A DNA stretch of 64,000 bases from Novakomyces olei (taxonomy: Eukaryota): contig JADEYG010000012.1 in NCBI GenBank assembly GCA_016906335.1, forward strand, positions 372,001 to 436,000, in the 5' to 3' direction. The position numbers and the translations under genes were made by a program. The notes under the pieces were generated by a model. It was given only the letters and a program-made list of their open reading frames with translations. It did not search any database and was not told where the DNA came from. Position 1 is the stretch's first letter. Each line of letters begins with the position of its first letter. Below, piece by piece: positions 1 through 64,000 of this stretch.

Positions 1-10751: not shown

Positions 10752-12700
10752 ATGAACAATTCAGTAGGCGAATCCTTAGCGACAGACCCCAATGGCCGTG
10801 GAACAAATGGAATTGAAGCGCGGCCGCAGTCTCTGTCTCCTGCAGCTGAATCAGCTGCGCAGGAAAATTCGGCGTCTATTCCTGAACCGTCAAACAATTG
10901 CTCTCCAAACGATTGCTCTTTAAATGCTGGCTCTGTTCAAGCAGAGTCGCTTGATGCTAAACTCGACGAGGAAATTGGGGGTGGAAATATCCAGCCAGCA
11001 CTAGACGCGAGTGCCGGGGCAGAGGAGCCTGCGCGTAAAGGCGCTGTTTTTTTTGGAATTATTTTTGCACTTTTCCTCCTCAGTTTTGTTGCTGCCGTGG
11101 ACGCTACTATCGTCGCCGTCGGTCTTAGTACGGTGACACGTGACTTGCACGGCGATAGTGTTACGGCTTTCTGGATCAGTACTTCGTTCCTTATTGCTTC
11201 GACTGTAGTAATGCCCATTGTCGGCTCTGTCTCTGAAATATTCGGTCGCAAGGCTTGTGTGCTGGGAGCTTTGGTTTTTTTTACTCTCGGCGCTATCATT
11301 GCCGGCGTCGCTCAAAACATGGCGACTATCCTCGCTGGCCGGACTATTCAGGGCGCTGGCGGCGGTGGGATTTTGGTCATGTCTGAGATTGTTATCGCCG
11401 ATATCACTACCCTCGCGGAACGTGGGCTGTACTACTCTATTATCGCCATGGCGTGGGCGCTCGGTACTACTGTGGGGCCTTTACTCGGCGGTGCTTTTGC
11501 ACAGACAAACTGGGTAAGCGGCTTTGTTTATTTATCTTGTTTATGACTTTGTTTTTGCTTATATATAATACATAATATACCTTTATTATATACTATTATT
11601 GTTTGTCACTACTAACAGCTCAGCGATGGATGTTTTATTTCAATCTGCCATTTTGCGGAATAAACGCCGTGCTTGTCTTGTTTCTGTTTAATCTTCATTT
11701 GGAGCACGCACACTTTTTTGATCGACTTAAGCGCGTCGATACAGTGGGCATAATTCTTTATGCCGCGTCCATTACATCGTTTCTTGTTCCTCTTACGTGG
11801 GGTGGAAGCCTTTTTGCGTGGGATTCTTGGCATACGCTTGTTCCCCTCATTCTCGGTGCTGCTGGAACAGTTGCGTTTTTGATTTACGAGGCGTTTGTAC
11901 CAGTTGAGCCGATGCTGCCATTGCGCCTGTTCAAAAATTATTCAGTTTTCTTCGGTTACGTGGGCGTGTTCTTTCACAGTATCATTACCTGGCTGTGCAT
12001 ATACTATCCCAACCTCTATATACAGGGTTCACGATTCGCCAGTCCCATGCGGTCGGCAGTTGTTACGCTCGGACTTTCTTTTACAATTGCTCCGGCCGCC
12101 GGAGTTTGCGGGGCCGCGATCGGCGCAAAGGGCTACTGGCGCCCTTGGGTCTGGGCGGGATGGATATTTACTGTTGCCGGATCTGGAATGTTTTTCCGAT
12201 TTGACGTGGGCACCTCGCTTGCATATATTGAGGGGACATTTGTGGTTTTTGGCATCGGCGCCGGAATTTTATTCTCGGCAGTTCAGTTTTCCGTCGTTTC
12301 AGGGTTGACCGAATTGGATACTCCTTTGGGACTCTCGGCATTTGCCCTTTTGAGGTCTTTGGGACAAGCGTTTGGTGTAGCGGTGGGTGGGATTATTTTC
12401 CAGAATGGGTTTCAATACTATTTGCCTCCAGAGATTGCACAGCAGCTGCCGGACATTGATCCTGTGGCTATTATCATTGAGCTGCATTCGGCCCCTGATT
12501 CTCCGGTGAAACGCGAGTTAGCTCACGTTATCAGCAAAGCAATTCACCGGGACTATTATTTTGTTTTGGCTGTGGCCGCTTGCGCATTGCTTCTGTCTTT
12601 GTTCCAAAAGAATTTTACTTTAAATCGCCAACACGAAACCAAACAGGGGATTAAGCACAAGAAACGCGTTCAAGAGAAGGAGATTAGAGGTACAGTTTAG
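10752..12700 (+). CDS. MFS transporter, 14-TM DHA2/ARN-like drug:H+ antiporter family; 2 exons
   Basis: DATIV, GSVSEIFGRK, GRTIQGAGGGG, GPLLGG and W|RWMFYFNLP motifs. Intron 11514-11623 (GTAAGC..ACTAAC..CAG). Confidence 0.9.
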
Positions 12701-12826
12701 TAGTGCATATAGGAATTACGATAAAGGTGCTTTGATAAATAATTACATGAATCAACCGATTCATATTTCCAGAGTTGCTCGTAATATTGACCAGGAATAA
12801 TGATTTTATTATAGAAAACAATCACC

Positions 12827-12839
12827 AGGGTTAGGGTTA
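12827..12839 (+). promoter_or_regulatory. Interstitial TTAGGG box
   Basis: AGGGTTAGGGTTA between the convergent MFS and GCN2 3' ends. Confidence 0.4.
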
Positions 12840-12975
12840 TCGGGCTACGTTTGTGGATTTCCGCTGTTTAATAAGCGACTACAACTGCCTTCAATCAAAT
12901 AAACGGTCGTTGCTAAATTGTAATAAGTTTATAAAATATTTACCCAAACGCCATCTCAAATATAAACAAAATGTA

Positions 12976-15900
12976 TCACTCTTGCGCAAGTATGTACAGC
13001 GCAATTTGGTAGCGGCCTCTAAAAGAACAAATCCAGCACCATTTAAAGCCTTGCTCTTGAGCGCGACGCAACTCAGCCTGAATATCGTAGATATAATCGC
13101 GTCTACTGGCACTGCACTTGCTAACAAGTCGCCTCCAGCTTTCCTCATTACCGGGCGAGGTTGCCTTTAAGGCGCTAAACTCCTCCGGATCCAAATCAAT
13201 AGCATACGTTGGAACTCTCTGCGAGGATTCTAAAACTGCTGCCACTGAATCGTGCACTTTGGTCATTGCATTTTGCTTTTGCCTGCCTTTCTCTTTCCTT
13301 GGTTTTGTTGCTGAGCCCAAGAACTTTACATTCAACTCGTTTACGTCGCTGTTGCCTCCTCCAAAGCTGTTCATACTGCTACTATTAAAGCCGGACGGGT
13401 GAGCAACTGACGAAAAATTGCTTCCACCCATTCCGGCTCCTCCACTGCCTCCTCCAATGGTTGTTTTTGCGGCCCTTTTCAATCGATGATCAACTTCAGG
13501 GAGCGTTTTATTGTCCGGACAAGAGCGTAAAATTTCCTGAATCTCTCCGTATAGGAAAATGGGAATTTCATTGCGTAAAAGCTCAGAATCCTCTCCCGTT
13601 ATGAGGTTACGAACACGCCAAAACTGAGGCGCCGATGTACTGTGCCTTTGCCTTACCATTACTGTATGTGTGGCTCCACTGCCGCGAGCCCACGTTGCAA
13701 GTTCGTCATTGTTTAATACTGGCTGAGCTATATAATCACAGGCAATGCCCATGTCCCATAATTCTGTGGCGATTTCTAGCACATCGGCAATAGCAGATTT
13801 ACCAATGCTGCCTACAATAACGTCACACTGCAATTAGAATGTGGAAAGAAAAAGATCTTGAAAATTGATAAAAAATATAAATTGAAAAATATAAATTGAA
13901 AAATGAAAAAATGAAAAAATGAAATTTTAGTAATAGATAATTCAAAAAATAAAAGAAAGGTTGAAATTAAAATAAGCCAATAAGGTAATTCCAAGACATT
14001 AAAAACTATAAAATAAAATAATAAAATAACACAGAGAAGCACAGGAAAAGATCATTTAAAATATATGTTTTCCAACAGACACATTAAATACAAATCAATT
14101 GATTATACAATAAACACAAGGCAACATAATAGTACGTAATAACACAGAAAATCATGAAAATAATTTGAATAAAATATTACCCTAGGACAACCCCCTCGCT
14201 GGTTTCGCCGGGGGGATTCAAGCGACCTCTTTTGCATACTTAAATCCGTTTGGGCGACGAGCAATTCTGCCATCTTGTCCAATCTAAAAGCAACACCAAC
14301 GCACGAAATATTGGTATTTTCGCGCATGTACTGGCGCTGGAATCTTTCAATTAAAGCATCGTAGCGTCCACCGTAGCAGAGCAATTCTTTCCTTGTGGAA
14401 ACGGCAACGGCCTGTATCATAAGACCCGTGCGATCCCTCGAGGCATAATAATCATAGTTATAAACACCGAGCGGTGATAACTTCACATCAGTCTCCAGAT
14501 TGAGAGGCACTAAATAATCCCTTATTCTACGGATATGATGCAATATATCTTGCAGTCGGCCCCGATTAGCATGGAACCCGGGGACTAGAGACAATCTCCG
14601 TTCAACTTCGTCCAAATCTTCTTGAAAGTCAAATAGCTGTAGAGCATCCAGCGAGCTGGAAGGCACAAGCGACTGTTCTCGAAGCTCGTGCCTGATTTGC
14701 TGCCAAGTTGAGGTAAATCCTAATTTGCAAATAATCGATGAGAATTGATTCCGACGACCGTGATCCACTTGGCAATAATCCATGACATCATTGTATAGCC
14801 CGGAATGGTTAATGTGTATCTTGTACGCTCGAGTAGGAGGCAAAAATTGCAGTGCCTGATCAATTGCTTTTAGCAATTCTGCCTCATCCATTGCCTTGTC
14901 CGAGAGACCATCGTGCAATATATCAATGCCGGCCTCGTGGTGTGTTAGAAATTGGCCACCGCCCAAAGGATTTTCACGGAAAACCGGGCTTATAGAATGA
15001 GACTTTTTGAATCTAAAAGTCGTTGACCTGACCAGAAACCGGGCAAAAGGGAAAGTCATATCATAACAAAGCTGGACAACAGTTCCCTTGCGATCAATCA
15101 GCTTGGCCACATCGAAATTGGCGGGATTAGAGGCGGAATTGCTATGAATTCCAACGCTACTATTGCCCGGCCCCAATCGAATATCCACACAGGGATGAAT
15201 CAAAAGCTCTGGTCTTTCAATCGAGCCATGGCACCGGAAAATAGACTGTAAATACTCGCCAAGTTTAACAAACGTCAATTGCTCTAAAGCATTGATCGGC
15301 CTTTGTATAGAATCATAAACAAAATCTTGATATCTATCAGGCACCTGCTCAAACAAGGTATTCAAAAGCCGACGATAATGTGGGCTTTTAGGATCAGACA
15401 GGGCTTTAAGGCCCAATTCAACGTACTCGTCTTCCGCTTTTGTGGGCAGCAAATTGCTCTCCAGCAGCTCTCTGCTTGAAGGCCTCAGCGTAGGATTGTG
15501 CTGTAATAACTGCAGTACAATTTTAGTCTGAGGACTGTCGGTAGAAAATTCCTCCACTGTCTTCACCGCATCTGGAGACTTTCTGATGAGAGAAAGAGTC
15601 CTCACCCTCTCCATAAACGTATTGCTATGGTGCCAAAGCTCGAAAAAAATGATACCAAGCGAGTACATGTCCACTTTTGCACCGTAGGCAGAATTGCTAT
15701 GTTTAAGCAGCAACTCTGGAGCAACGTAGAGCGCCGTGCCTACTCCACTAGTTAAATCGTTCAAGTCATCCGTGATTTTTTCATTATTTCTAACGGCACT
15801 CTCACCGATTTTGCTGCTGCCATCATTGTAATCACTGTCATCGCCTCCCTGGTCAAATCGCTGTATATTAAGAGAGGCATTCTGGTACTCCGTGGCCAAT

Positions 15901-18465
15901 CCAAAATCACCGATTTTTACATTCAACCGGTCGTCAAGGAAAATATTGCTCGGCTTCAAATCTCGATGGATCATTCCCTGCTCATGAATATAGGCCAGCG
16001 CCTCCAATATCTGTCGAAAAAGCCTCCAGATTTCCGTGTCCTCCACGGCTCCATTCATCACATCCAACAGGGTTTTCCTCTCGCAAAACTCCATTTGTAT
16101 ATACAGAATGGCAGCGTAACCAGGTAGTCGCCGGACCTCTGCCGATTCCGAAGGATTCAAGGACAAAGAGGCCGTTGAACTCTCCCCCAAACTGCCTGCC
16201 TGTGACCCATGACTCGATTCTTTTGCCACATCAGAATACCCAAAGTATACTTCAACATGAGAGTCTCTGTCGCCAGCTGTTGACATTCCTCCGTAATCAT
16301 CAGCATTGAAATCAATGTTGCTTAGGCCGGACAATGACGGTGTAGCCAGCGCTTTACTGTTAGCCTCGCTGCTTGCACCAGCTTTAGCCTGTTTAAACGG
16401 ATCAGCAGAGGGCCTCATTTGCTCCTCCACCCAAGTTGCAAAGTACCTCACTATATGCTCATGATTAAGCCGGGAAAGGGTGACTACTTCCCGCAGGATT
16501 CGCCCATTTTCACGCTCGTTATCAATTAATTTGATTTTTTTAATTGCGTAATACCTTCCATCAATCCTGTTCTTGGCCTTGACTACTTCACCATACCCGC
16601 CTCGGCCGAGCACTTCAATCTCTTCAAAATCGTTCTTGTATCTTGAAAACTGGTTGAGCTTAGGTCCAAGTTCTGTGTGGCTCATTGACGATTTTGACCG
16701 GGCTGCGGCTGCCAAATCTACAGCCGACGGAGTAGCTGTTTCACCGTAATTTTCACGAGATATAAGGGCAGCAGAAGGTCGAGCTGCATGAGTTTGAGCA
16801 CCAACAAGACTATGCCCAAGCCGAACAAAATGACTTGTCAGCAGGTCTGTAGTACCGGCTCGCCTCTTTGGATCTTTTCTGAAAATTTGGGTTAAAAAAT
16901 CGATCACCGGCCGAGGCCAGGCCGCTTCAAGGGCTCGAACAGCCACAAATGGACTGGCAAAATCTTCGAGTAACGATTGTCCGTAGAGCATTTCAAAGCA
17001 AACGATTCCATAGTACCAAACATCGGCTTTTCTTGTAATCGCAGATGCTGAGGAGGACTGGTGCTGTTGAACGACCTCTTCAGGAGCTCTCCATCCTTTA
17101 GGCAGCTGATCTACCATAGAAAGAACGATATCCTGAGGTCTCTCGACGTTTTCCTGGCTCATCTGCGCCAATAGGCTGGGGAAACCTGCGTCACAAAGAC
17201 AAGCAGTGGCACGATTTCCAATCTTTTCAAGGGTCACGTTCTTCGTATGAATAGCTCCATGACACAACCCGTTTTTGTGAAGCTCAGAGAGACCTTCTAG
17301 TACGTCAATCGCCAGGGTACGAGCCTTCTCCAGCTCCAAGGAGCCACAGGCCTCTAGTAGCGAAGATAAGGATCCCAGGGGACAAAATTTCTCTACTAAA
17401 TGAAGGTTAATTCCACCCGTTTCATTTGACGAAGCCTGATACTCGTAAAGGCTGACAATGTTGGGGTGCCTGATAGTACGCAGTGACTCCAGATTGGTCT
17501 CCAAGACTTGTAAGCTCTTTCGCCCAGACGTTGACTGCCAGTATGGAGACCTGAATCTAACTGCTTTTAGTACTAGTTTTAAATCCGACTCCTTTGTAGG
17601 CGATTTTGGTTTGCACAAGTACGTGATTGATTGCTTTCCACAATAAAAAGGCACAAAGTTTGTTAGTGCGTTAAACGAAATTGATCCGGCCTTATATGGT
17701 ACGTTTATCGGCCTCTCAAAGACTATAGTTTCCGGGATTGAAACAGACGCTTTCCCATCGAGCACTAGAGCGCTATCTGAAGTCGTAGCGCCAGCATCTT
17801 TAAAAGAAGCCGCCGGCGAAGGATCTCTTGATCGATCTGAGGGAAAAGCGGCGGCAGCGTTCCGTCTTCTGTTCTTTTCCTGTCGTCTAGATTCCTTTTC
17901 AATCATTTCTTGTAGCAGCGAATCTTCTTCCCGTTGAGCCTGGTTTTGCTGGTGCAAAGCCTGGCTTCGTATTTCAGCATCCTGGGCATCTTGTGCCTCT
18001 AGCCTTTGATTACGCTCCTGATCCAGGCTAGAAAGTCTCTGCGAAATATCATTCTGCCACTCGTTCAGATGGTCCTGCACACAGCTGGCAATCTCATAAA
18101 CTGCCTCTTGTCCAACTAGCTCCCGTAATTTGCGTGCTATTAGAGCATCCAGCTCAGAGCATTGAAACTGGAATATATTATGTGAATTTGCAAGTTTCAC
18201 AGTGGGCGACGACGAACGCGGATACTGTACTGGCAAATGGAAAATGACATCAATAGAAGCCGCCTCTTTTGCATTGGACGCGTTGGCTCTCAGTTTTAGA
18301 GCGAAACGCCGCTCTGGTTTGGCCTACAGTGTTAAGACGACAAAATTAACTTTGTTCAATTACCCCCCAGGCGCTTTTAACGGGAATTTCTTGGAAATCG
18401 TCCCCGTAAATAGCCTGAATTGCTTCAACTTCCACATCCTGTTCCGACGTGGCGTCTACTTCCAT
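12976..18465 (-). CDS. GCN2: eIF2-alpha kinase Gcn2 (RWD, pseudokinase, kinase, HisRS-like and C-terminal domains)
   Basis: RWD start [17 protein letters not shown]; kinase motifs [43 protein letters not shown]; HisRS-like region with GGRYDALI. A short intron follows SAWG, and there is a 353-nt intron at 13828-14180. Confidence 0.95.
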
Positions 18466-18858
18466 TCTTTCAATCCATTGCTCAACTAGTGCCAAAGCTC
18501 ATGCTTTTAATATGAATATAAATAAATAAATATAAATATAAATATAAATAAATAAATAGATGGCTAATTATTTATATGTATAATATACGCACGCATAAAG
18601 AATTACACGACTTTGTTATTGTTGGCTATTTATTACATACATACAATCTGACTATTTGATAATTTATTAAAAACACGATAAATAACAATTATATGGCAGA
18701 CACGTTTGTTTACATACACAACATTGCGCTCTACGCGCACAGGCGTAAATCGCGCAAAATGTTTACGACGGGGGGTAAAACGAGCAAACAATTGCAAAGT
18801 TCTTTGTTGACTTTTAGATGTAGCACAAACGCCGGCAGCTGCTTGGGTTCTGAAGTCT

Positions 18859-20286
18859 ATGGGACTGAATTTCTTTGATAGATCTGTGCCCGAGACACCA
18901 GTACCTGCGGCAATTAAATCGTTCCCGTCCAAACGGAAACTCGGCAACGGCGGAGAGAAAAACTTTAAGAATGAGCTTCTGCGTCAGCTGCATGCAAAGG
19001 CTGGTAAAGAATTGCCCACAGAAACTCCGTGTAATGAGCAATTGGATACAACTTTGCCGACAGAATTTCCGGGAAAGTTTCCTCGCGGTACTCCGGCATT
19101 GACCCCAGCCGTAGCCCGAGATCAGTCTCTAGGGCCTTCTGGAAATGCAGCTACTGGCTTGACCAAAAATTCAAATCAAATTGCTCAGACAAGCGTTTCT
19201 AATCAGACAAATTTGTCTGCAAAAGAGGCTAAAATGAACACCAGACAAAAAGACATAGTACAAAAAGAGGACTCGAGACAGAAGGAAATAGTACAGAATG
19301 AAAGAGACCAGCATGACAGAGTGCAAAATGAGAAAGTGCAAAACTCGTCAAGAAAGCAGAGCGATTTGCCCTCAAAATCAGTACTCAAAATAGGGCCTCC
19401 CTCTCAGTCTGCGACTGTGCCCGGCCAACAAGAGCCGCCTCGTTTGAACACGCTGGATAATGATTTGGCTCGGCTCGTGTGTACAACAAAAGCGGAGATT
19501 GAGCGACTAGTGATCTGCACAAACAAGTACTTGGGTACTGATGCCAATGTGCAGCAAGAAGAAGAATTAAATAATCCAACAACGGTAGCTGGAAGGTACT
19601 GGCGACAACGGTGTCGAGAGATGGAGAAACAGACAGAGGACATTTCAAAGTTAAAACAAGATTTGCAATCTACGTTACGCTTTGTCATGGAGAGGCAACA
19701 ACAGTTTTTGACTCAGAAAATACAGGAATCGAAAAAGCATACAACAACCCACAATGCCAATTTATCGCAAAAATCCTCTTTGCCAACACGGGAACAATTG
19801 CTTGAGCAACTTGATCAATTGAAATCTACTTGTTCGGAAATGAAGAGGCAAGAGCGTGTAAAGGCGAGAGAAATGAATAGTCTCAAGGCAGAGATTGAGC
19901 GTTTAAAAAGGGAGAAAATGGAGTATTCACATAAACCCACTAAACTCGGCAATAACGATGATTCGTCTGCAGTCGCAGATTTCTCAAAGCCTACGAAAAG
20001 ATCAGTCTCGGGACCTTTAGGTGCAAATAATAGGGCTTCTGCTTTGAGGCAGACAGCAGCCCTTCATCGGCCTTCATCTGAATATTTGAAACAACGTTAT
20101 GGCGATAATTATTTACCCCCTTCTTCGATTAATCTTTCTGATTCTATACAAATTGATACCAGTATAGGTGGACTGGCACGTCGGGAGGCTGCAGAACGAC
20201 GTCTCCAGGAAAAAAGACGTCTTTTGGCACTCCGTTCTGCTCAATTGGACAAGGAAAATTCTCGCTTTGAAGGGAGAGTTTCATGA
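18859..20286 (+). CDS. Coiled-coil protein, Cut12-like spindle pole body component
   Basis: LPTEFPGKFP and LNNPTTVAGRYWRQ segments resemble the fungal Cut12 domain; long heptad-rich regions. Assignment from motif recall only. Confidence 0.55.
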   Translation: MGLNFFDRSVPETPVPAAIKSFPSKRKLGNGGEKNFKNELLRQLHAKAGKELPTETPCNEQLDTTLPTEFPGKFPRGTPALTPAVARDQSLGPSGNAATGLTKNSNQIAQTSVSNQTNLSAKEAKMNTRQKDIVQKEDSRQKEIVQNERDQHDRVQNEKVQNSSRKQSDLPSKSVLKIGPPSQSATVPGQQEPPRLNTLDNDLARLVCTTKAEIERLVICTNKYLGTDANVQQEEELNNPTTVAGRYWRQRCREMEKQTEDISKLKQDLQSTLRFVMERQQQFLTQKIQESKKHTTTHNANLSQKSSLPTREQLLEQLDQLKSTCSEMKRQERVKAREMNSLKAEIERLKREKMEYSHKPTKLGNNDDSSAVADFSKPTKRSVSGPLGANNRASALRQTAALHRPSSEYLKQRYGDNYLPPSSINLSDSIQIDTSIGGLARREAAERRLQEKRRLLALRSAQLDKENSRFEGRVS

Positions 20287-20806
20287 TTGTATATATATTT
20301 ATTGAGACTCAATCTTCTTATTGTGCACGGTATTTCGACGTTGAGCGGATTGTAAATATCAATATTTTTTTGAATAATTATATTTTATAATTTAATTTCG
20401 ACAATTGGACGGCATTTATTGCACAAATTGCATAAATTGTAGAGCTGGTTTTTTAGTCAAGCATTTATGCATTGTAGAATGGTGCAATTGTCATCAGAAT
20501 TAAACATTTAGTTATCTGTTTACGCGATATCATATCCAATACAATCAAATTCTCTAATTATTGAGATTTTTAAGTTCAATCCATTGTTTCTTTTGTCACT
20601 CGCTGTCCGTGGTCGAGGATAAAGTTTATTTATTTTATATTTACTTCTCTACGTGCTTATCTTATATTCTAGCTCATCCTTTAATTAACTATAAAAAGAT
20701 TATTTGGTAAATAATAAAAATTAAAATACCAAATCAATTATATGATAAATCACCACAAAACTGCTGTTGGCACCAGCACAAAGAGCAGCAATTGCCGCCT
20801 TTCAAA

Positions 20807-22503
20807 ATGGGCATCCTAGAAAAAATTTCAGAAATTGAGGTCAGATTCAATGCATTTATTACCTTTGGACTCTTGGCTAATATCGAATCTATCAGGCCGA
20901 AATGGCGCGAACGCAAAAAAACAAGGCCACCGAGTACCACCTTGGTCTGGTACGCACATTAATGGAAAGCTCACATTTCTAATCAATAAGCTCAAAGGAA
21001 AATTGGCAAAATTACGAGCACAGCTATTAGAACCTCAAGGGAAAAGTGGACGGCCAGGAGAAGGCTTTGATGTGACAAAATCTGGAGGTACGACCGACTT
21101 GCTTATCACAGGCTTTGTTCTTCTAACCAAATAAAAGACGCACGAGTTGCTTTTGTCGGCTTTCCTTCCGTGGGAAAGTCTACGCTACTATCGAAAATAA
21201 CAAAAACGAAGGTAAGTGTATTTAAGGCGTTAATTTCCACCCATTAATATCTCGATTTCTGAAATTTTACTGATATTTCTTCTAGTCTGAAATTGCAAAT
21301 TATGAGTTTACAACACTTACAGGTAAGCTGACGGATTAGCTTTTAAATTTGAACTAGTACTCTCAAAAGTATTATTAAGTTCGAGCATCAGGCTTTTCGA
21401 TATATTTTTATTTTTATTAATTATTGTAATTAATAAAATTCATTATTTATTTTAATTATTTATTTTCTACATTTCGTTTCTCTTTACTATCTTCGTTCTC
21501 ACTTTCTTCACTTTTACGCATCTTCTAACAATCTGTAAAGCCATTCCAGGAGTTTTAGAATATGACGGTGCAGAAATTCAAGTGCTTGATCTCCCTGGTA
21601 TCATTGAAGGTGCTGCACAAGGCAAAGGCCGTGGTCGTCAAGTGGTCTCTGTCGCAAAAACTTCCGATCTTATTCTCATGGTTTTGGATGCCTCGAAAAG
21701 TAGCAATCAGAAGCAAGCACTAGAACACGAACTTGAAGAAGTGGGTATTCGGCTCAACAAAAATCCACCAAATATTTCTTTCAAAGCGAAGACCACGGGA
21801 GGCATCAAGTTTAATTCTACGTGTAAACTTACTCATCTGGACCAGAAAATGGTTTACAATATTCTTCATGATTACAGTGAGTTTTGCTGTTTGATTTAAC
21901 TTAAATTGATTCCCTTATTTATTCTGTTCATTAAGACGTTGACTGATGATACAGAAATTCACAATGCCGATGTTTTGGTCAAAGAGGACTGCACAGTAGA
22001 CGATTTTATCGATGTGCTAATAGGAACACGGAAATATATTAAATGCTTGTATGTCTACAACAAGATCGACAGTGTCAGTCTGGAGGAAGTCGATCGTTTA
22101 GCGCACCTACCACACTCTGTTGTAATCAGCTGCGAAATGGATTTAAATCTGGATTATTTGAAAGAACGAATTTGGGCGGAGCTCGGTCTGTTACGCATTT
22201 ATACAAAACGGAAGGGCGCGTATCCCGATTTTAGTGAAGCCCTGATTGTAAAGGATAATTCTACTATTGAGCAAGTGGTATGAATCCCGAATAAAAATAA
22301 TAATTAACGCCTATCTAGTGTAACAGTATCCATCGGAGTCTTGTCGAGCAGTACAGGTATGGGTTCGTCTGGGGCCAATCAGCCAAATTTTCACCACAAA
22401 AAGGTATGATAAAAACATTATTATTATCAAACCCCTTCTGACAATAGTCGGCTTGCAACATGTCGTGGACGAAGGCGATGTCGTTTCAATCGTAACAAAA
22501 TAG
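20807..22503 (+). CDS. RBG2: Developmentally regulated GTP-binding protein Rbg2/DRG2; 9 exons
   Basis: [45 protein letters not shown] and NKID motifs plus a C-terminal TGS domain; 8 GT-AG introns. Confidence 0.93.
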
Positions 22504-22556
22504 TGGATACAATAATAGATCCATTTCTGCTTATTGGAATACTTCTATTAATTCTT

Positions 22557-23473
22557 CTACTTTTGTATCTCGTGAGGCCTCAACCGAGTATTGATCCACC
22601 ATTCATGGAATCGTGTATCACCAGTCAGCTCCGGGTGGAAACTTGTCCCGAGAAAGTTATCCTGCTCCACAGCAACGATGACGTTGCGCGTTTCTTTGCT
22701 CCCGGGTAGAGTGTGAGAAATTTCAGCCAAAATTTTGACTGCAGGAGAATCACATGATTGTACAATGGGAGCGCGTATAAAAGTGCCAGGGAAGTGAGCC
22801 AGCGGCAAATGTTTACCGTCCGAGGACCCTTGGCCGGGAAACGAATTGTTTGCCGGTAAATTCTCTTGACTCTCTCCCTCATTTGCGTCTCCTCGATAAG
22901 GAGTTATAGTCGTCTGGAACGAGAGGGTCTGAGCTCCGAAATAATTGCGTAAAACTGTAACGTCCTTTTTATTAGTTGATCAAAGAAAGTATTTAAAACT
23001 ACATGAATAATTCAAAATAAAGTCAAATAAAAGGACAATAGGCAAACCCGTCAATTCAAATTTCACACAAAACAAGACAGTAATTGAGCGTTTAAAGTCA
23101 AACGAGAATAGTACACCAAACACGAAATCAAGCTCACCATTGCTTTAAACAAAAACTGACCAGGACGGCCGTGCACCACATGCTTGGCCAGCAAGATCAA
23201 GCCAGCGCAAGTTCCCCATACTGGCCGCTTTAAATTGAACATATAATCCAAAAGGTAAGCTTTCAGTTCCTCGTCAGCGTCTAGCAGTTTGCCGATCGTA
23301 GTTGATTCGCCGCCTGGCAGAATAAGGCCGTCTAATCCGTCGGCAGGAACATCGCGTAAAGAGCGGATAGCAATAGCGCGAGCGTCGGGGACGTGTGAGA
23401 CATAGTCAATATGTTCCGCAAAGGCGCCCTGTAAGGCGACAACGCCGACTATGACAGGCCGCGAAATAGTCAT
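22557..23473 (-). CDS. SNO1: Pyridoxal 5'-phosphate synthase glutaminase subunit (Pdx2)
   Basis: GVVALQGAFAEH, LILPGGEST, WGTCAGLILL, RNYFGAQ, FIRAP and TSFHPEL motifs; one intron. Confidence 0.95.
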
Positions 23474-23736
23474 CGTATAATATCTACTAAAAAATTAACA
23501 AAAAAATCGACAATTATTTATCCACACATAATCTGTTCACATCTATAATTATATCTATATTTAAATGAGGTTCGAGATAAGGAGACAACGCGCCTATTTC
23601 TGCAGTACGCAGGACAGATTAAACTCTGTGATTGTCAAGAAATATTAGAGTGGGCGGTCAAAAGTTAGGAGGCAAGTCAAGATACACGCTGATAACGAAA
23701 GTATCTGATCCTGGCGCCATCGGCGGCCTGTATAAT

Positions 23737-23754
23737 TTAGGGTTAGGGTTAGGA
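23737..23754 (+). promoter_or_regulatory. TTAGGG box in the SNO/SNZ divergent promoter
   Basis: TTAGGG TTAGGG TTAGGA. Confidence 0.55.
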
Positions 23755-24072
23755 TTAATAGTGTAAGTATGACATTTATTATCGATTACTATCAGATCAT
23801 TATCGCCGCCCATACTACGAGACCGTATCATTACTTTGTACGGCTCAATTCCTATACAATAAATACTGCTTGGGGGACAGACGAGTGAGAATAAATTAAT
23901 AAATAATAAAAAAGAAAAAAGAAAAAAGAAAAAGAAAAAGAAAACCAGACGTCGAGATAAGCGCGCGATTTGTTTCTGGCTTTGCAAAGAAAAAAATTAT
24001 ATAATAAACTTTATCATCGTGGAAACACTGGTCTGAATCAAATATCAAAGTCCAGCGACGAAATTATCAGAT

Positions 24073-25307
24073 ATGAGCACAAACGGCCACGGATCAAACG
24101 CCGGCAACGAAGCCGCCGGCTCTATCGGCGGGTTTGCCGTTAAAGCCGGCCTTGCTCAGATGCTCAAGGGCGGTGTCATCATGGACGTAGTTAACGCTGA
24201 ACAGGCAAAGATCGCCGAAGAAGCTGGGTAATTTATACCTTATTTCGAGTTTGATGGTCTTTAATCTTTTGTCTCTACAATTTTTGTTCCTGTACAATTT
24301 TTAATCTTTTTATTTTCTGGCTAATATTCTCGGTTTTTTTTTCCTCAAATGCTTTATTTTTCTAATGTTTTATTTTTTAAATGTTTTTCAAATGGTTTAT
24401 TTATTTACTTTGGCTTTATATTCCACTTTTCTTATCATTCAGAGCTTGTGCTGTTATGGCCTTGGAGCGTGTTCCGGCCGATATTCGCAAAGAAGGCGGG
24501 GTTGCACGTATGTCCGATCCGAGTATGATCAAAGAGATTGTCAAATCAGTTACTATCCCCGTTATGGCCAAAGTACGTATCGGCCATATCGTCGAGGCTC
24601 AGATTTTGGAAGCTATCAATGTAGACTACATTGACGAGTCCGAAGTCCTTACTCCTGCTGTAGGTTTTGGAATACTGTTTTAACTACTTTTTTTTATTCT
24701 CTTTTAATTAATACTTTTTCCTTTATTAATAATTTTTTTCTAATGCGTACAGGATAACGTCCATCATATTGACAAACACAATTTCACAATTCCCTTTGTA
24801 TGTGGAGCCCGTGACCTCGGAGAGGCGCTACGACGCATCTCTGAAGGTGCGGCAATGATCCGTACTAAAGGTGAAGCTGGAACTGGCGATGTTGTAGAGG
24901 CAGTCAAGCATACCCGAACTGTTCAAGCTCAGATTCGTCAGCTGAAGAGTCTGGCAGACGATGAAGTCTACGTCTTTGCTAAAGAGATCAATGCTCCAGT
25001 TGAACTTGTAAGGCAGACAAAGGCAGCTGGAAGACTTCCAGTAGTCAATTTTGCTGCTGGAGGTGTTGCTACTCCCGCTGACGCTGCTTTGCTAATGCAG
25101 TTGGGCTGTGATGGAGTCTTTGTTGGGTCTGGAATCTTTTTGTCTGGTGATCCAGCAAAGAGAGCTCGGGCTATCGTCCAAGCTGTAACCCACTACAAGG
25201 ATCCTAAAATGCTGGCTCAAGTAAGTGAGGGTCTTGGTGAAGCTATGGTCGGGCTTAGTGTGGGCAAATTGACGCTTGAAGAGCGCATGGCCAACCGTGG
25301 ATGGTAG
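24073..25307 (+). CDS. SNZ1: Pyridoxal 5'-phosphate synthase subunit (Pdx1); 3 exons
   Basis: [45 protein letters not shown] and [13 protein letters not shown] motifs; ends in RGW. Confidence 0.97.
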
Positions 25308-25700
25308 TTTTGGAAAAAAACAAGCCACATTGTTAAAAAGAGGGAGGGGAACGAATGGAGAGAAGAGTGTCCAAGAGAACCAAGACAAAGGATTACGTCA
25401 AGGGGTAAAGTGGTCTAATTTAAACTGACTTTAAAAATGTTCAATACTGGAGAACACTTAGTTTAGCAAAATGAAGTCGGTTTAGCAGCATTAATAATAC
25501 TAATTAATTAATTCTTAATTAATTAACCAATTATTCAACTAATTGCAACATAAGACTGAGATTGAGTAGGCCATGCTAAAACATGAATTAATTGATCTAA
25601 TATGCTCAACAGCTATAAAATCACGAAATCAAATGCTGTGCTTCACGCTTGTAACGCCATTCCTTCTATCCAGATACATTTGTTTCTTGTGCCTGTTTTC

Positions 25701-27609
<1,909 letters not shown>

Positions 27610-27656
27610 ATTGCCTTGGGACGCCGTAAGTGAGAGTCGAGAACTATTCAAGACGG

Positions 27657-27802
27657 GTCACGTGACGTGGAGAAGGTACGGAAATTACATGCTTTGTCTC
27701 GTACTAATATATGTTGAGAATATCAATCATAACCCTAACCCTAACCCTCGGCTCTGCCTGGCTACTCTATACACTAAAGGGAAACAGTCCAATATTACGT
27801 CA
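27657..27802. promoter_or_regulatory. Bidirectional promoter with E-box, CRE-like sites and (TAACCC)3
   Basis: Palindromic GTCACGTGAC 27657-27666 overlapping TGACGT; (TAACCC)3 27730-27747; TTACGTCA 27795-27802. Confidence 0.5.
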
Positions 27803-27889
27803 CAAGTCTCTCCTGTGAACTTAAGATCAGTCGCCGAGGTAATTGTCAAGGCCGAGTGTTCTTATCCTACTAAACGAGAAATATTCACT

Positions 27890-28084
27890 ATGGGGTTTGA
27901 TCCAAAGGGCACATTACCAGTTGTAAATGCCGCGGCTCAGAAACCTGTCTCAGGGCAGACCGGCTCGTCTCCAGGTGAGTCTCAAACTCAAACGAACGCG
28001 AGAACAGTTGATGCAGAAGAGGCTCGGCGCCGGTACGAAGAACTTATGGAGGAGGAGTATGCAAAACGTGAAGGAGGCGCCTGA
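27890..28084 (+). CDS. 64-aa uncharacterised fungal microprotein ending YEELMEEEYAKREGGA
   Basis: First ATG at 27890. The C-terminal YEE.MEEEYAKREGGA motif is recalled from small hypothetical ascomycete proteins. Confidence 0.65.
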   Translation: MGFDPKGTLPVVNAAAQKPVSGQTGSSPGESQTQTNARTVDAEEARRRYEELMEEEYAKREGGA

Positions 28085-28355
28085 GATATTTTGTCAAAGC
28101 TCTTATGCTGCTTTTATCATTTTTGCTCTAAGCCAGACTGTCCGTTATACGTGATCGTACTGTGGGGAAACCGAATACTTCATTGATTGGTTTATCTAAT
28201 TTTTGATCGTCATAATCACAAATATAAAATATAAATATATAATAAATATATACTAAAAATACACATAAACTTTTTCAAACCTTTTCGATAAAGTTGTAGG
28301 GTTAGTCTGACCATTCGATACCAATCTCGACGGTAAAGCGGCTAAAGCATAGCCT

Positions 28356-31300
28356 TTATTCTGAAAAATCGCTACTATTGTCACTGGTAATTCTTGTAGC
28401 TGGGCCATCGAGGCCAGAGACCAAAAGAGACTCGTGTGGTTCGTTGGCAACGCGGATTTCTTTCTCAAGTGCTATTTGGTACAATTCACATAACCGGCCC
28501 GGTTCAAAATGCGGACAAATATCTTTTTCATAAGCCAAAAGATGCAATCGTTTGGGCAAGGGACATTGCCGAATTGCTTCCATGTAATGTGCTCGAGCAC
28601 TGTCCGGATCTTGTAAATGGAGGTCGAGTTTGATCAATAGTATCCAATATTCTGGTATGTTTCTGTGTCTGTCAGCATTGAACTCAATATAATTATTTAA
28701 TTTCTTTTATACTCATTCTAATTTTCCTCATCCATCAATGTGTCTTTTTTACACATGTTTCTTTTGTACTTATTCTTACTCTATTCTTTCGCATAAATTA
28801 CGAATAATGTTACGAGCATTCTCGTACCGCTGTGGGCTCTGCATGTTCCGTGTCTCTGCCCAGGCCATAAAAACCTGTAGTGCTGACCATTCGTACAAAT
28901 TTTTGTGCCGTACAGACTTTTGTATACGCCTCAAATGCCCACCAAACGCAAACCGGTACTCGTTGTTATAATAAAGCTGTAAAAAATTTGAATTTGCCGG
29001 GTTTACCCTTAAGCAAATATCTAAAAAAGATAAAACTTCGCGTTTTCGAAATGGCCGCTTTGTACTAGTAAAGTGGCGAAATAAAGACGCGATTTTATCA
29101 AGAAACTCCTCATAAAGCTCCTGAACATTTTGGCTCAAATCCTCGCTAAAGCAACGAGAGATAGACGCCACAGTGTCGAGAAGATTCTCCCAACTGGCTT
29201 GCTCAAAGGATAAGACGCCGAGGCACACGGCAATATCGAAAGCCTGTGAATAATTCTGCTTTGTATACTGATCCATAAAGCCGTTATTTAACATAGATTT
29301 GGCCTTGAGCAAATGAGGTTTCGCTAATGCCAACGTAGAAGCATTCAGCTTCTCCGATCCCAACTCAAGCGCATAATTAACAACCAACGCCTTTGCCGAA
29401 TCTATATTGGCATTGAGGACTTCAAGCCTTGACCAAGTAGCGACTAGGCGCCATAAACCTCTATTATCAAATCGCTTTTCACCCGATAACGAGGGTTCTG
29501 AAGCCGAAAGCATTGCAGCCACAGAAGCAAAGGACTGCATCGCTTCGTCTCGAGAATCCAAATAGTATTGCAACGTACAAAAGCATGACCAAAGCATTGA
29601 GTTTGACTGGTTTTGCTTTAGCAGTTTACGAGCATTCGGCCGGAAAACTGCTGGTTCAAGTTTAGCGAGAAGTAGAAGCCGTTTACACAGTAAAGCATCC
29701 CTGTAGTCAGGCAGTAAGGCATCCGTCTGAGACCTTGTCAATAAATTAAGTGTCATTTTCATTAGACTCTGCCAGCTAAGGCATTGGCTCACTAAATGCA
29801 ATGCTGGTGTTTGTGGATTTGAAAGATTTACAAAGTCAAACGGAGCAATTTGCGGTGCAGAATTAAAATCTTTTTCCGGATGAATCATTGCTGAAATCAC
29901 ATAGTCAATAGAATCTCCATTGACTCCATCAAGAGCAGTTGCAGTCTCTTTTAAACGTGAAGAAAAATAATCATGAATGCGCCAGTTGGAATGGCTATCT
30001 CCACAGTTACCAAGGGCCAAGTCCGCTAGCAAAGTTTGGCCCGCACCAGACTTTAGTACTAGCAAGGTCTGAGAAACGTCAGTGTACGCAACGTATCTAA
30101 AGGGATCAATGGCAGTTTTGAATTGCCGAAGACTGAGTGGCGCGTATTGGAAAACGCATTGCTCTTGCTGAGCCCATTGAGTCCAGGAGTCATTGCTTTC
30201 GAGTTTAACAGTATCTTGAACACTGCTGTCATTGGGAAAGCTGAGGGTATTACGGCCTTTATCAAACATTTCACGGACAGACTCTGGGCTCTTGTTCAGA
30301 GTATTATCAAAGTTTAGCAAAATACCAGCCTGTAAAATGGCAAGTGCAATTTCCGTGTAGCCCGTCTCCCGGTAAGTTGAAACGCACCGCATTAAAACAT
30401 ACAAGTAACATGATTCTAAGGCTTCTGTATCGTCTCCAACAGGTTTATTAGCCGAAAAGCTTGGATATTTGGCATTAGAATTGTCGGATTCGACCCTCAT
30501 CCTTTCCAGTGCCTCTCTAATAAGGTGAAAGGCATTGAAATACACATTCTGCAATCGGGAAAAAGTCATTTCTGCACTTGAAGACATTTGGAAATCAATG
30601 TAGTATTTCCAAAGAGGCAAACAGGCCGGAAATTGTCGTAAATACTGTGCAAATAGATTCCTTGACTTATCCCTCAGATTGCTACTGGCCAGCAGTTCCA
30701 TGTACCCTGAAACTAGTGGCGAAACGTCCACTGAAACATCCGTAATTGCAGCTAAAGCCTTTTCGTAAATCGACATTTTCACCTGTTGGACACTGGCAAT
30801 AGATCGCCTTTCAGTAAAAGATTTAGTTTGCGGACGGGTCATTAGCGTATTGGCCACAGCATCCTGGTGCCTTACGAGATCAATCCAATTTTGTACACGA
30901 TTGGGTTCAGTTTCTACTTGCCGAGTGAGTCTAATCGTCTCTTGTGCCAACAACGCACGGCCATTTTCGAGCGAGAGATCTGGATCTGCTTCGTTTTCGC
31001 TGTCGCTTTCACTCTCGCTAGTATCGAGCTGCCAGATTTCTCTTTGCCCTGACCTCCGTTTCGCACCACCTACAGCCATAAAAGAGCCAAACTCTGCTGC
31101 CTCTTTTGCTTTCCCGCTTCTTAAAGGCTTTGCCTGTCCAAAAGGCTCTTCCTCTAAAACCCTTTTATTCTCCAACTGCTGCTGCCTTGCTTCAATAACA
31201 ACATCTTTAGCCAAACGATCTGTACCGCGAGCAATACGCAATTGCTCCGGCAATCCGAGCACACGAGCTCCGCCAAAGCGATGGTAAAGCGGGATTGCGT

Positions 31301-31622
31301 ACCGGTAATTTGTGCCATAGACAATATTGTCTTTGTCACCCTTGATATCGATCTGATAAACCTGTGATGCTTCCTTATCTGATCTAGCACGTTTTACTGA
31401 ACCATTTTCAGCTCTTGGCTCCAGTATTATGTCTGCTCTTGCAACTGCCCTCGCGTTTCCTCCATTTTCCATGCGACGACTATTTCGGCCATGGCGATGA
31501 TTATTTACGTCCTTTTTTTCGCTCTCTTTTCCTGGCTCAGAATTCGGGTTGGGTTTGGTAGTAATCGGATTATTAAATGAGGAGAATTTCGGAACACTGC
31601 GGGGATTCGTGCCGCCGCTCAT
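28356..31622 (-). CDS. NRDE2: NRDE2/Nrl1-like nuclear RNA-processing HAT-repeat protein; 2 exons
   Basis: PKFSSF, IDIKGDKDNIVYG..IPLYHRFG, PNRVQNWIDLVRHQD and DPFRYV motifs; helical repeats; last exon AIRQCP...EKEIRV. Confidence 0.8.
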
Positions 31623-32677
31623 AACGCCAGCATGGCTGCGATACTCGACGCGCGTTATGGACGGAGTGTAAAATTATGTCTAGAAATAAATAAATAAATA
31701 AATAAATATAAATAAATAAATAAATAAATAAATATAAATAAATAATTAAATTATTAAATATATAGAATTAATATAAATAACGTTAATATCGGAGCATGAT
31801 TGATTGCATATCCAAATTGTTACTTAGATTATAGATAAAGTAGTCTATAAAGGGACAATTGATTCGGCTAGAGTCATCCTCAACTCTGCAGTTTACTCTG
31901 GGAAACAACGCCACGGACATGATCCGTTTAGTTAGAGCGCATATGGAGCCTGGTACAATATGAGTATTTCAAATTTCACCAAAAATTGTTGTCAAATGGT
32001 CTTGTCCCACAGATATTAATAACGTTTATCCTGAACCTGTAATTGCAAACTTGTTCAAGGTGCGGTTGTAAGGCTTTTGTCGTCGATAAGAAATACAACA
32101 ATATTTCCGGATACTGGTTGCATTTGCTATATAAACCGATCCAAATGAGAGGAACGAACTCTTTTGTCTTCTCCCTCGATTCTGGTCTAAACTCCTTTAG
32201 GAAATCCTGGGGAAAAGCCGGAAGAATTCTTATTGCAGATCCTTCTATGTAGTTGTCTTATTCGGTCTGACCTGTCAAACTTTGAGATTAGCGCACCTAT
32301 TCTGCAGGCACAACCTGACCCGCAATTAGTCTTTTAAACGAATATTGAGGAAAATAATTGGGTTTCTATAATGTAGCTGCCAAGGCTGGGCTACAGCAAT
32401 TTTACTCGGCTCAAAATCTTATAGAAAAATGTAACGGAATTTATATACACTTTATTGATGTGAAGGTAGCATGTTCCCATGGCTCAGGATCCATAAAATT
32501 ACCGACGTGCTGTCCGTAAAGCCGATAACCCAAAAACGCAGTGCTTGAAAAAAAAAATAGACACAGAACAAAGACTGGTTTTTACGATTCAAAAACGAAA
32601 TAATCAAAATAAGAAGCATCACAAAAGAGGGCAGTGGTTTAAAGGCCGGTTAAAGATCACAAAGATCTGTGAAAATT

Positions 32678-34731
32678 ATGGCAGGTATCGGAAACATCGC
32701 TGAACTGACGATCGAAGAACCCGTACCTCATAGCAGCAAAACGGAAGAGCTGAAAGAAGCTGCATACTCTGACGATATTAAACCAGGCACGCTTATCGAC
32801 GCCAGTGGTGCGGGACATGTGCAGATTCCATTGGAAACTTATATACGCTATGCCGAAATTCAGAGAATGTATGAGGACTCTGGCAAGTATGAGCAACTGT
32901 ACGAATTACAGCGCAACCAGATTGGAAAGGATCCAACAGCAAATTTGACAGAAGAAAAACTCGATGCCAGTCAAAAACTTCGGAGAGCCAATTTATATGC
33001 AGGTACATTTCGTGCTTTTTCCATTCTCTTTTTCCTTTTCTTTCAAAACCAGGTCGTTTTGCCGGTTCCAACCACATTCCAAATTATTTCTGTTTTTTTT
33101 TCTGCGTGTTATGCACGTTATGCACGTTTAATAAACGTATTTTATTTGATTGAATCGTTTACACTGCTTTAAACAAAATGCAATCAACTCGTCCTTTCCT
33201 TATTTTAGTTCCTCCCCTTCTGTTTTCCTTTCATAACTTGCTAACCTTTAGTATTTTTCCTTATTGTAACAGACATTCTCGGACCAGGTAACGCACCATA
33301 CGCTATCTCCCAGCTCGGATACGTACCCGGAATCGCCCTATATGTAAGTTGTGAATATAAATAAATTAACCAACATTTTTATTTCAATTTATTTCAATTT
33401 GATTTTAATTATACATATATATATATTGATTTAAATTGACTGACTTACAGATCGTCTTTGGCCTTCTCGCCATGCTTGGCGGCAGATTACTGCAAACTGC
33501 CTTTTGCTTACTGGACTCGAACAATTACCCAGTGCGCACGTTTTCTGATTTGGCGGCCAGAATCCTGGGTCGCAAGGCCCGTATCTTAATCGGATTATTG
33601 CAGTTTGTGCAAATGATTTTTAATGTTGGTATTATCGTACTTTCAAGCGGCCAATCACTTGCACAAATCATCAAATCGACCCCGGACAACGTGAAACTGT
33701 GCTTCGCTGTTGCCACATTAGTCTGGGCACTTTTGGGTATGCTTATTGGGCAAATACGTTCTCTGCATAAATTCTCTCATATCGCAAATATGGCAGTTTG
33801 GATGAACATTGCCGTGTGCATAATTACAATGATCGGAGCAGCAACAGGTCCACCAAATTACGAAGCAATTAAAACTGCCTTTAACATCCCAAAAGGACCC
33901 ATCCACACTTTTGCATTTGCTCCCACATCCTTCAGCCACAAAATCGGTGGCATAAACCAAATGGTTTTTGCTTGGGGCGGAGCCACAATCTTTAGTGAGT
34001 TGATGGCAGAAATGCGCCGGCCTCGTGACTTTTGGAAAGGAATGGTTGCCGGGGAAACGCTGATCATGTTTGTTTACCTGTTTTATGGAATATTCGTTTA
34101 TTCCTACCAGGGACAGTTTACTTACACAGTTGCTAATCAGGGTATTTCGCAATACGCTTTGCAAACTGCCGGCAATGCTGTTAACCTCGTTTCCGGCGTA
34201 ATAGCTGCCGTTTTGTACGGAAACGTTGGGCTTAAAGTGCTCTACCAGGGACTGCTGGTCCCTGAGTTTCACTTTAAGCCGCTCTTGACTCGTCGAGGCG
34301 CCTTGAACTGGTTCTTTATTGTAATTCTTTACTGGTCAATTGCGTATACGATCGCCATGGGCCTGCCTCAGCTTAATTCGCTCGTTTCTCTTATCGGTGC
34401 TCTGTGCATTTTGCAGTTTTCCTACGTTTTTCCGCCTCTTTTTGTTGCACTTTTGATGATTCGACAGGATGCTTCCAAGCTTGATCTTTACGAAGCCAGT
34501 ACTGGTGTGGTAACTGCGTATGATTCTTGGAAGACGGGTCAACGATGGCGTCGAGGTCTTGTCGGCGGAGGATCAAGGGTTCGAAACTTCGCAAAATTTG
34601 GCCTTATTTTGCTCGCTTTCTGTGGACTCGGCCTTAGCGCACTTGGCCTTTACGGTGCAATAACAGGGATCATGCAAGCCTTTAAAAACTCTGTAGTAAC
34701 CAGCTTTGGCTGTGTTCCCCCGATTCAATAG
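32678..34731 (+). CDS. Amino-acid transporter (Aa_trans/AAAP family, Mtr-like); 3 exons
   Basis: FFLIVTDILGPGNAPYAISQLGYVPGI exon, FAWGGATIFSELMAEMRRPRDFWKG motif, about 11 TM segments. Confidence 0.88.
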
Positions 34732-34911
34732 CAAAAATGGGCATTATTGCTTGCCTTTTATCAATTAGCCTTCTTGTTTAATTAAATATGTGTCTAATGT
34801 GACTAAACTTTGTTTTCGTTATCATTTTTCTTATTCATTTCATTTGGCTCTTTTATTTATTTAATCTCGTTTTTTATCACTCACGAATAAGAATTCTGTT
34901 GGTAGTATTAT

Positions 34912-36496
34912 TCAAGGCGATGAAAGTTCGCTCGATATATCCCGTTTTAGTTGTGTCATACTAGACACCATTTGCTAATGATCAGCAATGAAAAATAGAC
35001 TTAATAAAATTTATTTACTAAAAATACCGGTGTAAGCGAGTCAGAAAGAAATTCAAATAAATAATAAAGCATAAATATAATAAAAACGAGAAACATCTGC
35101 AAGCAAAGAAAATCTGAAGAGCAGAAGAGAGGCATCAAGATATTGTGGTTTAGATCAATGCAAACCGAAAGCCAACCCTACCTTTTCCATTTTTGCCATT
35201 TTCATAGTCAGTGCATCCACGAGCTGTTTTAAGTACGCGTTTTCAATTGCATATTCCTCTAGCGACTTTGTGATTTTGGGCGTCCGCACCGGATCGACAC
35301 CACCGCCCATAGACGGCACTACATAAAAGCTTTCATTGGGGGAATCGCCAGAGTCTAAATATTAGTAGGCAATTCTTTCTATACGGCAAAAAAAAAAAAA
35401 AAGAAAAGAAAAAAAAGCTGAATTATCCAATTTGTTTCCAAAACAATTTGTAAAACAGCAATGGTGTATTCCATTCAGAGAACAAAACTTGGTAAAATGA
35501 TAATAAGAACAAGAAGCTTATAAATATTAAAAGATAATATACCCCTCTGGCCGACTATGGCTTTACGCGCGCTGTTTAGAGTGACATTACTGCTAAGTGG
35601 CGCAGCAATACGGTTGATAGCATTCTCAACAGCGTTCCAAATTCGCTCCAGTCGGTCGTCTGAAGGAGTGCCTCGAGAAGGGACAGCAGTAGCAGCGGCA
35701 TTTTCTTTAGCACTCGTGCCAGAATCTTTACCGTCGGAATTTCCAGCAGATCCGGTAGAAGCCTTGCTCTTGGTTGGTTCAGTGGTCTGAGGAGTAGCAA
35801 TCGCGATTTTATCTCGATTTTCTACTGTCGATCCCCGTTTCTCATTCGCAATAGACCGTTGAGGCACTGAACTACGATCGACTTGACCCTTCTTGGGCTC
35901 GTGAGGCTTTGCTACCATATACTGCATACTTCGAGACGAATTTCGAGCTACTGTATGCTGCTTCCCCGTGCCCGCAATCGAGCTGGGCGACTGGAGCCCA
36001 CGCAGGCTTTTCAAAGATGTTCGAGACTGCCTTAGAACCTGTGGAACATCTCTGCCTGATTTCGCTTCCAGACATAATTGCGCCTGGTGCGCATGGTCTT
36101 TGCGCAAAAGTTCCAGCGTGCAAATAGCCTGCCGTTAGTCTACTATAGAATACGAACAGACGCCAGAAAAACAAATGAATTAAATTTTGAAAAAATAAGA
36201 GAAAGAAAGAAAGAAAGAAAATTAATTAATTAATTAATTAATTAAAACAGTTAAACCGTCCAAATAAATTTTTGTGGCATTTGGGTAGACCATTACTTCT
36301 TCATGTTTCACAGTGCTGGCCGCTTCTTGATAGTACCGTGCCGCCTCCTCGTATGCGTGTGCTGCAGAGGCAAAGTTACAATGAATAACGAGCTCAGCCG
36401 CCTCGCTGCTCGCTTCTTGTGCCTTTGTAAAGTAAGCAATTATGCTATTTTGACTGTTTGCATATTGTTTACCTGTCTCAATGCGCTTTTGGCCAT
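34912..36496 (-). CDS. Conserved fungal hypothetical protein with a MIT-like helical N-terminus and a C-terminal coiled coil; multi-exon
   Basis: Spliced N-terminus MAKSALRQ|AQEAS..AAHAYEEAARYYQEAA..|AICTLELLRKDH; later exon with ESFYVVP and KSLEEYAIENAYLKQLVD. The last exon (stop at 34912) is tentative. Confidence 0.6.
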
Positions 36497-36641
36497 TTGA
36501 TCACCACCGCCATATGTTTAGCAACGGCTTATCGTCAATCACATTACTGCTGTAAACCGTGGTTGGACATATTATTATTGGTGTGGATACTTACTCGTAT
36601 GCGCCAGCGTAGTTATACTATGACGCAAAGTAAAGATATAA

Positions 36642-36655
36642 TAGGGTTAGGGTTA
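36642..36655 (+). promoter_or_regulatory. TTAGGG box upstream of the MIT-like gene
   Basis: TAGGGTTAGGGTTA about 150 bp upstream of the ATG at 36496. Confidence 0.5.
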
Positions 36656-36970
36656 ATCGCTGTGTTTCATGGAAATTGAATTACACTAAAATGCCGTTAA
36701 TAAATTAAACAAAAATGAAGGGTAAACAAACGAAGACTAAACACGCAAAAGGCGATCCTGTATCCTGCAATCTGCGCGCAAGTGCCTTTTGAAAATTTTA
36801 CCTTACACTTTTGCTGATTTATTTAAAGGCTCTGCAAGGTATTACATTAAGTATCAAGCTATTGTACAAGTCTGGTATGACCAGAAAACATATTAATAAT
36901 AGTGACAAGAATGATGAGTAGAGTATAAGCGAGATATGTGTGCTAAGCCGGGAAAAGGTGCCAAATTTCT

Positions 36971-39095
36971 TTACATACCAAATTCACCGGACTCGAGAAA
37001 ATCCAAAAATTCGTCCCAATTATGCGATTTTAGACCCTTTGTGATTCTGTCCGCTGAGGGGTAGGGCAAGCCTGAACCTTCATGCGGCATTAAGAGTGAC
37101 ATGATAACACGATGGGACAAAATAGCTCGGAGAGTAACAAAAGACGCGGTTGGCATAATTGCAACGTGTGTCTCCAAAGCAGAAAAGCCTTCAAGTATGA
37201 CTTTAAAGAATTGAAGACAAGTGTCACCGGTGTGAACCATTTGCTCATTTAATTCGAATACTTCTAAAATTCCCGATTGTTTTTCGTCCATGCCATATGT
37301 TCCATAATTGATGGTTTCTGCAAGCTCAGAGTACTTTGTTTCTAAATATATTCGAGCGAGAATGCTAAAGGTCGAGATTAAATGCATAGCATTTGAAAAC
37401 ATAATTGGCTTTTCCTTCACGCCCACCCATTGCTGGGCGAGTGAAATGAATTTGCCCGTTAAATTAAATGCATTGAATAAAGCCAAGCTAAAAACTTCTG
37501 TGTCGCAATTAGCTGTATCAACAATTTTGCAGTAGAACCGAATTTCATAATAAATGACGCTAAAATACGTATCTAAAAATGTTAGATTTGCAGGATTAAA
37601 AAACAAGTATCTTACCATCATCTTTGACATAAGCCAGCCACTGTTCCAATTCCGAAATTTTACTAAATAAAATCTCATTTTGGACTTCGGGTTGAGCCGA
37701 AATCAATTGCAGACTGTCGATATCTTCAAGGATCCTGATAGCCTTAACGTATAGAAAATATCTCAATTCAATATAGTTGTTTGGATCCATTCGATGCCAC
37801 GAAGATTGCTGTGACTCGGAGAATATGATACTAAGCGGTCTCTTCCATGATTCTAGCATACTATGCGAAAGCGTTAGCCTTTGTAAATCCAAATAAATAA
37901 GCAAACCAAACAAACTAACTAACTAATCAATATGATCGGTAATACTTACTCGTATTTGTGGATGTATAGATTCAAGCGAAGGTAATCCATTTCCTTTCCA
38001 TGCAGACACTTTGGTGTTAATTGTGCATAAAAGCTGATTTCATATTCCATTTCGAAGGCCTAATGCAATTAGTAAATCCATTGTCTCCCTTGGTACTCTG
38101 ATCAGTCTCTTTTCTTTTCAGTATTACTCCATGTCTGTTCCCTTTTCTCTTTCTCTTTTTCAATTGAATTCTTATTCCCCTTATTTGATCTAATCCCTTA
38201 CCATTCCTACTACTGTGAACGAGTTCCACTGTGTGTACGCCCGGTTCCGTCGGTCCCATTCGCAGTGCAGGACTAGAGCGTATATTAAAGAAATGGTCTT
38301 GACTTGGTAATGCAGGAGGTACTCCCCCAAGCTTTGCGAAATGTTCAGATTCAGCGAATCATAGAGCTCCGTGTCCTTGGGATCAACGGCTATTTTACAC
38401 ATTGCAGCGAGCATGAGAGGCCGATCAGTAGCCATTCTGTCAAACCCGACATTACGTAAAACTTGCGGGGAGAGCCCGGCTAAAAGAGACGGGGCAAACA
38501 AATCAATGTACCGCTCATACAGCTGCCGGGCTCCCTGTTCTCCGATAAGGGAGATCATGTAGTCGTAGCTGCTAGTCAATTGCTCGTCTCTGTTTACCCC
38601 TGAGTATGAGAGTCCGTCAGGCGAGGAGTAGCCGGATCTGACAGCGGGACTCTGGCCTTCAACTGCTCGGCGCGACAGAGGCGTAGACGGAGTTCGGGAC
38701 GAGGATTGTACAAAGCCTGAATCGTCCACAGACGTGGCCCGAAAATCCGTCACTAAACTAGGGTCAGGTTCAGCTACAGTTGCCCCACTGAACCCGCTAT
38801 TGTTTCCTCCTCCGGCCTGAACGAGATAGTCTAATTTTTGTTCCGTTGCCTGAAGCTGCTGCTCCAGAAACGAAATTCGTGTGTCCTGCAAGTAGGTATT
38901 CAAATCAGCTGAAGCAGTTTTAGCACTTTGTTTTCCCACCACTGCCGATCGTCGTGGGTGAGGTGCGCACGTAACACACTCTGCATTGGCCTTTGTACAT
39001 CGCACACAGGCCTCGTGCTCGTACGACTCCCATTCGCACGCGACTTTGAACTTGCGACACCGGTCGCAAGCACGATTTTTACGTACTGTCGTCAT
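36971..39095 (-). CDS. Zn(II)2Cys6 transcription factor; multi-exon
   Basis: ACDRCRKFKVACEWESYEHEACVRCTKANAEC followed by a coiled-coil dimerisation helix; downstream exons run to the stop at 36971. Confidence 0.8.
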
Positions 39096-40284
39096 CCTGC
39101 TGCTGCTGATGCAGCACAAAAAGTAGCATTAGCAGTATCTCGTCACACCAACGCGGTTCGATGTTTGGTTTAGTTTTGGTTTGAGTACGCAATTAATCTT
39201 TTTTATTGATTTTTTCTTGCTAATTTTTTCTTATTTTTGCCTTCTTTAGTTTCGTGTGCTGTCAATTTTGATGCTGCGTGCAAATCTGACTGACACACAC
39301 GTTTGGCGCTTGTGTGGGTGTGTGTTCCTTATCGAAAAGTACAAAGTGTATGTATCGAGATTAATATGTGTTTTGACAGATTATCCAAAACACCAATGTG
39401 GAAGTAGAGATCTCGAATAGATTAACTGTGTAGATTAACTATGCCACACTAACTTTGCCCAGTTTCGAGAATATCGTTCGTAACAGTATCCGGAATTGGA
39501 ACGTGCTTCTTATTGGGTTTAGCTTCCCGTAGGAGGAGCGCACGTGCTGGGCGCTTCGGGTATACGGTTGGATTACAAATACAAAAAGTATACAAAAGCA
39601 CGATTTGGAACACGATCAGTCTCCGTCGCCGAGATTGCTTTAGTAATACTCTCAAACGCGCACGCTTCTAATCTCCACTTTACTACTTGATACGTGTCGC
39701 ACCCATCCAATTTCTCGTTCTGCGCTGCTTTCCACATCAAGGCTAATTTTACTAATTACACTACTGATGTATAGAGTAACTTGTCCGGACAAAGTCGGTC
39801 CAATTTTCCGATCATACGAAGATCATTCGAGCCATTGAACGAGTAAGGTTGTCGATAAGGAATTAGAATCAATATGTGTGCCACATACAAGGAAAAACGT
39901 GCAAGTTTAGGCTGGAATATTCTACAAAGTGTACCTTGAAGCCAATATGCTTTCAGTGCTTTCAGCATATACATGTCTGCTGAATAAAGCAAAGCTGAAT
40001 AAAGAAAATATTTGAGCTGCGACAAAGAGCAGGACCCGTTTTCCATTGCTCATATTACTTGTTTGCCATTCGCAAATGTGGCACACTTGTCCCTGAAAGT
40101 GGCAAGCGGGGTGCGAATAGTGTGTCAGTAATGCCTCGCGCACAAAGAACAGTGATTCCAGAGACAGGGTTTGGGCAAATTAGTCGAGCGTTTTTGCCAT
40201 ACAAGCGAATGTGTGTGTAAAGATATGTGTAGTGTTTGAGTGCGTAATGCTTTTTATAATTGCCTGTTTACAGTACGTTTATTT

Positions 40285-40333
40285 ATGGACAATAGAAACG
40301 TTGAAACATGGACAATAGGAACGTTGAAACATG
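40285..40333. repeat. 23-bp tandem duplication
   Basis: ATGGACAATAG(A/G)AACGTTGAAAC twice, followed by ATG. Confidence 0.85.
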
Positions 40334-40856
40334 CAATTGTGCGAGATAATGCTGAAAAAGCCTTGGAATAGAAATATAATTGAAACAAATAGCCAAACGA
40401 GACAAGGGATAACGATAAAGTGGCGCTTGTGAGAAAAAGTGCGTCGGCAGTTGTATAGCAAATCAATCATTAAAAGGTGAGATTCGTGAAATCAGCATTA
40501 ATAATATCAGAGACGTAAATAGAATTAATTATATAATGGTATTTTCGAAGGCAGTGAGTATGTGTAGAAATCATTGGCGCTTCAAGTGATAAGAAAACAG
40601 TTGTAATGGCCTTTGTTCCGGTAAATAGACGGAGCCTTTGCTCATGGTTGTCAAGCGTATTAAAGTTCGATTGCATGACCGGGTATAAAAACAAAATAAT
40701 AATCAGTAATACAATAACCGAATATCGATAAACAAATAAATAAATAAAAGGACTGCTATTAGTATTGATGACGATTGAATAGCAATACATTCATGAGCAA
40801 GCAAAATAAGGCAAACCGAGCCTCGAAGGTTCCGCTGTTTCAAACCTCTTCTGTGC

Positions 40857-43800
40857 TCACATAAAAGGCGTATCCGGTATCAACCGGGTCAAAGTCGCTC
40901 TGGCTTCACGCAGCAATTCCCATCGGCAATTTGCCAGACTGGCTCTAACAGCGACAAGTAAATTACCATTCAAATTACCGCCGATAACACCGATAGCGGA
41001 AGAGTTTCCGGTCTCAGTGAGCATATGATGCACGTAATCTTCAGCAGTAAAATAAGAAAACCCTGGCTGAGGCAATTGCTGTTCCCCTTCAAAGACCTTT
41101 CCGTACCCCCAAACGACGAGAGTCGCCAAGTAAAGCGCCCAAGCTCGGACGGGAACATGATCTTGGGCTGCGCGATAAGAGACTCCACCAAAAAGCACTT
41201 CTTTTATAACCATAAGTGCCTGATAAACGGCAGGTTTTGCGTCTGCAGAGTTGCACCAGGCCATAATACGAGCACGCGCATTATAGACCTCTGACTGGCT
41301 CTGTGCACGGCCGAGTAATGATGGAGCTCCAGCTAGGGTATGAAAGTCAAAGATATTTGTCGACAATGAGATAAGAGCTATTCGGTGAAGTGCATGGCTC
41401 GCCTCCAATGGGCTCTGTGGAGTCATATAGTACAAGCGGAAAGACCAATTGTACCATGATTGAATAGCATTCTCTAATGATTTTCTTATGTCATCTGGAA
41501 GACCTGTATTCTGTGGATGTCGCAGCTGATTTACAGACGCGGAGAAGGAAAAATCGCCGAGCTCGCGCAGTCTTGTATGGTCATTCAAGCTCATAAGCCC
41601 ATGAAGCAAACAGAACCGGGAAAATGCACTCAGATAATCGGGAAGAGGCTGATTATTTACGAGTCTTTTCAGACAAAGCAAAAACGAAGGTGGCTCAGCT
41701 GCCTGGCGAACACTTGACTGCCAGTCTTGTACGGTTTTTGCGTTCCAAACTGCCTCGTCACAGGGCAACATTAGGTTTATATCATTCACGTTCAATGCTG
41801 GTAAATGTCCAAATATTGCGCAATGCTGAGCATCCATAGCAAAAGCAAAAAATGCTGTTCTCTTTGAGGCTTCCGCCTCGATCCATTGCTGCCATTTAAG
41901 TTCGAGTGAAGTAGATTCACCATTGACTTTGGATGCCTGTTCGTTATAAGCGGATCCGCGGCGCATTAACTAGATATTAGAAACTGCTAATTATAATCAA
42001 AATTAAATTAAATTAAATTAAATTAAATTAAATTAAATTAAATAAATTTAAAACCTTTTTTTATAAGATTTCAAACTAATGATACAGAATAAAGCATTGA
42101 ATACATATCGAATAAATAATTAGACAAATCAAAAACAAATCAAAAATATTGCAGTTATACCGTAATAATTGATCCATGAAAGATATGTGATAAATGGTAA
42201 TGCCGTCGAGTCGAGAACGTCTTTTCAAACACTTGCATAATGAGCAAAGTTTGCAAGATATATAATTCAGCAGGCGGCTCAAAATCTTCAGAGTCAAAAA
42301 TAAGCAGCCGCAATTTATCGTGTATTTTCCGGCTAGTTTCGTATCTCTCTTCGTCGCCGTGTAGAGTAGAGCCGAGGGTGACAATACTTATTAGCAATAA
42401 AGCAGGAATTTTTGAAGGATCGCAAGTGGGCGCGTGCAGTATGGGAAATTGGGGGTGATAATAATTGAAGTAGAGGTCAAACATTTGTGAAATATTAACA
42501 ACATCAAAGAAAGAGTTTGTTATATCCGGTATAACCGTCCTTAGGCATCGCAGCATATTCTCCCGGGCAGTGATCCACTGACTCGTCGAGTAGGACGCTG
42601 AAGTGGGCAAGACTGTGCCCGATTGTTGCTGTACAAAAGTATAAGGAATACGGTACGTTGCTGCTGTTGCTAATGCGTCTATATTAGACTTTGACTCGGA
42701 CATTGTTGGCAAAAGAGGTTGCTCGTAACCGAACTTTGACCCGCTCTTTGCTGCCTGTTTTTGATCATCAAACTGTAGAGCAAGACTGCGGTTGCTTTGC
42801 TGATTATTTGCAGTTCCCCCAGGCACATTCTTCGCCGGCTGGTATATGGGTAAAGGCCCTCTTTCACGTGCAGAATGAGGGTGTGGATGAAAAGGAGGAG
42901 AAGTGTCCCTGTTACCTTCAAACATCCAACTCCCACTTGTTAGAGGCACATGCTCATGCTCATTATTAGCCGGAGATTTGTTAAACAGTGGAGTTGAGTG
43001 GAAAGTAGAGTGGTCTTGCAGATTTATACGGTCGTGTATACTCTGACGATGCTGTTGCAAATCAGTAAATGATCTCATCCCGGGCAGCTGCTGATTGGAA
43101 AGGTTTGGAGGCTGATAAGGATCAGATAATTCTCCATGCGGAGGCGCCTGCGAAAATGCACTTGCCGGGTGAGGCGGAGCTGCTGCCGCTGTCGGTGTTG
43201 CTGAGCCAGTATGAGGAAACTGAGGATTCGGGAAATTTAATCGAGGTTCAGGAGTGTAAGCATAATCGATTGAAGCCGGTGTCATTGATGTATTAGGCTC
43301 GAGAAACGGTCGCATGTGATGATTGCTGTTGTCGTTGTTTGTTGTACTATTGCTCTGATTACTGTTGTGGTTTTTATTGTGATTTTTGTTATGGTTTTTA
43401 TTGTTATTATTCCCTGTCCAGGTGCCCGTAGGTGTTTGTTCCTGTTGCGGTACATGGCTGGCTAGAGCTTCAGGATGTAATTTATCGTTGATTCTATCGC
43501 CCGTAACCCTTTCATCAATCTCGTGATTATGAAGGGCTGTGTGCGTTGAATCCAGTCTAGAGCTTGAAGAGGCTCTCGGACTCGAAGTTGAAACTGCCGC
43601 GTAACTGTTGCTCGGAGTCAGTTCAGGACCACGAGTGCGTTCTTGAGTCTGACTGACTGAGGCGAGCCCTTCATTCGAGGCAGAACTATTGCTCAGAAAC
43701 TGATAAGTAGGATACAGAGCATCGGAAGAGCCGTGGCCAACAGGTCCAGGATTGGGAGCAGCAGCATCAACAGTGTTACTCACTAACGATCCGGGAGTAC

Positions 43801-44592
43801 TTGTGCTTGGAGCCGGAGTAGGCCCGGTTGAGGACATGTCAACAATCCTATGTGGACCTTTAGAAATGAGTCCTCCGGGAGTGAGTGAAGACGACTCCTT
43901 ACTGTCGCTATCACTGCCACCAGCGCCGGCACTTGAGCTTACATGCTCTAAAGCAGCAGCTGCTGCTGCTGCTACAGAATCCTCGTCTTGATCGTCGGGA
44001 TACTGGATGATTTGGGATTCGATAATGCCTCCTGTTTTCCTGTACCACATTCCATTATCATGCCGTTTCTGGTGCCGTTCGAGTAAGTCGCGCCGTACAA
44101 ACTTCTTGGGGCATTGCGGGCACTGAAAGATTTGCTTAGGCTGGTCTGGTTGAATTAGTATAACCCGGTCGATGCGTATAATTGAGAGTAATAAAAGATA
44201 ATAATAAAAAGAAAGCCACGTTAAAGGCACCAATCTGAGGCAGGCCAGAGTAATTAATTAATGCAAATGTGAATAAAGATATGCCAAAGTATAAACAAAG
44301 AAATGCTAAAGCAAAAAACCCTAAAGCAAAAGATGGTCAAGCAAACTATAGTAAAGCAAAGAAATGGTAAAAGCGCTGTCAGACCGCAAGATCAGCAGTA
44401 GCGTGTTGTGGGAGAAAGAATCCCTGCACTCTAAAATAACGGGCAAAGCAAGCAAAAGCTAAAAAGAGCCATACGATTAAGCCGGTGCCGTGCGAGATGC
44501 TCTGATCGCAAGAACGCCTTTCCGCAGCCTGGCACTCTGCAAATATAATTGCGAGGTCTGTCTGATTCGAGGCTCTTGCGAACCGCAGGCAT
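40857..44592 (-). CDS. Two-finger C2H2 transcription factor with a fungal-specific TF domain (Klf1/Zas1/Rsf2-type architecture); 3 exons
   Basis: Exon 1 YICRVPGCGKAFLRSEHLARHRLN|H; exon 2 FQCPQCPKKFVRRDLLERHQKRH, N/Q/H-rich linker and YFNYYHPQFPILHAPT; exon 3 WQQWIEAEASKR and LPCDEAVWNA. Confidence 0.88.
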
Positions 44593-46809
44593 GCCTTCTT
44601 TTATGTTTGAGTGGGTGGGTATAAATCAGGGTAGAGACCAAAGGAATAGCAGTAACACTCAGTCGTCGAGAAACGGTCTGGCAAAAATTGTTCAAGCAGG
44701 CAGAGAAACCGTCCCGGCGGGCCCGTTCGCCCAACTACTCACCAAGGCCCACACGGACCAAAGACGAAAAAATGGACAGATCACTTTTGGCTAGCGTGGA
44801 GGGCGTTTTTAATAGTGGATTTTGTACTGTGCGTTTTATGTAATATATGCGTGGGTCACAAATTTGCGTGGATATGTATGAAATAAGCATATGATTGATA
44901 TTCACGTTTATGTATGGCTGATTGTAGCTCGAGGCGCTCATAATACGTACGTAACAAGTACTGTATTTTCTCCTGGCTTCAATCCTTGGTTCATGGTGAA
45001 CATAGTCGGCACGGTTCCGCACTTTGGCTCTTGCATTGCTTCTGGGCTGATCGTCCGCATGAGCTGCCATCATTGCAAACTCCCTCTTGAATCTGCAACC
45101 TGCTATTTTCGATAATGCCTGTGGGCTGCGTGGGCGGGCAGAGCCCACTCTTGTGAATACATATGTAAACATTTTCCTTTTATTACATGCTTTACATAAT
45201 ACACTCTATATTATTCTGTATACGCAGCTGAGCACACAAGTATCGTTCCACGCACGAGTCCAGAGCATTTCAGTTAGTCATTTACGTAGTCGCAGCGGCA
45301 GCACGAGTCCACATCCATGGAGATGTATAGACGGGACCGCTTGGACGAAACCAGCTTTCTGCCAATAAACAGACTGAGTGTATACGGAGGACTATGTTTA
45401 AAACTTGCTCGTTCTCAATGGCTTCATACGCTTTTCCATTCACTATCTTTAATCATTCCAACTCGTCTCCATTCTGGTACACTCTTACTTAAACCCATTT
45501 TGTGAACACTCGTCGTCTTGAGCGGGAGGACAGCTCAGCGCCCGCCCACTCATCGCTACGTTGCGTGGGTAGTCGATGGGATAATTAAAAAAAGAAAAAG
45601 TAATTCTCTGTACAAGGACGCCAAGCAGAAAATTAAGGTACTAAATCGACATAATCTCAACGCTCCGAGCCCGAACCTAATTCGTCCCGTTTTCTAATGC
45701 CATAGTCGGCGTGTGCCTTATCGGCACACGCCAACCATATGCGATATTCGGCTGTCTACCGGGCATGTACAAGAAATGTAATAAGTTTATAAAGTGATTT
45801 TTGTCCACTAGTGTGCAGGGAACAGCCAAGTTGTCAAATGGGCTGGTTAGTATAGACATCAAAGGAAATTGAAGGCCACAGCAGCCCGTTCAGCACGATC
45901 ACGCTTCTTTTGGGCCGCCGTAGGAAAGTACTTATATATTTACGCAGGCAGACTTGGGCCCTGAAAATTTTATTATTCGTTGCCGGGCGCTGACCTGGAT
46001 CCAAGATTCTGGACTAGCCGTACCAAGGGCCAATAAGATGAAAAAGGCTGAGTATATTAAAACAAAAAAAATTGCAAATCTAGATTCAAAATCCCAGCTG
46101 GCAGAGTAATAATTGCCATCATCATTGTAATCCAAACGTGCTAGCGACACACGCAAAGGCTCGTATCTTGTACCGAGTCTCGTACTGAGCCTCGGCTTCA
46201 TACGTTACATCGACACTTTTCCTTTATTTTTATAAAGGCCTAGCCTTGTTACATTATTATTCATACGCTTCAACCTTTGTAGCCTATATATAAATGTCAA
46301 TTGTGGTCCATTGAAAGGAAAACAATTAAATACTCGGTACAAATCACTCGTGGATCTATATATTGTTTTAATCATTATTACGGTGGCAGGTAATATGGTG
46401 TAAAGCCAAAATACCGACCGGCCCACCGTTCTCCACTCTGCAATCCAGCGAGAAAGCGATAATAAATTAAAAACAAGCGACAGCGAATCTACAAGTCTCG
46501 CCATTTGGTGACGGCGGCTGACCTGGGCTTCCTTAATTTTGCTGCGCGTACTCTTTCCGGCTCCTCATTACCCTCAAGTGCCCACTGCCTCGTGCCGAGC
46601 GCTGTCTTTTTTCAAATCTCGCCAGGGCTCAGAGGCTTATTTGTATTACCGAGACTTCGTCTTTTACTATTACAAGAGTCGGCAGTGGAATAAAGAGCCT
46701 TTTTGCCTTAATTTTCGAGAGATCAAAACAACACTAGTATCGGAACAGAACGGCTTGCTTCGCGAAAGGGCCAAACCCCTAAAGGGTTTGCATGCATTTT
46801 TGATTCTAC

Positions 46810-49423
46810 ATGGACGATCTGCCTCATCTACAGATCGTATTGTACTCGAAAACTCTGCCGTGCGGCCTTCAAGGGTATGGACCCATTTCGCCCTCTGACG
46901 CGGGAGAAAAGGCGCACTTTGAGCTTGCACAGTTTTCGCTGAAAGGAATCATTAACGATCTTCACGGATTGAATTATATAGGTCCTGATACTGCACGAAC
47001 ACTAATGGAAACTTCTTTTACCCTTTCATCGGAACAGGATTCGCTTTTAAGGACATTATTAACTGTCGCCTCTAAGGGTAAGGCTATTTATCATCTGCCT
47101 ATTTTGACATTTAAATTAATAAAATATTATTACTCTTTTTTTTAAAAATTTTAGAGTCGACCAGCTAATCCATTGTGTTTATTCTGTCCCCTAATATTTG
47201 TCTGAGTCTACCTTTTCCAATATCTTGAAACTTTTTTAGTTTTCCCATTTTTCCGTGGTTTACAAGACTTTATTCTAATTGCTAGTATACGCTACTGGCT
47301 CATTAGAAGCCTGCCAGATTCTGGCGCAGTTACGGAAACGGGTACAGCAGCATGGTATAGTCTTTTTATGCGAGATCCAAATCGATCCGGCTACACGAGG
47401 TTCCTTTGATCTTACGGAGAGCGAAATTGCTTTTGTCCAGCAGCTGGTGGAATCCCTTTTATCCTTCCCCTTCGTGGATAACTATGTTGTCGTTATGATC
47501 AGCAGGGGCGAAAGTAATGCTCGATGCTCGTACGCCAGTTGCCGAACCTTGTACGAACTGGGGGTGGTTGATATCGTGTATCGACCAAGTACTGATTTAG
47601 TCCAATCTCTAGCTCTTGCCTACGTAAAGGCCGCCTCCAATCGGAGGCCTGTTGCTCTGCAAAAGCTTGTGGCACAGAGGAAGAAGGGATTTGATATGGA
47701 GTATGGAAGTGGGAGGACGAGCGCTCAACTTTCCTTGGCCGACCGGCTTAGACAGAGAGCTTGTGCTTCTGATTCAATGGTATCACGACTGTTTGATCTT
47801 TATGTCTGTGATGAATCTCTCAAGAGTATCATTAGCTATATCACTGTACCAGCAATGCCTCCCAGTATTGATTTCGTTGAAATAGAGCCGGCGAGACTCG
47901 CTTTGCTCCTGCAGCAATTCAACAGCTGGCGGTTCGAGAGTTACTTATTCACTACGGAAGAGATGGTGTCCTTTGTATATATTTTTTTAAAATCTGTTTT
48001 GGGCCGGGAGGAGATGCAAGGTGGTGATATAAAGAACCGGCCGGACGACAATGCTTTAAAGCAGTTTGTCTATGTTTTAAGAAACTCATATTTTGAGGAT
48101 AATCCGTTCCATAATTTTCGGCATGCCTTTGACGTTACACAAGCCTGCTGGGCCATGCTGGTCCAGATTGGCGTAGTACGGGCTTTAGACTTGCCCTCGG
48201 AGTCATTCGCCAACGCAGTGGACGAGCACGACTTTACCCGTTCAAGACCAGAGTCTCAAGAGCTGAAATACGCAGCGGCCTTTGCTCAGGGCGAGAAGTT
48301 GCGCAGTGTAATTAGATCTGATCAGGTAATATGCCTGCTTATTGCAGCTCTGGGCCACGATACAGCTCACCCTGGAGTAACAAACTCCTTTTTAATTGCC
48401 TCTAAAGCTCCTCTGGCTCAAATCTATTGCCATCGATCCGTACTGGAGAGCTTCCATGCCGTTTGCCTTACACAAACCTTGGACTCTTTCTGGCCTCTTC
48501 TTCCGGGGGAGGCAAGACGTATGATTGTGGAGATGATTTTTGCCACGGATATGGAGATGCATTTTGAAAACATCTCCCGCTTTCAGCATATCTCTGAACT
48601 AGCAAAGAAGTTTAAAGGCCTGGAGAATATTACGGGCCGGATCGGGACTGATCACGGGCTGCTTTTGTGCTGCCTCATCCTTAAGTGCGCGGATATATCA
48701 AACGTTTCGAGGGACCACGAAACGTCAAGACGTTGGGTGGGAAGGTTCATGGAAGAATCGCGGATTCAAGCGTTGTTGGAGCGCGAAATGGGATTTCCCA
48801 GTGGGCCTTTGCTCTACTTTAACTCTGAAGAAGTGAATATTCCGGACTGCCAGTTAGGTTTTATTAAAATGGTAGGACTGCCACTGTTTAACGTCTTGGC
48901 ACAGATATTCCCAGCGCTGCAATCGGTCCTGGACGGGGTCTACGTGAATAGGCAAATATGGCGGCAGCAAAGCCAGTCTTTGAACCGGAAAAAGACGGGC
49001 AGCAGTGGGGCTGTAGGGAGTGAGACTCCTTTGCACGAAGAAAGCAATAGCCGACTAGACCATGACCAGGGGCAGGAGGCAGAGAAAGTATCGAGCCAAG
49101 GGGAATTGAATCAGGAACAAACAGCCTTAGATTTTACATCTTTTTCTGCAAGTCGCAGCCAAAGCCGGGGAGACGCTTGCCCGCCTTTGTCTGCTGCTGA
49201 TGATAAAAAGCCTGGTGATAAAGTCTCCATGCCCTTTTCCGAGGCAGATTCTGGTGAAGAAGAGGAGCCGCTTTCCTCGCTTGACAGTGCAGTAAAGTCT
49301 TACTGGCTGAAACTTGCCTTGCACAAGGCGGAAAGGATCAAGGCGATACCTGTGGCCACCATTGACGGCGACGATAGCAACAATGAAGCTGATGATTATA
49401 ACGGCAATGATGATACTGGATGA
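46810..49423 (+). CDS. PDE2: Class I high-affinity cAMP phosphodiesterase (Pde2/PdeH-like); 2 exons
   Basis: NPFHNFRHAFDV, GHDTAHPGVTN, SVLESFH, ATDM and LKCADISN motifs. Intron 47078-47285 joins the 46810 ORF in frame. Confidence 0.9.
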
Positions 49424-49827
49424 TGATAATGAATGATATAATGCGAAATGATAATGGATGAAAGGTTACTGTTATATTGTTTTATTTATTGATTTTTGGT
49501 TTCGCTTTATTCTAATTGTAAGCGTTAAAGCACATGGAAATCTAAGTCTGCTCTCATGGGGTTATACTTATATAGTTTTCAAATCATTATATTATATTTA
49601 TGTTGTCTAGCTTTTCGTATTAAACAATGAAATTCACGGAAGACTATAAACCGTCAAGCACTAGCGTTTGGAATTTTGGGATCAGTTTCGTCAGTTTACT
49701 AATTAATGATTTTAACTCTTTCTCAGTTTTTTATTTTTTTTTCTTGGGAATCTTTGCATTATCAAGAGAGAATTAATTAGCCTCGGTCTTCCTGCAGTCT
49801 TGTAGTTTTAAATTCGACATGACAGTA

Positions 49828-49865
49828 GCTGAGACGAAAGTCGCTGAGACGAAAGTCGCTGAGAC
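49828..49865. repeat. 15-bp tandem repeat (GCTGAGACGAAAGTC) x2.5
   Basis: Exact direct repeats in the convergent PDE2/SOL intergenic region. Confidence 0.9.
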
Positions 49866-50125
49866 CGCTTGATTTTATCAGAGATAACTACAGGCCATTT
49901 AGAGGTTCAGTATAGGCGGAGAATGAGTATTTATATTGCAATGCATGTAAAGCCAAAATATTGCCACAATTTTCAAGGCTCAAACAGATGGAAGTAACAG
50001 AATAATGGTAAATTATATACCCCTGACACATCGGCCTATGTATATATAATCTACTGCTAAATCCATTCCTTAGACCCAAACTACCAAGGCTAAGAAAACA
50101 ATATACAAGCGTATTAACCCTAAAC

Positions 50126-51209
50126 TTAAAGCCTAAATTCCGACTTCAAGGACGCTGAGAGCAACTGGCTCGCGGCATCATCGACGAACCAAGTAACCTT
50201 ATCGCCCAGACCTTGGTTGACCAAAGAGCAAGGGAGTTCTCCGTCCGTATCAGAAAAAATTTTCTGTATGATCTCTTGCTTTCCCTCTCCAGTAGCAACA
50301 AAAGCTGCTTTTAGTGCGTGAGTAACAACGGGGAGAGTTAGAGTGATACGCCGAGGAGGCGGCTTTGGAGAGTCCGTTACCGGGGCAACCCAAGCAACAT
50401 CCTCATCCAATACTTCGTGTTTAGGGAACAATGAGCAAGTGTGCCCATCTTCACCACAGCCGAGTAGCAAAAGATCAAAAACGGGGAACTTTACAGAGTC
50501 GAGCCGGGCAAAAACCGTCACAAGCTGCTTTTCATAACTGTCCGCTATTTCCTGTGTGCTATCTTCAACGTCCAACAGACTCGTGTCCAGCGTATGAATA
50601 TTTTCACGTGGAATTCCAGGTTCAGGGAGTTTGGAGAAGAAAGCATCGCTCACCTGTTTGAAATTGCTTTCCGGATCGTCGAGCGGAACAGCGCGTTCGT
50701 CAGCGAAAAAGACTTGCCTGTAGGATAAATGTTAGTTTTAAAATTGGTAATTTAAAGAATAAGCTTGTCTTGTATATTCGAGACTACACGTCTTTAGAAA
50801 TAAATTCTTATAATTTAACCCAATTCGTCAGGGATGCTTTTTTTTTTTTAGCTTTTTTCTTGTTTTTATGTGCTTTCTTTCTTTTTGGTTTTTTTTTGGT
50901 GCATTTTTTGCCTTGTTCCCTTCCATTCCCCAACTCTTCCTGTCTCAACTCCCCCACTTTCCAACTCTTTCATAACCAGTTTCCTTGTCCATGAATTTGT
51001 AGCATTACAATCACGACTCACCATTTAGAATAGTCGATATCTGGGATGGTCGGCAGCACTTGGCCCAGTATTTTAGGGAGCGATCCGCCGCTAATGGCGA
51101 CCGTAAACTTGCCGTGTCTGTTTAGAGCAGATGCGTAGGCGTTTACAATGTACTTGGCCAAAGAGTCGGCCAGCTCTGATTTGTCCTTGAAGGAATGCAC
51201 AAACACCAT
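50126..51209 (-). CDS. SOL1: 6-phosphogluconolactonase (Sol1/Sol3 family); 2 exons
   Basis: ISGGSLP, FFADERAVP..DPESNF, FDLLLLGCGEDGHTCSLFP and DSPKPPPRRITLTLP motifs. Confidence 0.92.
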
Positions 51210-51486
51210 TGTCTGCGTTATCTTTTGACGTGTTATTTCCAAAGACAAAGTCAGGTTTGTTGCCGCCGTCACCGTTTCACCAACGTAATTAATACGTACG
51301 TTATTGCGATATGAAATGCGGTATTATAATACTAAATACAGTACTTTTATATGGTGCGGTACTGTAACTTACGCACATGTGGCTCCAGAATAGGGAAGAA
51401 TAGTTTAAAAGAATAGTTTAATATACGTAATACTGCGGCGAAGTCGGAATAATTTGTAGTAAATTTGTGCTACTTTGGGTTTAAGT

Positions 51487-51581
51487 TTAGGGTTAATCAA
51501 GAATATGGGGTGTCCTCTAGGGTTTACGGTTTACTTTGCTGTAGACAACTATTTATCCTGAATATTATCCCCTAACCCTAA
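51487..51581. promoter_or_regulatory. TTAGGG boxes upstream of SOL
   Basis: TTAGGGTTA 51487-51495 and CCCTAACCCTAA 51570-51581. Confidence 0.45.
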
Positions 51582-51841
51582 ACCGGTGACTGATATCTTT
51601 TTGTTGTTGGCGTATGGAGAATAATCAAGATTAATACCTATTAATGTATACCTCTTCACTGCGCAATCCAAATTTTGAAAGCTCGGCATCACTTGCAAAA
51701 CAAGCACCAAAAGATATGCGTTATTACAATAAATGAAATGTAAACCAAAGTGTCTAATTTCACATTTGATTATTGTCCAAGTAACAAAAACCACAACACT
51801 ATCTATTACATGTCTATTACGTGCTTTTGCTTTATCTTTTC

Positions 51842-53137
51842 CTACTTCTTCCGCGTCATTACCGTCTCTGCAAGCTGTTTCAAGGCGTCTCGAGCCTCGC
51901 TCGGAGGCAAAATATCCAATGCAGTCCTTGCCTTGTCCGCATAACTCTGAGCAAGATTTCGAGTCTGCTCAATCCCGTCTGACCGGGTCACCAAGTACCG
52001 GGCGCGTTCAACGTCACCAGATTCACTGAATTGCCGTTTTATCAAAGGTCCCAGTTCTGGGAACATTTGCCAGGCATAAAGAACGGGCCCCGTGGCCAAT
52101 CCAGCCGCCAGATCCGCGTTTGACGGCTTTCCAATATCATGAGCGGAATAGTCCAGTAAATCGTCCACCAGCTGACTGTTAGTATTCAAATAAGTAGATT
52201 TACAAATATGTCTTCATACCTGGAAAGCTAGGCCAAGATTACGGCCATAATCATAGGCTGCATCGACTACTGGAGCACTGCAATCACCTAATATAGCGGC
52301 TGCCCGACAGCTTTTTGCGATAAGACTAGCGGTTTTCAGGTACGTTTTTCGTAGATAGTACTCAAAAACATCATCAGACGGCCCGGTTACACTATCGCTG
52401 GCCGTGTTTTTCAACTGTAGAAACTCTCCTTCTACCAAATTTGCAATTACAGTCGAAAGAAGCTCCACGACTTCGCAATTGCGCAGCCGTGCTAATGCCT
52501 GTGAAGCTCGACCGAGTAAGAAATCTCCAGCCAGGATTGTTAGTTTGTTCCCATATACGATATGAGAAGTCGGCCGACTTCTTCTGGTCATCGACCCGTC
52601 TACCACGTCATCATGCAGCAGGGAAGCAGCATGAATCATTTCACTTATTTCTGCTAATCGACGCTGTGAAGGAAGAATACGAGCGTTTGTTTCCGTCGGC
52701 AATTCCGTGTTCAGAGAAGGGTTTACATCGTTGAGCACATTGTCTCGTGAAATTGGCTGATCAATGTTCTCTTTAGCATTTGAATATAGCTTTTGCTGAT
52801 TGGCTTTAGAGGTAGTTTCAGCCGTTGCTTTAGACATGAGGAGGACAAGAAGCGGCCGCAGATGTTTGCCTTCGCCTTGAATGTAGTACTTCGCCATTGT
52901 ATTGAGAGCCGAGTCTCGTGAGCCAATCATCTTGTGGATGGAGGCAGCGAGCCCTGCCATTTCCGGACCAACCAGCTTGAGCGGGTCAAATATTTGGTAA
53001 GCCGAGGCGGGTTCGGTCGGGTTTTCCGGCTCAATGATCCGAGCCGCTTGAGCCCGTGAAAGATAGGTACGTCTCCGTAGAGCAATTGCTGACGGGCGGT
53101 AATGCCGCCGGCATAGTGTCCATGTGTAGCGATGCAT
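51842..53137 (-). CDS. COQ1: Polyprenyl diphosphate synthase (Coq1/Dps1), mitochondrial; 2 exons
   Basis: GKHLRPLL, EMIHAASLLHDDVVD, LAGDFLLGRA, KTASL and FQ|LVDDLLD motifs; Arg-rich presequence. Confidence 0.93.
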
Positions 53138-54643
53138 GGTCGATAACGGCAGCCGAATGTATCTGAATAATACAAAATAAAATAATTTAGAAAAAGTTTG
53201 TTCGATTAGATCAAACAATGGTTTCAAATAGCCTTCGCTTTTTTGTCTTTGATGCTTCACAGATTTCAAACCGGCCGGCTCAAATGACAGATATAAAGAA
53301 ACCTTTGAATATATTCCAACCCGACCTATTGTCCCAGGCCTTTATTTGACAGCAATGAAATTTCGAGATACGATTTTCTTTTCAAAAAATCATTGTAGAC
53401 AATTTCTCTTCTTTTTCTTCTTTTGATCCTGCAATCACAACTGCGCCAGAAATCCGGGTAAAGTTGAGCTATGCGCACCGCAATTACACCGGCAAAAGGT
53501 CCTTTAACTGAAGAATATTCGAATTCAGCTGCCGTGCATAAAAAGCACGTTACCGCGGGAGTGAAACGTCTCTTGGCTTTAAACAGCCTTTGATAAGGGA
53601 GTTTAGTATCGATGAGTTGCTGACTCTGAAATTCTTTAAGAATATTATGCTGATTATAGGCGTTGTCAAGTATCAATGAAAAAGGTATTTATTCGAATAA
53701 TGGCCAAAAAAACCGAGATTTATCGGTCAGATTTAATTAATGTGAACTCCAAATATTATCGCCCCTGTACTTTACTCTTTATATTCTTTTTATTATACTA
53801 AAAAGCCTCGAGATGTATACAGAAAGATCTACAGATAATTGTAGTTGGATTCGAGTGGACTCCACATCCCGACAGGCGTATTCCAGAAACAGCGTTAGCA
53901 TTGCTCCTTGTGATTTGAAACTTGCAATCTGACTCCCAATGTATCAGATTCGCTTGAGCCTAGTATTGAACAACATAAATTTCTCGCGGACACAAACCTT
54001 TATTTGATGAAAAACTAAATAATCCAATTGAAAAAACGTGTCGAAAGTCCACCTTTTCCTATAATCACTATCAAACACGCGAGAATTAATAGCCTTGCCG
54101 TATAATAAAGGACAGATTTATGGCATTTATAATCTGTTGTACGCATGGAATAATACTCGATATATTTGAGTCATTTGAGTCAATGTATTCGAGGCCAAAC
54201 GCAATCCTGAAGCCTTGAATAAAGAAAGCAAAATCCTGTCTAGTCGATGTACCCTCACAACTCGAAACGAACGTCATCCTAACCTCTATGTAAATAGACT
54301 CAATGACATCATTATACAAAGTGTATGACAGTAAATCAAGCCTTACATTTAAGCCCATACATTAGCGGCGAACGGCGTTGTCGCTACCCCAGTTTTAGTA
54401 TCCTGCAGCCTTTTTTACCCAAAGGCCGACCAAATAAAAGCACGTTGTAGTGCAAAAGCCATTACTATTACGGCAGGTTTGCCTAGTTTTTTCCAACGCG
54501 CAATTGAAGCGGTCTGGTGAGTAGACTGCCGTACTATTTAAGCTGCAAAGTTTAAATTTCCATTGCAAGCGTCAACGTGGTTGCTATTCGAATATCCGAG
54601 TAATTATTGATCGAGTCTAAGTCGAGTCTATTGGCTGCAAAAT

Positions 54644-56036
54644 ATGGTAACTACACGCAGCCGGGCACACACAATCTCCGAAAACGATGGTGACAAGTCG
54701 GCAGCCGGATATCACGGTTTGGGGAAAGCCGGGGAGAAACAGAAGAATAAGCAAGCAGTGAGTAAAGAAGCAGACAACGAGGAAAAGGAAAATCCTGGAC
54801 AAGGGAAAGAAGAAGAACAGCAGAATAAAAAAGAAAATTGGCCAAAGACCCAACAAGCCGATACTGTGAAGGAAGAGAACCAGGAAACCAAAGGAACGGA
54901 TAAAACTGCCGGCGATAAGGAAAACGAATCCGATTTAAACAAAGGCAAGGAAATACCCGACCAACAAAATGATGAAAATCAACAGTTTAAATCCAAAGAT
55001 AAAGAGACTGGTGAAGCACATGCATCCAAACGTCGCAAGACTGTGGAACCGTGAGTCGAATTGTATAATGAATAAAGCGGGCACTAATAATTACAGAGCT
55101 GAAGTCTTGGAAAAAGGTCTTATTTACGTATTCTACAGACCGCGTGTGTCGGTTGATAAAGTTGAGTCTGTACAAGATGTGCAGAGATCGTTTCTTATCT
55201 TGGAACCGCTATCAGAACCAGATTCTGCTAACTTAGACAGCAAAGAGGTTTCTCAAAAACTGCGCAATGAACACAGTAAACACGAACTCGTAGTATTGGA
55301 ATTACCAAAGAAACGGTTTCCTTCAACGGGGGACCGGTTTTTTTCCTTTGTTGCACAGGAATCGGAAAGTGTTGCTGAGATCAGAAAAGGACTCGAAAGT
55401 CGCCGTTACGAAACAAAGACTCGAGGTGAAAGGGAGGAGCAAGCCGCTCGGCCTCTTTGTGAAGGCGTTTACGCACTCGTACGTCATAATCGGTCCACTC
55501 ATTTGTTTTACGTAATGTCGGAGCCAGAGCCAATAAGGGTAACGTAGAAAAAAAGAAAAGAAACCAAATACCATCTAACACATCATTCCAGGAAGCCCAA
55601 GAAGAGTTCGGGATACAGGAGCGCGGATCACTTATTATTAGCGTCCGAAACCCAGAGACACCGAGTCCACCGCAAGCTCAGCTTTCTGAAAAGCCCCAAT
55701 TCCCTAAGGAGTAAGCTCTTAAGATCAATGATATGTACCGGCTAACACAATCGTTCTTTATGCAGATTGCAAGACAAATTTGAGGGTCTGCGATGGCTTC
55801 CTGCTGAGCCAGATCTTTTACGGTACACAAATGCCGTAGTCCTTTTGATTGGAGAGCGTAGATTCAAAAAGGACGAAGCTGATCTAGACGCAACGCTTGA
55901 TGATCTGCTCCAAATGGAGCATGAAAATGAAGAGCGAATGCAAAGAGACAAAAGTCAAGATAGCCTTTTTGCTGATCTTGGATTGGCACCGAGCGAATTT
56001 GATTCTGTGCCAGTAGAGGAAGGCAAACTCGAATGA
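54644..56036 (+). CDS. Conserved hypothetical protein with a charged low-complexity N-terminus; 4 exons
   Basis: LEKGLIYVFYRPRV, YETKTRGER, ARPLCEGVYALV and GSLIISVRNPE blocks; canonical introns join ORFs 54644, 54969 and 55767. Confidence 0.75.
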
Positions 56037-56153
56037 ATAGGAGCGAGTGTGCGAGTGATACGACCACAAAATAATTGGCGAAACGCCTTTCCCATAAACA
56101 TTCATCAAAAAATAGGCTTTGCTAAAATACTCCGACCCAGATTCGAACGTAGT

Positions 56154-56511
56154 TCAAGAGGCAAGCTTTTTCTGGGCATTCGATAACCGTAATTCTGCCT
56201 GCTGAAGAGTAGACAGCGCAATCTGCAGCCGTGTCCGTATATCTTTAATTTTGTTGTATGTAGGCGCCAGATTTGGAACATGTGCAGCTTCGATGTACGA
56301 CTTCAATGCTGCTTGTCAGACACAATTAACGTGGTATTTGCTCCTTACTATGTTCCATCTGCTGAAGTTCCGCTGCTAAACGATCTTGAGCCGTGGTCAT
56401 TTGCAAAAACTGTTCCTGCAATTGGTGCACTGCAGGATCTACCACACTGTGAAGTGCAACGACAAGACGGCCCTGTTCGTCGGCCATTCTGTCTTGTGCT
56501 AATGCTGGCAT
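56154..56511 (-). CDS. Snapin/Snn1-like BLOC-1 subunit (small coiled coil); 2 exons
   Basis: Spliced translation ..VVDPAVHQLQEQFLQMTTAQDRLAAELQQMEHT|LKSYIEAAHVPNLAPTYNKIKDIRTRLQIALSTLQQAELRLSNAQKKLAS*. 40-nt intron GTAAGG..CTGAC..CAG. Confidence 0.65.
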
Positions 56512-57209
56512 TATGCTCAACGCGTATTACGCTGATATTAAGGGAGCTATTTTATTACAATTCATATAAATAAATTAAATTAAATTAAATTAAAATATTA
56601 TGAAATAATATTGTAACCAGTATTACAGACATGATAGTCACAAGCATTATCGTTATGGTGAATCCCAATAGAGAAAATAATAAATTATATTAAACATAAA
56701 ACAGAAATAATAAAAATAACAAATCACTGGTAGAATACGAAACTGCGATATGGCCAGTTTTGCTTGGTTTAATTGCTGATTGGCGTTGGCAAATAGCCAG
56801 AGTCGCAGTAATGCCGCATGCACAAAGGTACTACTGGACGTCAATGGTGTTGAACACTATATGCAAACAAATTGAGGATATGACTATACAAAGCTTTATG
56901 TAATTTAATGATAAATACGGATGGCATACGCCCATCCTGCCTTATCGTCCACTTTTGAGCTCGAAATGTTCAATTAAGATTTGAGCTATTAAACGAAATA
57001 ACGAAACAACACCTTGACCCTCAACCACAATACTCATTATATTTTTTGGCCGCCGAACAAGTCTATTCGGCTCGCGCCGTTGCCAGAGCACGAAATTCTA
57101 AACAATGCAAATCCTGCTCCTCATTACCATTTTCACTGATTGGGTGTGGAGAGCGATCATAGTTCTCGTGTGCGAAAAACTCCTTGATTGAATCCGAGAA
57201 AGCAACGTG

Positions 57210-57473
57210 CTAAATATTAGTATAAGACTGTTGAACTTTGGCAGCTACCTTTTTCAAATGTAAACACAATGGAGCATAAACTGATTTTTTTTGGTCGCGT
57301 TTGCTGCAATTGTGACGGCGATTAGCCATTGGCGCCACAGGCGTTGTTGGCACACTGTCATCTCCGGTGTCTGAGGACGCGACCGATCGCGGAGACGAGA
57401 ATAATGAAGGAAGCGATTCCGTAGAAGACAAGGACTGCTGCTGGTATGACGGAGGCTCGTACCGAATAATCAT
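57210..57473 (-). CDS. Possible small Ser/Pro-rich hypothetical protein
   Basis: ORF MIIRYEPPSYQQQSLSSTESLPSLFSSPRS...; an upstream minus-strand GTGAGT..CAG intron-like segment (~57756-57818) suggests a transcript. No family recognised. Confidence 0.35.
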   Translation of the reverse strand: MIIRYEPPSYQQQSLSSTESLPSLFSSPRSVASSDTGDDSVPTTPVAPMANRRHNCSKRDQKKSVYAPLCLHLKKVAAKVQQSYTNI

Positions 57474-58394
57474 TTTGTCAAGTAGACGAATTGAGCCTAA
57501 TTCAATGTATAACAATCCTTTCTTTGGGTGTAGTGAAATTTGCGCTGTATGCAAATCTGCCGGTAATCCAGCAAATAAATCTGTATCGCCTTAAAGCCCA
57601 CTTTGCACAATGTATTCGCTTCTGAATCCTAGTTTCGAGAATCTCGTTGCGAGATATCAATTATGAGCGCAGTAAGTTTGACAAGTCTGAGCCCTTCAAT
57701 GCATTCTGTGGCAGAGTGAACGATAGATGACTCGCAATATCTTTGCGCCAGACACCTGGTTTGTTTTGATTGTAATATATATTGTTTATTTATTATTTAT
57801 TTGGTGATCGAGACTCACCTTCTTTCCTTTTGCGGACTATGCTTCTGTGCAGGGTTTTCTTACGCACATCAATGGCTCGGGTAGACCTAATTTAGCGCGA
57901 TAATTTCACGCCTCAGGTATTATGTCTATTTTAGGACTAATTTAGGACAAAACTGTCCCAATGGGACTAGTGTGTAATTAAGACCAAGTAATCAAGGGTT
58001 AGCCTTAACGCGTATCGATCGCGAGCCGCAGTGGGGACAAATAATGTACTGTGAAAATGATACTATAGTACGATAATAATGCTACACTAAAATATCGATA
58101 CCAGCTTGGTAATATTTGTACGTGTTAAATGTGCACTCGTATCATAACTTTAATTGTTGGGTATTTAAAGAATACGTTGTGGGCAGATTACGTTTAGGCT
58201 AATTATTTCATTTGGTGCCTCTGTACTATATAAACTTTATGCCTTTTTAACGGGTCAACAACGGTCTCTGTTTCACATAGGACAGTGCGCAGATCTTAAC
58301 TTGCTGAATTGGTACTGCGTCCGCCTACCTCCTACGTGTTTTTTATTTTTTGGTCTTATTTTCCATACTAAATTTATCGCGAAATGTTCAATAT

Positions 58395-58737
<343 letters not shown>

Positions 58738-58750
58738 GGTTATGAGCCTG
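58738..58750 (+). other. Primer-binding site complementary to the initiator tRNA-Met anticodon stem-loop
   Basis: GGTTATGAGCCTG directly after the 5' LTR; the reverse complement CAGGCTCATAACC contains the CAT anticodon. Same type as in Ty5 and Drosophila copia. Confidence 0.85.
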
Positions 58751-58829
58751 GAAGGTGATTGTTGAATTTCAAACTCAAGATACCGCTCGCTGTCTTTTAA
58801 TAAAACTATTTCTCTTATTCAAAGCTCAA

Positions 58830-59786
58830 ATGGCTGATGTCAATGTCACCCCCGGACAGGCATCTAGCATCAGAAATAATACTATTATTCTTGGAGTCAT
58901 CCCTCAATTGAAAGATTGGCATTCCTATCTGGAGTGGAGAATTAAAATCAAAAATAGACTTGAATTACATGGCCTTTCATCGCTGCTAGACAATTCTGTC
59001 GACACAACTACAGTGTCGAATGTGAGCACACTAATAGTCACGGCTGAACTAGTCGAAGCAATAAGTGGGGATCTTCTTGGACCCCGAATCGAAGGGCTCA
59101 AAACCCCTCAAAAACTATTTGAACTACTGGACACCGAATTCGAAAAAAGAAAGCATCAAGTGACCGAATCCATTGTATCAAAATTTATGAATCCGTCGAA
59201 ACTATGGAATGGAGACCCGGAAAACTTTATTACGGAATACAGAAAACAAATCGTAAATTTAGTTCGACTCGGCTACACGGAACTCACCTACTTTGCCTAT
59301 TGCGGCATACTTTCTGCAATACCTCGCGACATTGCAAATACAATCCGACACAACGTGAGCTCCACTATTAATTCTGAGACCCACGTATTTGATCTACTTG
59401 ACCTTATCGATAATGAACTAATTTATTACACAATGGATAAGACTTCCTATTCCGGAAATGGAGCCCACCATATTCCTGTTCGAGGAGAAGAATCTACCTA
59501 TCATATCAACAGATCAAATCAAAATTTCAAAAGTGGAAACAATGGATATAGCGATAAGGCTGAGAGACAGTCTAAAAAGTCTGTTAACAAATGCGGTTAC
59601 TGCGATAAGAATGGCCACAAAACAAATGACTGCTTTAAGAATCCTAATGGGAAAAACGCAAGATACTGTAACAATTGCAGAATATATGGACATTTGACAA
59701 AAGATTGCAGAAAACATGAATACAAAAATTCAAAAAAACAATCGGTGTATAACGTAAAGATTAACAATACTGAGCCTATCCTGTGA
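58830..59786 (+). CDS. gag: Gag with two CCHC zinc knuckles
   Basis: LKDWHSYLEWRIKIKNRL copia Gag N-terminus; CGYCDKNGHKTNDC and CNNCRIYGHLTKDC; ends TGA at 59784-59786. Confidence 0.92.
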   Translation: MADVNVTPGQASSIRNNTIILGVIPQLKDWHSYLEWRIKIKNRLELHGLSSLLDNSVDTTTVSNVSTLIVTAELVEAISGDLLGPRIEGLKTPQKLFELLDTEFEKRKHQVTESIVSKFMNPSKLWNGDPENFITEYRKQIVNLVRLGYTELTYFAYCGILSAIPRDIANTIRHNVSSTINSETHVFDLLDLIDNELIYYTMDKTSYSGNGAHHIPVRGEESTYHINRSNQNFKSGNNGYSDKAERQSKKSVNKCGYCDKNGHKTNDCFKNPNGKNARYCNNCRIYGHLTKDCRKHEYKNSKKQSVYNVKINNTEPIL

Positions 59787-62700
59787 CTAGGTAACAAAGG
59801 GACACCTGGAGATATCACTGAGTGGATTCTCGATACAGGGGCCACTAGTCACATATGCTCAGATATCAAATACTTTAATAAAATAAATTACATCAGATCC
59901 ACTATTCAAACAGGGAAGGACAATTGCTCTCCCGTATCAGGAATTGGAACAATAATTTTAAAAGTTAGGGATGACCTGGGATCAACGCTGATCCTATCAA
60001 ACGTCTTATATGCCCCTAAGTACGGCACAAATTTATTCAATCCGCTCATTCTACAGGCATTCAGTGGAAAAAATTCCATGACAATTGCCGAATCTAAGTT
60101 AACGTTAATGAGCAACGCAAAACCAATTATGCGACTCAAGAAAAATAATAATATATTTTATTTCACTGCAAAACCAATCTATCATAACGAATACATTTCA
60201 AATTCTGTTACTGAAGATAGTGCCGAAAAGGCAAAACTGTGGCACGAAAGGCTAGGCCACACAAATAAACAGTACCTGCTAGAGCTGATAAACGGAAAAG
60301 CCACAGGGAAAATACAATTAATTAAAATCAACGATATTGAACCATGTCATACATGTACAACAGCAAATATAACTCGGGAACCCTTCCCAAATACGGGGAG
60401 AAGCAGACCAACAGGTCTATTTGACCTGGTGCACAGCGACGTGTGCGGGCCTATCAATCTAAATTCTGAATTTAATTACAAATACTTCGTTACATTTATA
60501 GAAGACCTGTCGGGCTTCACGTTCATAAAATTGATGAAGAATAAAAATGAAGTCACCCAAATCTTCGCAGAGTTAATTCCATTTGTTAAAACACAATTTG
60601 GAAAAATGATAAAAACATTAAGAACAGACAACGGTCTGGAATACATCAATGCCGAAATTCATGAACTGTGCAAAAAACATGGCATTATACACCAAACTAG
60701 CACCGCTTACACTCCACAGCAAAATGGAGTAGCGGAACGCGCAAATCGAACAATATTATCGAAGGCACGAAGCCTACTACTAGCACGCAAAGTCCCGATA
60801 AAATTCTGGAGTGATGCTGTGGTCACTAGTTGCTACCTGAAAAATCGACTACCAACTAGAATAGCACCAAAGACTCCGTACGAAACAATCTACAAAAGAC
60901 CTCCGAATCTGGACAATCTGAAAGTGTTTGGTTGCTTGGCAATAGCACTGGACAAGCACGCCAATAACAAAACCAAGCTGGAACAAAGAGGAGATGAATA
61001 CATTTTTATCGGCTACTCTGAAACACAGAAAGGCTACATACTGTCCAATCTCAAAAATGGGAAAAGAATCGTATCTCGAAATGTCAAATTCCTTGAAAAC
61101 GAACAGATTAATAATTCCACTGCTACTGATTATAATGAAAATCAAATATACAGCGAACTTACATACAAAAATAATACTGAAGCCGATACGGAGAATAAAA
61201 GGGACCACGACACAACTCATCCCACGCAAGGGATCAACACAACTATAATTGACAATCTACCAAAGCTAAGTAGTGAACTGTCAAACAAGGTACCTGAACA
61301 AATCAAATCGCCAAATAGTCTATCAAATACTCTCGAAACGCCCCAAACTCCGCCTGATGATACGTTAAATATTAACAAAAATTCTGAAAATCCCACGCAA
61401 GCCAATTCTGAGGAAAATCAGTCATCTGACAACCTAAAGGACTCGATCGAAGACTCAACAGAGCCAAGTGGAAATAAATCAAATACAGACGATGAGGAAA
61501 GTGACGACCCTCAATCAAACATGGAAATTGACAATAATTTAAAGAACATTGAATCAAAAAATAATTCTATAATTGAAATAGAAGAGGAACCAAGCCTAGA
61601 GCTTATCAGCCCAGGAAATCAACCTGCGCGAAAAAGAAAAACGTCATCAGAGCAACTAGGAGACGAAAAATTCAGAAAAATAGACCCGCTGCAGGAAATC
61701 CTTTCTGGTGAAAGAAAATTAAATCTTGAAGGGATCTCCAAAGAAAAATTGAAGAAAATCCTTCCCCCCCTTTTCCTTAAAAATGGTCAAAGGAAAATAT
61801 TAAACAGACCCAAAGGAGGCGTTAATCACATTGAAGCTCCTGACATTGAGCCTCAAAATTACAATGAAGCAATCACTGGGCCATTTGGGAATCAGTGGAA
61901 AGAAGCAATAAATAAAGAACTAAAAGCAATGGAAAGAAATGAAGTATGGAAAGTCGTTCCCCAATCACAAAATATACGTACAGTTGGATGCAGATGGGTG
62001 TTTAAACTGAAACAAGGAGAACAGTCGAATGAAATAATTAGAAAAGCAAGACTAGTAGCACAAGGGTACTCACAGATTTTTGGAAAAGACTATGAAGATA
62101 CATACGCCCCAGTCGCTCGTCCTGACAGCATACGGTGGTTATTAGCCTACAGCGTAATTAAAAATTATGAAATCTATCAAATCGACGTGGATACAGCCTT
62201 CCTATATGGTACACTAAAGGAGTCAGTGTACATGAAAAAACCCGATGGAGTGAAATTAAACCCGGCCTTGTCCTAAAATTAAACAAAAGTCTCTATGGTC
62301 TCAAACAGGCACCAAGATCGTGGAACAGTGAACTGGATTCTACATTGACAAAATACGGTCTAACAAAATCAAACAAAGATTCTGCCATATATTACAATGA
62401 CTCTTTAATTATTGCTGTCTACGTAGATGACCTCATGATCGTCGAAAAACAGAAAGGAAAGAGACTTGAATTTGAATCCTTTTTGAAAACATTTTACTCC
62501 ATCAAGTCACTTGGAAAAATAAAGAGATATCTTGGTATGGACATTACATATGATCGCGACAAAGGAATACTCAAATTGTCACAGTCACAATTTGCTAAGT
62601 CAATTATACGCACTTACGGAGACACTAACCTAAAATACATAAGTCAGCCCATCACAAACATCAATTCACTCTATCATCCCGCGGTTGAAAATTATGATTG

Positions 62701-63375
62701 TCTGGAAATCTATCCAACTATTATAGGAAAATTAATATATTTGACCGAATGGACAAGACCAGACCTCAGATTTGCAATAAGTATGTTAAGCAAACATACA
62801 AAAAGACAAAATGAAGAACAAATACAGGCCTTAAAACACACTATGAGATATCTAAACGCTACACTGGACACATGTATCACCTACACTAGAGAAAATGATC
62901 TACAGATACACTCGTGGGGCGACTCTGATTTCGCCGGAGACACTTGCGACAGAAAATCCCGATCAGGATACGTTGTCTCACTAGGAAAAATAACGGCCCA
63001 ATAGCCTGGAACTCGCAAAAGCAAAAAATTGTAACACCAAGTACAATGATGGCGGAGTTCGAAGCTATGAAACTAACAGTCAATCAAGCCTTGTACTACA
63101 AATATCTAATGGACGAAATTAATAAAGGGCCCGATAACATCCCAATCGTCTACTGCGATAACAACGCCTGCATATTACTTGCAACTAATGGTGGAAACTA
63201 CCAGGGTTCAAAACATCTAAGTAACACCTGCTACTATGTGATGGATATTGTGAGAAATGGACTGATAAGCATACAGAGATGCCCCTCACGAAACATGAAG
63301 GCAGATGGATTGACCAAGAACCTACTTGGAAACAAATTCACTAAATTTACAAAAATGCTATACAATGAAGAATAA
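59787..63375 (+). CDS. pol: Pol (protease, integrase, RT, RNase H), in frame with gag after one TGA; two 1-nt frame breaks in this sequence
   Basis: WILDTGATSHIC protease; WHERLGH..CHTC and D-D-E integrase; KARLVAQGYSQ, SLYGLKQAPRSW and YVDD RT; DSDFAG..CDN..ADGLTK RNase H. Frame breaks near 62260 and 62988. Confidence 0.92.
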
Positions 63376-63420
63376 CAAAAAAAAATAAATACAAGAATAC
63401 AAAAAGGAAATAAAAGATTC

Positions 63421-63428
63421 AAGGGGAG
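63421..63428 (+). other. Polypurine tract
   Basis: AAGGGGAG, within a longer purine-rich run, abuts the 3' LTR. Confidence 0.85.
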
Positions 63429-63774
<346 letters not shown>

Positions 63775-64000
63775 AATATATATAATTCAAGGATCAATTT
63801 CTACTCCTTTAACTAAATTGAACGTTCAAGGATATATTAATGATCAGCCTGTCTCAAAATGATTATTGCTCAAATAGTTTCGGCTCCATGTGATTAAGAA
63901 CACGGAAACGTCTTTTGAAAAAGAGTAATAGATATAAAATTCAAATGCACCTCTTTACCCTGCTCGTTCTATTCACACTGCCAAATTCGTTTGGTCTGCC

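Follow-up and report, generated by a model that had tools for sequence, protein, structure and literature searches.

Tca2 (pCal), a Ty1/copia element of Candida albicans, carries gag and pol in one frame with a single UGA between them; it is active, and its Pol derives from an LTR-driven full-length RNA (PMC2194720, in its sections on the gag-pol junction; PMC7175516). According to the same sections, a 300-nt fragment surrounding the gag UGA was read through at 0.3% in S. cerevisiae, no more than background, despite a suggestive context; this fragment also holds a weak internal promoter (PMC2194720). Tca5 is a single ORF (PMC4139406). VdLTRE5 of Verticillium dahliae is also a Ty1/copia element with a gag-UGA-pol layout, which its authors call very rare; where the element is described, it is given as having no CARYYA motif, 159-bp LTRs and two copies (PMC3441728). 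Among the Ty3/gypsy elements of fission yeasts, Tj1, Tcry1 and Tosmo1-3 have a conserved GAA-TGA-CT(A/G) between Gag and Pol, and in the discussion of this motif it is tied to C, CT and CTAG as contexts of readthrough, with the remark that AA before the stop favours readthrough in S. cerevisiae (PMC10085805); removal of the stop abolishes transposition in the Tj1 experiments of PMC4600332. Outside of transposons, UGA-CU(A)(G) is a weak termination context with experimental support in a fungus and in human cells. As far as the relevant parts of PMC4207609 describe it, its readthrough yields peroxisomal isoforms in Ustilago and animals and concerns four mammalian genes, and the context works with no required RNA structure. 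Finally, the in-frame stop of gag-UAG-pol in MuLV gives Gag-Pol at about 5%, as quoted in PMC2194720.

The window, that is, the whole 64-kb stretch of DNA analyzed here, contains a complete Ty1/copia LTR retrotransposon of 5,380 bp on the + strand (58395-63774; cf. Table 1). Terminal features of Ty1/copia elements are present, namely TG...CA LTR ends, a 5-bp target-site duplication (TSD), a primer-binding site and a polypurine tract, and the domain order found with Pfam, Gag - protease - integrase - reverse transcriptase of the RVT_2 type, is that of Ty1/copia (Pseudoviridae). The primer-binding site is presumably the complement of the anticodon stem-loop of initiator tRNA-Met, a part of the tRNA to which the primer-binding sites of Ty5 and copia are complementary as well; no tRNA genes were found in the window. 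The first-pass annotation had described the LTRs as essentially identical, and indeed they differ solely in that the 3' copy is longer by one TAA unit, with AATAT at both ends. Since the LTRs are one microsatellite unit apart and the 5-bp TSD is intact, the copy is young. Judged by its sequence, this Ty1/copia LTR retrotransposon of a fungus is of the autonomous type and was inserted recently.

Table 1. Coordinates of the element's features in the window.
Feature	Coordinates	Strand	Basis
Target-site duplication AATAT, left copy	58390..58394	+	direct reading
5' LTR, 343 bp, TGTTG...CAACA	58395..58737	+	comparison with 3' LTR
(TAA)n run, 99 nt, inside 5' LTR	58423-58521	+	
Primer-binding site GGTTATGAGCC, adjoins 5' LTR	58738..58748	+	direct reading
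gag ORF, 318 codons + TGA	58830..59786	+	ORF listing, translation
Two CCHC zinc knuckles (59592-59633 and 59667-59708)	59592..59708	+	regex; Pfam
In-frame TGA + CTAG (UGA-CUAG)	59784..59790	+	sequence, translation, read-set contigs
pol, first frame segment: protease, integrase, RT start	59787..62252	+	Pfam
A-run one A short, first frameshift	62253..62255	+	extra A behind 62252 in X1, X2, X3 at full depth
pol, second frame segment: remainder of RT	62256..62985	+	RVT_2 profile positions 109-242 in P0001
A-run one A short, second frameshift	62986..62990	+	extra A behind 62985 in X1, X2, X3 at full depth
pol, third frame segment: C-terminal part, TAA end at 63373-63375	62991..63375	+	ORF listing
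Polypurine tract CAAGGGGAG, adjoins 3' LTR	63420..63428	+	direct reading
3' LTR, 346 bp	63429..63774	+	comparison with 5' LTR
Target-site duplication AATAT, right copy	63775..63779	+	direct reading

The letters at the junction of gag and pol are ...ATC CTG TGA CTA GGT AAC AAA GGG..., with TGA at 59784-59786 and CTAG at 59787-59790, and translation across it reads ...NNTEPIL*LGNKGTPGDITEWILDTGATSH.... This confirms an in-frame UGA at the Gag/protease boundary and its CUAG context, both proposed by the first-pass annotation: the stop-to-stop ORFs 58746..59786 and 59787..62276 share one frame, and the protease-integrase-reverse transcriptase part (PR-IN-RT) carries on in the gag frame past TGA, the sole in-frame stop among 1,512 codons. 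It lies 25 codons 3' of the second CCHC knuckle and 15 codons 5' of the protease DTGA motif (59832-59843), is preceded by CUG, which lacks the AA favourable to readthrough in S. cerevisiae, and is followed by about 1,196 codons of polyprotein. The first in-frame ATG 3' of the stop is at 60078, as had been noted, and is located 82 codons beyond the protease active site. In a BLASTP comparison with the single-ORF Gag-Pol P0004, the two were collinear from the zinc knuckle over the stop into protease and integrase.

Elsewhere in the coding region, Gag resembles copia-type Gag clusters by language-model features and has a zinc-knuckle Pfam match at Gag residues 279-293, while the Pfam domains behind it are Pol_BBD (residues 332-404), gag_pre-integrs (443-510), rve (533-629), SH3_retrovirus (688-759) and RVT_2 (1037-1143, going on in P0001). 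The last 148-aa piece of pol (P0002) had no Pfam match at E <= 0.001; by our own reading, it may resemble copia RNase H. All 694 possible single-base nonsense changes across the coding frames of the element were then enumerated. TGA-CTAG arises in 2 of them, and the 41-codon linker from the last CCHC to DTGA takes 21, which makes both the position and the context improbable for a random nonsense change and agrees with the earlier argument against one.

The same annotation held the pol frame to be open through the integrase, which is correct, but it missed that pol 3' of the integrase is spread over three frames in the window (59787..62276, 62171..63004 and 62929..63375), a split caused by two 1-nt deletions in A-runs, which may be either assembly errors or private mutations of this copy. 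The locus was compared with the contigs of three public DNA runs (X1, X2 and X3) from two studies. TGA-CTAG was kept, with no alternative letter, in all three runs, each of which holds the element (X1 record 1 covers 58739-61956, X2 record 7 covers 59727-61400, and X3 record 10 has no differences from the window over 59159-59869). At both A-run sites, the contigs of each run have the additional A, so that pol is intact there and coexists with the stop; the check for a sense codon in other reads, suggested by the annotation, thus favoured the stop. Other letters occurred at nine sites, none of them at the stop, which indicates that the element is present as more than one variant. Contigs lose rare variants, however, and a minor master copy with a sense codon could escape such a check; moreover, as all copies seen are nearly identical, the stop they share says nothing on conservation over evolutionary time. 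No RNA run was listed among those with the element, and the RNA run X5 gave only three low-complexity poly-A reads and no cover of the element. A strain polymorphism, with the element absent from other runs of one source organism (organism A), was also considered and dropped. The contigs of X1 and X2 comprise about 950 million letters and those of X3, the run of the fungus itself, 18 million, and therefore organism A may have a large genome or be a fungus-containing mixture.

Neither gag nor pol nor any of three host proteins, five queries in all, had an exact match in a protein collection, and a gag search among 822 candidates of near length scored none. With a phosphodiesterase ORF of the host, the best match was 31% identical, and the matches were scattered over several fungal phyla, which pointed to no particular lineage. 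A search spanning the junction gave 33 matches, the best of which were 29-31% identical, all of fused Gag-Pol types. With PR-IN-RT, the best HMMER matches were 33-40% identical, the top scores belonging to gene models that are present in multiple copies in an alga, a plant and a pseudoscorpion. A first metagenome scan found no relatives; a second one, with alignment A1, retained 80 loci of 26-41% identity. The protease regex was absent in 25 of these, and the 55 distant copia loci with the motif comprised 29 with a single-ORF layout (at least 200 same-frame codons upstream of the protease), 23 with an ambiguous layout and three in which an ORF with CCHC is closed by an in-frame stop, 22-31 codons ahead of the protease (L023, TAA; L039, TAA; L063, TAG). 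All three fall short of 650 uninterrupted pol codons and thus look decayed, and no locus of this survey had TGA-CTAG. In a FastTree analysis of the window Pol and the 20 loci with at least 650 uninterrupted codons, from which the three were left out, the window Pol had a long branch and no supported relatives, and the tree was uninformative. On these comparisons, the element appears to have no close relative, its Pol being at most about 40% identical to anything found.

A single UGA in frame separates gag from pol both here and in Tca2 (PMC2194720, in its description of the element), which the first-pass annotation had named as a rare case of this kind. That annotation overrated the novelty, however, since VdLTRE5, judged by its published layout, is likewise a copia element of a fungus with gag-UGA-pol (PMC3441728). 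In Tca2, a purine-rich spacer, AAAACAGG, and a predicted pseudoknot come after the UGA; in the present element, the next letters are CUAG and no structure is predicted. The notion that a fungal LTR element uses the host-type UGA-CU/CUAG signal, put forward in the same annotation, had already been published for the gypsy elements of fission yeasts, at least in the passages of PMC10085805 on the motif. Those elements belong to another superfamily with the gypsy domain order, have GAA rather than CUG upstream of the stop, and carry TGA-CT(A/G) where the present element has the full CTAG. The cellular UGA-CU(A)(G) sites have the same C, U, A and G at +4 to +7, but they add short C-terminal extensions to host proteins, in contrast to the long polyprotein that follows here. 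MuLV requires an 8-nt spacer and a pseudoknot, and nothing comparable was found in this element.

These findings led us to propose, as the probable explanation, that the gag UGA is programmed and that its bypass at low frequency, by context-driven readthrough, sets the Gag:Gag-Pol ratio. Most ribosomes would terminate at UGA and yield Gag, and a small fraction, owing to poor termination at the 3' context CUAG, would decode UGA by a near-cognate tRNA, with Trp, Cys or Arg expected at this position, and produce a Gag-PR-IN-RT/RH fusion, so that the leaky UGA would provide much Gag but little Pol. We infer translational readthrough as the mode of bypass from the architecture, from the presence of the stop in independent read sets with intact pol, and from the absence of splice signals, of a usable ATG and of 3' structure in the regions searched; the 4-nt CUAG context would then be its driver. 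In a narrower version, which we hold tentatively and consider nearly as likely to be right as wrong, the element represents an orphan copia lineage that evolved gag-UGA-pol independently and in which CUAG alone, with no RNA structure, sets the ratio.

A programmed stop might also be bypassed in a non-canonical manner, as has been proposed for Tca2, with cis signals at a distance, a factor particular to the host, or initiation that is internal or at a non-AUG codon. Tca2 is the precedent: in the experiments reported in PMC2194720, its Pol tracks the LTR promoter, although the 300-nt junction showed no readthrough in S. cerevisiae, so that inferring readthrough from sequence has already failed once in a copia element. 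The lack of a stimulatory structure is also in line with such a bypass, as there was no stable hairpin 3' of the stop (MFE z-score of the 120-nt fold, -0.47), and a crude script found no H-type pseudoknot with stems of at least 5 bp starting 5-13 nt past it. We nevertheless consider a non-canonical bypass unlikely, because this element has the tested leaky UGA-CUAG, unlike the Tca2 spacer, and has no in-frame ATG between the stop and the protease site. It is less probable still that TGA arose as a nonsense mutation and that the lineage, being defective, is copied in trans by the Pol of another element, with CTAG and the position being coincidental. Such a lineage would agree with the two pol frameshifts of the window copy and with the boundary stops of the three decayed-looking loci among 55, and a rare sense-codon copy may hide from the contigs. 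The TGA, however, is found in all three read sets and the pol frameshifts in none, position and context are jointly improbable (2/694 and 21/694), the LTRs are near-identical and the TSD is intact, and the 64-kb window holds no second copia element that could be found.

Splicing sets the Gag/Pol balance in Drosophila and plant copia-type elements (PMC5580714, where these are treated) and was weighed for Tca2 by Forbes et al. (PMC2194720, in the corresponding section). A spliced mRNA devoid of the stop, or a host in which UGA is a sense codon, is nonetheless a very improbable source of Pol. A splice removing the stop is unlikely because no GTRNGT donor was found in gag (58830-59786); neither was an in-frame intron candidate found, nor a yeast 5' splice-site or TACTAAC motif in 58739-60600, and GGTAAC, which sits downstream of the stop, could not remove it by splicing. 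As for the code, TGA terminates 7 of 15 host ORFs of at least 250 aa, one of them with a tandem TGA-TGA, so UGA is no general sense codon in the host, and the first 1,141 codons of the element (frame 0, 58830-62252) include TGG ten times versus TGA once, with no TAA or TAG. An assembly error in the window is a hardly credible source of the stop: at 62252 and 62985, and for some of the runs also at 63376, the window and the read contigs do disagree by 1-nt indels in A-runs, but these are homopolymer indels, not substitutions, and TGA-CTAG was reproduced exactly by three runs.

The gag-UGA-pol layout as such had been described in copia elements with Tca2 and VdLTRE5, and since the same logic has been published for fungal gypsy elements, context-driven readthrough in the present element would open no new category. 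Few Ty1/copia elements have an in-frame stop between gag and pol, though, and the sole case studied, Tca2, has resisted explanation. In the element described here, this layout occurs together with a leaky context that is short, portable and validated by experiment, and competing signals are absent; the element would lend itself to reporter tests and could show copia elements borrowing the host's own readthrough context. If control by CUAG alone is true, no natural copia element would allow a cleaner test of context-only readthrough in a fungus, and the contrast with the bypass in Tca2 would be useful.

The junction between gag and pol reads ...ATC CTG TGA CTA GGT AAC AAA GGG..., with the TGA at 59784-59786, and is translated as ...NNTEPIL*LGNKGTPGDITEWILDTGATSH.... 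The stop-to-stop frames on its two sides (58746..59786 and 59787..62276) share one phase, and the TGA lies 25 codons past the second CCHC knuckle and 15 codons ahead of the DTGA protease motif, which starts at 59832 and thus precedes the earliest in-frame ATG past the stop (60078). The translation is identical to that of the first-pass annotation, which had described an in-frame TGA-CTAG with the frame continuing behind it and no in-frame ATG before 60078. A BLASTP alignment to P0004, a single-ORF Gag-Pol protein, stayed collinear (E 7e-82) from the knuckle through the stop as far as protease and integrase. The finding is real, and its structural reading was right.

The remaining anatomy is that of a copia element (cf. 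the table), with the Pfam domains in copia order: Pol_BBD (protease), gag_pre-integrs, rve, SH3_retrovirus, and RVT_2. The LTRs, earlier called essentially identical, differ solely by one TAA unit, as the (TAA)n run of the 5' copy is 99 nt long and that of the 3' copy 102 nt. As in Ty5 and copia, the PBS is presumably complementary to initiator tRNA-Met at its anticodon stem-loop. A low-complexity linker of about 250 residues rich in Asn/Ser/Glu/Asp (61100-61900; residues ~760-1010 of protein P0003) separates the SH3-like domain of integrase from RT, and gave no Pfam match.

Features of the retrotransposon and their positions in the window
Feature	Position	Remark
Element	58395-63774 (+)	LTR to LTR
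LTRs	58395-58737 and 63429-63774	begin TGTTG, end CAACA
(TAA)n microsatellite, 33-34 units	58423-58521 and 63457-63558	near LTR 5' end, in U3
AATAT		both flanks of the element; read from sequence
PBS GGTTATGAGCC		directly 3' of 5' LTR; read from sequence
CAAGGGGAG		directly 5' of 3' LTR; read from sequence
gag	from ATG 58830	318 codons
Two CCHC knuckles in Gag	59592-59633 and 59667-59708

The frame had also been described as open through integrase, which holds past the stop; what had gone unseen is that beyond integrase pol is spread over three frames in the window (59787..62276, 62171..63004, and 62929..63375), both breaks fitting one base missing from an A-run (62253-62255 and 62986-62990). 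Between 90 and 94% of the sampled words of the element were present in three public DNA runs from two studies (X1, X2, and X3), whose contigs were compared over 58739-63428. An extra A after 62252 and after 62985 was found in all three runs at full depth (27.5/27.5 in X1, 6.24/6.24 in X2, 7312.6/7312.6 and 8045.3/8045.3 in X3). Since the extra A occurs at both sites and the window frames overlap, pol in these data is one ORF, from 59787 to the TAA at 63373-63375, and the two frameshifts of the window are either assembly consensus errors or private to this copy. A third single-A homopolymer indel between window and contigs lies, for some runs, at 63376; only the other two break pol. If these indels are consensus errors, similar false frameshifts may affect other ORFs of the assembly.

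No alternative letter was present at the stop or its CTAG context in the contigs of X1, X2, or X3, so a sense codon, which would have spoken against readthrough, was not encountered there. X1 record 1 spans 58739-61956 with three differences and X2 record 7 spans 59727-61400, the differences in both lying away from the stop and its context, and X3 record 10 (59159-59869, no differences) accounts for the entire depth of those bins. Another letter is read at nine places, including 59900, 60659, 61007, 61068, 61764, 62147, 62685, and 63229, and at some of them with intermediate depth in X3, so the element exists in more than one variant. Because the runs keep TGA-CTAG and restore the pol frame, the stop and an intact pol are found together in every variant seen in the contigs, from which rare variants are dropped. 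In X3 the element had a word depth of about 8,000-30,000, which is not equivalent to copy number, with 284 records, many of them short contigs; it might be present in a very large number of copies or as extrachromosomal DNA, as has been described for Tca2.

This coexistence bears on whether the element belongs to a nonsense lineage mobilised in trans. The TGA is the sole in-frame stop in 1,512 codons, whose coding frames allow 694 single-base nonsense changes: 178 give TGA, 32 TGA-C, three TGA-CTA, and two TGA-CTAG, while the 41-codon linker from the last CCHC to DTGA takes 21. As so few changes produce this context or hit the linker, a nonsense mutation is unlikely to have combined this position with this context at random, as had been argued before, although the site was picked after the fact. 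Taken with the intact pol, these counts make such a lineage improbable.

Other routes to Pol were considered as well. A GTRNGT donor is absent from gag, 58739-60600 has no match to any of 16 yeast motifs for 5' splice sites or branch points, and there is no candidate for an in-frame intron; splicing, which the first-pass annotation had wanted excluded, thus finds no support in sequence motifs. The GGTAAC that it had flagged is downstream of the stop and cannot excise it. Initiation at an internal AUG would yield a product lacking the protease active site, and UGA is not a general sense codon in the host, as TGA ends 7 of 15 host ORFs of at least 250 aa, one as TGA-TGA. The 120 nt from the stop showed no stable 3' fold (z -0.47; 55 of 200 shuffles fold equally well), and a crude search found no H-type pseudoknot starting 5-13 nt past it. 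Because no 3' structure was found, readthrough, if it occurs, would depend on the short context alone.

Probably, then, the UGA would be decoded at a low level by a near-cognate tRNA, favoured by CUAG, which we infer to be the most likely mechanism. The view that UGA-CUA(G) is an established leaky context is supported by a report that termination at UGA-CU(A), where a G at +4 is also noted, is weak in Ustilago and HeLa cells (PMC4207609). A bypass by another mechanism, as proposed for Tca2 of C. albicans, is possible but less likely. In Tca2, also gag-UGA-pol, Pol is reported to follow the LTR promoter, but a 300-nt segment with the stop allowed 0.3% readthrough in S. cerevisiae, the level of a control stop, and the mechanism is described as still open (PMC2194720).

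The host is a fungus, and the window also has genes for Zn2Cys6 "Fungal_trans" factors, a GCN2-like kinase, NRDE-2, and a phosphodiesterase. For the phosphodiesterase the closest match reached 31% identity, too distant to point to a particular lineage. Adjacent ORFs at 40860-41966 and 42158-44050 (-) hold successive halves of one Fungal_trans domain (profile 2-122 and 132-261); here a gene for a Zn2Cys6 transcription factor is divided either by an intron or by another 1-nt frameshift of the assembly. Host genes at 14106-17906 (-) and 28779-31622 (-) include the GCN2-like kinase, which has a HisRS-like domain, and the NRDE-2 family protein. This family has been connected with RNAi and with RNA surveillance in the nucleus, and its member may bear on transposon control in this fungus.

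Junction, gag, HMMER, and metagenome searches revealed no close relative of the element: the junction-spanning search reached 29-31% identity at best, the gag search found no relative, and the full HMMER search gave at best 33-40%, its top scorers being multi-copy gene models of an alga, a plant, and a pseudoscorpion. Metagenome scans returned at first nothing and then 80 loci at 26-41% identity, 55 of them with a recognisable protease motif. Among these 55, 29 were single ORFs (at least 200 same-frame codons ahead of the motif), 23 were ambiguous, none carried TGA-CTAG, and three (L023, L039, and L063) had an in-frame stop (TAA, TAA, and TAG, respectively) 22-31 codons before the protease aspartate, after a same-frame CCHC ORF. 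None of these three has 650 pol codons without interruption; they may be decayed copies or represent additional copia lineages with an in-frame stop. In a FastTree phylogeny the window Pol stood alone on a long branch. Given this prevalence of single ORFs and scarcity of in-frame stops, the stop appears to be a derived, rare state among copia elements.

A gag-UGA-pol layout is reported for a second fungal copia element, VdLTRE5 of Verticillium (PMC3441728), and Tca5 is described as a single ORF (PMC4139406). No copia element with UGA-CUAG was described in the full-text literature searched. The fission-yeast gypsy elements Tj1, Tcry1, and Tosmo1-3 are reported to share a strictly conserved GAA-TGA-CT, which the authors explicitly tie to the readthrough contexts C, CT, and CTAG (PMC10085805), and removal of the Tj1 stop is stated to abolish transposition (PMC4600332). 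Like these gypsy elements, the present element is an in-frame-stop LTR retrotransposon, with a context that has already been considered for fungal gypsy, but its setting is the copia superfamily, where an in-frame stop is rare.
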